Virus genome (UHGV): UHGV-0202034
DNA from: a virus
Strand: one strand, 5' to 3'
DNA: 46,913 nt
Part shown: positions 1 through 46,913 of the stretch, piece by piece
How positions within the stretch are numbered: position 1 is the first letter of the stretch
Layout of the letters: each line of letters opens with the position of its first letter
The notes under the pieces: model-generated
Seen by the model: only the letters and a program-made list of their open reading frames with translations
Told to the model about the DNA's origin: nothing
The model's database searches: none
Program-made: the position numbers and the translations under genes

Positions 1-33
1 CTGTCGCGTTGCCGCGCGGCAGGGGTCATTTCT

Positions 34-279
34 TTATGCCAGACCATACAGCAGCGCTACGAGCGCGACGAAGCCAGTCACGACGCATTCATACGTCATT
101 TCGGCCGTCCCGGCCATTGCGGCCAAGATCATCGCTGCGCCGCTGACCCAAAGGCACAGGCCCTTGACGATCCGCCGCGCCGCCTTGCGGGCCTCCAATT
201 CTTCACGCAGCCGCTCCCGGCGCTCCTCGGTCGTTTCCTCCGGCTCATACCCGAGCCGTTCTGCAAGATTGGTTCTCAT
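34..279 (-). CDS. hypothetical early protein with two C-terminal hydrophobic segments
   Basis: 81 aa ORF, translationally coupled in the early operon. Confidence 0.6.
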   Translation of the reverse strand: MRTNLAERLGYEPEETTEERRERLREELEARKAARRIVKGLCLWVSGAAMILAAMAGTAEMTYECVVTGFVALVALLYGLA

Positions 280-524
280 TCTGCGTCCTCCTTCGTATCC
301 GGCAGCCGTTCTGCCGATTCTACCAGTGCCATAAGCCGTTTATAGTTCTCCATCCTTTCCCGGCGGCGTTTTGCGAGGTTTGCAGCCCGCTCCGCTATTT
401 CCGCGGGCTGGTGTGCGGCCATTGCCTCAAACTCATTGGCCTCATTGTGGGTCGCGATCACAAGTAGCTCCAGCGTGTGCTTCAGCTCAAACCAATCGTC
501 TCCGCTGAGAATCAGTTTCCGCAT
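276..524 (-). CDS. hypothetical early protein
   Basis: 82 aa ORF with RBS, overlaps neighbours. Confidence 0.6.
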   Translation of the reverse strand: MRKLILSGDDWFELKHTLELLVIATHNEANEFEAMAAHQPAEIAERAANLAKRRRERMENYKRLMALVESAERLPDTKEDAE

Positions 525-738
525 TCCGCTTATCCTCCTTCGTCTCCTGCATCCGCCTGACGAGACGCGCCAGACGGGCGTTTTGTGTCACGAGCTTCTG
601 CGCGTCCAGATCCAGTCCCTTTCGCTTGAGTCCGTTAATGATCTGCGCTGCCTGGCACTCGCAGACCAGCACCGCCTCGATCAGATCATGCAGCTCCTGC
701 GCATCCAGCGTCAGGGTGTAGGTCTTCACTTCCGCCAT
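487..738 (-). CDS. hypothetical early protein
   Basis: 83 aa ORF, GGAGG RBS. Confidence 0.6.
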   Translation of the reverse strand: MAEVKTYTLTLDAQELHDLIEAVLVCECQAAQIINGLKRKGLDLDAQKLVTQNARLARLVRRMQETKEDKRNAETDSQRRRLV

Positions 739-794
739 GCTGCATCCTCCTTCTGTTCCTGTTCCCGGCAGTTCTAACTTTCATTTGTTCCTCC

Positions 795-995
795 TCATGC
801 TCCGAGAAACCGCAAAAACGGCTCTCTCGGGATCTTCACTCTGTGCTTGCTTGTGCAGCAGACCGGGAAGCCCAGCTTTTCAGGCTGTTCCCTCGCCATC
901 AAGCGAAGCCATTGCGGGGTACAGCCGAGCACCTGCGCCGCCTCGCTTGCGAGGATTGTGGGCTTTGACATTGCCCGGATATCGTCCAGCGTCAT
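795..995 (-). CDS. excisionase-like HTH DNA-binding protein
   Basis: ASEAAQVLGCTPQWLR HTH; follows cro. Confidence 0.65.
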   Translation of the reverse strand: MTLDDIRAMSKPTILASEAAQVLGCTPQWLRLMAREQPEKLGFPVCCTSKHRVKIPREPFLRFLGA

Positions 996-1192
996 TTTTC
1001 CTCCTTTCTTCGTTCGATCACGGCCTTAACCGCGTCTTCCAAGCGCTTCCTCGCACCCGGCGGATTTCTTTTCCCGTTCAGGATCAAGGACAGATAGCCT
1101 TTTGTAAGTCCAAGCTCTGCGGCAAGATCGTCGTATGAAACACGCGCATTGTGCATTTTCCCGATCAGTACGCCTGTCCATTTTTCAGGCAT
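992..1192 (-). CDS. Cro-like XRE HTH regulator
   Basis: SYDDLAAELGLTKGYLSLILNG HTH; GGAGG RBS; divergent from cI. Confidence 0.8.
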   Translation of the reverse strand: MPEKWTGVLIGKMHNARVSYDDLAAELGLTKGYLSLILNGKRNPPGARKRLEDAVKAVIERRKEEK

Positions 1193-1219
1193 ATACACAC
1201 CTCCATTCTGTTAAAATTG

Positions 1220-1249
1220 TTGACTGCAACGCCCCGGACGTGCTATACT
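1220..1249 (+). promoter_or_regulatory. sigma70-type promoter TTGACT-17-TATACT with extended TG
   Basis: near-consensus -35/-10 ahead of the 1250-1560 cassette. Confidence 0.6.
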
Positions 1250-1560
1250 GTCCTTAGCCCTTTTAGGTAAATTCGGGAGGTGGTTTTCATGACCAAACTT
1301 TTGAACTTGCCAGTTCCAGACCAAAGAAACGGCGTGATGCGTTAGGGCAAGGGGCAGCGCCAGAACTGCCAAAGTGAGCGGCGCGTCCATAGAAGCGCAA
1401 GTTCGTTTTGTGTCAGGATAGTATTGCCGAGCCGGTGGAAAGAACTCTACCAATTCGGACGGATGCGAAGTAATGCAGCCGACCATCCTGTGCAGCGCGT
1501 TCTGGTAAACAACTCTGGGGAAACCCGCTCGTGAACGAACCACGGGCGGCTTTTCTTTTC
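1250..1560 (+). ncRNA. putative structured RNA with an 18-codon leader ORF (1289-1345) and terminator
   Basis: nested pairings CCAGAAC/GTTCTGG, CAGGAT/ATCCTG, GGTGGA/TCTACC; ends with hairpin CCGCTCGTG..CACGGGCGG plus T tract. Confidence 0.4.
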
Positions 1561-1586
1561 GCCGCAGTCAACTTTTGAAATTTATT

Positions 1587-1754
1587 GTTGAAATTGTTTA
1601 CTGTTTGTGCTACTATGAATTTGCGAGAAACACATTAGCATTGGCGCAAGCGTTGATTTGCTTGGGTCTTGTCTGTTGCAAACTTTTTCAACCACAAGGC
1701 AATAATACATCAAACATTCTCAACTGTCAACCGCTATTTGCAAACTAATTCAAC
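1587..1754. promoter_or_regulatory. putative cI/cro operator repeats YAAAC-N4-TCAAC (4 copies)
   Basis: copies at 1679-1692, 1711-1724, 1741-1754 and inverted at 1587-1600. Confidence 0.55.
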
Positions 1755-1790
1755 TTTCGTCGTATTTAACAATTCCAGAGGTGTATTATT

Positions 1791-2120
1791 GTGTTTTATG
1801 ACAACTTTGTTGCGCTTTGCGCTTCTGTAAACAAAACCCCTGCATACGTTGGCCGAGAACTCGGAATTGACAAGTCAACAATAAGCTGTTGGAAAGCGCG
1901 GAAGACAAAACCCTCTGACGTAAATGCGCAAAAAATCGCCGACTACTTCGGCGTAACAGTAGAAGAACTGATAGGCAAAGGCATAAAAAAAGACCCCATC
2001 CCGAAGGATGGGGCGGTGAGCGAGCCGAAGCAGAAGCTCCGCGATTTAATTGATGGTTTGTCGGATGAGCAATGTGAAAAGCTTGCCGGGTTTATTGCTG
2101 AAGCGCTGAAGCTGATGTGA
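1791..2120 (+). CDS. CI-like XRE HTH repressor
   Basis: ELGIDKSTISCWK HTH and KIADYFGVTVEEL motif; divergent from cro. Confidence 0.85.
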   Translation: MFYDNFVALCASVNKTPAYVGRELGIDKSTISCWKARKTKPSDVNAQKIADYFGVTVEELIGKGIKKDPIPKDGAVSEPKQKLRDLIDGLSDEQCEKLAGFIAEALKLM

Positions 2121-2128
2121 GGGCCACT

Positions 2129-2527
2129 ATGGATAATGTTTTTATTCCTACCGATCCAAATGACCGGCTCCGGACAGAGGCGGAGTACCAGAATTGGATG
2201 AATGAACGCGAAAACAGGAAAGATGATTTCCCTTACATCGCACTTACAAGGACACAGCTTGATCTTTTGAGCCGTTCACAGGACGACGCTGTGCTTGTAA
2301 CAGAAGAAAATGGAAACGATATTACCGTTCTTTGCGGGCACGGATTTGTATACCGCCTCGAAAACGGCGGGAAGGTCGGTATACTCGCCAATAAAAGGGG
2401 CGAAAACTACCTCGCATATGAAAAGCAGAAATCATTTAAAGAATGCAGCCTGACAATCAAAGATATCATTGTTGCCCTGATAGGGGCTGTATGCGGGTTC
2501 CTTCTGAATTGTTTGTTAAACGGGTAA
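2129..2527 (+). CDS. hypothetical protein with C-terminal TM helix
   Basis: follows cI; IIVALIGAVCGFLL. Confidence 0.6.
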   Translation: MDNVFIPTDPNDRLRTEAEYQNWMNERENRKDDFPYIALTRTQLDLLSRSQDDAVLVTEENGNDITVLCGHGFVYRLENGGKVGILANKRGENYLAYEKQKSFKECSLTIKDIIVALIGAVCGFLLNCLLNG

Positions 2528-2836
2528 GTTCCCGCGCTGCCACTGGATATTCAGCGCTTCTCGGATAGCTTCGGCCTTTTCAGGGGTAATGTCTGTCGGC
2601 TCGTAATCTTTGCAGGGATTATCTTTCCCACATCCGATCACGTACCAGCCGCCCCAAGTGGTGTATCGGACGACTACGTGCTTGCACCCAGAGCAGGCAA
2701 GGCTTGGGCACTGCGGAAGCGCTGCATCGCTGATAAGCGCAGCCCGTCGCGTTTTCTCCTGTTCCAGCGAAAGCTGCTCTTTCAGATCGCGGTTTTCTTC
2801 TCTCAGGCGTTCGAGTTCTTTTCTTGCAAACAGCAT
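2516..2836 (-). CDS. hypothetical protein, coiled coil plus Cys cluster
   Basis: AAGGAGG RBS; CxxxxCxxC motif. Confidence 0.6.
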   Translation of the reverse strand: MLFARKELERLREENRDLKEQLSLEQEKTRRAALISDAALPQCPSLACSGCKHVVVRYTTWGGWYVIGCGKDNPCKDYEPTDITPEKAEAIREALNIQWQRGNLPV

Positions 2837-2905
2837 TGTAACCTCCTTAATACATACGCGGCCTGTTCGTCTGTCAACGACAAAATGGCAGCTTTTAATT
2901 TCTCA

Positions 2906-2919
2906 CGAACGTTTGTTTT
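2906..2919. promoter_or_regulatory. possible LexA (Gram-positive SOS) box
   Basis: CGAACGTTTGTTTT upstream of the 2836 gene. Confidence 0.4.
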
Positions 2920-3086
2920 CTTGGTGTCATTATCGCATACTTCCCGTAAATTTTCAACCATTGTCCGCTCCTATCTCCGTTCTTCCAAATTCCGACGTTT
3001 ATTTTTGTGCAGCTTCTACATTGCGGTTGCTGGTTTTAAGTGGTAATATGTAATTGTTTACAAACCATATAAGGAGTGCCGCATTG

Positions 3087-3932
3087 ATGACTAAAAATGA
3101 ATATATTGTGCAGTGCCCAAGATGCGGGGCAGAGTTCCCGGAACGGGAGAAGTTCTGCCCGCACTGTGACACGCCGAACCGAAAGATGATCTGCCGCTCC
3201 TGCGGAACGCAAATCAATGCAAGCGCCCACGTCTGTCCGGAATGCGGCGCAAGAAACAAAAAGATGATTTCGGTTCAAAAAATTGCGATTCTTTCTGTTC
3301 CATTCGCTGCCGTTGTGCTGGCAGTTGTCCTTATCGCATCAAAGCCCGCGAAGAAGCCAGCCGAGCCGATCAAGAGGCAGGAGCCGGATACAATCTCCGC
3401 ATCGGAGTCGGCAAAGACGGAAGACGACGCACAGACCGAGGAAACGGCAACCACACCGATAACGGCTGAAAAAACATGGGGCAATAAGGTCAAGCTCACG
3501 ATCCCAGCCGACTTTATCGGCGAAGATGCGACGCAGCAAGCATTGGACGAAAAGGTAAAGGAAACAGACGGGCTTCTGTCTATAGCGCTGAATCCTGACG
3601 GCTCCGCGACCTACGTTATGACAGCGGAGCGACACAAAGAGCTTATGCAGGAGCTGGCGCAGAACATTGACGCCCAGCTTGCGGACATGGCCGGTTCCTC
3701 TGACTACCCAAACGTCATTTCCGCCGAAGCGTCCAGCGATTACACGTCATTTACTGTAACGCTTTCTACTGATGTGGTTGGGCTTCAGGACTCACTCCTT
3801 ACACTGGCATTTTATATGTACGGCGGTATGTACAACGCATTCAACGGAACTCCGGCCGACAACGTGCGTGTGCAGTTTGTAGACCAGACCGGCAATGTGC
3901 TGGAGGAAGCGAACTCGAGGGACGCACAATAA
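3087..3932 (+). CDS. double zinc-ribbon membrane-anchored protein (superinfection-exclusion-like position)
   Basis: four CxxC pairs, TM helix, C-terminal domain; in lysogeny module. Confidence 0.7.
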   Translation: MTKNEYIVQCPRCGAEFPEREKFCPHCDTPNRKMICRSCGTQINASAHVCPECGARNKKMISVQKIAILSVPFAAVVLAVVLIASKPAKKPAEPIKRQEPDTISASESAKTEDDAQTEETATTPITAEKTWGNKVKLTIPADFIGEDATQQALDEKVKETDGLLSIALNPDGSATYVMTAERHKELMQELAQNIDAQLADMAGSSDYPNVISAEASSDYTSFTVTLSTDVVGLQDSLLTLAFYMYGGMYNAFNGTPADNVRVQFVDQTGNVLEEANSRDAQ

Positions 3933-3934
3933 AT

Positions 3935-4117
3935 TCAGTGCAGGATTCTCGGTTCCCGCCGCTCGTCCTGCTCCCGGCCTACGTCCGCGACGCAGGCAAA
4001 CAGGAGCGGAATGCCCTTGATGTAGTCCACGCTGACGCTGTGCACGTCCGTCAGCTTCGCGCCGTCGACCGTCACGTCGACCCGCCCATTGTTTACCCGG
4101 ATGTTGATGCACTCCAT
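3935..4117 (-). CDS. small hypothetical protein
   Basis: AGGAGG RBS, 60 aa. Confidence 0.55.
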   Translation of the reverse strand: MECINIRVNNGRVDVTVDGAKLTDVHSVSVDYIKGIPLLFACVADVGREQDERREPRILH

Positions 4118-4141
4118 ATTTTTTCCTCCTGTCATTTATTA

Positions 4142-4157
4142 TAGAACGATTGTTCTA
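4142..4157. promoter_or_regulatory. LexA/SOS box-like palindrome TAGAACGATTGTTCTA
   Basis: GAAC-N4-GTTC upstream of the 4117 gene. Confidence 0.55.
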
Positions 4158-4461
4158 AAAATCAACATGGTATTATAAACAAACAGACCGCGTTATTTTT
4201 GGGAATCAGGAATCCGATGGTGTACAGTTTATGGGACTGATGATTTGATATAATATTTGGTTTGCCCGGCCCCATCGTATCTGGAACATACGGTGGGGCC
4301 ATTTCAACAGATGCCGGATTCAGGAACTATCTGCTACGTTTTTATTGTACCAGATAATGTTTGTAAGAAAAGACCGAGTTTTGCGTTTTCTTCTCATAGT
4401 TTGCGTTTTCACCCGGAAAATGTAAGAAATAACAATACAATCTGCGATTGGAGGCGCATCA

Positions 4462-5037
4462 ATGTCCGCAATACAGGAACTCGCGCCGTTTATCGGCGCG
4501 TATCATGGGAAAATCAGAAATGCGAAAGATCACAGCGGAATGACGCTGGAGGAGCTGTCGGAAAAGTCCGGAGTTTCCTTCTCCACCGTGAGCCGATTAT
4601 ATGCCGGAACACAAGCGGATCCACGGCTTTATAACTCGGCCGCAATATGTAAAGCGCTTGGTCTGTCGCTCGACGAGCTGTTCGGCCTTGAGAATCCCGT
4701 CGGAAGCCCGGAAAAGCTGACCAAGCAGATCCATCGTGTCGAGCTTGAAAACGCCAAGCTGGAGGCAGCAGCAGCCCTACAGAGCGCGCAGATAAGGTCT
4801 ACACATACAATGTGTTACGTTCTCGCCCTATTTTGTTTGCTTCTCTCCTTTACCCTGATTGCCTGCCTTGTAACGGATGCGCAGATTCGGAACGCAGGCC
4901 TCATTCGAGATGGAGACTTGTCCGTAACCGCATGGGCGTGTATCGCCCTGATCGTAGGTTCAGTTCTGGCTTCGGCAATTACTTTCTACGCGATCCGAAA
5001 AGAACGTGGAGGGAAACATGGAGTGCATCAAGTGTAA
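4462..5037 (+). CDS. XRE HTH protein with two C-terminal TM helices
   Basis: MTLEELSEKSGVSFSTVSRL HTH; hydrophobic C-terminus. Confidence 0.75.
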   Translation: MSAIQELAPFIGAYHGKIRNAKDHSGMTLEELSEKSGVSFSTVSRLYAGTQADPRLYNSAAICKALGLSLDELFGLENPVGSPEKLTKQIHRVELENAKLEAAAALQSAQIRSTHTMCYVLALFCLLLSFTLIACLVTDAQIRNAGLIRDGDLSVTAWACIALIVGSVLASAITFYAIRKERGGKHGVHQV

Positions 5038-6121
5038 AAAAGAAATTCCAGACGGCGCGCCCTACTGTTGCTGGTGCGGGAAAAAACAGGAAGCGCGGCG
5101 AAGCCGGACGCGCGGGAACGGGCAAGGAAGCGCTTACCAGCGAGGGAAGACGTGGACGGCGCGTTGGACAGAAAGAACTTACCTAGACGAGAACGACAAG
5201 CTTCGGCAAAGGATGCGAACAAAAGGCGGGTTTACATCAAAGCGCGCCGCCCTCCAATATGCCGCAAACCCTCCGAAGGAAGAGCAGCGAAGCCCCACTC
5301 TAAGAGAATACTACAAAACATATCTGCGTGGGGATTATCTATCCTTATCGGCTGATCGTCAGGGCGCGGCGGAAAAGGCATTCGAGCGCATGAGAGAAAT
5401 CGCCGACCGTGAGATCGACGCGCTTACCATCGCGCAGATACAGGATGTTATCGACCGCAACGCCAGCACCTATTACACGCGGAAAGATATGAAAACCGTC
5501 CTCTCCCACTGTTATAACCTCGCAATCGCAGAAAAGCAAACAACCGTGAATCTTGCAAAGTACATAAAGCTTCCGGAGCTTGAAGAAAAAACGCCGGAGC
5601 CGTTCACCGACACCGACGTAAAAAAGCTATGGGAAGCGTATGCAAAAGACCACTTCATTGGGTTTATTTTAACGATGATTTATACCGGCATGATGCCCGG
5701 TGAGCTTCTAAAACTCAAGAAAGATATGATTGACTTTGAAAAGAATGAGATCGTCCGAGGCGGCATAAAGACAAAGAAGCGGAAGGAAACGCCTATGGTC
5801 TTCCCAGATTTCGTTGCGCCGGTGCTGCATGAACTATGCGAAGAAAGCAAATCGCGCGTCGGAAATATCTGCTGCATAAACAAAGATAATTTTTACAAGA
5901 GATATTATGAGTGTTTGGAGCTTGCCGGAGTGCAAAAGCTACCACCTTACTCATGCCGCCATACAACCGCTACAGCCCTCGCGATGAAAAACATTGATCC
6001 GTTTACGATCAAGGAAATCATGCGCCACACGAAGATAACCACTACCCAACGGTACGTACATCCGGACATGAAAGGCATGGTCGATGCCGTAAATCAGTTG
6101 CAAAACGACTCGCCAGAGTGA
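5018..6121 (+). CDS. int: tyrosine recombinase (phage integrase)
   Basis: YTGMMPGEL box (Arg replaced by Met), YSCRHTTAT, MRH..TTQRYVH; adjacent attP. Confidence 0.92.
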   Translation: MECIKCKKEIPDGAPYCCWCGKKQEARRSRTRGNGQGSAYQRGKTWTARWTERTYLDENDKLRQRMRTKGGFTSKRAALQYAANPPKEEQRSPTLREYYKTYLRGDYLSLSADRQGAAEKAFERMREIADREIDALTIAQIQDVIDRNASTYYTRKDMKTVLSHCYNLAIAEKQTTVNLAKYIKLPELEEKTPEPFTDTDVKKLWEAYAKDHFIGFILTMIYTGMMPGELLKLKKDMIDFEKNEIVRGGIKTKKRKETPMVFPDFVAPVLHELCEESKSRVGNICCINKDNFYKRYYECLELAGVQKLPPYSCRHTTATALAMKNIDPFTIKEIMRHTKITTTQRYVHPDMKGMVDAVNQLQNDSPE

Positions 6122-6183
6122 ATTCTGTATGCTACAAAATATGTTACAAACGCCAATTTCCCCAGTGTTTTCAATGGGTTTTT

Positions 6184-6248
6184 CTCCCCTGCTAAGGGAG
6201 TAGGCGTCTAAAAAGCGCGCGAGAGTTCAAATCTCTCCTTCCGCGCCA
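6184..6248 (+). other. attP core: 3' half of tRNA-Ser(GCU)
   Basis: CTCCC-CTGCTAA-GGGAG anticodon arm, long variable arm, GAGAG-TTCAAAT-CTCTC T arm, CCA end; 5' half absent. Confidence 0.88.
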
Positions 6249-6293
6249 AAGTACCGATTTTAGATGTTTTAAATCTAAAATCGGTACTTTTTT
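6248..6293. terminator. long hairpin terminator after att core
   Basis: AAAGTACCGATTTTAGA / TCTAAAATCGGTACTTT plus T tract. Confidence 0.8.
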
Positions 6294-6436
6294 ATGCTTT
6301 TCACCCTATTTTCTGCGTATTTTCAAAAAGCAAAAAATCACGTTATGACACGCTCTGTAACATAAAATTATTTCCCGTATGCTACATTATATGTTACAGA
6401 TTCAGCGCAATGCGAGGGGACTCCCCTATTTTTTTG

Positions 6437-6784
6437 CTACATGGACTTTATTTTCCGAAGCATAGAATCATAGACTTTTCGGTTCACAAGCGATAATGTG
6501 TCCATAAGTTCATCAACGACCGCCCAAGCCCTTGCCGGGTCTTTCCCGGCTACCGCAAGTAAAAAATCACTGTCCCCGTACTCGCCCACGGTAGCCGGTT
6601 CTGCGGTCACAGGGGCGGGAGCGCCGGAGTAGCAACCCACATACCTACCGCCGTCGCCCCGTTCCTCCTCCTGCATCTTGTCGCGTATCACATAAAGATC
6701 TGCCAGTTTGGCATAATTGGGATAGCTGGATTCCTCATATTCCAGCCGCGCTATCTCCTTGCGGATCTCGGCTTTATCCAGCAT
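6437..6784 (-). CDS. hypothetical protein, last gene of post-lysis operon
   Basis: 115 aa, RBS. Confidence 0.75.
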   Translation of the reverse strand: MLDKAEIRKEIARLEYEESSYPNYAKLADLYVIRDKMQEEERGDGGRYVGCYSGAPAPVTAEPATVGEYGDSDFLLAVAGKDPARAWAVVDELMDTLSLVNRKVYDSMLRKIKSM

Positions 6785-6796
6785 ATCATATCCCCC

Positions 6797-7168
6797 TTAT
6801 GCCCGCTCGATCTGCTCCATGCAGCGGCGGATCGCTTCGCGGGTCTTATCGTCGTCCGCGTCGCGCATCATATCGTCCAGTTGCGCGCGCATATGCTCGC
6901 GGGCATCAGCGCGGGTATATCGGCCCATTGCGTCACGGCGGCGGCCACGGTAAGAGCTGCCGCGGCCGTAAGTACCGCGCATATCCGCCTCCCACTCGCC
7001 ATCGCGGGAATAGCCGCCGTCTTCAGCCATCTCGATCTTGTAGGTATTCTTGATGGAGCTGGTCAACTTCTGGATCGCGTCGAGGTCGCCTGCGGACATT
7101 TCCCGCTTCTCGGCAATTTCGTCCAGCTCTTTGCAGAGCATTTCGCGGAGATTCCTCAGATCATACAT
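6797..7168 (-). CDS. hypothetical helical protein with Gly/Arg/Tyr-rich linker
   Basis: GGAGG RBS; GRRRDAMGRY segment. Confidence 0.75.
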   Translation of the reverse strand: MYDLRNLREMLCKELDEIAEKREMSAGDLDAIQKLTSSIKNTYKIEMAEDGGYSRDGEWEADMRGTYGRGSSYRGRRRDAMGRYTRADAREHMRAQLDDMMRDADDDKTREAIRRCMEQIERA

Positions 7169-7182
7169 ATTGCTTCCTCCTT

Positions 7183-7605
7183 TCATGCTACGCGCTCGAC
7201 GGTAAGATTGCTGTTTGCAAAATTAACCGTTTGCGTGCTGGTGTTCCGCATACCTACCGTCAGGCAGCAGCCTCTCGGCACGCTCACCTGTGCGGATACA
7301 TAAACGTTGAAGTAGTTTTCTACCGCTGCCGGTGTCACAGTCGCCGTCGCGCTTGCCAGGGCTTCACCGTTGATGGCAAGTGCGGCCGTGATCGCCTCGA
7401 CCGTGCCGCCGGTTGGAATTGCGATGTTGCCGCCGTAGGAGACTTTGAAAACTGCTCTACACTGATTCGTCAGCCCGCGCAGCGTGATCAGGCCGCTGCC
7501 CTCGCGGTGAACGATGCACGGCTTGCTGCTCACTGCCGTTTCCGCCAGCGGGACGTTCTGCCCGGCGGCGACGCCGACGATGTTGGAATTCGTAAACTCA
7601 GCCAA
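7183..7605 (-). CDS. beta-sandwich protein (BclA-CTD/C1q-like by inference)
   Basis: alternating beta pattern, ends NSNLTVERVA; TTG start uncertain. Confidence 0.6.
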   Translation of the reverse strand: MAEFTNSNIVGVAAGQNVPLAETAVSSKPCIVHREGSGLITLRGLTNQCRAVFKVSYGGNIAIPTGGTVEAITAALAINGEALASATATVTPAAVENYFNVYVSAQVSVPRGCCLTVGMRNTSTQTVNFANSNLTVERVA

Positions 7606-7822
7606 TTCCAAACACCCCGCTTCCCGAATTGCCTGCTTTGCAGTAGTTCAAAATCGGCTCCATCGCCGTCTTCATCGCCTCTGCGCAGCTCGGCTGCTCC
7701 ATTTCGTCCACCGTTTTCAGGATACAGGCGTATGTGTAGAGATCCGTGATGTTCATCTTGTACAGATCCACGCCCATCAGGTGATCGATAAATTTCTTCT
7801 TGAGTTCCTTATATGTTGCCAT
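7598..7822 (-). CDS. small hypothetical protein
   Basis: 74 aa, GAAAGGA RBS. Confidence 0.6.
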   Translation of the reverse strand: MATYKELKKKFIDHLMGVDLYKMNITDLYTYACILKTVDEMEQPSCAEAMKTAMEPILNYCKAGNSGSGVFGIG

Positions 7823-7837
7823 AAAATCATTCCTTTC

Positions 7838-7876
7838 AAAAAAAAAATACAGCGGCGGGACGATTGCCCCGCCGCG
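7838..7876 (-). terminator. hairpin plus T10 tract after the 273 aa gene
   Basis: GCGGCGGG..CCCGCCGC hairpin. Confidence 0.55.
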
Positions 7877-7949
7877 TTGCTATCGAGTATCGGCAATGGG
7901 GGCCGACCATTTTCGTGAGGCCACGAAAAAGCTCTACGATGTGGAGTTG

Positions 7950-8771
7950 TTACGCGCAGTTGCCGCAGCCGTAGTTGTAGCCGCTGTTGCATCCTGCGTA
8001 CTGGTACGGGGCCGGAACGCTGAATGCCGGAACCGGGCGCGGGTTGTAATACGCCAACTGCCCGCTCACGTAGTTACGCAGATCGAGCGTCTGAGCGTTC
8101 TGGCTTGCCGCAAGCTGCGCAACAAAGAGCTGCTGGTTCTGCTCGGCGATCTTCGCGTCCTTCGCCGCAAGCTCCTGCGCCGTCAGACGCTGGTCGATGC
8201 TGCGGAAGCCGCAGTTCATGGCGTCGATGATGTCGCGGGTGGTGTTCTGCACGGTGTTGCGGGTGTCGCACGCCTGCGTCGCCATGTCATAGCGCACCTG
8301 GGCGATTGCAGCGCGGTTTTCGCAGCAGCACTCCTGTGCCTGCATCGCCATGTTGTTCAGCTGCTGCATAAGCGCAGCCTGCTGATTGCAACGGGAAAGC
8401 TCGGCGGACTGGAAGCCAGTGTTCATGTTCTGATTGACACCGGCGAAACCGTTCAGCAACGTAGTGTTCATTGCGTAAAATCCGTCGCAAAGACCCTGCT
8501 GGGTAATTTCGCCCTTACGCTCGAGTGTGGACGCCGCGCTGTCAATCTGCCTCTGAAGCGTAGCAAAGTCACTTGCAAGAACATAGTTGTCCGCAGCGCC
8601 GCTGCCATTATTGCCGCCCCAACCGTTCCGATTCCACCCCATCAGAACAATGAAGAACAGAATAATCCACCAGCCGTTTCCATCTCCGAAGCCGCCAAAG
8701 CCGCCGCCATTCATTGCGCCAGCAGGTGCAACGGGCATCGTGGTCTGAATCCCACCATCTGTAAGAGACAT
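7950..8771 (-). CDS. Gly-rich hydrophobic N-terminus plus long coiled-coil protein with CCC motif
   Basis: GFGGFGDGNGWWIILFFIVLMGW; Gln/Asn-rich heptads; ECCCE. Confidence 0.8.
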   Translation of the reverse strand: MSLTDGGIQTTMPVAPAGAMNGGGFGGFGDGNGWWIILFFIVLMGWNRNGWGGNNGSGAADNYVLASDFATLQRQIDSAASTLERKGEITQQGLCDGFYAMNTTLLNGFAGVNQNMNTGFQSAELSRCNQQAALMQQLNNMAMQAQECCCENRAAIAQVRYDMATQACDTRNTVQNTTRDIIDAMNCGFRSIDQRLTAQELAAKDAKIAEQNQQLFVAQLAASQNAQTLDLRNYVSGQLAYYNPRPVPAFSVPAPYQYAGCNSGYNYGCGNCA

Positions 8772-8823
8772 AACATCTCTCCTTTCATAAGCTTTTTATT
8801 TACAAGTTTCTGGCCAGAAAACG

Positions 8824-8852
8824 TTGTATTGATAGCAAAAATGTGATATAAT
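8824..8852 (+). promoter_or_regulatory. promoter TTGTAT-17-TATAAT for HNH cassette
   Basis: extended -10 TGnTATAAT. Confidence 0.65.
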
Positions 8853-8856
8853 TTAC

Positions 8857-8911
8857 TTGCACGGATAGGGTAGCTCCCGACAAGCCGAAAGTCCTATCGG
8901 TTTCCGTGCAA
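8857..8911 (+). ncRNA. structured leader RNA (C4/CI-like antisense candidate)
   Basis: TTGCACGGA/TCCGTGCAA closing stem; GTCCTA complementary to downstream TAGGAC and the AGGAC RBS. Confidence 0.45.
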
Positions 8912-8943
8912 TCTTTTTTAGGACTGCACGAAAGGACAGTGCT

Positions 8944-9789
8944 ATGCCGTATAGAGATAAGGGATATTACGAGAAAAAGCATCAATCGCTAATTGGTCAA
9001 AAGTTCAATCGATTAACAATTTTGAGCATTTGGAAAAACAAAGAATCCGGTTATTATATGTGCCGCTGTCGTTGCGATTGTGGAAACACAAGAGATAACA
9101 GATTGACATACGTTAAGAACGGCGGTATTAAATCTTGCGGATGCTCAAAATACAAACATCGACCACTTCCAAACAATAGCAGCAGCGTGTTTGATGGAAG
9201 ATCATCTCACCCATTGCATAAGGTCTGGAACGCCATGTTTGATCGCTGCGAAAATCCAAATAACCAGATGTTCTCTGTTTATGGAGGGCGCGGAATCTCT
9301 GTCTGTCAAGAATGGAGAGACTTTCAGAAATTCGTTGAATGGTCTGACTCTGTTGGTGGGCGTCCGAAAGGGTATTCCCTGGACAGGATTGACCCAAATG
9401 GAAACTATTGCCCTGAAAATTGCAGATGGGCAGACGACGAGACGCAGCAAAACAATAAACGCACGAATCAATACTTGACGTATAAAGGTGAAAAGTTATC
9501 GCTGTCCCAGTGGGCGCGTAAGCTCGGAATAAGCCGTTACGCCATACAATATCGATTCATGCAAGGGTGGTCTGCCGAGGATATATTGGAAGTTCCTTTG
9601 AAGCATCGGAAGGACGAATACCGAAGAAAAATATTGCAAAAAACGAAGTCTGGAGATATTGTCGCCGTTTATAACAGCCTTTCGGAGTTGCCGGAAGAAT
9701 ACAAGATTACATCTGTTTCTTCTGCCTGCAACGGGCATTATCAGCGTGATACTTACAAGGGCTATATTTGGGAGTACGCAGAGGGCTAA
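8944..9789 (+). CDS. HNH homing endonuclease-like protein
   Basis: GQKFNRLT, CRCDCGN, SLDRIDPNGNYCPENCRWA; AT-rich, opposite strand to neighbours. Confidence 0.85.
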   Translation: MPYRDKGYYEKKHQSLIGQKFNRLTILSIWKNKESGYYMCRCRCDCGNTRDNRLTYVKNGGIKSCGCSKYKHRPLPNNSSSVFDGRSSHPLHKVWNAMFDRCENPNNQMFSVYGGRGISVCQEWRDFQKFVEWSDSVGGRPKGYSLDRIDPNGNYCPENCRWADDETQQNNKRTNQYLTYKGEKLSLSQWARKLGISRYAIQYRFMQGWSAEDILEVPLKHRKDEYRRKILQKTKSGDIVAVYNSLSELPEEYKITSVSSACNGHYQRDTYKGYIWEYAEG

Positions 9790-9802
9790 ACGCCCTCTGT
9801 TT

Positions 9803-10018
9803 TTATCCCATCAACTGCTGAAACTGTCCAGCCACCTGCTGCAGCTGATTCAACTGCTGCTGCGAGATTTTCCCGCTTCGCACCAGCTTTTCGATCTCTG
9901 CTTTTGGATCCCCCTGAAAGCTGTTCTGGAATTGCCGGAACTGCTGTATCATGTTCTGGAACTGCCCCATCGGGCCGGGCAGCTGTCCGCCGCCGAGGGC
10001 GTTAAACAGTGGGTTCAT
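9803..10018 (-). CDS. small Gln-rich helical protein
   Basis: 71 aa, GGAGG RBS. Confidence 0.75.
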   Translation of the reverse strand: MNPLFNALGGGQLPGPMGQFQNMIQQFRQFQNSFQGDPKAEIEKLVRSGKISQQQLNQLQQVAGQFQQLMG

Positions 10019-10472
10019 TGTCCGCCTCCTTCATCTTTCGCGGCCTGACGCTTGGGGCGGCCAGCTTCGCCACAAGCTCTTCAAACTCTCTGCGGGTCAC
10101 ATATTCTTCGCTCATGTCTTTTCGCGGCGCTGCGGGCGCTGGCGCGGCCTGCGCACGCTCTACAAGGTCGTAGGTCGTCATGGTCGGCTTTCCGCTTGCG
10201 TCGGCCTTTTTGACGTACACGACCGGCGCGTTCATATCCCAAAGCGTAACAGCATTGTTGGGCGCGACGATAAAGTCATTTGCCGCCTGCTCGTTAGGAA
10301 CCCAGATGATCGACTGGTTTTGCGGCTGCTGTGGCTGCGGCTGATAAGCCGGCATCTGCGGCGCGGGCTGATACTGCGGACGCATCTGCATCTGCGGCTC
10401 CTGCATCTGCGGCATGGGCGGCTGATTGTAAATCGGCTGCTGATACACATACGGCTGTTGTCCGAACATCAT
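10002..10472 (-). CDS. Gln/Pro-rich N-terminus plus globular domain protein
   Basis: 156 aa, coupled to neighbours. Confidence 0.75.
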   Translation of the reverse strand: MMFGQQPYVYQQPIYNQPPMPQMQEPQMQMRPQYQPAPQMPAYQPQPQQPQNQSIIWVPNEQAANDFIVAPNNAVTLWDMNAPVVYVKKADASGKPTMTTYDLVERAQAAPAPAAPRKDMSEEYVTRREFEELVAKLAAPSVRPRKMKEADNEPTV

Positions 10473-10852
10473 TTATCCTCCTTTGCCCAGTAGAACAGCG
10501 GGATCTCATTGCCGCTGTCCCATGTGTCGAAATAGTTTCCGTTCTCCGCACAGACCACATGACTGGACAGAGCAAGAACGTACACGCCGCGCGGATGGTC
10601 TGCGCAGAAATCCGCGACGGTGTAGCAGTCCGGGCATGTGTTCGGGATTACGTTCCGGGTAAAGCCCTGCTGCCGGAGGTAAGCGCTCCATACGCTGTTT
10701 GCGCTCGGCAGATCGCCCATGATGAGTCCTTGCAGGCACAATCCGATATATACCTCGTCCCAGCTCTTCCCGGTCGCCTTTGCGATGGCCCGGACGGTGC
10801 AGTCCCCGACCTTCTGCCCGGCGGGATTTGGATTGAAATAAGAAAAGCCCAT
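10469..10852 (-). CDS. putative papain/C39-like cysteine peptidase
   Basis: GDCTVRAIA (Cys), SSHVVC (His), DTWD (Asp); AAAGGAG RBS. Confidence 0.55.
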   Translation of the reverse strand: MGFSYFNPNPAGQKVGDCTVRAIAKATGKSWDEVYIGLCLQGLIMGDLPSANSVWSAYLRQQGFTRNVIPNTCPDCYTVADFCADHPRGVYVLALSSHVVCAENGNYFDTWDSGNEIPLFYWAKEDK

Positions 10853-10875
10853 ACCGAACACTCCTTTGTGTGTCC

Positions 10876-10930
10876 AGTATGGGCTTTTTTGCGTTTTGAT
10901 GTGCCTCAGCTGCGTATCACTTGTGCATCA
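10876..10930 (-). promoter_or_regulatory. three phased direct repeats plus CATACT -10
   Basis: plus-strand TGTGCCTCA/TGCGTATCA/TGTGCATCA at 10900, 10911, 10922. Confidence 0.55.
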
Positions 10931-10937
10931 TTTCCGC

Positions 10938-11186
10938 TCAGTTTGGAAGACTGCCGGACGCAGCCTTCATCCGCGCCATGATCTCCGGCAGGCGTCGCTG
11001 TACCGTGGCGCGGCCAAGATACAATTCTGTTGCAACGTCCACTTGCGGGAGCTTGTCCACGAAGTAAAGCTGCGCGATCTTCTCATTTTCCCGGCCAAGA
11101 TTGGCCTGATAGATCACGGCCTCCATATCCTTGCGGGTCAGGCGGCCCAGCTCTGGGGGAAGTTTGCCGCGTGCCTGCGGCGACAT
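10938..11186 (-). CDS. small sigma-region-4-like HTH regulator
   Basis: LYFVDKLPQVDVATELYLGRATVQRRL. Confidence 0.7.
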   Translation of the reverse strand: MSPQARGKLPPELGRLTRKDMEAVIYQANLGRENEKIAQLYFVDKLPQVDVATELYLGRATVQRRLPEIMARMKAASGSLPN

Positions 11187-11199
11187 ACGCCCCGCCTCC

Positions 11200-11898
11200 T
11201 TACTTCATGGCCGCGGCCAGCTTCTTCAGGAGGTCGTCGCCGTATTTATAATCGGCGAGATATTTGATCGTGCTGTCCGCCAGCCCGGCCTTTGCCTTGA
11301 TCGTCTCCTTGGCCGCCTCGACGGCCTTGTCGACGGTTTCCGTATCGTATTCCACCCACGGGAGCTTGCCGTGCTTCGTCCATCTGCGGGCGTTGTACCC
11401 GCTCTTGGAGCCGATGTTCAGAACGGCGGTGATCTGCACGCCATTACCCCAGATGGGCGTACACTCAACGGCCAAGCCGTCTCCGATGTACAGGCCCCAG
11501 TGGCCTGGCATCCACAGCCCTTCGCCTGGGACGAGTTTGTCCCAGCCGGACGCGGATACGTCCCTGCACTTCGCGATCATGCCGTCGGCGGAGACGTCAG
11601 GGACGCCGTTCGCGGCGTATTTTGCGCCGCCATATGCCGCGTTCTGATTGCCGTTCCAGCCCCATAGAATGCCCTTCGTGAGGTTCACGCAGTCAAAGCC
11701 GAAATAGCTCTTGCCGATCTGCTTGCGCAGCTCAGACTGCTTGGCGGCTGTGTACCAGCTTGGATACTGTGCAGCTTTTTCCCGGATGATGCTTTCTGTA
11801 ACCGGCATCCCGAAGCAGCCCCACATATACACGGTTTTGCAATTCTTCGCGACGTCAATATGCCGCCTGACGAGCTCGGAGGCTTTCATAACGCTCAT
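11200..11898 (-). CDS. endolysin, NlpC/P60-like peptidase
   Basis: YMWG, FDCVNL, GHWGLYIGDG; follows holins. Confidence 0.75.
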   Translation of the reverse strand: MSVMKASELVRRHIDVAKNCKTVYMWGCFGMPVTESIIREKAAQYPSWYTAAKQSELRKQIGKSYFGFDCVNLTKGILWGWNGNQNAAYGGAKYAANGVPDVSADGMIAKCRDVSASGWDKLVPGEGLWMPGHWGLYIGDGLAVECTPIWGNGVQITAVLNIGSKSGYNARRWTKHGKLPWVEYDTETVDKAVEAAKETIKAKAGLADSTIKYLADYKYGDDLLKKLAAAMK

Positions 11899-12203
11899 GC
11901 CCGCTCGCTCCCGTACAACTCGTGGTGCAGCTGCAGCACGGCGGCCTCGATCAGCTGATCGATTGTAGATACGTCGAACCGGATTCCGTGTTCGGCCAGA
12001 AAATTGATCACATAGGCTTTCTTTTCCTCGCCGTCCGTTGCCGCGTAGAGCTGTTCCGCCGCTTTTACGCCGATCTCTACGTATGTTTTGATGGTTTGCA
12101 GTTTGTTGGCATCGATCTTGGTTTTGAGCCACGGGATTAAAAATGCCGAAACGAGCGCGCTGATGAGCGCGATCACTGCCGAGATGATCTGTGTGTAGTC
12201 CAT
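11895..12203 (-). CDS. holin (LL-H-like)
   Basis: N-terminal TM; VKAAEQLY..GEEKKAYV..IEAAV. Confidence 0.75.
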   Translation of the reverse strand: MDYTQIISAVIALISALVSAFLIPWLKTKIDANKLQTIKTYVEIGVKAAEQLYAATDGEEKKAYVINFLAEHGIRFDVSTIDQLIEAAVLQLHHELYGSERA

Positions 12204-12216
12204 ATGTATGCTCCTT

Positions 12217-12474
12217 TCAATCTTTCAGCACGATCTCTGCGATGCGTGCTGCCGCTTCCGGGCCGTATTTCTCGGCCCATTTATCCATGTACCGTTGCGC
12301 GTACTTCGCGCGATTCTCGTTCTTGGCCTTCCAGAGATAGAATCCGCTGGAAGCCGTTGTTTCGGCCAGCACCGCAAGCGTGATCTCCGTCAGGTCTGCG
12401 CCTGCCGCGCAGGCGATGATAAGCGCGAGGCCGACGAGCGCGCTGCAAATCAGCCACTTTTTACTGAACTCCAT
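12217..12474 (-). CDS. holin-like 2-TM protein
   Basis: MEFSKK, FYLWKAKNEN motif. Confidence 0.6.
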   Translation of the reverse strand: MEFSKKWLICSALVGLALIIACAAGADLTEITLAVLAETTASSGFYLWKAKNENRAKYAQRYMDKWAEKYGPEAAARIAEIVLKD

Positions 12475-12808
12475 TGCTATGCCCGCATTGCGCCTCCAGC
12501 TGATGCAGGAATTTTTTCACGTCGCCGTTCCCGCCCATCTTTTTATACTTCTCTCCGGCGATCAGGCGCTCGGCCATTGGCATTTCCTCGCTCATGATCG
12601 TGAGGCGGAGGATTGCCAGATACTGCTCGTCCTGATGCTCCTGCATTTTCCCGAGCTTTTTGTCGATCTCTGCAAGGTGCGCCTCCTGCGTTGTGGCCTT
12701 GCCGCGCTTTTTCTGTATCGCGCTGACGACGGCATTGACGACCGCCGTCAGCGCGGACGAGCCGAGCACGGCGCAGACGAGGGTGACGATGATGGTTTTG
12801 GTGTCCAT
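12461..12808 (-). CDS. holin-like membrane protein
   Basis: N-terminal TM; YKKMGGNG. Confidence 0.6.
   Translation of the reverse strand: MDTKTIIVTLVCAVLGSSALTAVVNAVVSAIQKKRGKATTQEAHLAEIDKKLGKMQEHQDEQYLAILRLTIMSEEMPMAERLIAGEKYKKMGGNGDVKKFLHQLEAQCGHSNGVQ
12776..12808. repeat. 33 bp direct repeat, copy 1 (copy 2 at 15226-15258)
   Basis: 32/33 identical; both encode MDTKTIIVTLV. Confidence 0.9.
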
Positions 12809-12839
12809 TTTTCTGTACCTTTCTCTTTTATTTGCCGGG

Positions 12840-13268
12840 CTAATCGTCCGCCATTTTGATGTAGGTTGTGGTATCACTGGAATAGCTGATCGTCGGCAGC
12901 GTCGCGCCGCCGAGGGCTGCGTAGAGGGCCGGGTATGCAGTCTGGTCGAATGTTGAGCCATCGCACGCGTGCCACGGGGCGGAGAGGACGCGGACGGTCG
13001 TGAGGATGTCACCGACGTGATAATTCGGCTCCGACAGCTTCCCGAATGCCTCATTTACCATCGGGTTCGCCGGTGCGTCGCCCGCTCGCCAGATCTTTGC
13101 AGCGCTCTGTGCCGTCAGCAGGTTCCCGGCCGTGAGCGGCGTCCCGGCCTCCAGCGGCTCGTCATCCGGGCGAAGCCATTCATACCGCAGAAGGCTTCCC
13201 GCCGCGTCATACACCCCATACCGGACAGCGCCGTTTGCAAGATCATTTGTGCCGATTCTATCCCGCAT
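12840..13268 (-). CDS. short tail fibre/tail-collar protein
   Basis: VGDIL..WHACDGSTFDQTAYPALY collar motif. Confidence 0.7.
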   Translation of the reverse strand: MRDRIGTNDLANGAVRYGVYDAAGSLLRYEWLRPDDEPLEAGTPLTAGNLLTAQSAAKIWRAGDAPANPMVNEAFGKLSEPNYHVGDILTTVRVLSAPWHACDGSTFDQTAYPALYAALGGATLPTISYSSDTTTYIKMADD

Positions 13269-13270
13269 GG

Positions 13271-14764
13271 CTATTCCTCCAGCGCCTTGATGTAGGCATT
13301 GCTTCTTGTGTCCGTCCCGATGGTAGGGATTTCTTTTCCCGCCGCGCTATAATCGCAGTACGCCAGCCCATTTGATGATATGTATGCCGCTCCCCCGTCC
13401 GGCGATAGTGCAATACTGTCGACGCCGCTCCCCAGTACGTCTCCATATACCGGGCCGGATGCTGGAGCGCTGATCGCAATGATCTTTTCCGTTCGACCAG
13501 CACTTTCAGATTCGCTTGCGGTTTCCGAAAGCACTAAAAGCCCGTTTTCGTATTTGCCGTTCGTATAGTTGTCGAGCGAGTAACTATCGGTTTTGTAGGA
13601 AACTACCTTCCCGTTTTCCCATGTTGCACCGTAGTCCGCAGAATACCTGTATACCATATATCCGCTATACATCGTGGTTCCCGCACCAGAGAAAGCAGCG
13701 TTCACCAGTGCAAAAAAAGCAATTATATTTGCCCCACAATGGTAAGCTGACATCAAAGCGTGATAGGTGTACGTCGACGGCTGGTTGAAGGACGGAGTTA
13801 ATTCTTTGATGTTTACGCTGCTGACTGCCTCCCACTTCGGGTTGATCAGGGTTTTTGCCTTTGAAGTCTCCAGTATGTCGCTGGTGCTACAGTTCAGCTT
13901 GTAAAAGCAGTCCTTTTCTTCGGCGTAAAATACAATTCCGCTGATAAAATCTGGGATGCTTACTATTTCCTTTGTTGTTTGGTTTACGTAGCTGGCACTT
14001 ACTCGTCTTCCCGTGTAATTGTTATAGACTCCGTATTCGCCTCTTACTACGTAGATATACAGAACGTTTGGCGTAATAAACATCTTCAGTCCAGAGCTTC
14101 CAGGCAGGCTGCCGCTTGCATATAGCGCAAACGGCGTATCAAGGCTACGCGTTGTGTACACTCCGTTTACCTCTGTGGAGTCTCCGGAAAAAACAGCGTA
14201 ATAAGTGCCGTTTGCATACTGCACATCCGATACCAGCGAGAGTCCGGTCGGCATATCCGCCTGCTGCGTCCACGTCCCCAAATCGGGCGATGTCCAGAAC
14301 TTTCTGTCGCACAGGCCGACCCATTCCCCATTCAGATACCACACAGCTACAGGCTGAATATTCGATGTCTTCAACGCCCACGGAAGCGGCGCGGCAGAGC
14401 TTCTGAGCACAGAAAACAATTTTGGATACTGCTCCTGCGATACAGTGCGCCCGTCGCACGGGAGCCATGCGTCGGAGAGGTCGGTGCGGGCGGTGATAGC
14501 GATGTCGCCGACTTTGGCCGTACCCTCCGAAAGCTTGCCGAGCGCGTCGTTCACGGTCGGGTCGTCCGGCTTCTTCGAGCCGGGCCAGATCTTCGCGGCG
14601 GTTGCATCGGATAGCAGATTTGCCTTGTTGAGTGGCGTACCCTCGACGGTAGGCGCGTCCTCGCGCTTGAGGTATTCGTAGTGATCGAGCGTGCCGTCGG
14701 CGTTATACACGCCGTAGCGGATCGCGCCGTTGGCTAAAACCTGTGTTGGCTGCCTATCTTTCAT
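13271..14764 (-). CDS. tail fibre with collar domain and inserted beta-rich domain
   Basis: VGDIA..WLPCDGRTVSQEQYPKLF; SPDLGTW and SADYGATW BNR-like motifs. Confidence 0.75.
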   Translation of the reverse strand: MKDRQPTQVLANGAIRYGVYNADGTLDHYEYLKREDAPTVEGTPLNKANLLSDATAAKIWPGSKKPDDPTVNDALGKLSEGTAKVGDIAITARTDLSDAWLPCDGRTVSQEQYPKLFSVLRSSAAPLPWALKTSNIQPVAVWYLNGEWVGLCDRKFWTSPDLGTWTQQADMPTGLSLVSDVQYANGTYYAVFSGDSTEVNGVYTTRSLDTPFALYASGSLPGSSGLKMFITPNVLYIYVVRGEYGVYNNYTGRRVSASYVNQTTKEIVSIPDFISGIVFYAEEKDCFYKLNCSTSDILETSKAKTLINPKWEAVSSVNIKELTPSFNQPSTYTYHALMSAYHCGANIIAFFALVNAAFSGAGTTMYSGYMVYRYSADYGATWENGKVVSYKTDSYSLDNYTNGKYENGLLVLSETASESESAGRTEKIIAISAPASGPVYGDVLGSGVDSIALSPDGGAAYISSNGLAYCDYSAAGKEIPTIGTDTRSNAYIKALEE

Positions 14765-15258
14765 GTGAGTAATCCTCCTGTGGCGCACTCCGCCGCGCCG
14801 GTGTGGCGAAAAGATTTTGCAACGTTGACGATTAAGTCTTCGCAGAGCGCAAGAATGCGCTCGATATCGTTTGCATCGGTGTAGGTCAGGCGGCCCAGCT
14901 GCGGCGCGTCCGGCGTCCCGGCAGGATACGCAAGCGCGTCGCGGATGGATTGCACCTGCTTGCGGTATGCCTCGGCCTGTGATACCGTCATAATGTCCGT
15001 TACGGCCCAATCGGTTTTAGCCGTCCACGCGATGCTCTTGCCGCAGATCGAGCTGAGGCGCCCCGCCAGATAGTTCAGGGCGGTTCCCACGCGGTTCATG
15101 TCGCTTGCGTTATACGCGCCCTTCATCCCGGCCAGCCATTCCGCCCGCTCGTCGGAAGTCATGGCAGCAAAGCCCTTCGCGGCCAGCGCCTTGACGCGCT
15201 CCACGTCCGCCTGCGTCCGGTCGGTGACGAGGGTGACGATGATGGTCTTGGTGTCCAT
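14761..15258 (-). CDS. minor tail-associated protein
   Basis: TDRTQADV..MKGAYNASDMNRV. Confidence 0.65.
   Translation of the reverse strand: MDTKTIIVTLVTDRTQADVERVKALAAKGFAAMTSDERAEWLAGMKGAYNASDMNRVGTALNYLAGRLSSICGKSIAWTAKTDWAVTDIMTVSQAEAYRKQVQSIRDALAYPAGTPDAPQLGRLTYTDANDIERILALCEDLIVNVAKSFRHTGAAECATGGLLT
15226..15258. repeat. 33 bp direct repeat, copy 2
   Basis: matches 12776-12808. Confidence 0.9.
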
Positions 15259-15260
15259 GA

Positions 15261-15680
15261 CTATGTACCTTCTTCCGTGATCTTCTTCCACCCGTCCGGG
15301 TTAACGGATGGGTTCCAGACGTTGGCGGCGAGCAGGGATTCGTAGAGCTCGTCCTGCCACCAGCCTTTTTCGCCTTTGGAGAATGCAAGGCCGGCGGTGA
15401 TGGTCTCGGGGATGAGGCGGAAGCCCTGCTTGTAGGCGATGTCCTCCCAGAGGGCCGGGGCGGCGTCCGGGGTGTTCTGGTCGGTGTCCCAGAGGTCGGA
15501 GGCGGCGCGCTTGATGGTGCCGCCCCAGTTGATGCGCGTGCCGGCTTTGACGAGGCTGCCGGAGCCGGTCAGGCGGGTGAAAAGCTCCGGCGCGAGACTC
15601 GCGTCGGCGTCAGTGAGACTGGCGGCGCTTTTGACGATATAGGGGCGCAGCGCCCGCGCCCGCTCGGTGTAGGTGCTCAT
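15261..15680 (-). CDS. tail-associated protein, carbohydrate-binding-module-like
   Basis: FSKGEKGWW..LYESLLAANVWNP..GW. Confidence 0.6.
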   Translation of the reverse strand: MSTYTERARALRPYIVKSAASLTDADASLAPELFTRLTGSGSLVKAGTRINWGGTIKRAASDLWDTDQNTPDAAPALWEDIAYKQGFRLIPETITAGLAFSKGEKGWWQDELYESLLAANVWNPSVNPDGWKKITEEGT

Positions 15681-15681
15681 G

Positions 15682-15993
15682 TTATTCCGCCTCCCCAAGT
15701 AAAATTTTCGCCGCGTTCTCTGCATCTGTGAGTGGCAGTGCCGCACCCATTTCCTCATAGCTGCCCTCCGGCTCCGTACCTTTCAACGTGTAACCGGGGA
15801 GATGAAACACCCTGTCAGAAAGCACCTGATGCTCAGTCCCTTCTTCATCTGTAATAGTCACAGCCATCTTAGCGCAAAATCCTTCTGCCTGATCTTCCTT
15901 GCACGGGACATAACAACCGTTGCCGTGCAGTCGGATGGGCACAATACTGTCCGCATACCCGGCAAACGCGCCGTCCTGTTTTACTGCATACAT
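15682..15993 (-). CDS. hypothetical protein
   Basis: 103 aa, GGAGG RBS. Confidence 0.6.
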   Translation of the reverse strand: MYAVKQDGAFAGYADSIVPIRLHGNGCYVPCKEDQAEGFCAKMAVTITDEEGTEHQVLSDRVFHLPGYTLKGTEPEGSYEEMGAALPLTDAENAAKILLGEAE

Positions 15994-16352
15994 GGCGTCC
16001 CTCCAAATTTCTCTTGATAGATTTTCTCTAATCGCTCTGTGCTTGCGGTACGCAGCCGGTTTTTCCAGTACCCGTTTTCCTGCCCCGGCCATTTGTCATC
16101 CGTAAAGTCTTCACCGCAGCCGTTTTTTCTGTACCATCGGTACAGATCGTTCAGCATTTTCTGCCGCTCGGCACCTTCCTGCGTGTTCGGCCTGAAATGC
16201 TCCCACCCGTTTTCGGACGTCGCAGCGCATATCCGCCTGCCGTCTGCTGCAAACAGGAACCCTTCGAGCTCCGATACCACAGTCCCATACTGGAGATTAA
16301 ATGCTCCATCAATACCCTGTCTATGAAATCGCTTATATACGATATACTCCAT
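15981..16352 (-). CDS. hypothetical protein
   Basis: 123 aa from MEYIVYKRF. Confidence 0.6.
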   Translation of the reverse strand: MEYIVYKRFHRQGIDGAFNLQYGTVVSELEGFLFAADGRRICAATSENGWEHFRPNTQEGAERQKMLNDLYRWYRKNGCGEDFTDDKWPGQENGYWKNRLRTASTERLEKIYQEKFGGTPCMQ

Positions 16353-16363
16353 GGATTTGTCCC

Positions 16364-17506
16364 TCATACGCAAAAGCCGGGCGCGAAGCCGAAGGAAGCG
16401 CGCGCGGTGCGGTCTTCGACTGTCCCGTTGGTGTTCACATTCTCGAAACCGTCGGAGCTGCTCGCAAGCGGAGAACGGAGCCACCAACGAGCGGCGGCGC
16501 TCGTTCCGTTGTGCTTGTACTTTACCTTGCTGTTTCCAGCGGAATAATAGGCGTACTGCGCTTGCTTACTCGCCTCGTTCGAGTTTGCTCTCGAAATGCT
16601 CCCGAAAACCTCAAACTCCGAGAGGAGGAAAAAGTAATCCTTTGTCGCCGTGACCGCACTCGCGGATGTGCTATTATTTCCCGTATTGTCCGTGTACTTG
16701 GTAACGGACTTTAGGACTGCACGGAGCGCCGCCGGAATGACTGCGATAATCGTTCCGGAATAGCTCGAGAGGCTTGTCCCGCAAATATTTGTACGCATTT
16801 GCGAGCTCGCCCATCCGCCGGAGTTCGTTGCACTACTGTTCATAGAGAAATAGCAGGTTGTCGAAACGGGCGAGGTATAGTAACTATCGCAGAAACACAC
16901 GTCCGTACCGCCGGAGAGCGCGGTCTTTGCAAGTTGGAAATGGATACGGTTTTCCCCTTCTAGGCTCACGTTATGGTTAAATCCAATAATGAACGCATAT
17001 GTTGTGTAATTAGATAGTGTAAGATGTCCAACCGTGCCGTTTAGCGTTACCGCCTTTCGGTCGCCAATGCTCCAATAGTTCGCGCCCTGTCCCGCGTCGG
17101 ATATATTTTTTATTGTTTCCCAAGTATTTTTATTCAGTGTCGGATATACAAAATTAAGCGACACCGCGTAGCTGTCCGTGATAGCTACGGCTTTTGTGTC
17201 AGATGTTTTCCCGTCCAGCGTAGCGGATACTCTCCATGTGCCGATCTCCGGAACGGTAAGCGTACAAACTCCGGTGCTGTCAGATGTTCCGGTTATCGTT
17301 TTGGAGCCGTTTGTCGCCGTGACCGTCGCACCGGCAGATACTGTTACGATCAGCTGCAGAGCGATTCCGGTCTGAATCGTACCGACTGCTGCGGCAAGCC
17401 CTTCGATGGTCTGTGCTGCTGGGGCTGTGCCGCCTTTGGCCTCCACTGCGTCATACGCCGCGCCGACTGCCGTGATAATGCGGTCGATCTCTGTCTGTAC
17501 GCTCAT
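16364..17506 (-). CDS. receptor-binding protein with C-terminal DGR-target-like (C-type lectin fold) domain
   Basis: FLLSEFEV, WWLRSP..F..V...G..GFAPGFCV. Confidence 0.75.
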   Translation of the reverse strand: MSVQTEIDRIITAVGAAYDAVEAKGGTAPAAQTIEGLAAAVGTIQTGIALQLIVTVSAGATVTATNGSKTITGTSDSTGVCTLTVPEIGTWRVSATLDGKTSDTKAVAITDSYAVSLNFVYPTLNKNTWETIKNISDAGQGANYWSIGDRKAVTLNGTVGHLTLSNYTTYAFIIGFNHNVSLEGENRIHFQLAKTALSGGTDVCFCDSYYTSPVSTTCYFSMNSSATNSGGWASSQMRTNICGTSLSSYSGTIIAVIPAALRAVLKSVTKYTDNTGNNSTSASAVTATKDYFFLLSEFEVFGSISRANSNEASKQAQYAYYSAGNSKVKYKHNGTSAAARWWLRSPLASSSDGFENVNTNGTVEDRTARASFGFAPGFCV

Positions 17507-17519
17507 GTCTGTTCCTCCT

Positions 17520-18401
17520 TTAAATCGCAGCGAGGGCGTTTTCGATGTCGTCTGTCATGCTGACGGTGCCGCCGGAGGTATAGCCTGCGGGAATGTCTAC
17601 GCTGGTCTGCGTGAGGCCGTCGATGGTCTTCGAGATCGCGCCGTTGTTGGCCATGGTGCCCTCGGCCTTGCTGCCGTCGGCCAGCACGATAAACTTTCCG
17701 TCCAGCACGTCAGCCGCTCCGGCAGTCACGCCGGAAACGTCCTTGTATTTGTCTGGAATCGCGCCGACCGTGACCTTGCCGAGTACTTTGCCCTTTGTGG
17801 GCGTAATGTCCTGCGCGGCCTCGGCAGGCGTGGCGGACTTGGTTTCCAGCACGACAGATACCTTGCCCGTGCCGGAGTGCTTACCGGCGGGGACAGTGTA
17901 CTCCTGGTTCCCGGTCGTGGCGTCCAGCACTTTCTCCACTGCACCGTTGTCCGGCATGGTGCCAGCCTGCGTTACGCCGTCCGCGTCGATAAATACTTTA
18001 TTCGCCAGCACGTCGCCGGGTGCGGCGGTCGTGGCGGACACGTCCTGATAGTTTTCCGGGATCGCGCCGACGGTCACGCCGGACAGGCCGTAATAGCCCT
18101 GATCTGGTGTGACGGACTGCTGCTCCTTCGTCGGCGTGACGGATTTGGCCTGCAGGTTGTAGTTGCCGCCGCCGGAGACGCCCTTGACCGTGCCGGAGCC
18201 GTTGTGATAGCCCGCAGGGATGGTATAGGACTCTCCCTCCTTGACGTTGGCGTCAACCGCGCCCTGATTTTTGATGGCGGCGGCCTTGTCGGTCAGCGCG
18301 TCGAGTTTGTCCGTGCTCGCGGCGAGGCCGAGGCCGACGAGCCATGTGCGCAGCTTGTTCCGCGCGGTCTGCAATCTGGTAATTTCGGCTTGTGTGCTCA
18401 T
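17520..18401 (-). CDS. tail fibre-like repeat protein
   Basis: repeats YTIPAGYHNGSGTV / YTVPAGKHSGTGKV / VTVGAIP. Confidence 0.7.
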   Translation of the reverse strand: MSTQAEITRLQTARNKLRTWLVGLGLAASTDKLDALTDKAAAIKNQGAVDANVKEGESYTIPAGYHNGSGTVKGVSGGGNYNLQAKSVTPTKEQQSVTPDQGYYGLSGVTVGAIPENYQDVSATTAAPGDVLANKVFIDADGVTQAGTMPDNGAVEKVLDATTGNQEYTVPAGKHSGTGKVSVVLETKSATPAEAAQDITPTKGKVLGKVTVGAIPDKYKDVSGVTAGAADVLDGKFIVLADGSKAEGTMANNGAISKTIDGLTQTSVDIPAGYTSGGTVSMTDDIENALAAI

Positions 18402-18413
18402 AAAATCACTCCT

Positions 18414-18662
18414 TTAGATGGTCGCCAGCAGGGCGTTGATGTTGCCGACCTCCGCATACACGGCAGCGGAGGTGACAGGCTTGGTGTTGTCCTTTTCGAC
18501 TGCGTCCGCCGTATCGACGGACAGGGTGTTGGTTTCGGCGTCCAGCTTGAGGCCGGGGCCGATGTTGTAGCCGCCGGAGCCGCCGCCAGCACGCACGGAA
18601 ACGTTAAAGGAAACGTCGATCGGATCGCGGTTCTTGAGTCCAAATTCAATGCCGCCCATCAC
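18414..18662 (-). CDS. small tail-associated protein
   Basis: 82 aa in tail operon. Confidence 0.6.
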   Translation of the reverse strand: MMGGIEFGLKNRDPIDVSFNVSVRAGGGSGGYNIGPGLKLDAETNTLSVDTADAVEKDNTKPVTSAAVYAEVGNINALLATI

Positions 18663-18955
18663 AACACCGCCTTTGAAAGCGCGTGCGCAACGTCGATCTG
18701 CTTGATCTCCGAGCCAATCACGTCACCGCTCTTGAATTTCACGCGCACCTGCATCTGGCAGAGCTTCGGGAGCCGAAAGGTCTCCTGCTGGGTGAGGGGA
18801 AACAGAAACTTTCCGTCCTCGTATCCGATCTCTCCCGGATAGCTCTTTTGCAGATAAAGCAGAGAAATCTCCACCTTTTCAACGCTTGCAATGTCCAGCG
18901 GCTGCCCTTTATTCTTGATGGTAACACTAAGGTTATACGAATCTCCCTGTACCAA
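18659..18955 (-). CDS. BppU-N-like baseplate protein
   Basis: QGDSYNL..PLTQQETF..QVRVKF; TTG start after GGAGG. Confidence 0.55.
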   Translation of the reverse strand: MVQGDSYNLSVTIKNKGQPLDIASVEKVEISLLYLQKSYPGEIGYEDGKFLFPLTQQETFRLPKLCQMQVRVKFKSGDVIGSEIKQIDVAHALSKAVL

Positions 18956-18971
18956 ATGCCGCACCTCCGTT

Positions 18972-20435
18972 CTATGTGCCGATAATCTTGCATTCTGCCG
19001 CTGCGATTCCGCTGAGGCGAATGTCCATACTGGTGATCGTTCCGGTGATCTTCGTGCCCCACGGCGTTGTGGTCTGCACATAATCGCCCGGGGCTTCCTT
19101 GTCCATGACAATTTTGACACTGTGCGTCTGACGGCGCATATAGTAGTCAAAGACGTGCTGCGCGACGGCGGCAACGTTGTCGCTGTTGACCAGCGTAGCG
19201 TCGCGCACCTCGATAACGTTCGGCTTGGTCTGCGTGGTGGCGTTCGGATTGGACTTGGACGTGACCGACGTCGTGTGATAGTAGGTCGTACCGCCGACCT
19301 CCACGCTCTCTCCGCTTCCGGACGTCGAATAGCTGTGTGCCGTCACGCGGATCTCCGTGACCACTGCCGCCGTTTCCACGCTGCCGCCCGTGTATGTCCG
19401 GTCAAGTGGGATCATGGCAGGAGCGGCTGCTGTGAGCCTCCGGACGCGCACGCCACGCGACGCGCTTGTGTCAATGGTCGCACGAAGCGCGAAAACGATC
19501 TGTTGCAGCGCTTCTCGTTTCGTGCAGTCCGGGATATAGCCGGTTACGGTCTCGTCTTCCAGCGCAGGGTCGAAGTCCAGCGTGAAGTGCGCGCCGAGAA
19601 TCGAGGTTATCAGCTCCTTCGCGTTTTTGCTGCTGTAGACCGCCGCCGCGAAGGGCTCGTCGTCCAGAATGCCGAGCGCGTCCTGGCAGGATACATCATA
19701 GAGCCGTTCGCTCGACCGGGACGAGCTCTTGATGTAAAAGACGCCGATCAGCTTTGCGCCGTCGTAGGCGCTGACGGGCTGCTTTTCCTGAAAAATGAAG
19801 TCAATATCGTCTGAGTTGTCGAGCGTGAAATCCAGCGTATTGATCTCCACGTCGTCGGAGATCACGCTGACACCCTCGGTGACGTTGACGCTGCGCAGAT
19901 CCTCCCGCTCGAATTCCCGGACGATGCCGAAGAATATCTGTCGGAGCTTCGCATAGCGGTACGGCAGGCTCGTCTTTTTCAGCTCAATCACGAGCTTGTT
20001 GTAGCCCGTGACTGGCTTGGCGCAGAAATATTTCTGGCCGTCCGGCGTGAAGTCCTGCGACGCGACGGTTGTCTCGCCGTTGTACCACGTCATGGTCAGG
20101 GCGCTGCAATAGTCGCCGGTGCCACCGTCAAAATAGAGGTAAATGCCGGAGCTTGCGAACGTGCCGTCCAGCGTGATAGTCAGCGTCGGGTTCGCGTCAA
20201 AGGTGCAGTCCGCTTTGCTCGGAGCCGAAGACCAGAACGCCGCCCGCTCGGTCGTGAGGATCGGACGGGAGCCGTCCAGCACCCACTGGTTCAGCTCGTT
20301 TGTTGCGACGATCACCGGCTCTGTGCCATACGGCAGTTCCGGAAGGTCGGAGAAGGGCTTCGCAGCGGTGCTCGCCACGCTGGCCGCCTCCGCCGCGCCT
20401 ACCGCAACGTCCTCATAAATCACTCGAACGCTCAT
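18972..20435 (-). CDS. tail hub/baseplate protein
   Basis: 487 aa after Dit position. Confidence 0.65.
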   Translation of the reverse strand: MSVRVIYEDVAVGAAEAASVASTAAKPFSDLPELPYGTEPVIVATNELNQWVLDGSRPILTTERAAFWSSAPSKADCTFDANPTLTITLDGTFASSGIYLYFDGGTGDYCSALTMTWYNGETTVASQDFTPDGQKYFCAKPVTGYNKLVIELKKTSLPYRYAKLRQIFFGIVREFEREDLRSVNVTEGVSVISDDVEINTLDFTLDNSDDIDFIFQEKQPVSAYDGAKLIGVFYIKSSSRSSERLYDVSCQDALGILDDEPFAAAVYSSKNAKELITSILGAHFTLDFDPALEDETVTGYIPDCTKREALQQIVFALRATIDTSASRGVRVRRLTAAAPAMIPLDRTYTGGSVETAAVVTEIRVTAHSYSTSGSGESVEVGGTTYYHTTSVTSKSNPNATTQTKPNVIEVRDATLVNSDNVAAVAQHVFDYYMRRQTHSVKIVMDKEAPGDYVQTTTPWGTKITGTITSMDIRLSGIAAAECKIIGT

Positions 20436-20824
20436 ACCGGAACCCTCTTCGGTTTCATTGCAACAAAGTTAATCGATAAGTTCTGCCATTCGCTCCTATC
20501 GCCGTATCTTGATACAAGTTCATCTTCTCCGTTTGCCACATAGGCATCAAACGTCAAAACAGATTGCGCATACGGGACAGTCAGAACGTGGCTATCGACC
20601 GGCGCGGAAATGTTCTCGTAAAACGCATCATATTCTGCAAGATCAGACGAAACAGGATCGATCTCCAAACTGTAATTGTAAAATGTACCGATAATGTCTC
20701 GCGTCATCGCGCCGGTCATCACGCGGCCCACGTTATCGCCGTCGAGGACGGAAAACGAACGCTTTAGGCTCACAACATGCAGATTCGGATACTCCTTGCC
20801 GTCAAGGCTCAAAATGCTTGTCAT
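20432..20824 (-). CDS. distal tail protein (putative)
   Basis: follows tape measure; GRVMTGAMTRDIIG. Confidence 0.6.
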   Translation of the reverse strand: MTSILSLDGKEYPNLHVVSLKRSFSVLDGDNVGRVMTGAMTRDIIGTFYNYSLEIDPVSSDLAEYDAFYENISAPVDSHVLTVPYAQSVLTFDAYVANGEDELVSRYGDRSEWQNLSINFVAMKPKRVPV

Positions 20825-23379
20825 GCCTTCACCCCCGCAAGCTTCACTCCGACGCGCTGTGTTTCCTCGTTGTTAAGGTTATACACCGCGCGTCCAAGTT
20901 CTCTGTGGTCGAGCTGCATAACAACCGTGATCTGTCTGCCGCCCATGCCGCCCGTTTCGTTCATGGCCTGCTTGAACGCCTGCACCATTGTGGCAAGCGG
21001 CGTCTCGATGTTCGTCCCGCTCTTCTGGTCGCCGAGGACGGCCATGAATTCCCGGTTCGGCGGGATGACCGCGCCGGAGGCTAGGCGGGGGAGTTGGACA
21101 TTTCCCCAGCTTACATTTCCAATGTCTACGCCCGGAACCTTGTTCAGCAGCCTAATCGCCCCGTTCACAAGGCCGCCCAAACCGCCAAGCGCGCGATTGA
21201 TCCCACTCTCGATTTCGGCAATCAGGCCGTTCATGGCGTTTTTCGCAAGATTGGCCCACCATTCGCCTGTGAATACAGGCGCAATGTTCTTCTTCCAGAA
21301 ATCTTTGATTTTGCCCCAGCAATCTTTTACCTTGCTGACAATAAAATCCCAGTTCGGCGCAATAGCCGCAGCCAGGCTTACGCCGCCCGCTGCGAGAAGT
21401 CCAAGCCCGAGCGGAATTCCTGCACCTGTGAACAGGAGAACCGCGCCAAGCGCAAGGAGCGCGCCGCCAACGATTGCAGTAATTTTGCCAAGCGGCCCTT
21501 TCATTTTTTCCTGAATCGTATTCCAGTTGACAGCCGCCGTTGCTGCAAGTCCGATTGCGCCCGCAGCCATCAGCCCGATTCCAAGCGGAAGGCTTGCGCC
21601 TGTAAATGCAAGGATCGCACCGACCGCAAGCAGCGCCGCACTGACAATCGCGGTGATCTTCCCTATCGGCCCTTGCAGTTTTGTTTTGATCGTATCCCAG
21701 TTGATAGTTGCTGTTGCTGCAAGCCCTGCCGCTCCTGCAACCATCAGCCCGATACCGAGCGGCAGATTCGCACCGCTGAATGTGAGAATTGCGCCAAGCG
21801 CAAGCAATGCCGCACCCACGATCGCTACAATATTTCCGACAGGGCCCCGCAGGGCCGCCGTGATCGTGTCCCAGTTAACAGCCGCTACCGCAGCGAGACC
21901 GACCGCACCGGCGATCATCAGTCCGAGGCCAAGCGGAATGTTTGCGCCGCTGAACGCTAAGATCGCGCCGACAACAAGCAGCGCCCCGCTTACGATTGCC
22001 GTAATGATTCCGATGGGCCCTTGCAGCGCTTCTGTAATTGAGCCCCAGTTTGCCGCCACAGTGGCCGCAAGGCCGACCGCACCGGCGATCATCAGTCCGA
22101 GGCCAAGCGGAATGTTTGCGCCAGAAAAGACAAGGAGCGCGCCGATTGCAAGCAAGGCAGTACTTACAATCGCCGTGATAAGTCCGACTTGCCCTTGCAG
22201 GATTCCAGCGATTTCTCCCCAGTGATTGCTTACCGCGTCCCACACCGCCAGCGCGCCAACTGCCATAAGCGCTATTCCAAGCGGGATGTTCGCGCCGCTG
22301 AACGTGAGAATTGCGCCAAGCGCAAGCAATGCCGCGCCCACAAACAATTCTGTAATTGATGTCAGCTGATCCTTTATCATGGCGCTGAAATCGGGTGCTA
22401 TTGTATCGGATCCGATTCCGCCACCCGCTCCTGCGCCGCCGCTGCTTCCGGAATCATTCGAAAGCTGGTTGATTTCGTCAAACGACGCCATGCTTTTCCC
22501 TGCTTTTTTTGCTGCGTCTCCCACATCGGAGATTGCTTCCGCCTCGTCTCCATATGCCGCAGCGGCTTCCGCCGCAGATTTCGGAAAAGTCGTTCCGAAC
22601 AGCTTCGAAACCAGTGTTGCAAGCGCGTTTACAATTCGAGTCAGCACGTTCACAAGAAGGATAAAAGCAGGAATAACCACCTTCATGATTGGCTGCGCAA
22701 GCGTGAGCAGAGCGCCCTTCAGCCTGGCAACTGCCGCGCGCGCTTCGTCGCTTTTCTTGATCGTCTCGCTAAGCCAGCTGCGCAGCTGGGAAAGGCCGCG
22801 GGACAGGACAGTAAAGACCAGCGCGCTCCTCAGCACCCCGCTTAATCTTCTCCCGAATTTATTCATGCTTTTTTCGACGCGCGCCGACGCTTCGGCCACG
22901 CGGGCCGAAGCTCCGCTGGCATTTGTGATCTGCTGCACCAGCTCTCCGGCTTTAGCCTTTGCAGCGTCAAGCGCAGCAGCCTGGTTTATCACCTTGTCGG
23001 TGATCTTTGCATATTGACTCCCAAGCTTTTCCGCCGTTTTGTTTTGCTGCACCAGCAGCTGTTCCTGCTCTTTGATCTGCGCAGCAACCTCCGCCTGCCG
23101 AGAATAAGCGTCTATGTACTCCGCTGGATTAGCCGAAGCGCTTCCGGACGTGATGCCCTTAAGGCGGTCAGCCTCCGAGCGGAGCGATTTCAGCGCGTCT
23201 TCCGTCTGCTTTGCGGCCTGAAGCGCTGCGTCGAGTTCCTTTTTTATCCCGCTCTGCGTGCCGGTGTCCTCGTTTAGCTTGGCTTCCATCTTGTCGATTT
23301 TCGCAGACAGCGTATCCAGCTCTTTTTGTGCCTTTTTCGCGTCCGCGTCGACAGCGATCACAATTTTCCCATCTGCCAT
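20821..23379 (-). CDS. tape measure protein
   Basis: 852 aa, coiled coil then 58 aa hydrophobic repeats, ASFDEINQL, PRLASGAVIP. Confidence 0.88.
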   Translation of the reverse strand: MADGKIVIAVDADAKKAQKELDTLSAKIDKMEAKLNEDTGTQSGIKKELDAALQAAKQTEDALKSLRSEADRLKGITSGSASANPAEYIDAYSRQAEVAAQIKEQEQLLVQQNKTAEKLGSQYAKITDKVINQAAALDAAKAKAGELVQQITNASGASARVAEASARVEKSMNKFGRRLSGVLRSALVFTVLSRGLSQLRSWLSETIKKSDEARAAVARLKGALLTLAQPIMKVVIPAFILLVNVLTRIVNALATLVSKLFGTTFPKSAAEAAAAYGDEAEAISDVGDAAKKAGKSMASFDEINQLSNDSGSSGGAGAGGGIGSDTIAPDFSAMIKDQLTSITELFVGAALLALGAILTFSGANIPLGIALMAVGALAVWDAVSNHWGEIAGILQGQVGLITAIVSTALLAIGALLVFSGANIPLGLGLMIAGAVGLAATVAANWGSITEALQGPIGIITAIVSGALLVVGAILAFSGANIPLGLGLMIAGAVGLAAVAAVNWDTITAALRGPVGNIVAIVGAALLALGAILTFSGANLPLGIGLMVAGAAGLAATATINWDTIKTKLQGPIGKITAIVSAALLAVGAILAFTGASLPLGIGLMAAGAIGLAATAAVNWNTIQEKMKGPLGKITAIVGGALLALGAVLLFTGAGIPLGLGLLAAGGVSLAAAIAPNWDFIVSKVKDCWGKIKDFWKKNIAPVFTGEWWANLAKNAMNGLIAEIESGINRALGGLGGLVNGAIRLLNKVPGVDIGNVSWGNVQLPRLASGAVIPPNREFMAVLGDQKSGTNIETPLATMVQAFKQAMNETGGMGGRQITVVMQLDHRELGRAVYNLNNEETQRVGVKLAGVKA

Positions 23380-23448
23380 ATTTTCACCACCTTTTCGGTT
23401 GATTTTTGTTATTATTTGTGTTATCTTCCAAGTAAGGAGGGAAGAAAT

Positions 23449-24291
23449 ATGAGTGATTGCATTATCCAAATCAGCCGGGACAATTCTTTTTACGGTTCTG
23501 GCCTGACCGTCGGCGTTGCATTGGATGGCTGTGATGTCGGCACGCTGAAAAATGGTGAAGAACTTCGAGCCGTGGCCGCTCCGGGCCAGCACGAACTTTC
23601 TTTTTACCGGTATCGCCGTCTGGATAAAACCATATCCTTTACCATTGCCGAAGGGCAACAGAATGCGTTTTTTACCATCAAGATTAACGCCTCGAACCGC
23701 GTTGACGTTGTTGGCGGGCTAAAAACCAAAAAGCAGGCGAAACGCCCCAGCGGCTGCCTGACGGCTTTAATCGTATTCCTCTGTCTTTTCGTCTTTATTG
23801 GCGCGGCCTTTGCTTCCTGCGGATCGTCCTCCAAGCCGAAAAAGGTCGGAACCTCAGTTTCTTCTTCGCAGCAGCCGCCGCAGCAATCCGATTCCGGGCC
23901 TGAAACATTTGGCGTTGGGGATCAGGTCGTTCTAGACGGCGTGACGGTCACGTTGCTCAGTGTTACCGAGAATTCCGGCCAAAATTACGTCTCGCCGGAT
24001 GATGGAAAGGTCTTTGTTCTGTGCGAATTCGAGATCGAAAACAATTCATCCCGCGATATTGCGTCCAGCACCATGCTTTCATTCGAAAGCTACATTGATG
24101 GCTATACAACCAGCCTCAGCCTCACCGCCATGATGAGTTCCGACGAGCCGCAGCTTGACGGCACGATTGCCGCCGGGAAGAAAATGAAAGGTGTCGTCGG
24201 ATATGAAGCGCCGCAGGATTGGAGTGAGATCGAGATTCGATTCTCTCCAAGCTTCTGGGGTAGCGAAATCGTTTTCGAGTATAAAAAATAA
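23449..24291 (+). CDS. DUF4352-like membrane-anchored protein (moron)
   Basis: own promoter TTGATT-17-TATCTT, AAGGAGG RBS, TM, GTIAAGKKMKGVVGYE motif. Confidence 0.75.
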   Translation: MSDCIIQISRDNSFYGSGLTVGVALDGCDVGTLKNGEELRAVAAPGQHELSFYRYRRLDKTISFTIAEGQQNAFFTIKINASNRVDVVGGLKTKKQAKRPSGCLTALIVFLCLFVFIGAAFASCGSSSKPKKVGTSVSSSQQPPQQSDSGPETFGVGDQVVLDGVTVTLLSVTENSGQNYVSPDDGKVFVLCEFEIENNSSRDIASSTMLSFESYIDGYTTSLSLTAMMSSDEPQLDGTIAAGKKMKGVVGYEAPQDWSEIEIRFSPSFWGSEIVFEYKK

Positions 24292-24303
24292 GTTTTTCCT
24301 GCT

Positions 24304-24333
24304 GCCGCCCCTTAACCGGGGCGGCTGTTTTTT
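24304..24333. terminator. hairpin terminator GCCGCCCC/GGGGCGGC
   Basis: stem plus T tract after the moron. Confidence 0.7.
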
Positions 24334-24896
24334 GTCCCGACTCCCCATACGGCAAGCAGGTCGGCTTCGGCCTCCGAGTATGTTGTCTTCAGATCGACGA
24401 TATCCCGGTTGCGCCGGTAGAAATCCCTCTCCTGTTTGTCGAGGCTCTTCCCTCTGGCCTTTTTATCGCGGATAGAAACCACCTGTGCATACAGGCAATC
24501 TCCGATTTCTTGATAGTACGATAGAAACGAATACCAATGCAGGTATTCCAGCGCCCTGACCTCGCAGCCCGCGATTCGGTTGATAGGCGCAATATAGAGA
24601 TCAAAGTCCTGCGCCCATGACATGATCTCTGGCTGCTTTCTCTTCTCTCGATTCTCCTGCCCGTGGTCGATGAAGCGGAAGCACTGGTTCAGGGCTTCCT
24701 GATAGTCGCTGACGGGCATTTCTTCGAAGTCGGGATAGAAGATGGTCAGCGCCGCTTCCGCCTTGTCCCGCTCGTCCAGCTCCCTGTCGGTCAGGGCTAC
24801 GAGGATATCAAGAATCGCGCGGTAATCGGATTGGATCGGATACGTTGTGCCGTTCACATCGACCGTGGTCGGCAGCGCCCAGATCACTTTTTCCAT
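24312..24896 (-). CDS. Gp15-like tail assembly protein
   Basis: IQSDYRAIL, YLHWYSF, QVVSIR. Confidence 0.75.
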   Translation of the reverse strand: MEKVIWALPTTVDVNGTTYPIQSDYRAILDILVALTDRELDERDKAEAALTIFYPDFEEMPVSDYQEALNQCFRFIDHGQENREKRKQPEIMSWAQDFDLYIAPINRIAGCEVRALEYLHWYSFLSYYQEIGDCLYAQVVSIRDKKARGKSLDKQERDFYRRNRDIVDLKTTYSEAEADLLAVWGVGTKNSRPG

Positions 24897-25303
24897 TTTG
24901 CCGTATATTTCGCAATTCTCGGGTTGGTTTTTCGCTGTTCTTCCGCGAAGCTCGTGTCGATCTGGTCGATTACGGCCAGCATGAGATTGCACCAGACCGG
25001 CAGGCCGTCTGCCAGCGCGTAGACGTTCATGGTTCCAAACAGGGCCGTGCAGACAGGCTTGGCAAACAGGCCGTCGATCATATCCCGCATTTCCGCGTCG
25101 CGGCGGCGGGCGATTACGAAGATCTCTTTCTTGTCCGCGCAGCGGTCGATCTCGGCCCTATACGCCTCCTGCTTCCTGTCCAGCTCGTCAAACGTGTTGA
25201 AGATCTGTTCAACGAACGCGCTGTCCGTCGGGTTGAAGGAGACTTCCGCCGCGTCGTTCAGCTTGAACGATACGACGCCGGTTTCAAATCTGATTTCATG
25301 CAT
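24884..25303 (-). CDS. tail assembly chaperone
   Basis: between major tail and Gp15; FNPTD motif. Confidence 0.7.
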   Translation of the reverse strand: MHEIRFETGVVSFKLNDAAEVSFNPTDSAFVEQIFNTFDELDRKQEAYRAEIDRCADKKEIFVIARRRDAEMRDMIDGLFAKPVCTALFGTMNVYALADGLPVWCNLMLAVIDQIDTSFAEEQRKTNPRIAKYTAKWKK

Positions 25304-25315
25304 TGCGGGCCCTCC

Positions 25316-25846
25316 TTACGCCGCGTCCGGCGTGAAGGTAATGGCCCCGTTGGTGCCGATCGCCGCCGTGCCGGTCGTGCGGTTGCCGCCGAGCGTCACG
25401 TCGATGGGCATGCCGACAGAACCGCCGCCCTCGCCTCCGAGGCTGGACGGCTTGACCATCGTGCCGTCGTAGCGCTCCGCGAAGACTGCCGTCTTGGCTG
25501 TGCCGGCGTAATGATGGACGATAAGCACATCCTGATTCGCCAGTGCGGCTGCGTTCTGCTGCTTGATTGCCAGATCCCAGATTTTCTTCAGCGCCGCGTC
25601 GCCCGCGTCAAGGTCGCACGGGTCAAAGCTCTGCGTGATGATCGGTTTTTTCATGGTGGTTCTGGTCGTGCCGAGGATGTCCTTGCTGGAATCCTCCTGC
25701 CAGTCGTACTCCATACTGGAGTCTGTGACGCGCGTTCCGAACGGCGACCATACGGGCGTCGAGGACTCGCCGGTGTTCAGATATGCGATCAGCAGCTCCC
25801 GGTCGATGGTCTGACCGGCCGTGGTATTAAAAGTAACTTCTGCCAT
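25316..25846 (-). CDS. major tail protein
   Basis: 176 aa, position, DILGTT. Confidence 0.75.
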   Translation of the reverse strand: MAEVTFNTTAGQTIDRELLIAYLNTGESSTPVWSPFGTRVTDSSMEYDWQEDSSKDILGTTRTTMKKPIITQSFDPCDLDAGDAALKKIWDLAIKQQNAAALANQDVLIVHHYAGTAKTAVFAERYDGTMVKPSSLGGEGGGSVGMPIDVTLGGNRTTGTAAIGTNGAITFTPDAA

Positions 25847-25848
25847 AG

Positions 25849-26304
25849 TTAAATCACCTCATATGTCAGTTTCATTAGAATTTGATGATCCTCTGTGCCG
25901 TCCTCATACCGGGCGAACAGGGCCGAGCGGCTGACAGCTTCCATGCGCCGGACGCGCATCCCGTCGCCCAAATCCGGCGGGTTCTGCATGGCCCAATCCC
26001 CGAAGCGGTTCAGCATGGCGTCGCATTTCAGGCGCTTGTCGTTGCTGTTTCCGGGCTTGATGCGGGCGATGATCTTGAATTGATATTCCGCCTCGTGCCC
26101 TCCGAGGATGAATTTTCGTGTGATGTACGCGCCCTGAATGGTGGACAGGGCCATACTCGCCGAGTCGGCGGCGAGGAATTCATAATTAATCGTTGCGGCC
26201 GGTATGTCGTCGTCCGAGAAGGAATTTGCCCAGATCATCATCTTTCGGGAGATATCCTGTTCTTCCTCCGCAGATACCAGCCTTTTTTGCTTTTCAGCGT
26301 CCAT
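25849..26304 (-). CDS. tail terminator / head-tail joining protein
   Basis: position before major tail. Confidence 0.6.
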   Translation of the reverse strand: MDAEKQKRLVSAEEEQDISRKMMIWANSFSDDDIPAATINYEFLAADSASMALSTIQGAYITRKFILGGHEAEYQFKIIARIKPGNSNDKRLKCDAMLNRFGDWAMQNPPDLGDGMRVRRMEAVSRSALFARYEDGTEDHQILMKLTYEVI

Positions 26305-26704
26305 TCTTCACCGCCTTGTCCGCTACACGAAGCCATTTATCAAGATTTTCAGCCTTTGACGCCTCGAACCAATGCGATTGCGCCTGATTGTGTCCTGACG
26401 TGTTGAACACAAGATTTTTGTCGGTCAGTACCTTTGTCCCGCCTTTCGGCGCGTAGGTGCTTCCGGTCTCCGGGTCTACCATGACTTTCCCGTAGTACAG
26501 GAACCTTGCGTATGGGCCGGGATAGATGATCGCATTCCCTTCCACCTGTGTTCTGCGGTCGAGGGAACCGGTCAAGAATGGCACATACGGGGCTGTGTCC
26601 TTTCTTGCCTGAAGTGCGACAATATGCTCCGCTTTGGTACACGCCTGCGCGATTGCCTCATGCAATTCATCAAAGCCGTCTGCCTTTACGCTGAATTTCA
26701 GCAT
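26294..26704 (-). CDS. minor capsid / tail completion protein
   Basis: PYVPFLTGSL, PYARFLYYG, HWFE. Confidence 0.7.
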   Translation of the reverse strand: MLKFSVKADGFDELHEAIAQACTKAEHIVALQARKDTAPYVPFLTGSLDRRTQVEGNAIIYPGPYARFLYYGKVMVDPETGSTYAPKGGTKVLTDKNLVFNTSGHNQAQSHWFEASKAENLDKWLRVADKAVKNGR

Positions 26705-26705
26705 A

Positions 26706-27167
26706 TTAGGCCCCTCCGACTTCGAAGTGTCTCATGTCCTGGCTTCCAAAGTCCTTCATATCGACCTTTGTGACCTTGTAAACGTCGTCATAGAGCATTT
26801 CAAGCGCCTGCTCGGTCTTGTCCGGCTCCACGACTTCACCCTTGATAAAGAATGTCGTTCCGCCGTTGCCGTCCGTGGAGAGCGTCCAGATTCCGCTTTT
26901 ATCAGTTGCACGCCAGAATTCTTGCGGGCCGACGTAGCGCTTTTCTGCGCCCGTCACGCCGTCTACAGCAACCGTAGAGAACGGAATGTACAGATTCACC
27001 GCATCCGCGCCCTCAAGCCCGCTCTGGCGGACGTTGGCCGCCTTGGAGGCTTCCAGCAGAACGCCGCGCAGGACGGTGATGTAGGTTTTCTCCACGTCCT
27101 TGAATGTCGCCGGGTCTGTCTCCTGCGAGACGTTGTAGATGGTTACGGTGTGGGGGAACATGGACAC
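26706..27167 (-). CDS. head closure protein (putative)
   Basis: FPHTVTIYN..HFEVGG. Confidence 0.6.
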   Translation of the reverse strand: MSMFPHTVTIYNVSQETDPATFKDVEKTYITVLRGVLLEASKAANVRQSGLEGADAVNLYIPFSTVAVDGVTGAEKRYVGPQEFWRATDKSGIWTLSTDGNGGTTFFIKGEVVEPDKTEQALEMLYDDVYKVTKVDMKDFGSQDMRHFEVGGA

Positions 27168-27559
27168 GGCCCATACCCCCTCGCTTTGAGTAATCCGGTC
27201 GGCCCGAGGTACGCCAGCACGATCTCACGGCGGCGCGTCTCTGTCCGCTGTATATCTGCCTGGGACAGATTTCGTGAACCAAAGCTTCGCGACCAGCCGC
27301 CGACCGTCTCGCTTGATACGGGCCTGTCGGTCGTGTAGACGAGACTGTCCAGCTTCCCAGCGTCCTGCTCCAGCTCGGCCAGCGCACAGACGCAGTTCTG
27401 GACGGCTTCGAGCTTGTCCCCGGCGGCGGAGCGCGCGCGGCTCATGGTGATGTAGTCGACGTAAGCCGATGCCTTGCGGGCGAGGCCGCAAAATTGCTCT
27501 TCATCCAGCGCCGTCCCGCGGTACACAGTCGCGTAATACTCATAATCAGCGTAGATCAT
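27143..27559 (-). CDS. head-tail connector
   Basis: YADYEYY, SSETVGGWSRSF, YLGPTGLL. Confidence 0.75.
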   Translation of the reverse strand: MIYADYEYYATVYRGTALDEEQFCGLARKASAYVDYITMSRARSAAGDKLEAVQNCVCALAELEQDAGKLDSLVYTTDRPVSSETVGGWSRSFGSRNLSQADIQRTETRRREIVLAYLGPTGLLKARGYGPCPCSPTP

Positions 27560-27617
27560 GCTGCGCCCTCCTTCCGGTCAGCCTCCGCGCCCGTCATGCA
27601 GGCGCGGAGGCTCGATT

Positions 27618-28655
27618 TTACTTGCTGACGTCCGCGCCGATGAACAGGCCGTAAGGATCGGGCACGACCGGGATAAACAGGCCGCTTGCCTTTGTCCAGG
27701 TGGTCTTCGGGTCAGGCGTTTCCCACTGGGTGATCGTGATATACTGCTGTGCACTCTTGTCGGTGTACGGGCCATAGCCCTTTTCTTCCGGCGTCACGCC
27801 CCACAGGCCAACGCCGAAGGAATTGGCCATACCATTGGACAGGAATGCAACCTTGTCCTCTGGGAAGAAGCGATACGTCTTTTCCGCGCCGTTTGCGGAC
27901 TGCGCCTTATAGCGCTGGTCGTTGGTCGTGATCTGGCCGAATCCGAACAGCTCGGTAAAGAGGCTGCGCAGCTTCTCGGTGGTGACGTATGTACCAGCGC
28001 CGACCGTGCCGTACACGAGGGTCTGAATGCCCTTGTTGGACGCGAGCTTGCGCAGGATCTTCGTACCGACGACCATTTCGCTCAGCGCGTGGCCGGATGC
28101 CGCCGCCTGATCTGCGATGGCCTGAAGCTGGCCGATGATATCAGCGTCTGCGCCGAAGTCGATCTTGAAGCCGATGTTTGCGGACGGAACGCCGTAATCG
28201 ACGGTCATGTTGAGATTGTTTTCCTTGATGGTCATCTTGCCGGTCGCGATAACTTCCATTTTTGCGACCTCGGTTCTGACCTTGACCGCATCGGCCATCA
28301 GGCGCATATCGTCGAAGACGTAGCTCACAATGGCGTTGTCAGCGTATACGCCGTTTTCGTTGAGCAGCTGCACCCGCTCGGACTGGTTGATCTTGCGCTT
28401 GATAAACAGCTTCTCAACCTCGGTCTTTTCGAGCGCGGGGCGCGTGGCGATCTCTGCCTCGGTGTCAAAGGCGTGGACGGTCGCCATCGTGGGGATCTGT
28501 GCGCCGTTTGCGAGGCGCAGGTACTCGGCCTTGAGGCTTTCGGTTTTCTGATCCGGGAACAACCGGTCTCCGAGGTAGGCCGGGCGCGCGACGGAAATGT
28601 TCTGCGAGAAATCCAGACGGTCAGCGTCGGAAATCAGTTCAAGAATGTCAGGCAT
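27618..28655 (-). CDS. major capsid protein
   Basis: 345 aa; LGDRLFP, AFDTEA; after scaffold and decoration genes. Confidence 0.85.
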   Translation of the reverse strand: MPDILELISDADRLDFSQNISVARPAYLGDRLFPDQKTESLKAEYLRLANGAQIPTMATVHAFDTEAEIATRPALEKTEVEKLFIKRKINQSERVQLLNENGVYADNAIVSYVFDDMRLMADAVKVRTEVAKMEVIATGKMTIKENNLNMTVDYGVPSANIGFKIDFGADADIIGQLQAIADQAAASGHALSEMVVGTKILRKLASNKGIQTLVYGTVGAGTYVTTEKLRSLFTELFGFGQITTNDQRYKAQSANGAEKTYRFFPEDKVAFLSNGMANSFGVGLWGVTPEEKGYGPYTDKSAQQYITITQWETPDPKTTWTKASGLFIPVVPDPYGLFIGADVSK

Positions 28656-28673
28656 GGTGTTTTTCCTCCTTCT

Positions 28674-29228
28674 TTAGGGTGTAGTCCACACGGGGTACAG
28701 GGTCACATTGCCGGTCATTTCGACCTTGGAGACGGCAGCGCCGCCCTTAGACGTGCTCCAGCCGGTCTGGGTGTTGCCGCTCTTGGTCAACGGGTATTCG
28801 GTCGAGACGTCGGCATAGGAGCCCTCTGTGTAGACGTTCTCGTCGACGGGCGGCGTGCCGCTGCCGTCGTTTTTGTCGTAGGTCACGGTATATCCGCGCG
28901 TGATCTCCGGCGCGTCAACAAATGTGAAGCCCTTGCCGGACAGCGCGGTCTTTGCTGCGGAGGCCAGCGACAGGCGGTCTGCCAGCACACGGCCCGCGAC
29001 CATCACGGAGCCGGGCATATTGCCGTCCGTCACATCGATATCCTCAAACACGATGCCGACTGCGTTCGAGTTGTCGGACGGGAACGGCGTACCGGCCTTT
29101 ACGATCTTGTGCTTGCCGTCCTGCACGCCCATCGACGCGGGGATTTCACGGGTTTTCAGGACGAGGCCGACTTCGCTTTCGAGGAAATTCGGCCTGACTT
29201 CTGCTTTTGTGTTTACAACGATAGACAT
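28674..29228 (-). CDS. head decoration protein with C-terminal InlB B-repeat-like domain
   Basis: KIVKAGTPFP; YTVTYDKNDGSG..GWST..VTLYPVW. Confidence 0.7.
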   Translation of the reverse strand: MSIVVNTKAEVRPNFLESEVGLVLKTREIPASMGVQDGKHKIVKAGTPFPSDNSNAVGIVFEDIDVTDGNMPGSVMVAGRVLADRLSLASAAKTALSGKGFTFVDAPEITRGYTVTYDKNDGSGTPPVDENVYTEGSYADVSTEYPLTKSGNTQTGWSTSKGGAAVSKVEMTGNVTLYPVWTTP

Positions 29229-29236
29229 TTTTCAAA

Positions 29237-29827
29237 TCACTCCTTGTTTGGTGTCTGCGCAAACTGCGCGTTGAACTGCTGCGCGTACATTGCGCCCTTG
29301 CTCTTTGCCGCCGGTGCGCCGCCCTGGCCGACAGGCTTGACGAATGTAGGCGCGGGCTTGTCGGACTGGAACGCGGTCGGGTCTGCTTCGAGCTGGGCCT
29401 TGTGCCACTCGTCGAAGCCAGTCAGCTCGCCGTCCTTCAGTTCAAGGTGCTTTTCCTTGAGGTCGGCAAGGTAGGCTTTCTCGGCGGCCTTGGAGGAAAA
29501 CTTGACGCCCTTTGCCGTGATCGCGCGGTTCATAGCGTCGGCGTAGTCCCGGCTTGCCAGCTGCGCCTTGTAATCTTCGGTTTCCTTGGTGTACCGGCCC
29601 TGAAGGTCTTCGAGCTGCTTGCGGACGCTCTCGGCGTCCCCGCTGGACTTCCGCAGGTCTTCGATGTCCTTGTCGCGGTCGGCCAGCTGCTGCCGGGCGG
29701 CGTTCAGGTCTTCCTTGGCTTGATCCGCTTTTTGCTTCTCCCGGCCGATGTCGCGGCTGTTCTCGTCAAGGATCTTGTCGACGGTATCCTTATCGAGCCC
29801 CAGTCCTTCCAAAAAATCTCGCTTCAT
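29237..29827 (-). CDS. scaffolding protein (GP20-like)
   Basis: MKRDFLEGLGL, coiled coil. Confidence 0.8.
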   Translation of the reverse strand: MKRDFLEGLGLDKDTVDKILDENSRDIGREKQKADQAKEDLNAARQQLADRDKDIEDLRKSSGDAESVRKQLEDLQGRYTKETEDYKAQLASRDYADAMNRAITAKGVKFSSKAAEKAYLADLKEKHLELKDGELTGFDEWHKAQLEADPTAFQSDKPAPTFVKPVGQGGAPAAKSKGAMYAQQFNAQFAQTPNKE

Positions 29828-30004
29828 GGGTTCTCCTTCACAGCTTCGCTTTGTTCTCGCGGGTCGCGTCCGCTGCTGCCCCGTAGTTTAGCGACTTCGG
29901 GCCGGTCAAGATTTGATAAAACAAAAAGAGCCAACCTGTAAGAAATCCTTACAAGGTGGCTCATCGTGCCATTCCGCGCGCTCGATTGCGCTGCGGTATC
30001 TGTA

Positions 30005-30133
30005 TTATTTTTTCAATTCTTCCGCCTTGATGATCTGCGCCTTGACTGTTCCGTCCTTCATGCGCTTCAGCTGAACGCGGAACCCGGCGGCAAGCGCCCG
30101 CTCAATGGCGGCTTTCAGTTTTTCGTCAATCAT
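30005..30133 (-). CDS. small hypothetical protein (42 aa)
   Basis: MIDEKLKAAIERALAAGFRVQLKRMKDG; read directly, below ORF-track cutoff. Confidence 0.55.
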   Translation of the reverse strand: MIDEKLKAAIERALAAGFRVQLKRMKDGTVKAQIIKAEELKK

Positions 30134-31319
30134 ATAACACCTTCATTCTCTCCGGCTGCTCTGGCAGCCCTGCGGCCTTGCTAAAATCATGGTATTTCGT
30201 GTTCAGGCGGCGCAGCTTGGCTGCTGCGGCAGTCTCTTTGTCCTTTAGACCAGCGGCTTTATAGGCGTTTTTCAGCTTCTTTTGGTTTCTGATTGCCCGC
30301 TCAAGCCTGCGCTGCATCTGGGTCGCTTCGTATGCGGTATATTTCTTTCCGTCGAACTCGCAGCCGAGGCCGTCGTCGATGTGCTCCAGCTGCTCCTCGG
30401 AATAGGTAGGCTCCATGATTCCGGGGAGAAATGCGTGTTTGTAGTGGCGGCAATTTGCTCCGGTCAGGCCGTCTGCATAGCCGTATCCGGTCGTCTCCAC
30501 GAGATCCTTGTACTGCCCAAGCGGGTCAGGCTCTCCGTTTTCGCTTTTATAATAAATTTTCCCTTGCCAATCCTTATGGCTCGACCACGGGGACGGGCCG
30601 GGCTTGTCTCGTGCGCCGGAGTGGGCTGTGATCTCAAAATACCGGGTATCCAGATATTCCGCCGACTGGTCGGAATACTTGTCGCAGATTTGCGCTACAC
30701 CTGTCATAACGGCCCTGCGGGCGGCCACGTCGATTTGATCTGTGTGCCCGCTTTCATAGTCTACGACTTTGATTCCGCTTTCTGCCAGCTGCTTGACGGC
30801 GTTGGCAATCGCCTGATTATAGCTGATCGCCCCGCTCTGAATTTGCAGCGTTGACGAATTTAGGGCCCACTGATATGCTTGCGCAGGCGGAAGCATTCTC
30901 TGGCCATTGTCCACTAAAAACCCCAAAGATTGCGTCAGATTTCGGAATTCTCCGAGCGTCTGCCTGCGGATCGCGTCGATATCGGAGGCGTCTACCAGCC
31001 GGTCAGGCTTTGTCACATCGGCCAGCGTGATAAGGCCGTTGTAATAGCGCTGATTGCGCTCTACAACGTCGTCCAGCAGCTTGTTCAGCTTTTCCTCGCC
31101 GATATCCGCCGTCTTCTGGATCTCCTTTCTGATCTTCTTGAGGTCGATGCCGTGTGACCGCAGCGCCCGAATATCCTGCACCGTTACCTCGTTCAGCTCA
31201 TCCGCAGCTTTAAGCCGGGAGCAGATTTCTTCCAGCAGCGTTATTTCAAGAGCACGGAACAATTCTGCCAGTTCTTCCGGGAGGGCGTCAAGTAATTCAG
31301 GAGTAAATGGGTATTTCAT
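30126..31319 (-). CDS. minor capsid protein (MuF-related)
   Basis: DVAARRAVMTG, HSGAR, GANCRH, YEATQMQR. Confidence 0.85.
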   Translation of the reverse strand: MKYPFTPELLDALPEELAELFRALEITLLEEICSRLKAADELNEVTVQDIRALRSHGIDLKKIRKEIQKTADIGEEKLNKLLDDVVERNQRYYNGLITLADVTKPDRLVDASDIDAIRRQTLGEFRNLTQSLGFLVDNGQRMLPPAQAYQWALNSSTLQIQSGAISYNQAIANAVKQLAESGIKVVDYESGHTDQIDVAARRAVMTGVAQICDKYSDQSAEYLDTRYFEITAHSGARDKPGPSPWSSHKDWQGKIYYKSENGEPDPLGQYKDLVETTGYGYADGLTGANCRHYKHAFLPGIMEPTYSEEQLEHIDDGLGCEFDGKKYTAYEATQMQRRLERAIRNQKKLKNAYKAAGLKDKETAAAAKLRRLNTKYHDFSKAAGLPEQPERMKVLYD

Positions 31320-31322
31320 TTG

Positions 31323-31751
31323 TTATTTCTTGCGCCGCCATTGCTTTTTCTTCCCATCCCATGATAAGCCATTGGCTTTTGCAACATTGCGCAAATTGTA
31401 CGTTTGCCCCGAAATCGATTGCACCTTAGACCAGTCAATACCAAACGTTTCCCCGTTTATTGCCCCGGCTTGAATTATGTACTTCGTGTTCACAGTTCTA
31501 TTTGTTTTTGCGGTTTTTTCATAAGAATCCGCTTTTGCATAGCTGAATGTCAGGTTTCCGTTTCCATCCGTCTTCGCTTCCAAGATTTCGTCGTGATGGT
31601 ATGCAGGGCTCCACCCTCTGGCTTCGCGCATATAGGATTCTATTTCCCTCGGCTTGCCTCCAATAATGGTTCCATCTTTGCTGCCTCCGGCAGGGATTCT
31701 TCCGGATTTTCCGCGGTCTCCAGCTCCGCCTGCGCCTCCACGTCCGCCCAT
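31323..31751 (-). CDS. MGGRG-leader protein 3
   Basis: starts MGGRGGAGG; 142 aa. Confidence 0.75.
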   Translation of the reverse strand: MGGRGGAGGAGDRGKSGRIPAGGSKDGTIIGGKPREIESYMREARGWSPAYHHDEILEAKTDGNGNLTFSYAKADSYEKTAKTNRTVNTKYIIQAGAINGETFGIDWSKVQSISGQTYNLRNVAKANGLSWDGKKKQWRRKK

Positions 31752-32368
31752 TTTGCTTTCCTCCGTTTCACAATATCATCATAGTGCGGCTTTACCCGTA
31801 TCAAATTCCAGTCGCATTCTTCCGGCACTTTCCCGTAGAATATCACCCATTCCGGGGATAGCCGTTTCATCATTTCTTCGTAGCCGCGCAGGAACAGGCG
31901 CTTGCTTTCAGCGTTTGCCTGCGTTCCCACCGAGGAAACCGCCACAACACCGCCGACAGGTTCACCGTCAAAGCACCAGTCATAACTATTCTCATCGCTC
32001 CATGAGATTGTCGGATAAACCGTCATGCCGTGAAGCTGCCAGTATGCGGCCATCCAGTGCTTGCGGTAATGGTTGTATATCTGCATGGCCATCGGCATAT
32101 CCGTGTAGGTGGAGAAGTCCGGCGCGCAAACCGCCGCAAACTGCGACAGTTGCGGAATGTACTTGTCAGGCGTGTTCCAATACCGGATGAATTGATAATC
32201 GTCCACGAAGAAATGCACGATCTTGCTTTTCGTGTCTTTCGCGGTGTAATGGTAATTTATGGGGATAAACTCACCTTGTGGGTATGCCTTGACCGGCTCG
32301 ATCTGCGGAATGTCGTACTTTCCAACTCCGGGGAATGTGAACTTGTCGAGATTTTCAAAGTTAATCAT
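31640..32368 (-). CDS. DUF4417-like protein
   Basis: VHFFVDDYQF, PDFSTYTDMP, YNHYRKHW, PTISW, VAVSSVG. Confidence 0.75.
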   Translation of the reverse strand: MINFENLDKFTFPGVGKYDIPQIEPVKAYPQGEFIPINYHYTAKDTKSKIVHFFVDDYQFIRYWNTPDKYIPQLSQFAAVCAPDFSTYTDMPMAMQIYNHYRKHWMAAYWQLHGMTVYPTISWSDENSYDWCFDGEPVGGVVAVSSVGTQANAESKRLFLRGYEEMMKRLSPEWVIFYGKVPEECDWNLIRVKPHYDDIVKRRKAKWADVEAQAELETAENPEESLPEAAKMEPLLEASRGK

Positions 32369-32417
32369 AAATCCCCCAGCAAACAAAAATGCCGCAAGAT
32401 ACATTTCTGTACCTTAC

Positions 32418-32495
32418 GGCATAGCAAGCGCCCGGATTCTAACCGGAGTTCCCGCAGTCACGGTGTAATCACCCTATACGACTACTTGCTATGCC
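32418..32495 (-). ncRNA. degenerate tRNA-like element
   Basis: acceptor-like stem, D-like loop with GG, TCCGG-TTAGAAT-CCGGG T arm, stunted anticodon arm. Confidence 0.45.
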
Positions 32496-32868
32496 TATTA
32501 TACCAAGCCTTTTTTACGAATGCAACCAGCTTCTTTTCGTCTGCCGTCAATGCTCTTGTTCCGCCTTCATCGTGATAATACCCGATGTGCGTATGCACTC
32601 CCTTGAATTGCTCATGGCTATGCAGAAGATTGATTGTTTTTACACGCTTTCCATCTGCACCGTAATAGCTGATTGCATTGATTTTGCCCTCATCGTTTAT
32701 CGTTGCGTAAATGCGCCCTTTGGTCATAGTTTCCAATGGGTCTTTTGCGTTCAATGCCGCATTTTGCTTTACAAACTTTACGTTCCCAGCTTTTAGAAGC
32801 GTCCTAAACTCGCTCCCGTAAGGCTTTCCCTTTTCGCTCATGCCGCTGCTTGCGCCGCGTCCACCCAT
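32482..32868 (-). CDS. MGGRG-leader protein 2, HxH motif
   Basis: starts MGGRGASSG; HSH..HTHIGYYHDE. Confidence 0.75.
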   Translation of the reverse strand: MGGRGASSGMSEKGKPYGSEFRTLLKAGNVKFVKQNAALNAKDPLETMTKGRIYATINDEGKINAISYYGADGKRVKTINLLHSHEQFKGVHTHIGYYHDEGGTRALTADEKKLVAFVKKAWYNRHSK

Positions 32869-32883
32869 GAATTATCTCTCCAT

Positions 32884-33327
32884 TTACATCCATTGTCCGC
32901 CGCGCCTCTTTGCTTTTGCATTTCCTGCCGACGCTTGCCGTTTGTACCTTTCGTACTCTGCTCGTGCGCCTTCCATAGCAGTAACCGCCCGTTCCTGCAA
33001 AGAAATTTTCTCGCGCAATGCGGCTTTCATGCCATCAATGGACGCTTGAGACATACCGTAAGACTTTCCCATTTGGTTTGCCTCTCGCAAATCGCGTTTT
33101 AGTGCATCGATGTCTTTGCGAGTATCCGCAATCAGACTTCTTCCGGTAACATCTTGGTGGACATACATCTGATAGCCGGTTGTCTCTTTGGTCGCGCCGC
33201 TTTCAATAGCAAACGCAGCTTCAAAGCTACGGGCGTTCTCCATTTCGATATTGTATGAGTTTTTGTAATCGGGAGAAGATGCGTTTCGACTCCCAATGCC
33301 GCCACCGGTTCCACCTCTGCCGCCCAT
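32884..33327 (-). CDS. MGGRG-leader protein 1, helical
   Basis: starts MGGRGGTGG; TGATG overlap with portal stop. Confidence 0.75.
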   Translation of the reverse strand: MGGRGGTGGGIGSRNASSPDYKNSYNIEMENARSFEAAFAIESGATKETTGYQMYVHQDVTGRSLIADTRKDIDALKRDLREANQMGKSYGMSQASIDGMKAALREKISLQERAVTAMEGARAEYERYKRQASAGNAKAKRRGGQWM

Positions 33328-34715
33328 CACTCTACCTCCTGTTGCTGTTCAGTTACCATGTCCTGCGCCCGCGGAAGCATTGCCTTTGCAGTCGCTTCGT
33401 CCTCGCCGTACCATTTCGCGCGGTATTCCCAGTCGTTGAGGATACCGTCAGCGAGGTCGAGCCGGTCGTTGGCCCGCTCCTGCTCTTTCTTCTCGGCATC
33501 ATCCAGGATGGAATCGCCCCAGCTGTAATCGATGCTGTACGTCCCGGCAGGCGCGAGGTTGTAGAGCGTCGCGTATGTATCGAGCGCGTAGAGCAGGCTG
33601 TCAAACGTATGTTCAAGCGCCGTCTGAATGCTGTCGATCAGCACATATTTGCGCTGCTTGCTGTTGCGGATCTCCGTCGCGGTCTTCTCGACGGTCTGCG
33701 GATCAGAGATATCGCCATAGGCCAGCCCGACGTTAAACTCGATGCGGCGGAGTGTGTTCTGGAAGCCTCGGTAAATCGCCTCGTCGCGGATCTGCGGCTC
33801 GATGTACTGAAAGAATTCGCCGGACGTGGAGAACGGCCCAAGCTCGAACATGCGCTTGTTGAACATATCCGCAGTCGAACTCGTGCCATCCATCAGGACT
33901 TTGCGCTCGCTGGAGCGATATTCCCAGCGCAGGCGCTCCCACTGCTCATCGGCCTGCTTGATCAGCTGCACAGTAGCCGCGTCTCCGTAGACGGACATTC
34001 CGCAGGGGCTGTTTGCGTCCGTTGTGTTGGCCGCAGGCGGGCGGAAGTACGCGAAGAGCGGCCCGCTCATATTCTGGATCGTGATCTCCGGCTGAATGTC
34101 CGCCCATTCCGGGACGGCGTTCAGGGGCGCTTCTGCGCCGACTGTGCCGGAAGCGTCGCTGTAATACGCTTTATTGCGGATCGTGTATGTCGTGCCGTCC
34201 AGCTCGTGCGATTCGAGGCGGATATAATACTTCCCGCCCACTTTCGCGGGCTTGTCCCGGAAGACGCCTCCGATGCAGCGCCCGGCGGGATCAAACTTCG
34301 TTGGCTGGAACGCCGCCGCGCCGGTCACGTCGACCAGCAGCTGCTCTCCGTAGATATACGGCTTAAATGCTACACCGCCGAGCGCAAGCCCCAGCTCCAA
34401 TGCGCTGTGAAAATTCTCTTCCGCCCGCTCGAAGCAGTTTTTCAGATAATCTGCACGGGCGCTGCCGGTGATGTTGGCCGTCAGCTCGGCCAGCGTCGGT
34501 CGTGCAATCTCCCGGCAGATCGCTGCCGGAATCCCGACAGCAATGACATCGCACGTCTGCCAGGGTGGATTTCCAATAAACATCGCGTACCAGAGGCTTA
34601 TATTCTGCTCCATCTTCGGGCTGACTGCCGGAGATACGCCGAATTCCCGCTCGGCCACTGCCTGCGGGAAAAGCATATTCCGGAACCACCCTCGAATGTT
34701 TGTCAAAAGGCTCAT
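33327..34715 (-). CDS. portal protein (A118/SPP1-like)
   Basis: follows TerL; RRIEFNVGLAYG, KTATEI. Confidence 0.88.
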   Translation of the reverse strand: MSLLTNIRGWFRNMLFPQAVAEREFGVSPAVSPKMEQNISLWYAMFIGNPPWQTCDVIAVGIPAAICREIARPTLAELTANITGSARADYLKNCFERAEENFHSALELGLALGGVAFKPYIYGEQLLVDVTGAAAFQPTKFDPAGRCIGGVFRDKPAKVGGKYYIRLESHELDGTTYTIRNKAYYSDASGTVGAEAPLNAVPEWADIQPEITIQNMSGPLFAYFRPPAANTTDANSPCGMSVYGDAATVQLIKQADEQWERLRWEYRSSERKVLMDGTSSTADMFNKRMFELGPFSTSGEFFQYIEPQIRDEAIYRGFQNTLRRIEFNVGLAYGDISDPQTVEKTATEIRNSKQRKYVLIDSIQTALEHTFDSLLYALDTYATLYNLAPAGTYSIDYSWGDSILDDAEKKEQERANDRLDLADGILNDWEYRAKWYGEDEATAKAMLPRAQDMVTEQQQEVE

Positions 34716-35887
34716 TTCTTGATTTCTCTCCTCAAAACGGTCATGCAAAAATATCGGATACTATCGCACACGTGGTCGTTTTCTTTTATCACGCGGTCTT
34801 CGCCTGCGTCTTTGTCCCAGCTATAAAGGCCAAATTCCCGAAACGCGTTTTTGCAACTCTCATGGAATTTGATTATGCCACTTTTGATGCAGGCCCCCGT
34901 GAAGCGAATGCCGTCCAGCACGGCGTTGTTTGCTTTCCATACAGAAAACTTTCCGTGCCGCCGGATGCACTCGGCAAAGGACGCTGCCGATGGGTCGAGC
35001 ACGACACGCTCAATGCGGTATCCGTCCGCGAATGCCTCTAAATCCTGATAATATTCTTCGTCAGTCTTCTGCCGCCCGCTCTCGCGCCCGCTGTGGTAAT
35101 ATTCTTTCTCCATGACGGCCTTGCCGCCATATTCCCGCCACAATGCAAAGACGGTAGGGTTCTGTGTGCCGTAGTCCGATGAGATCCAGTACCGCCCCGG
35201 CCCGCCCCGCTCACTCGTGACGTTTCTGGCCCGATCAAACATTGGGTAAACCAGACCCTCGGCGATTCTCCAGAGGCCGAGAATGTAGCGGTCGTAATAA
35301 ACCGTCCCTTCGTATTCTTTTTTCAGATTTTCTTTAAAAGATTCCGGCAGGAACGGATTGTCGTCGATCGTGTATGTCTGGCTGAAAATATCCGCGTTGC
35401 TATCGAGGAATTTTTTCAGCCAGTGGTCAGGATATTGCGGATTGAACGTCCCATCAAAACAGGAGTATTCCTTATCAAGACGGCTTTTTAGCAGTGCGAA
35501 GACTTCGTCCGACCAGTCCGCGACCTCGTCGCCGTAGCAATATTTAATCGACGCGCCGCGGATCTTTGACACCTGAGAAACCTTTTCCGCACCGAGGCAA
35601 TAGCACTTTTCCCCGAAAATCCACGCTGTGTTGTCGCTGGAGATTGTTCCGACAAGCATATCGCCATACAGGTTCCGCATCGGCTCCAGCACATTTCGCT
35701 CAATCGTGGATTTTGTTACGCCGAGAATGACGGCCAGACCATCTTTTCCGATTCGCTCACGAATCCGGATCGGTATGATCCATCGAAAATCGAGGTAAGT
35801 CTTCCCACTTCTGGTGGCTCCGCCCTTGAAGTTCCATCGATGCGTCCCGTATTTTACAAATTCACGTTGTTTCGGACTTAACAGCAT
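34712..35887 (-). CDS. terL: terminase large subunit (PBSX-like)
   Basis: GATRSGKT Walker A, YGDE Walker B, DYGTQNP, DHVCDSIRY. Confidence 0.92.
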   Translation of the reverse strand: MLLSPKQREFVKYGTHRWNFKGGATRSGKTYLDFRWIIPIRIRERIGKDGLAVILGVTKSTIERNVLEPMRNLYGDMLVGTISSDNTAWIFGEKCYCLGAEKVSQVSKIRGASIKYCYGDEVADWSDEVFALLKSRLDKEYSCFDGTFNPQYPDHWLKKFLDSNADIFSQTYTIDDNPFLPESFKENLKKEYEGTVYYDRYILGLWRIAEGLVYPMFDRARNVTSERGGPGRYWISSDYGTQNPTVFALWREYGGKAVMEKEYYHSGRESGRQKTDEEYYQDLEAFADGYRIERVVLDPSAASFAECIRRHGKFSVWKANNAVLDGIRFTGACIKSGIIKFHESCKNAFREFGLYSWDKDAGEDRVIKENDHVCDSIRYFCMTVLRREIKK

Positions 35888-36278
35888 CTTGGAACTCCTT
35901 CAGCATCGAATCAAGCTTCTCCATTGTCGTCCTGTTGCGGTCGGAAGCTGCCGCGTATCGCTTCATGAGACTGTCACCGGCTTTCAGCCGGTCGGACAGC
36001 GATGCGTCCATGCCGAACTGGTCTTTGACCTCCCCGCGCATGACGGCAGTGTAAAATTTCAGAATTTCGTTGGAATCTGCGACAAGCGCCGCTTCCTGTT
36101 CGTCCAGCCTGCGCTTTATATACGCAGAAATAGCTGGTTTTGACAGGTTTTCTGCCGCAATCACTCTGCATGATGTTTCTTTGTACCCGGCCTTTTTCGC
36201 TGCTTCTGTCGCGTTCCCGGATTTCAGATATTCTTCGCAGAATCGTCTCTGCTTCGGCGTAAGCTTTTCATCCGCCAT
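35862..36278 (-). CDS. terS: terminase small subunit
   Basis: LTPKQRRFCEEYLKSGNATEAAKKAGY. Confidence 0.9.
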   Translation of the reverse strand: MADEKLTPKQRRFCEEYLKSGNATEAAKKAGYKETSCRVIAAENLSKPAISAYIKRRLDEQEAALVADSNEILKFYTAVMRGEVKDQFGMDASLSDRLKAGDSLMKRYAAASDRNRTTMEKLDSMLKEFQDAVKSETT

Positions 36279-36504
36279 CGCTGTAAAGTCCGGCCAGCAG
36301 CTTCACCACATCCGCAATCTGGTACGTTTCCAGCAGAGTGACGTTCTTCGGCTTTTCATCAGGTCGATATTCGTAAACCATGTATTTCGTCACCATCCTG
36401 TCATTTTTCGCGGAATAGGTCTGCATTTGATTGATTTTTATTTTGATTCCGTGGTACAAGAGCGCTGTTTGCAGCTTGTGTGCAAGGGCGCGCAAACTCG
36501 CCAT
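36268..36504 (-). CDS. hypothetical protein
   Basis: 78 aa, GAAAGGAG RBS. Confidence 0.6.
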   Translation of the reverse strand: MASLRALAHKLQTALLYHGIKIKINQMQTYSAKNDRMVTKYMVYEYRPDEKPKNVTLLETYQIADVVKLLAGLYSDGG

Positions 36505-36531
36505 AGCCGCTCCTTTCTGCCTCATTCTTTC

Positions 36532-36589
36532 GTTCTCGTGTCTCCGTGTGTGAATAAATATATTTATTCACACCGGAGAACACGAGAAC
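36532..36589. repeat. long imperfect palindrome upstream of the packaging operon
   Basis: GTTCTCGTG..GTGTGAATAAATA/TATTTATTCACAC..CACGAGAAC. Confidence 0.8.
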
Positions 36590-36628
36590 AGGAGGAGGTT
36601 TCCGCAGAACGCTGCGGTGCCGATGAAG

Positions 36629-36657
36629 AAGGGCGTAGAGTTGATCTCTACGCCCTT
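36629..36657 (-). terminator. hairpin at the end of the early operon
   Basis: AAGGGCGTAGAG/CTCTACGCCCTT. Confidence 0.55.
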
Positions 36658-36696
36658 ATAGTAAATGTTAAATTTGGCTCTGGGACGCAGACTTTT

Positions 36697-36987
36697 TCAT
36701 AAAAGCCCTCTTTTTTGCCCCACAAGGCGAATAAATTGCCTGTGCCACTCCTGCGCAGTGCGTTCGGACACATAAACCGCCATCGCAGCGCCCTGCAGGG
36801 TATGCGTCCGCTTCCAAAGAACCAAATCTATGAGCCGGAGTCGCTCCGCGCCGTCAACGAGCTGTTCCGTCTCTGCGATTGCATCCGCAACGGCAGCACG
36901 CTCGGCCTTCGTCATCAGCCCGCCGCCCTTATAGCTGCGGATCATCCATTTTGCATAGGCCCACCAGCCGTATCGCGGCGTGCTCAT
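36697..36987 (-). CDS. late transcriptional activator (RinA/ArpU-like)
   Basis: C-terminal HTH AAMAVYVSERTAQEW; last early gene before terS. Confidence 0.65.
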   Translation of the reverse strand: MSTPRYGWWAYAKWMIRSYKGGGLMTKAERAAVADAIAETEQLVDGAERLRLIDLVLWKRTHTLQGAAMAVYVSERTAQEWHRQFIRLVGQKRGLL

Positions 36988-37217
36988 CAGTAATGTTGCC
37001 TCCCCTCCCGCTTTGCGCGGTTCGCATCGTGCAGCGTCCGCATACAGCCCCTTGTCGTTGCATATCTCGCCGCGTCCTTTGATTGCTCCTGCTTGTATCT
37101 GTCCGCCTCCCGGCGGAATGCTATGTATCGGGTGCAGTCCGTGTGACAGCCGGTGTGCCTGTCCGCACAGCCTTTGCACGGAGCCTGCACCGGTGTAAGC
37201 CCTAGATTTCCCTGCAT
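36987..37217 (-). CDS. Cys-rich small hypothetical protein
   Basis: PCKGCADRHTGCHTDCTRY. Confidence 0.6.
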   Translation of the reverse strand: MQGNLGLTPVQAPCKGCADRHTGCHTDCTRYIAFRREADRYKQEQSKDAARYATTRGCMRTLHDANRAKREGRQHY

Positions 37218-37543
37218 TCGTCCACCCTCACACATACGCGTTTGCCGCCCACCTCGACGACGTAGCCCGTCCGGTTTGTCCTGTATTTGTATTTCTCGGC
37301 AGGATATATCCGCCCGCGAACGGGCCGCATTTCCGGGTATACCGGGATTGATCGTGTAATCAGGATCTGCACGCGCTCCGCCCGGCCCATCACAGCTTCC
37401 CTATGTGCCGTCCATGCGCACGCCTCGCTGCAAAAATTGTATTTTGCCTTGTACTTCGACGGTGCGCGCATAAACGTTTTCCCGCAGGCATCGCACGTCA
37501 GCTGCATCGGCGGTCTTGGTGGCTTCCGCTGCGTCTTGCTCAA
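37202..37543 (-). CDS. zinc-finger hypothetical protein
   Basis: CDACGK..FCSEAC. Confidence 0.55.
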   Translation of the reverse strand: MSKTQRKPPRPPMQLTCDACGKTFMRAPSKYKAKYNFCSEACAWTAHREAVMGRAERVQILITRSIPVYPEMRPVRGRIYPAEKYKYRTNRTGYVVEVGGKRVCVRVDECREI

Positions 37544-38049
37544 AGCTTTACCCCCTTTATGTACTTGTCGAAATACGTCACGGCAACGGCCATCGCCGCC
37601 CACATATCCGCAGAGAAGCCGTAAAAGAAACCGGGATCCTTTTTCGTTCCCTTTCCGAAGTTCGGCTGGCCGGGCGCGTAGCGGTCAACGAGGGCCTGCC
37701 GGATGTTTGCATCTTTGGCAGATAGCGAGCCGCACAGATCCAGTTTTTCTTCCCGGCGGAATATCCGCGTCGGCCCATATCCAGTCTGCCACAACACGGT
37801 TTGCCAGAACCGCCCAATCCAGACGCAGGTATCAAAAACCTCTTGGCCTACCGTCATGCCCATACCCGCGATCATTTCGATTGCCACGTCATGGCCATTC
37901 CCGTAAAGCTTCCGCTCAAGCATCGGCAGCAGCTCATTGTTACCTTTCTTCCCGGCCTCCAGCACGCGGCGAATTTCTTCGCCGTCGTGCTCAACCACCA
38001 CATAGCCAGATTTGATATTACCGGGGTCAATCGCCAGAATCGTTCCCAT
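37540..38049 (-). CDS. RuvC-like Holliday junction resolvase
   Basis: ILAIDPG, VAIE, DMWAAMAVA. Confidence 0.75.
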   Translation of the reverse strand: MGTILAIDPGNIKSGYVVVEHDGEEIRRVLEAGKKGNNELLPMLERKLYGNGHDVAIEMIAGMGMTVGQEVFDTCVWIGRFWQTVLWQTGYGPTRIFRREEKLDLCGSLSAKDANIRQALVDRYAPGQPNFGKGTKKDPGFFYGFSADMWAAMAVAVTYFDKYIKGVKL

Positions 38050-38215
38050 CAGGCCACCTCCTTTGTTCAAAGTCTTTGCATTCCTCTCTGGGAAAGAACC
38101 TCCGTTCCAATTCCTTCTCCGAGAACCGTTCCGCCTTGTGTTTCAAGCACCGATACGGATAAACGTAGTTCTTTCTGTATTCCAGATTTTTGCATGTCAA
38201 GCAGCAATCCTGCAT
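38027..38215 (-). CDS. small Cys-rich hypothetical protein
   Basis: CCLTCK..C; GGAGG RBS. Confidence 0.45.
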   Translation of the reverse strand: MQDCCLTCKNLEYRKNYVYPYRCLKHKAERFSEKELERRFFPREECKDFEQRRWPDGNDSGD

Positions 38216-38259
38216 CAGCTTTCCTCCTTTCGCACTGCCGCGCGCAAACCGCAGCCCGC

Positions 38260-38565
38260 TCATTCGGCAGCACCATCCATCTTCGCCCCGCAGCCGGGGC
38301 AGTGTTTCGGCAGGCAATCCGGGTTATCCGTGCCGTCGTCGATGCAGTATCCGCATTGAGAGCAATGCCACACATCAAGCACAATCTCGCCGTCTGCGTA
38401 TCCGTCGCCCTCACCTTCCCACTGCCCATACACCACCTCCGCAACGTCGGCAGCGGGCAGGCGGAGCAGAAGCGTTTTTACCCGCGTAGGCGTCCAGTTC
38501 GGGTTCCTTGCGTTGCAGGCTTCAAAATCTTCCAGCGACTCCGCGCGGCTGATATAATCAGTCAT
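38260..38565 (-). CDS. zinc-ribbon hypothetical protein
   Basis: PAADVAEV, CSQCG, CPGCGAKMD. Confidence 0.7.
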   Translation of the reverse strand: MTDYISRAESLEDFEACNARNPNWTPTRVKTLLLRLPAADVAEVVYGQWEGEGDGYADGEIVLDVWHCSQCGYCIDDGTDNPDCLPKHCPGCGAKMDGAAE

Positions 38566-38758
38566 AATCCATATACTCCCTTCCGATTCTGTTTTGCATT
38601 TCATACGGCAATGCAAGAAGCGGTGTGCATCTACTCAGGATTTCCGCTTTCAAAAGCCGCTCCGCCTGCCTCTTGGTCAGCTGCGGCTCTCGCTTCTTCG
38701 GCGGCAGCTCGCCTTTTGCCGCCGCAATGGCGACCGGGTTGTGTTTATGTTGGCCCAT
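38558..38758 (-). CDS. hypothetical protein
   Basis: MGQHKHNP; GGAGG RBS. Confidence 0.55.
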   Translation of the reverse strand: MGQHKHNPVAIAAAKGELPPKKREPQLTKRQAERLLKAEILSRCTPLLALPYEMQNRIGREYMDYD

Positions 38759-38978
38759 CGTCCCGCACCTCCACATATGCCTTTTCCAGCAGCTCGTCAA
38801 CGTCCGTCTCGTCGCTGCAGGCCAGGAAATCCCCGTTCTCATCAAAATACAGATATGCGGTATAAGGCCGTGCCTCGATCCCTGCATACTTTTTGAGCAG
38901 ATCGTGCACCTCTTCCACGCCGAAAGCGCTGGCGTCTTCAATCTCCTCCCTCTGGGCTTTTGTGATGTATTTAGCCAT
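38745..38978 (-). CDS. hypothetical acidic protein
   Basis: MAKYITK; coupled to neighbours. Confidence 0.55.
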   Translation of the reverse strand: MAKYITKAQREEIEDASAFGVEEVHDLLKKYAGIEARPYTAYLYFDENGDFLACSDETDVDELLEKAYVEVRDDGPT

Positions 38979-39489
38979 CTTTCTTGCCCTCCATTTCCTG
39001 CAAAGCCTTCTCGGCTTCTTCGTGGGTGAGGAAAACGGTCTTACCAAAATTTCTAATATCGGTTGAGAGCGCTGCCCTATCACTACTTTCGTAAGTATTG
39101 TAGAAAAATGGCGCTGCAATTTCTTTTACAACTCGTTTTTCAACGCCAAACCTAGTCACGGCATACAGTGTATCTCCTTTTTTGGCAGGTAGAACAATAA
39201 CTCTTCCGTCCTTGTCGGCCTCGGCAAGCTTGCGGATGTGCTTGAGCAATGTAAGCTGCTCAGTCAGCGTTTTTGATTCTTTCAGCGCGTAATCGAACAG
39301 CTCTCCTAGCGCAGTTACCTCTTTTGGCGTCAGCCCCGTATCCTCGTATGCCGCGAGTCGCTCACACACCGCTATTTCAAACGGGCAATCCTTGATTTTG
39401 CACCCGCTGCCGTAGCACGGTTCTTTGAAGCAGCGCGGATAATAGGCGTGTTTATACGATGATTCGTTCCATTTAGTCAGTCGTTCCAT
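38971..39489 (-). CDS. hypothetical protein
   Basis: RLAAYEDTGLTP, FGKTVFLT motifs. Confidence 0.7.
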   Translation of the reverse strand: MERLTKWNESSYKHAYYPRCFKEPCYGSGCKIKDCPFEIAVCERLAAYEDTGLTPKEVTALGELFDYALKESKTLTEQLTLLKHIRKLAEADKDGRVIVLPAKKGDTLYAVTRFGVEKRVVKEIAAPFFYNTYESSDRAALSTDIRNFGKTVFLTHEEAEKALQEMEGKKDG

Positions 39490-40073
39490 ATCTCTTCCTC
39501 CACATACCGCCAGCTCTGCGGCGGGCGGGTGATTGGCTTTGGTTTTGCCTTGAGCGCTACCTCTACCTCATTTGGCACAGCGTAAAATTCCCGCAGTTCG
39601 CGCGGGGTGTCGTAAATCCTGAGGTTGGATATATGCCAGCCGTAGCCGACGCCGCCGTCCAGATACTTCTCCAGCTCGTCTTTTGTCAGGCAGGCATCCG
39701 CAAGAAGCGTATCAAGTGGTGTGCAGTCCATGTTCCAATCGCAGATGCAATATTTCGGCGGTTCACAGATTGCTCCTACTCTGACGATCCTTTCAAAAAT
39801 GTCGTCGCATACAAATTCACCGATGATCTTGCCATTCCCCCGATATGCTCCGCCGCATTTAGCAGCCTTGAAAACATCCGCTATTTTATCAGGATGGAGA
39901 TACCGTTCCCTTTCCTTCAAAATCCAAAGCATATCAGCGCTCTGCGTGCAGTAGATATAGCACTTAAACGGCGTATCCATCTTCGGGCGCGTCTTGCGCA
40001 CCTCGATCGCCTTCTGCCCGTTGATGATCTTCTCACACCACTCCGGGCGGATGCTGATTAAAACAGCTATCAT
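39477..40073 (-). CDS. ASCH-domain protein
   Basis: LISIRPEWCEKIINGQKAIEVRKT; PPQSWRY. Confidence 0.75.
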   Translation of the reverse strand: MIAVLISIRPEWCEKIINGQKAIEVRKTRPKMDTPFKCYIYCTQSADMLWILKERERYLHPDKIADVFKAAKCGGAYRGNGKIIGEFVCDDIFERIVRVGAICEPPKYCICDWNMDCTPLDTLLADACLTKDELEKYLDGGVGYGWHISNLRIYDTPRELREFYAVPNEVEVALKAKPKPITRPPQSWRYVEEEIWND

Positions 40074-40462
40074 GCCTTTTCTCCTTCCTCCGGCGCGTCC
40101 GGCAGCGGCATCCAGTGGGTGACAGTGCACGGTATCGCCATGCACAACCATCTTTTGCCCTTCGCGTGATAGTTGCCAATATCTGCACCAAACTCTGGGG
40201 TGTAAATCATGTAATTTACAAGTACGCCGTCTTCGTCTTTCCAAGCCTCCGGCAGTCTGTCCTCCACGCTAATCCACTGCGGCACTTTCTCCCGCAGCGC
40301 CGCGTTCTCGGCGGTCAGGCGCTCGATCACGTTAGCAGCCGCAAACTCGATGTATTCCCGCCGATCTTGGATTTCTCCGACCTTGCAGTTTTCGCACGCG
40401 TCGTCGTGTCCAAGCCCCTTCGCGCAGCACCGCAGCGCCTGCACGATTTCCTTGTCTGTCAT
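40070..40462 (-). CDS. DUF551-like protein
   Basis: WISVEDRLPE..VTHWMPLP. Confidence 0.75.
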   Translation of the reverse strand: MTDKEIVQALRCCAKGLGHDDACENCKVGEIQDRREYIEFAAANVIERLTAENAALREKVPQWISVEDRLPEAWKDEDGVLVNYMIYTPEFGADIGNYHAKGKRWLCMAIPCTVTHWMPLPDAPEEGEKA

Positions 40463-41334
40463 AGCGTGTCCTCCTCCATTCCTTCAAGAACCATTTGTCC
40501 CGGCAGCACGCCGTCTTCCATCCACCAGTGCATCACGTCTTCGCCCGTCTGCCACGCGCACGGAAGTTCTCGCTTGCGCCGTTCCGTAAGCATCCTGTCA
40601 AACGCCCGGACATACGCCGCCTTGATCTTCGGATAGCGCGAGAACTCCGTGCTTCTGTGTTTCCTTGCCATTGGGCACCCGACGCACCCCACGCGCTTCC
40701 ATCCGCATTCATACAGCGGATTCATGCAGATTTCTTCCTCTTTCGCGTACCCCCAAACGTCAGCGTCCGTCCAGTCAATGATTGGATTTACAATCCGTTT
40801 CCCTTTGAGCTGGCAATTCTCCATCATCCTGCGGCTTTCGTCGTTGTCGTTCATCAGTGTTAGGCGTTTTGATATATCCCAATGCAAAACTTCCAGCGCA
40901 CCGCGGTTCTTCCGTTTCACTGATTCTGCCCAGCGCACACCGGTTGCAATAAATCTGTTTCCTGCGCCGCCCTCTTTAAGCTCCGAGCAACAGTACCTCA
41001 TCCAACGTGTCGGCGGCATGAGCTTGCGCGGAATCAAATTCCACATCGTCACGTTCCCGCCGTCCGGCGTCCGGTGCGTATCGATGGTGCATTTTACGCC
41101 TGCCAGCTCCAAGCGGCGGAAGGTATCCCGCACATGCCAGACGGTCTCCGGCGCGTCCGCCGTGGTCAGCGAGTGCAAAACCTCATACTGGATACCGGCT
41201 TTGCCCGCCAGATGCAAAAGCACGTCCGAGTCCTTGCCGCCCGAGTAGGTAATCACAAGCGGCTGCTTGTATACCCGCAGGGACATTTCAGCTGAAAACC
41301 GCAGCCGCTCAATCGCGGTTTGTTCTAAGTCCAT
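40459..41334 (-). CDS. PAPS reductase family protein
   Basis: [27 protein letters not shown]. Confidence 0.85.
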
Positions 41335-42302
41335 CGGCCCAGTTCCTCCTTCAGTGCCTTAAAAATCGGGTATGCCTGCTGCGGCACTACAGCGTTTCCG
41401 AGGCATTTAAGTCTGTCCACCCTGGCGGGAATCCCATGAGCCACTCTACCCACGTCGGGTTCAGCTGCCCACCAACCTGATCGTTGATGTTGTTCGCGCG
41501 GGCCGGGTTTTCGTACCGCTTCCGCTGCCCTGTTCTGTAATCGCGCGCACACGGTGTTGCAAACATCCGCTCCATTGCCACTCTCTGCGTCAGATTGCAT
41601 TTTCCCGGATCTTTCTGCCGGCTTGGCGGCACAGATTGCAGCGTGTCTTTGTATTCGTTCGCACGCGGCGTCGGCCACAGGCTCTCCCCCTCCTGTACAG
41701 CTACCCAGTCCCGCAGGTTGCACGGCTGCTTCCGTCCTGGGCGCGATACCGTCATTTCCTTCTTCAGCGCTTCCGGCGATTTCGGCGGAAGCGCATCCAT
41801 CGTGTTCGGCGTCGGTCGCAACGAAAAACACTCTCGATCTCCTGTGCCAAGCTCCGACAGCCGCAGCCTCAAAATTAAACACGACGACGTGATAGCCAGC
41901 ACGCTCCAGATCCTTGACCACCTGCCCGGCGGCAATCTTGATGATTCCAGGTACGTTCTCACCGACAACGCAGCGCGGGCGCAGCTCGGTGATAACTCGT
42001 AGCATCTCCGGCCAGAGGTATCGATCATCCCCTTTGCCCTTTTGCTTTCCAGCCACGGAGAAGGGCTGGCAGGGGAATCCGCCGGAAATAACGTCAACTG
42101 TTCGTAGGCCTGTCCGCTCATAAAAACTCTCCTTTGTCAGCGTCCGGACATCACGCCAGCGCGGCACGTCCGGCCAGTGCTTTTCCAGCACCTTCGTCGG
42201 GTAGTCGGCAAACTCGCATTGCCCGACGGTCGTAAATCCGGCCCACTCAGCAGCCAGATCAAGCCCGCCGATCCCGGAAAACAGGCTCAGATGCGTCAGC
42301 AT
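41325..42302 (-). CDS. DNA C5-cytosine methyltransferase, large subunit
   Basis: FSGIGG (I), GGFPCQ (IV), ENV (VI), HRRSRVF (VIII), LGNAV (X). Confidence 0.9.
41387..42121 (-). CDS. nested alternative-frame methyltransferase small subunit
   Basis: xTP repeats and [17 protein letters not shown] (motif IX-like). Confidence 0.7.
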
Positions 42303-42469
42303 TTTGTTTCCTTTCCCGTCGGCGTCAGCTTCGCCAGCATGATCTGGCCGAGATCCGCAACGTACACCAGCCGCCCGCGGCTGTACACCATCAGCTTGTC
42401 GCCCTGGATCTCCATCCGGTCGGCCTCGATGTTCGTCAGATCGTGGCAGCAATCGCAAACAAATCTCAT
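42296..42469 (-). CDS. small hypothetical protein (57 aa)
   Basis: [26 protein letters not shown]; read directly. Confidence 0.55.
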
Positions 42470-43296
42470 GCTTTATCCTCCTTGTTTTCCGCAAGCATTC
42501 GCTCGACCGCCTCCAGCTGGAACGCATCAAGTTCGTCCTCGTGGCGCTGTACGCCATGTTGCATCCGAGCGGCGCCCTTTGACACTGGCCCCATTACTCT
42601 GTCCACGGCTGCGCGTTCTAGTGGATTCAGCTCGTCGTGGTGCCCCTGCACGCCGTAGCCGGGCTTTGCAGCGCGGCCAAGCGCCGCAGGGCGTGTGCTG
42701 GCCTCTTTCAGCCAGTCAAACACGATCCCCTTGTAATTTGCGGCCATAGAGCGGGTTATCACGTCGATCATTGCAGCCTCGCCATATTCCTCTGCGGCTT
42801 TTGTGATCTGTGTGACAAGGCTTTGCAGGCCGACAGGCTTATACTCCTCCCGTCGTTCTCCCTTGTATGCCACCCATTTTTCAACGGATTCGCGCAGTGT
42901 GGGGGGAAGGGGGGAAAGAATACTGTCCTTGTCCTTTTCCTTTGTCCTTGTCCTTTGTCCATAGCTTTTTTTGCTTTCCTCGGAAAGCATTTGCTTTTTT
43001 TGCTTTTCGTTGCTTTCGTCAAAAGCATTTGCTTTTTCGGATTCAGGCCGACCGCCCTGCTTTCCTGCCTCGCTTCTGGACGCGGAGACGGCCTTTTGCG
43101 CCGCTACGGATTCGTCAATGTCCCGTCGAATCGCAGGCCAAATGAAACGTTCACTCCCGCTGAACTCTGGCTCTGCTCCCGACTCGCGATAATCCATCGC
43201 GGCCAGCACCAAGCGCCCCACCTCAGCGGCACTGTACGCCTCGAAATAGCTCCTGTAACTCAGCCACAGCTTGACGTATTCCCTTTTATCTCCCAT
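42466..43296 (-). CDS. replication initiator-like protein
   Basis: follows ssb; [19 protein letters not shown]; internal A/T repeats. Confidence 0.65.
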
Positions 43297-43306
43297 CCGT
43301 CAGCCC

Positions 43307-43762
43307 TCAGAACGGAAGCTCGTTTTTGTCGCCGATCTCCATCTGCGGCATATCCGGCGCAGAGAACGGAACCGGCGTTGTGCTCGGCAGCGGCTTGAAC
43401 TCCGAAGAGGCCGGTGCAGCGGCAGAAGCATTCTGCCCGTCCCGCTTGCTGTCGCCGAAATAAACGCTTTCTGCGACGATCTCGGCAGTCTTGCGCTTGT
43501 TCCCGTCCTTGTCTTCCCAGTTGCGGATCTGCAAGCGGCCAGAAACGACAGCCATGCGGCCCTTTGAGAAATACTTGCTGACGAACTCAGCCGTGCCGCG
43601 CCATGCGACGATATCCACGAAGTCCGTTTCCTTCTCCGCGCCCTGCGCCGCGAAATCGCGGTCGCAGGCAAGCGTGAAGGATGCAACGGAGTTTCCACTT
43701 TGCGTCTGCCGAAGCTCCGGGTCACGGGTCAGGCGGCCCATCAGGACGATTTTATTCAGCAT
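43307..43762 (-). CDS. ssb: single-stranded DNA-binding protein
   Basis: MLNKIVLMGRLTRDPELR; C-terminal LPF. Confidence 0.95.
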   Translation of the reverse strand: MLNKIVLMGRLTRDPELRQTQSGNSVASFTLACDRDFAAQGAEKETDFVDIVAWRGTAEFVSKYFSKGRMAVVSGRLQIRNWEDKDGNKRKTAEIVAESVYFGDSKRDGQNASAAAPASSEFKPLPSTTPVPFSAPDMPQMEIGDKNELPF

Positions 43763-44588
43763 TTGCGTTGCCCTCCATGACCTCACCTGTAGTCTGGTCA
43801 ACAGGCATATTGTCTACCATTTCCGCATCTGCGACAACAGTAGGAACGCTGAACATATCGTCGCTGATCTCCGTCTTGACTGTGCTGTCCTGTGCGATCT
43901 GCCGAACAAATTCGGACTTCATCGGCGCGTATTTAAGAACCTTTTTCAGGACAGTCTTCTTCGCCATTTCCTCGAAATTGGTCTGCCACGGGCCGGAGCC
44001 GTATGCCTTGCTGTACTTCTGCGCATGGGCGCGAACATCGTCCAGCGTCATGATCTCGAAGCCGTAGCCGCCGTCCTTTGTTTTGAACATCGCCCAGACG
44101 TTCACCGGGTCGCCGCGATCTCCGTTCAGCTTCGGGATAAATTTCAGGCTGCATTCCGTGCCGTACTCGGCAATCAGCGTGTCGTTTGAGTGTCCGACTT
44201 GTGCTTGGATCGTCTGGATCTCGCCGGAGCGGTATGCAAGATCAATCATGCCTTTGTACCCAAGCTGGAACTGACATTCAAGACGGTTCTGCTTCCCGTT
44301 CCAATACGGGATCAAGTATGCCTGCCCAAGCGGCGTGTTCGGCTCCAAGCCAAGCTGCGCGGCAGTCATCATCGCGCCGAGGAAAGATTGCGGTGTACAC
44401 TGCGCCAGTTTTGGATTCGTGGAAAGCGCGGAAAGCGTGATCCGCGTGAACCGTTCCGGCGTCATAACGGAGGGAAGCGCTTTCTTGATCTCACCCTCCA
44501 TCTGCTTGATATACTGCTGCATTGTCGGATTTCCGCCGCTCTGTGCCTTCATTGCCGTCTGCGAGGTTGCCTGCTGGATTTTGTTCAT
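43752..44588 (-). CDS. recT: RecT recombinase
   Basis: AAQLGLEP, QLGYKGMIDLA, MAKKTVLK. Confidence 0.92.
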   Translation of the reverse strand: MNKIQQATSQTAMKAQSGGNPTMQQYIKQMEGEIKKALPSVMTPERFTRITLSALSTNPKLAQCTPQSFLGAMMTAAQLGLEPNTPLGQAYLIPYWNGKQNRLECQFQLGYKGMIDLAYRSGEIQTIQAQVGHSNDTLIAEYGTECSLKFIPKLNGDRGDPVNVWAMFKTKDGGYGFEIMTLDDVRAHAQKYSKAYGSGPWQTNFEEMAKKTVLKKVLKYAPMKSEFVRQIAQDSTVKTEISDDMFSVPTVVADAEMVDNMPVDQTTGEVMEGNANAE

Positions 44589-45529
44589 GATTCTTCCTCC
44601 TGTTTCATTTCTGTAATTTTGAATGGCCGGGCCTGCACCGTTTTATAGAACGGCGTCAAATCGATATCCGGGTATGCCTCTTTAAAGACTTTGGGCTGGA
44701 ACGTCTGCCGGTTTTGCTGCTTCCAGGAGACGTTGTAACCGTTGCAGGCGGCCCGCTCTGCCGTGCCCATGTCGAGCTTGATTGTGTTTTCAATCTCGCG
44801 GCTGCGCTCCGCCAGTGCCGCCGCCTGACGCTTGATCTGCATATACTCGGAAAGCAGCTGTTCACGCCCGAACAAATCAAGCTGTTCGCCGTTGCTATCG
44901 GCATAAACCGTGCTGATCGCGTCCGTCGTCGCCTCCGAGCCGTCCGGTGCAGGCGGGGTGTCTTCCTCGACGCACCGCCAGAAAAGCTTCTCCGCCTCCA
45001 TCAGCGCGGAGATTTCCGCCTCGTCGCGCTCGAGCGTGTATGTAAAGAATCCGCGCCCGAATACGAGAACCGCCAAATACCAACGGTCAAGGCCAGTGAC
45101 AGCCAGATAGTGCACGCACTGGCAATAATATTTCTCTGGGAAATCCACGCCGTTGAACTGCCGAATGTCAAGCGTCGAGGTTGTCTTGCATTCCAGCCCT
45201 GCATTTTCGCTGGAAATTCGCCTGTCAATGTCTGCGTGCGCCCACGGATACGCGGGGTTCCGAATGATGTAGTTGCAGCGCCGCACCTTTTTCCCAGACG
45301 CTTCTTCAAAACGCTTCGCAACATACTCCTCGAGATCTCGGCCGATCCGCATAGCCTCTGTGTCTTCCTTTTCCGGAAGACGCCCAGTCTTGTCCATCCA
45401 TACCGTGTACGGGCTTGCAAAGCGGCTCATGCCGATAACAGCTGCCGCGTCACTCCCTCCGATGGACTTTCTGCGTTCCTCAAGCCATTCTTCGCGGCTC
45501 ATCTTCACAGTGGAGATTGTATCAAGCAT
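44585..45529 (-). CDS. YqaJ-like viral recombinase exonuclease
   Basis: WLEERRKSIGGSD, LECKT, QCVHY. Confidence 0.9.
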   Translation of the reverse strand: MLDTISTVKMSREEWLEERRKSIGGSDAAAVIGMSRFASPYTVWMDKTGRLPEKEDTEAMRIGRDLEEYVAKRFEEASGKKVRRCNYIIRNPAYPWAHADIDRRISSENAGLECKTTSTLDIRQFNGVDFPEKYYCQCVHYLAVTGLDRWYLAVLVFGRGFFTYTLERDEAEISALMEAEKLFWRCVEEDTPPAPDGSEATTDAISTVYADSNGEQLDLFGREQLLSEYMQIKRQAAALAERSREIENTIKLDMGTAERAACNGYNVSWKQQNRQTFQPKVFKEAYPDIDLTPFYKTVQARPFKITEMKQEEES

Positions 45530-46399
45530 TTACTCTACCTCCACAAATTCGCCGCTTTTCAGCTGGTACCATGTTCCAGCCTTGATCTTTTCTCCATCGA
45601 CAATGGCTGCCTTTACAGCGATGATCGGATACGTCTCTCCGTCCCATTCGCCTCGCTCGACGCAGCAGATTGCGCAGCCAAGCGCGCCCATTGCTTTACA
45701 TTCGAGGCCGGCCGCGAGCGCCACACCGGCTTTCCCTGTGGCGGAGGCTGCGCCCTGATAGCCTGTGGCGGAGGCTGCGCCCTGATAGCCTGTGGCGGAG
45801 GCTGCGCCCAGATCGCCTGTGGCGGAGGCTGCGCCCCGATTGCCTGTGGCGGAGGCTGCGCCCTGATAGCCTGTGGCGGAGGCTGCGCCCTGATTGCCTG
45901 TGGCGGAGGCTGCGCCCAGATAGCCTGTGGCGGAGGCTGCGCCCTGATTGCCTGTGGCGGAGGCTGCGCCCCGATTGCCTGTGGCGGAGGCTGCGCCCTG
46001 ATCGCCTGTGGCGGAGGCTGCGCCCTGATCGCCTGTGGCATGATTCTCTTTTTCGGCGTTTGCGCGCTTGATCGCATCGTCAAATCCGATTTGGTTCTTG
46101 ATATATTCGATCTGCGCTTTCACGAGGCCGGGAACGCCAATCTCAGCTTTCAACGTCATTTTTTTCGCGACGATTTTGCTGTCATCCGGTTCACGCTCGT
46201 CAGTTACTTCTTCGGCATCTGCTTCAAAATATCGGCTTTCGTTCGGTGCATAGTGGTTCAGCACATCAATCGGTTGTTCGCACGCGTGCAGGCCAGCCTC
46301 GCAAAGATGCGGCTCTCCATCAAAAACGGCGGTTTCGCCGAGTTTGTATTGAAACCCGCGGCACTTCATATCCTTATTCGTGCCTTTATAAACTTTCAT
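45530..46399 (-). CDS. hypothetical protein with 9 aa tandem repeats
   Basis: [21 protein letters not shown]; 11 x ATGxxGAAS. Confidence 0.75.
45735..46040. repeat. 27 bp tandem repeat, about 11 copies
   Basis: unit GCCTGTGGCGGAGGCTGCGCCCNGATN. Confidence 0.95.
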
Positions 46400-46532
46400 G
46401 TTGATCCTCCTGTTTCATCTTTCCCACCAGCCACAGCGGCGGGAATAAATAGCGATCTTCGTCCTCCGGCTCGTCCGGCTCATACTCCGGCTCCGGAATG
46501 CTCAAGTACAGATTTTCGCCATCATACGCCAT
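46386..46532 (-). CDS. small acidic hypothetical protein (48 aa)
   Basis: [26 protein letters not shown]; read directly. Confidence 0.5.
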
Positions 46533-46863
46533 TCCGGCTCACCTCCTGGCGGATCAGCGCTTCACAGAAGCTCTGAACCGTGGAATAGCCCAGCTTTTTC
46601 AGAAGCCTGTCCAGCTTCTTAGCCTGATCGTCCGTCAGGCGGAAGTAATACCGGTTCGTCTTCTTCCGGCGATCTGCGCGGTTCTTGGGCGCGTCCAGCG
46701 CCTTGATCGCCGCGGCTGCCTCCGGAACAAGCTGTACGCCGTATTTCTCCGGTGCTTCGCACTGAGAAAGCAGGCATTTGTTGAACTTCGGGTAGTCGGC
46801 CCGAACCGCCTCGACACAGGCCTTTGCGCCGTGCCGGACGCGTAAATCCGTTAAACTTGACAT
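46522..46863 (-). CDS. hypothetical protein with possible ribbon-helix-helix C-terminus
   Basis: RYYFRLTDDQAKKLD; GAAAGGA RBS. Confidence 0.6.
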   Translation of the reverse strand: MSSLTDLRVRHGAKACVEAVRADYPKFNKCLLSQCEAPEKYGVQLVPEAAAAIKALDAPKNRADRRKKTNRYYFRLTDDQAKKLDRLLKKLGYSTVQSFCEALIRQEVSRNGV

Positions 46864-46913
46864 AGGTTCCTTTCTGCCCTATAATAAAGGCGTCTTAAGT
46901 TTCCTTTCGGCCT

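Follow-up and report, generated by a model that had tools for sequence, protein, structure and literature searches.

The 273-aa product of a gene from a common gut-phage cassette is, judged by profile comparison, a distant homolog of CSP1_021, a protein of phage CSP1 with a published role in the suppression of lysis. No published statement of a link between the gut family and the CSP1_021 family was found, and we regard it as new. We propose tentatively, with a probability somewhat short of even, that the 273-aa protein is a membrane-anchored, self-associating coiled-coil rod, which would act as a brake on holin-driven lysis. Neither the literature on phrog_16490, hendecads, BclA, 9NA-like virions and antiholins, covered mostly outside subscription journals, nor that on CSP1 follow-ups, phage class I fusogens and the crAss spike yielded, among the papers listed, one on the rod family in gut phages.

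The rod gene lies in a window (the whole stretch of viral DNA analysed, 46,913 nt) whose genes for terminase, portal, major head, tape measure, tail fibre, holin, endolysin and integrase indicate a temperate siphophage; close relatives of the carrier have mostly been binned with gut Clostridia. The minus-strand ORF, present as described in an earlier sequence-only reading, has a strong ribosome-binding site (Table 1). Most of the layout given in that reading is also borne out: an NGG at residues 21-23 is followed by a Gly/aromatic-hydrophobic stretch (residues 24-46) and a Gly/Asn linker (residues 47-59), the CCC motif is found in the middle of the protein, and the Cys/Gly tail covers residues 258-273. 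The CCC motif is conserved more than by chance, being invariant in the aligned homologs (an alignment of 95 rows without the broken or N-terminally incomplete loci L088, L120, L123, L131, L141 and L156) and present in 113 of 125 full-length-like representatives at 50% identity; a Pro-rich motif before the tail, found in 87/125 representatives, is a candidate docking site for the beta-sandwich partner encoded downstream. The family is very large: at least 7,739 of 8,000 scored candidates are homologs, and they form 1,213 clusters at 50% identity, with an estimated 3,100 or so stored IMG/VR stretches. The sole PHROG match of the protein is phrog_16490, of unknown function (E 2.8e-39), while searches of Pfam, NCBIfam and PDB sequences gave no match and a search of the Atlas returned unnamed viral clusters only. 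Residues 1-70 had no usable Atlas match, so that a likeness to small sporulation membrane proteins is unsupported. A terminator-like hairpin directly 3' of the rod gene recurs in 110/135 cases against 83/133 in a mid-gene control, a weak test of conservation.

Table 1. Features of the cassette and its surroundings in the 46,913-nt window, in order of position
Feature	Position	Strand	Properties
Last cassette gene	6437-6784	minus	115 aa, no family match
Protein with helical ends and Arg/Gly/Asp/Tyr-rich middle	6797-7168	minus	~123 aa, phrog_28802
Beta-rich protein with conserved CC	7183-7611	minus	~140 aa, phrog_20016; weakly like the BclA C-terminal domain (E 0.15)
Optional ORF	7598-7822	minus	74 aa, in a minority of related loci
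Terminator-like hairpin directly 3' of rod gene	7852-7875	minus	
Core rod protein gene	7950-8771	minus	273 aa, phrog_16490; N-terminal membrane segment, coiled-coil rod, CCC, Pro-rich motif, Cys/Gly tail
Pro-rich motif before Cys/Gly tail	7998-8042	minus	P244, P246, P248, aromatic 250, P255
Predicted coiled-coil stalk	8046-8585	minus	residues 63-242, mixed 7-/11-residue repeats
CCC	8322-8330	minus	residues 148-150, invariant in 95/95; Cys148/149 in predicted interface
Hydrophobic core	8640-8672	minus	residues 34-44; acidic flank before, mostly more basic flank after
HNH endonuclease-like gene, inserted, outside cassette	8944-9789	plus	GC3 0.46 vs ~0.7
Met/Gln/Asn-rich helical protein	9803-10018	minus	71 aa, phrog_22984; this or a related family directly before rod gene
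Gln/Pro-rich protein, cassette core gene	10002-10472	minus	156 aa, phrog_21718; in 74/80 genome-collection loci
Papain-fold cysteine protease candidate	10469-10852	minus	127 aa, phrog_3754, Cys18/His98/Asp109; optional in cassette
19-bp inverted repeat over protease-gene ribosome-binding site and start codon	10843-10888	minus	
Sigma-70 region 4-like helix-turn-helix protein before cassette	10938-11186	minus	82 aa; weak matches below curated cut-offs
Endolysin adjoining cassette	in ORF 11200-12132	minus	probable start near 11898
Holin adjoining cassette	11895-12203	minus	Pfam Phage_holin_6_1

The long repeat region claimed as Gln/Asn/Ala heptads exists, but it mixes heptads with hendecads: the periodicity peaks at 3.5 in residues 66-92 and at 3.67 in residues 92-130, and GF/GY motifs are spaced by 11 residues in most of the counted intervals (127 vs 25 for the next commonest spacing). 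In aligned homologs where both anchors were found, Cys95 is separated from CCC by 20, 24, 31, 42, 46, 49, 53, 60, 71, 75 or 82 residues, and in an independent set of representatives the helical phase is kept by all nine distinct spacings (Rayleigh R 0.90, p ~7e-4), with stalk length gained or lost in steps of 7 or 11 residues. Judged from the sequences, this pattern is that of a continuous stalk of adjustable length, which in the 273-aa protein, if unbroken, would measure ~27 nm at 0.15 nm per residue. The model of the monomer is weak (mean pLDDT 56, pTM 0.22; helices at residues 34-44, 69-91 and 120-242), and a Foldseek search with it found no match at E<=0.001. A three-copy model of residues 25-273 reached scores of 0.63, 0.63 and 0.62, against 0.00 for three controls; a mark for this score is reached by 20/30 solved pairs and 1/23 single chains, counts that apply here only roughly. 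The model predicts parallel in-register i-to-i contacts over residues 63-207, is uncertain after residue 207, has a pLDDT of 72-73, and its runs have at least 53% of contacts in common. The trimer suggested earlier is thus compatible with the predicted parallel coiled coil, three copies being the sole number modelled; the prediction supports self-association without fixing the number of chains.

The N-terminal hydrophobic segment, also noticed earlier, is conserved across the 95 homologs; in the 273-aa protein it is a short hydrophobic helix flanked on both sides by Gly/Asn/aromatic tracts. The unbroken hydrophobic run counts 11 residues here and 8-13 in all of the homologs, and the flank C-terminal to it is more positive than the N-terminal one in 88/95 homologs and less so in one. 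A C-terminal membrane anchor was found in 0/95 homologs and 0/125 representatives (19-residue hydropathy >1.6, C-terminal part). By the positive-inside rule, which permits the side of the rod to be read from the charge of the flanks, the rod would be cytoplasmic. For CSP1_021 the N-terminus can be considered as well, pKT25 being a vector for N-terminal fusions. The available passages of the CSP1 study report that the two-hybrid signal of CSP1_021 came from pKT25 (PMC13577005), by which its N-terminus would be inside. A short re-entrant anchor would fit both a cytoplasmic rod and an inside N-terminus.

In double-glycine leaders, the cleaved GG or GA is preceded by a hydrophobic residue at -12, an acidic one at -8 and hydrophobic ones at -7 and -4. 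The leader of the 273-aa protein scores 3/7 on this consensus, and none of the 25 representatives of its own leader type reaches 5/7; the NGG is there as stated, but its GG is part of a Gly/Asn tract, with another GG at residues 6-7, and the leader is not a canonical one. Cleavage after the double glycine is therefore unsupported for the 273-aa protein. In the family as a whole, 50/104 representatives score at least 5/7, owing to a leader type other than that of the 273-aa protein, while 5.7% of shuffles do so, the score having been built after the motif was seen; in a separate subfamily with a consensus-like leader, 44/46 reach 5/7. Such leaders (L090, L093, L103, L106, L117, L143 and L151 among them) mostly end in GN or GR and sit ~8-15 residues before the hydrophobic core, and in the family at large processing may still take place by way of this other type.

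The neighbouring gene encodes a protein with a predicted papain-like domain (pLDDT 95) and a Cys-His-Asp triad, in which Cys18 and His98 are invariant and Asp109 is near-invariant in 46 homologs. An assignment to C39 fared less well: none of the 46 family members matches Pfam C39 models at E<=0.1, a PDB sequence search found no match, Foldseek gave nothing at E<=0.001, and the best structure matches are tied between staphopain B (Z 7.4), Josephin (7.2), PCAT1 (7.1) and a C39-like domain (7.0), with rmsd 3.5-4.2 over 102-109 aligned residues. The C39 domains of PCAT transporters (ComA, PCAT1, 6mpz), Josephin and staphopain share the fold (Z 6.5-7.4) and the Cys-His-Asp triad with the putative protease; however, its identity to C39 is 7-15%, C39 does not rank above Josephin or staphopain, and unlike the PCAT domains it is encoded by a free-standing gene without an ABC transporter. 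Among 51 fully seen cassettes (out of 80 loci, the 29 with short flanks being left out), 27 have the cysteine protease, 12 have an HExxH protein, one member of which passes the Pfam Peptidase_M78 cut-off, and 12 have neither, so that a protease gene of one of two unrelated types is present in 39/51. Leader-like N-termini occur in 8/27 cassettes with the cysteine protease, in 6/12 with the HExxH protein and in 2/12 without a protease, five of the last 12 N-termini being unparsed. As far as gene content tells, the protease is a usual but exchangeable component, untied to the double-glycine leader. At loci that lack the cysteine protease, a metallopeptidase-like HExxH gene is the last of the cassette (L117:7929-8243, L125, L127, L130, L131, L135, L139, L141, L144, L157, and L113, L126 and L153, each with two copies). 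The inverted repeat over the start of the cysteine protease gene is kept in the close relatives L004, L041, L081 and L082 and is a candidate operator or translation switch.

In close relatives the cassette has a fixed gene order (protease, Gln/Pro-rich protein, 71-aa helical protein, rod, beta-sandwich protein, Arg/Gly-rich protein, 115-aa protein), while the core at distant loci comprises the Gln/Pro-rich, small helical and rod genes, followed by a member of one of two beta-rich families and of one of three Arg/Gly-rich families. One positional equivalent of the beta-sandwich protein matches Pfam BclA_C with E 1.3e-4, below the curated cut-off. A likeness of the 71-aa partner to STI1 domains was dropped, as two of its relatives have no STI1 Pfam match at E<=0.1. 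A lysis gene is present at a distance of up to 3 kb in at least 55/70 IMG/VR loci, which are close relatives and not independent events, and in at least 29/55 genome-collection loci, all of these counts being lower bounds with loci of <3 kb upstream left out; lysis genes also adjoin the cassette in the window and in the crAss-like phage cr53_1. Holins of four unrelated families are the neighbours of rod copies at least 60% identical, which makes specific binding less plausible. In Clostridium phage CPD1 and the coliphages examined the cassette has no adjoining lysis genes, and the end of a late operon is a common place for unrelated accessory genes.

Several further features of these loci deserve mention. 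A search for sigma-70-like promoters in the window region gave none above chance; in L078, L093, L099 and L143, however, the first cassette gene is preceded by a T-tract and, just before the ribosome-binding site, a TATAAT-like hexamer, which suggest an independent cassette promoter. The HNH-like gene of the window separates the small helical gene from the rod gene, a similar-looking ORF is found in CPD1 (L244:3125-3748), and gaps of >300 bp at this spot in 8/156 loci (L005, L018, L087, L089, L107, L109, L110, L123) suggest a recurrent insertion site. A helical gene with His/Glu pairs, ferritin-like by eye and without a Pfam match, is located 3' of some cassettes (L142:7223-7831, L159:7348-7968, L244:5415-5942). 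In cr53_1 (L243:2640-6440), where the region reads under table 15, a DUF7841 gene comes first in the cassette and is preceded by a holin gene and a lysis-regulator-like gene, and in a T5-like Salmonella phage (L247:3291-3889) a shortened rod copy without partner genes follows the tail fibre gene. A coiled-coil protein of Eggerthella phage PMBT5, in the available part of its description a 106-aa tail needle candidate, was set aside.

The homology to CSP1_021 was reached with a distant rod homolog as the query, which retrieved proteins of crAss-like phages and coliphages as well as of Clostridium phages, the last with E values as low as 1e-29. The coliphage family, phrog_9288, has 179 records, mostly from enterobacterial phages, and opens a block of four or five genes; GenBank CSP1_009, a member of it, is equivalent to 021 of the CSP1 study by size and order of the genes (3081, 708, 369, 531 bp). 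In an hhalign comparison, the gut family and the CSP1_021 family were aligned with a probability of 99.0% (E 5.8e-18, 101 columns, score 122); a reversed control scored 25, none of 60 column shuffles exceeded 19, none of 40 shuffles of 11-column blocks exceeded 60, and masking of all cysteines left a score of 90. All 33 family ORFs rank above the other 391 ORFs of their loci, CSP1_021 is the best match in a search of the whole CSP1 genome with the gut family (E 6.4e-8), one Clostridium phage protein matches both PHROG families, and pairwise BLAST gives 27% over 70 residues (E 2e-4). The homology spans the GFAG repeat, the CCC motif and the C-terminal part of the stalk, and the two proteins share the layout of a Gly-rich membrane segment, a long helix, a Pro-rich motif and a Cys tail. 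Both have one N-terminal membrane segment and no second; that of the gut rod is short and of another composition, being Trp/Ile/Leu-rich where that of CSP1_021 is of the glycine-zipper type; the homologs of L128, L129, L132 and L160 have a glycine-rich segment intermediate between the two.

Both genes are the first or the central one of a small accessory cassette. The gut cassette, however, also encodes a protease and two further proteins, one Gln/Pro-rich and one BclA-like; it adjoins lysis genes, and most of its carriers are phages that have been binned with monoderm hosts. No CSP1_022 homolog is detectable among the gut cassette families (best probability 3.6%), no tail-fibre gene adjoins the rod gene in gut loci, and in comparisons of gut and coliphage cassette partners 59/60 family pairs had a probability of 8% or less, no gut partner matching any gene of the CSP1 cassette above 8%. 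The 71-aa partner shows a weak likeness to the fourth CSP1 cassette gene (L249:5013-5297; probability 8%, E 0.004, 25 columns).

In the available passages of the CSP1 study (Kim and Ryu 2025, PMC13577005), plaques change from turbid to clear on deletion of 4,672 bp, and suppression is restored by 020, a tail fibre, together with 021 and 022, and by no subset of them. The three genes suppress lysis by cloned holin and endolysin, and the suppression is lifted by overexpression of the holin or by dinitrophenol, which collapses the proton motive force; suppressed infected cells die yet retain progeny, which chloroform releases, and phage without the 021 gene adsorbs and replicates normally (PMC13577005). 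CSP1_021 gives a two-hybrid signal with the holin, in one test whose described negative controls were empty vectors (PMC13577005).

The gut rod may do the same job as CSP1_021 by delaying holin-driven lysis, so that the infected cell would hold its progeny longer and release it gradually. Since near-identical rod copies adjoin unrelated holins, the membrane segment would act on holin oligomerisation or on general membrane integrity and not as a lock-and-key partner; the brake would be set or released by the cysteine or HExxH protease, while the beta-sandwich protein would form a cap at the C-terminal end of the rod. In favour of a brake are the fixed cassette, which mostly adjoins holin and endolysin genes, the homology to CSP1_021, the predicted self-association and the protease gene in 39/51 cassettes. 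Against it, that homology is distant and the two membrane segments are of different types, the cassette of several carriers is located apart from lysis genes, 12/51 cassettes lack a protease, and CSP1_022 is not detectable in the gut cassette, so the function of the gut rod is inferred. Antiholins such as RI and RIII of phage T4 and LydB of phage P1 are a near comparison, though Pfam, NCBIfam and PHROGs gave the rod no match other than a family of unknown function, and unlike these antiholins it has a much longer, cysteine-marked coiled coil and several partners. A single membrane segment and a proposed delay of holin triggering would be shared with these antiholins, and CSP1_021 by itself is without effect, CSP1_020 and CSP1_022 being needed as well (available passages of PMC13577005).

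The main rivals of a lysis-delaying rod are a fibre and a general guard of the membrane. Were the rod the stalk and the BclA-like beta-sandwich the head of a surface or virion fibre, serving adhesion or shielding on the particle or on the infected cell, one would expect the in-register variation of stalk length, the order of stalk and then head gene, and the weak BclA likeness of the head, as well as the in-frame stalk-head fusion found in four near-identical proteins, one of them on 11 contigs. We nevertheless consider a fibre fairly unlikely: some cassettes lack the head gene or have another in its place, the coliphage cassette has no equivalent of it, the structural module does not include the cassette, and the fusion may be an artefact, as the same search gave a portal-head chimera; neither IMG/VR nor the JGI metagenomes contained a match to its junction. 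These fusions (P0121-P0124) have dropped the Pro-rich motif and the Cys tail, by deletion or as an artefact. The likeness of the 140-aa partner to the C-terminal domain of BclA from the Bacillus exosporium is weak, the matches being below significance or the curated cut-off; unlike BclA, the partner has no collagen-like region and is encoded separately from the stalk. It is unlikely, too, that the rod merely stabilises the cytoplasmic membrane or bars the DNA of other phages, with delayed lysis as a side effect. Conservation beside unrelated holins and across monoderm and diderm hosts, the regulator-like gene before the cassette and, in the available CSP1 data, the lifting of suppression by a protonophore (PMC13577005) would suit such a guard, but no similarity to known exclusion or PspA-like families was found in Pfam and NCBIfam, and the rescue by holin overexpression and the two-hybrid signal with the holin (PMC13577005) speak against it.

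A module of lysogens for conversion of the spore coat or exosporium, to which a Cys-rich rod, a BclA-like partner and the many carriers binned with Clostridia might point, is highly improbable, since a crAss-like phage has a homolog and so do 179 records, most of them from phages of enterobacteria, and the hosts of these phages do not form spores. The class I fusogen of the sequence-only reading, in which the protease cuts after the double glycine, the freed peptide inserts and the trimer drives fusion, is very improbable. Like influenza HA2 and paramyxovirus F, the rod has an N-terminal Gly/aromatic hydrophobic segment resembling a fusion peptide, followed by a predicted parallel coiled coil compatible with a trimer; the papain-fold neighbour has C39 domains among its tied best matches (Z 7.1, rmsd 3.6, 107 aligned), the leader-like motif occurs in 50/104 homologs, and RefSeq names a crAss-like homolog 'spike protein/glycoprotein'. 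HA2 chains fill the sub-threshold match list (E 0.46-3.4), which explains the resemblance to fusion proteins and is probably also the source of the RefSeq label; however, these matches are non-significant, and it is the linker, not the hydrophobic core, that is aligned to the fusion peptide. Unlike HA2 and F, the rod has no C-terminal transmembrane anchor in any homolog or representative, no significant sequence or structure match, and no predicted fold-back hairpin or six-helix bundle, the monomer model having one helix over residues 120-242 and the three-copy model parallel contacts only. Between two fixed cysteines its stalk can be as short as 20 or as long as 82 residues, its own leader falls short of the consensus, the cysteine protease is absent from 24/51 cassettes, the type of leader does not follow the presence of the protease, and the window belongs to a tailed phage without an envelope. 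A DNA pilot or ejection protein is a further possibility, the H protein of phiX174 having a hydrophobic N-terminal segment before Gln/Asn/Ala-rich 11-residue repeats as the rod does. We regard it as extremely improbable, with the rod gene outside the structural module, broken copies in T5-like phages, a microvirus pilot matched by Foldseek at E 2.6 only, and normal adsorption and replication of CSP1 without the gene, as stated in the available passages (PMC13577005).

For a very large family that has no name in Pfam or NCBIfam, the link to a published lysis-suppression phenotype offers a first testable function of a common gut-phage cassette. The coliphage carriers Bas08 and Bas82 of the BASEL collection make the family testable in E. 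coli K-12; in the available passages of the BASEL paper the cassette is unmentioned. In its boldest form, which is quite unlikely and put forward as speculation, phages of at least three bacterial phyla would share one ancient and so far unrecognised lysis-delay machine, in which a cysteine-cross-linked rod holds the holin, a BclA-like protein caps the rod, the dead host becomes a reinforced capsule that carries the progeny and lets it leak out slowly, and an exchangeable protease serves as the release switch. If this were true, thousands of gut phages would have a dedicated stage of persistence and transmission. The link to delayed lysis is also relevant to the persistence of many gut phages alongside their hosts and to their poor plaque formation, a question raised for crAss-like phages in the available part of an earlier paper (PMC10136315).
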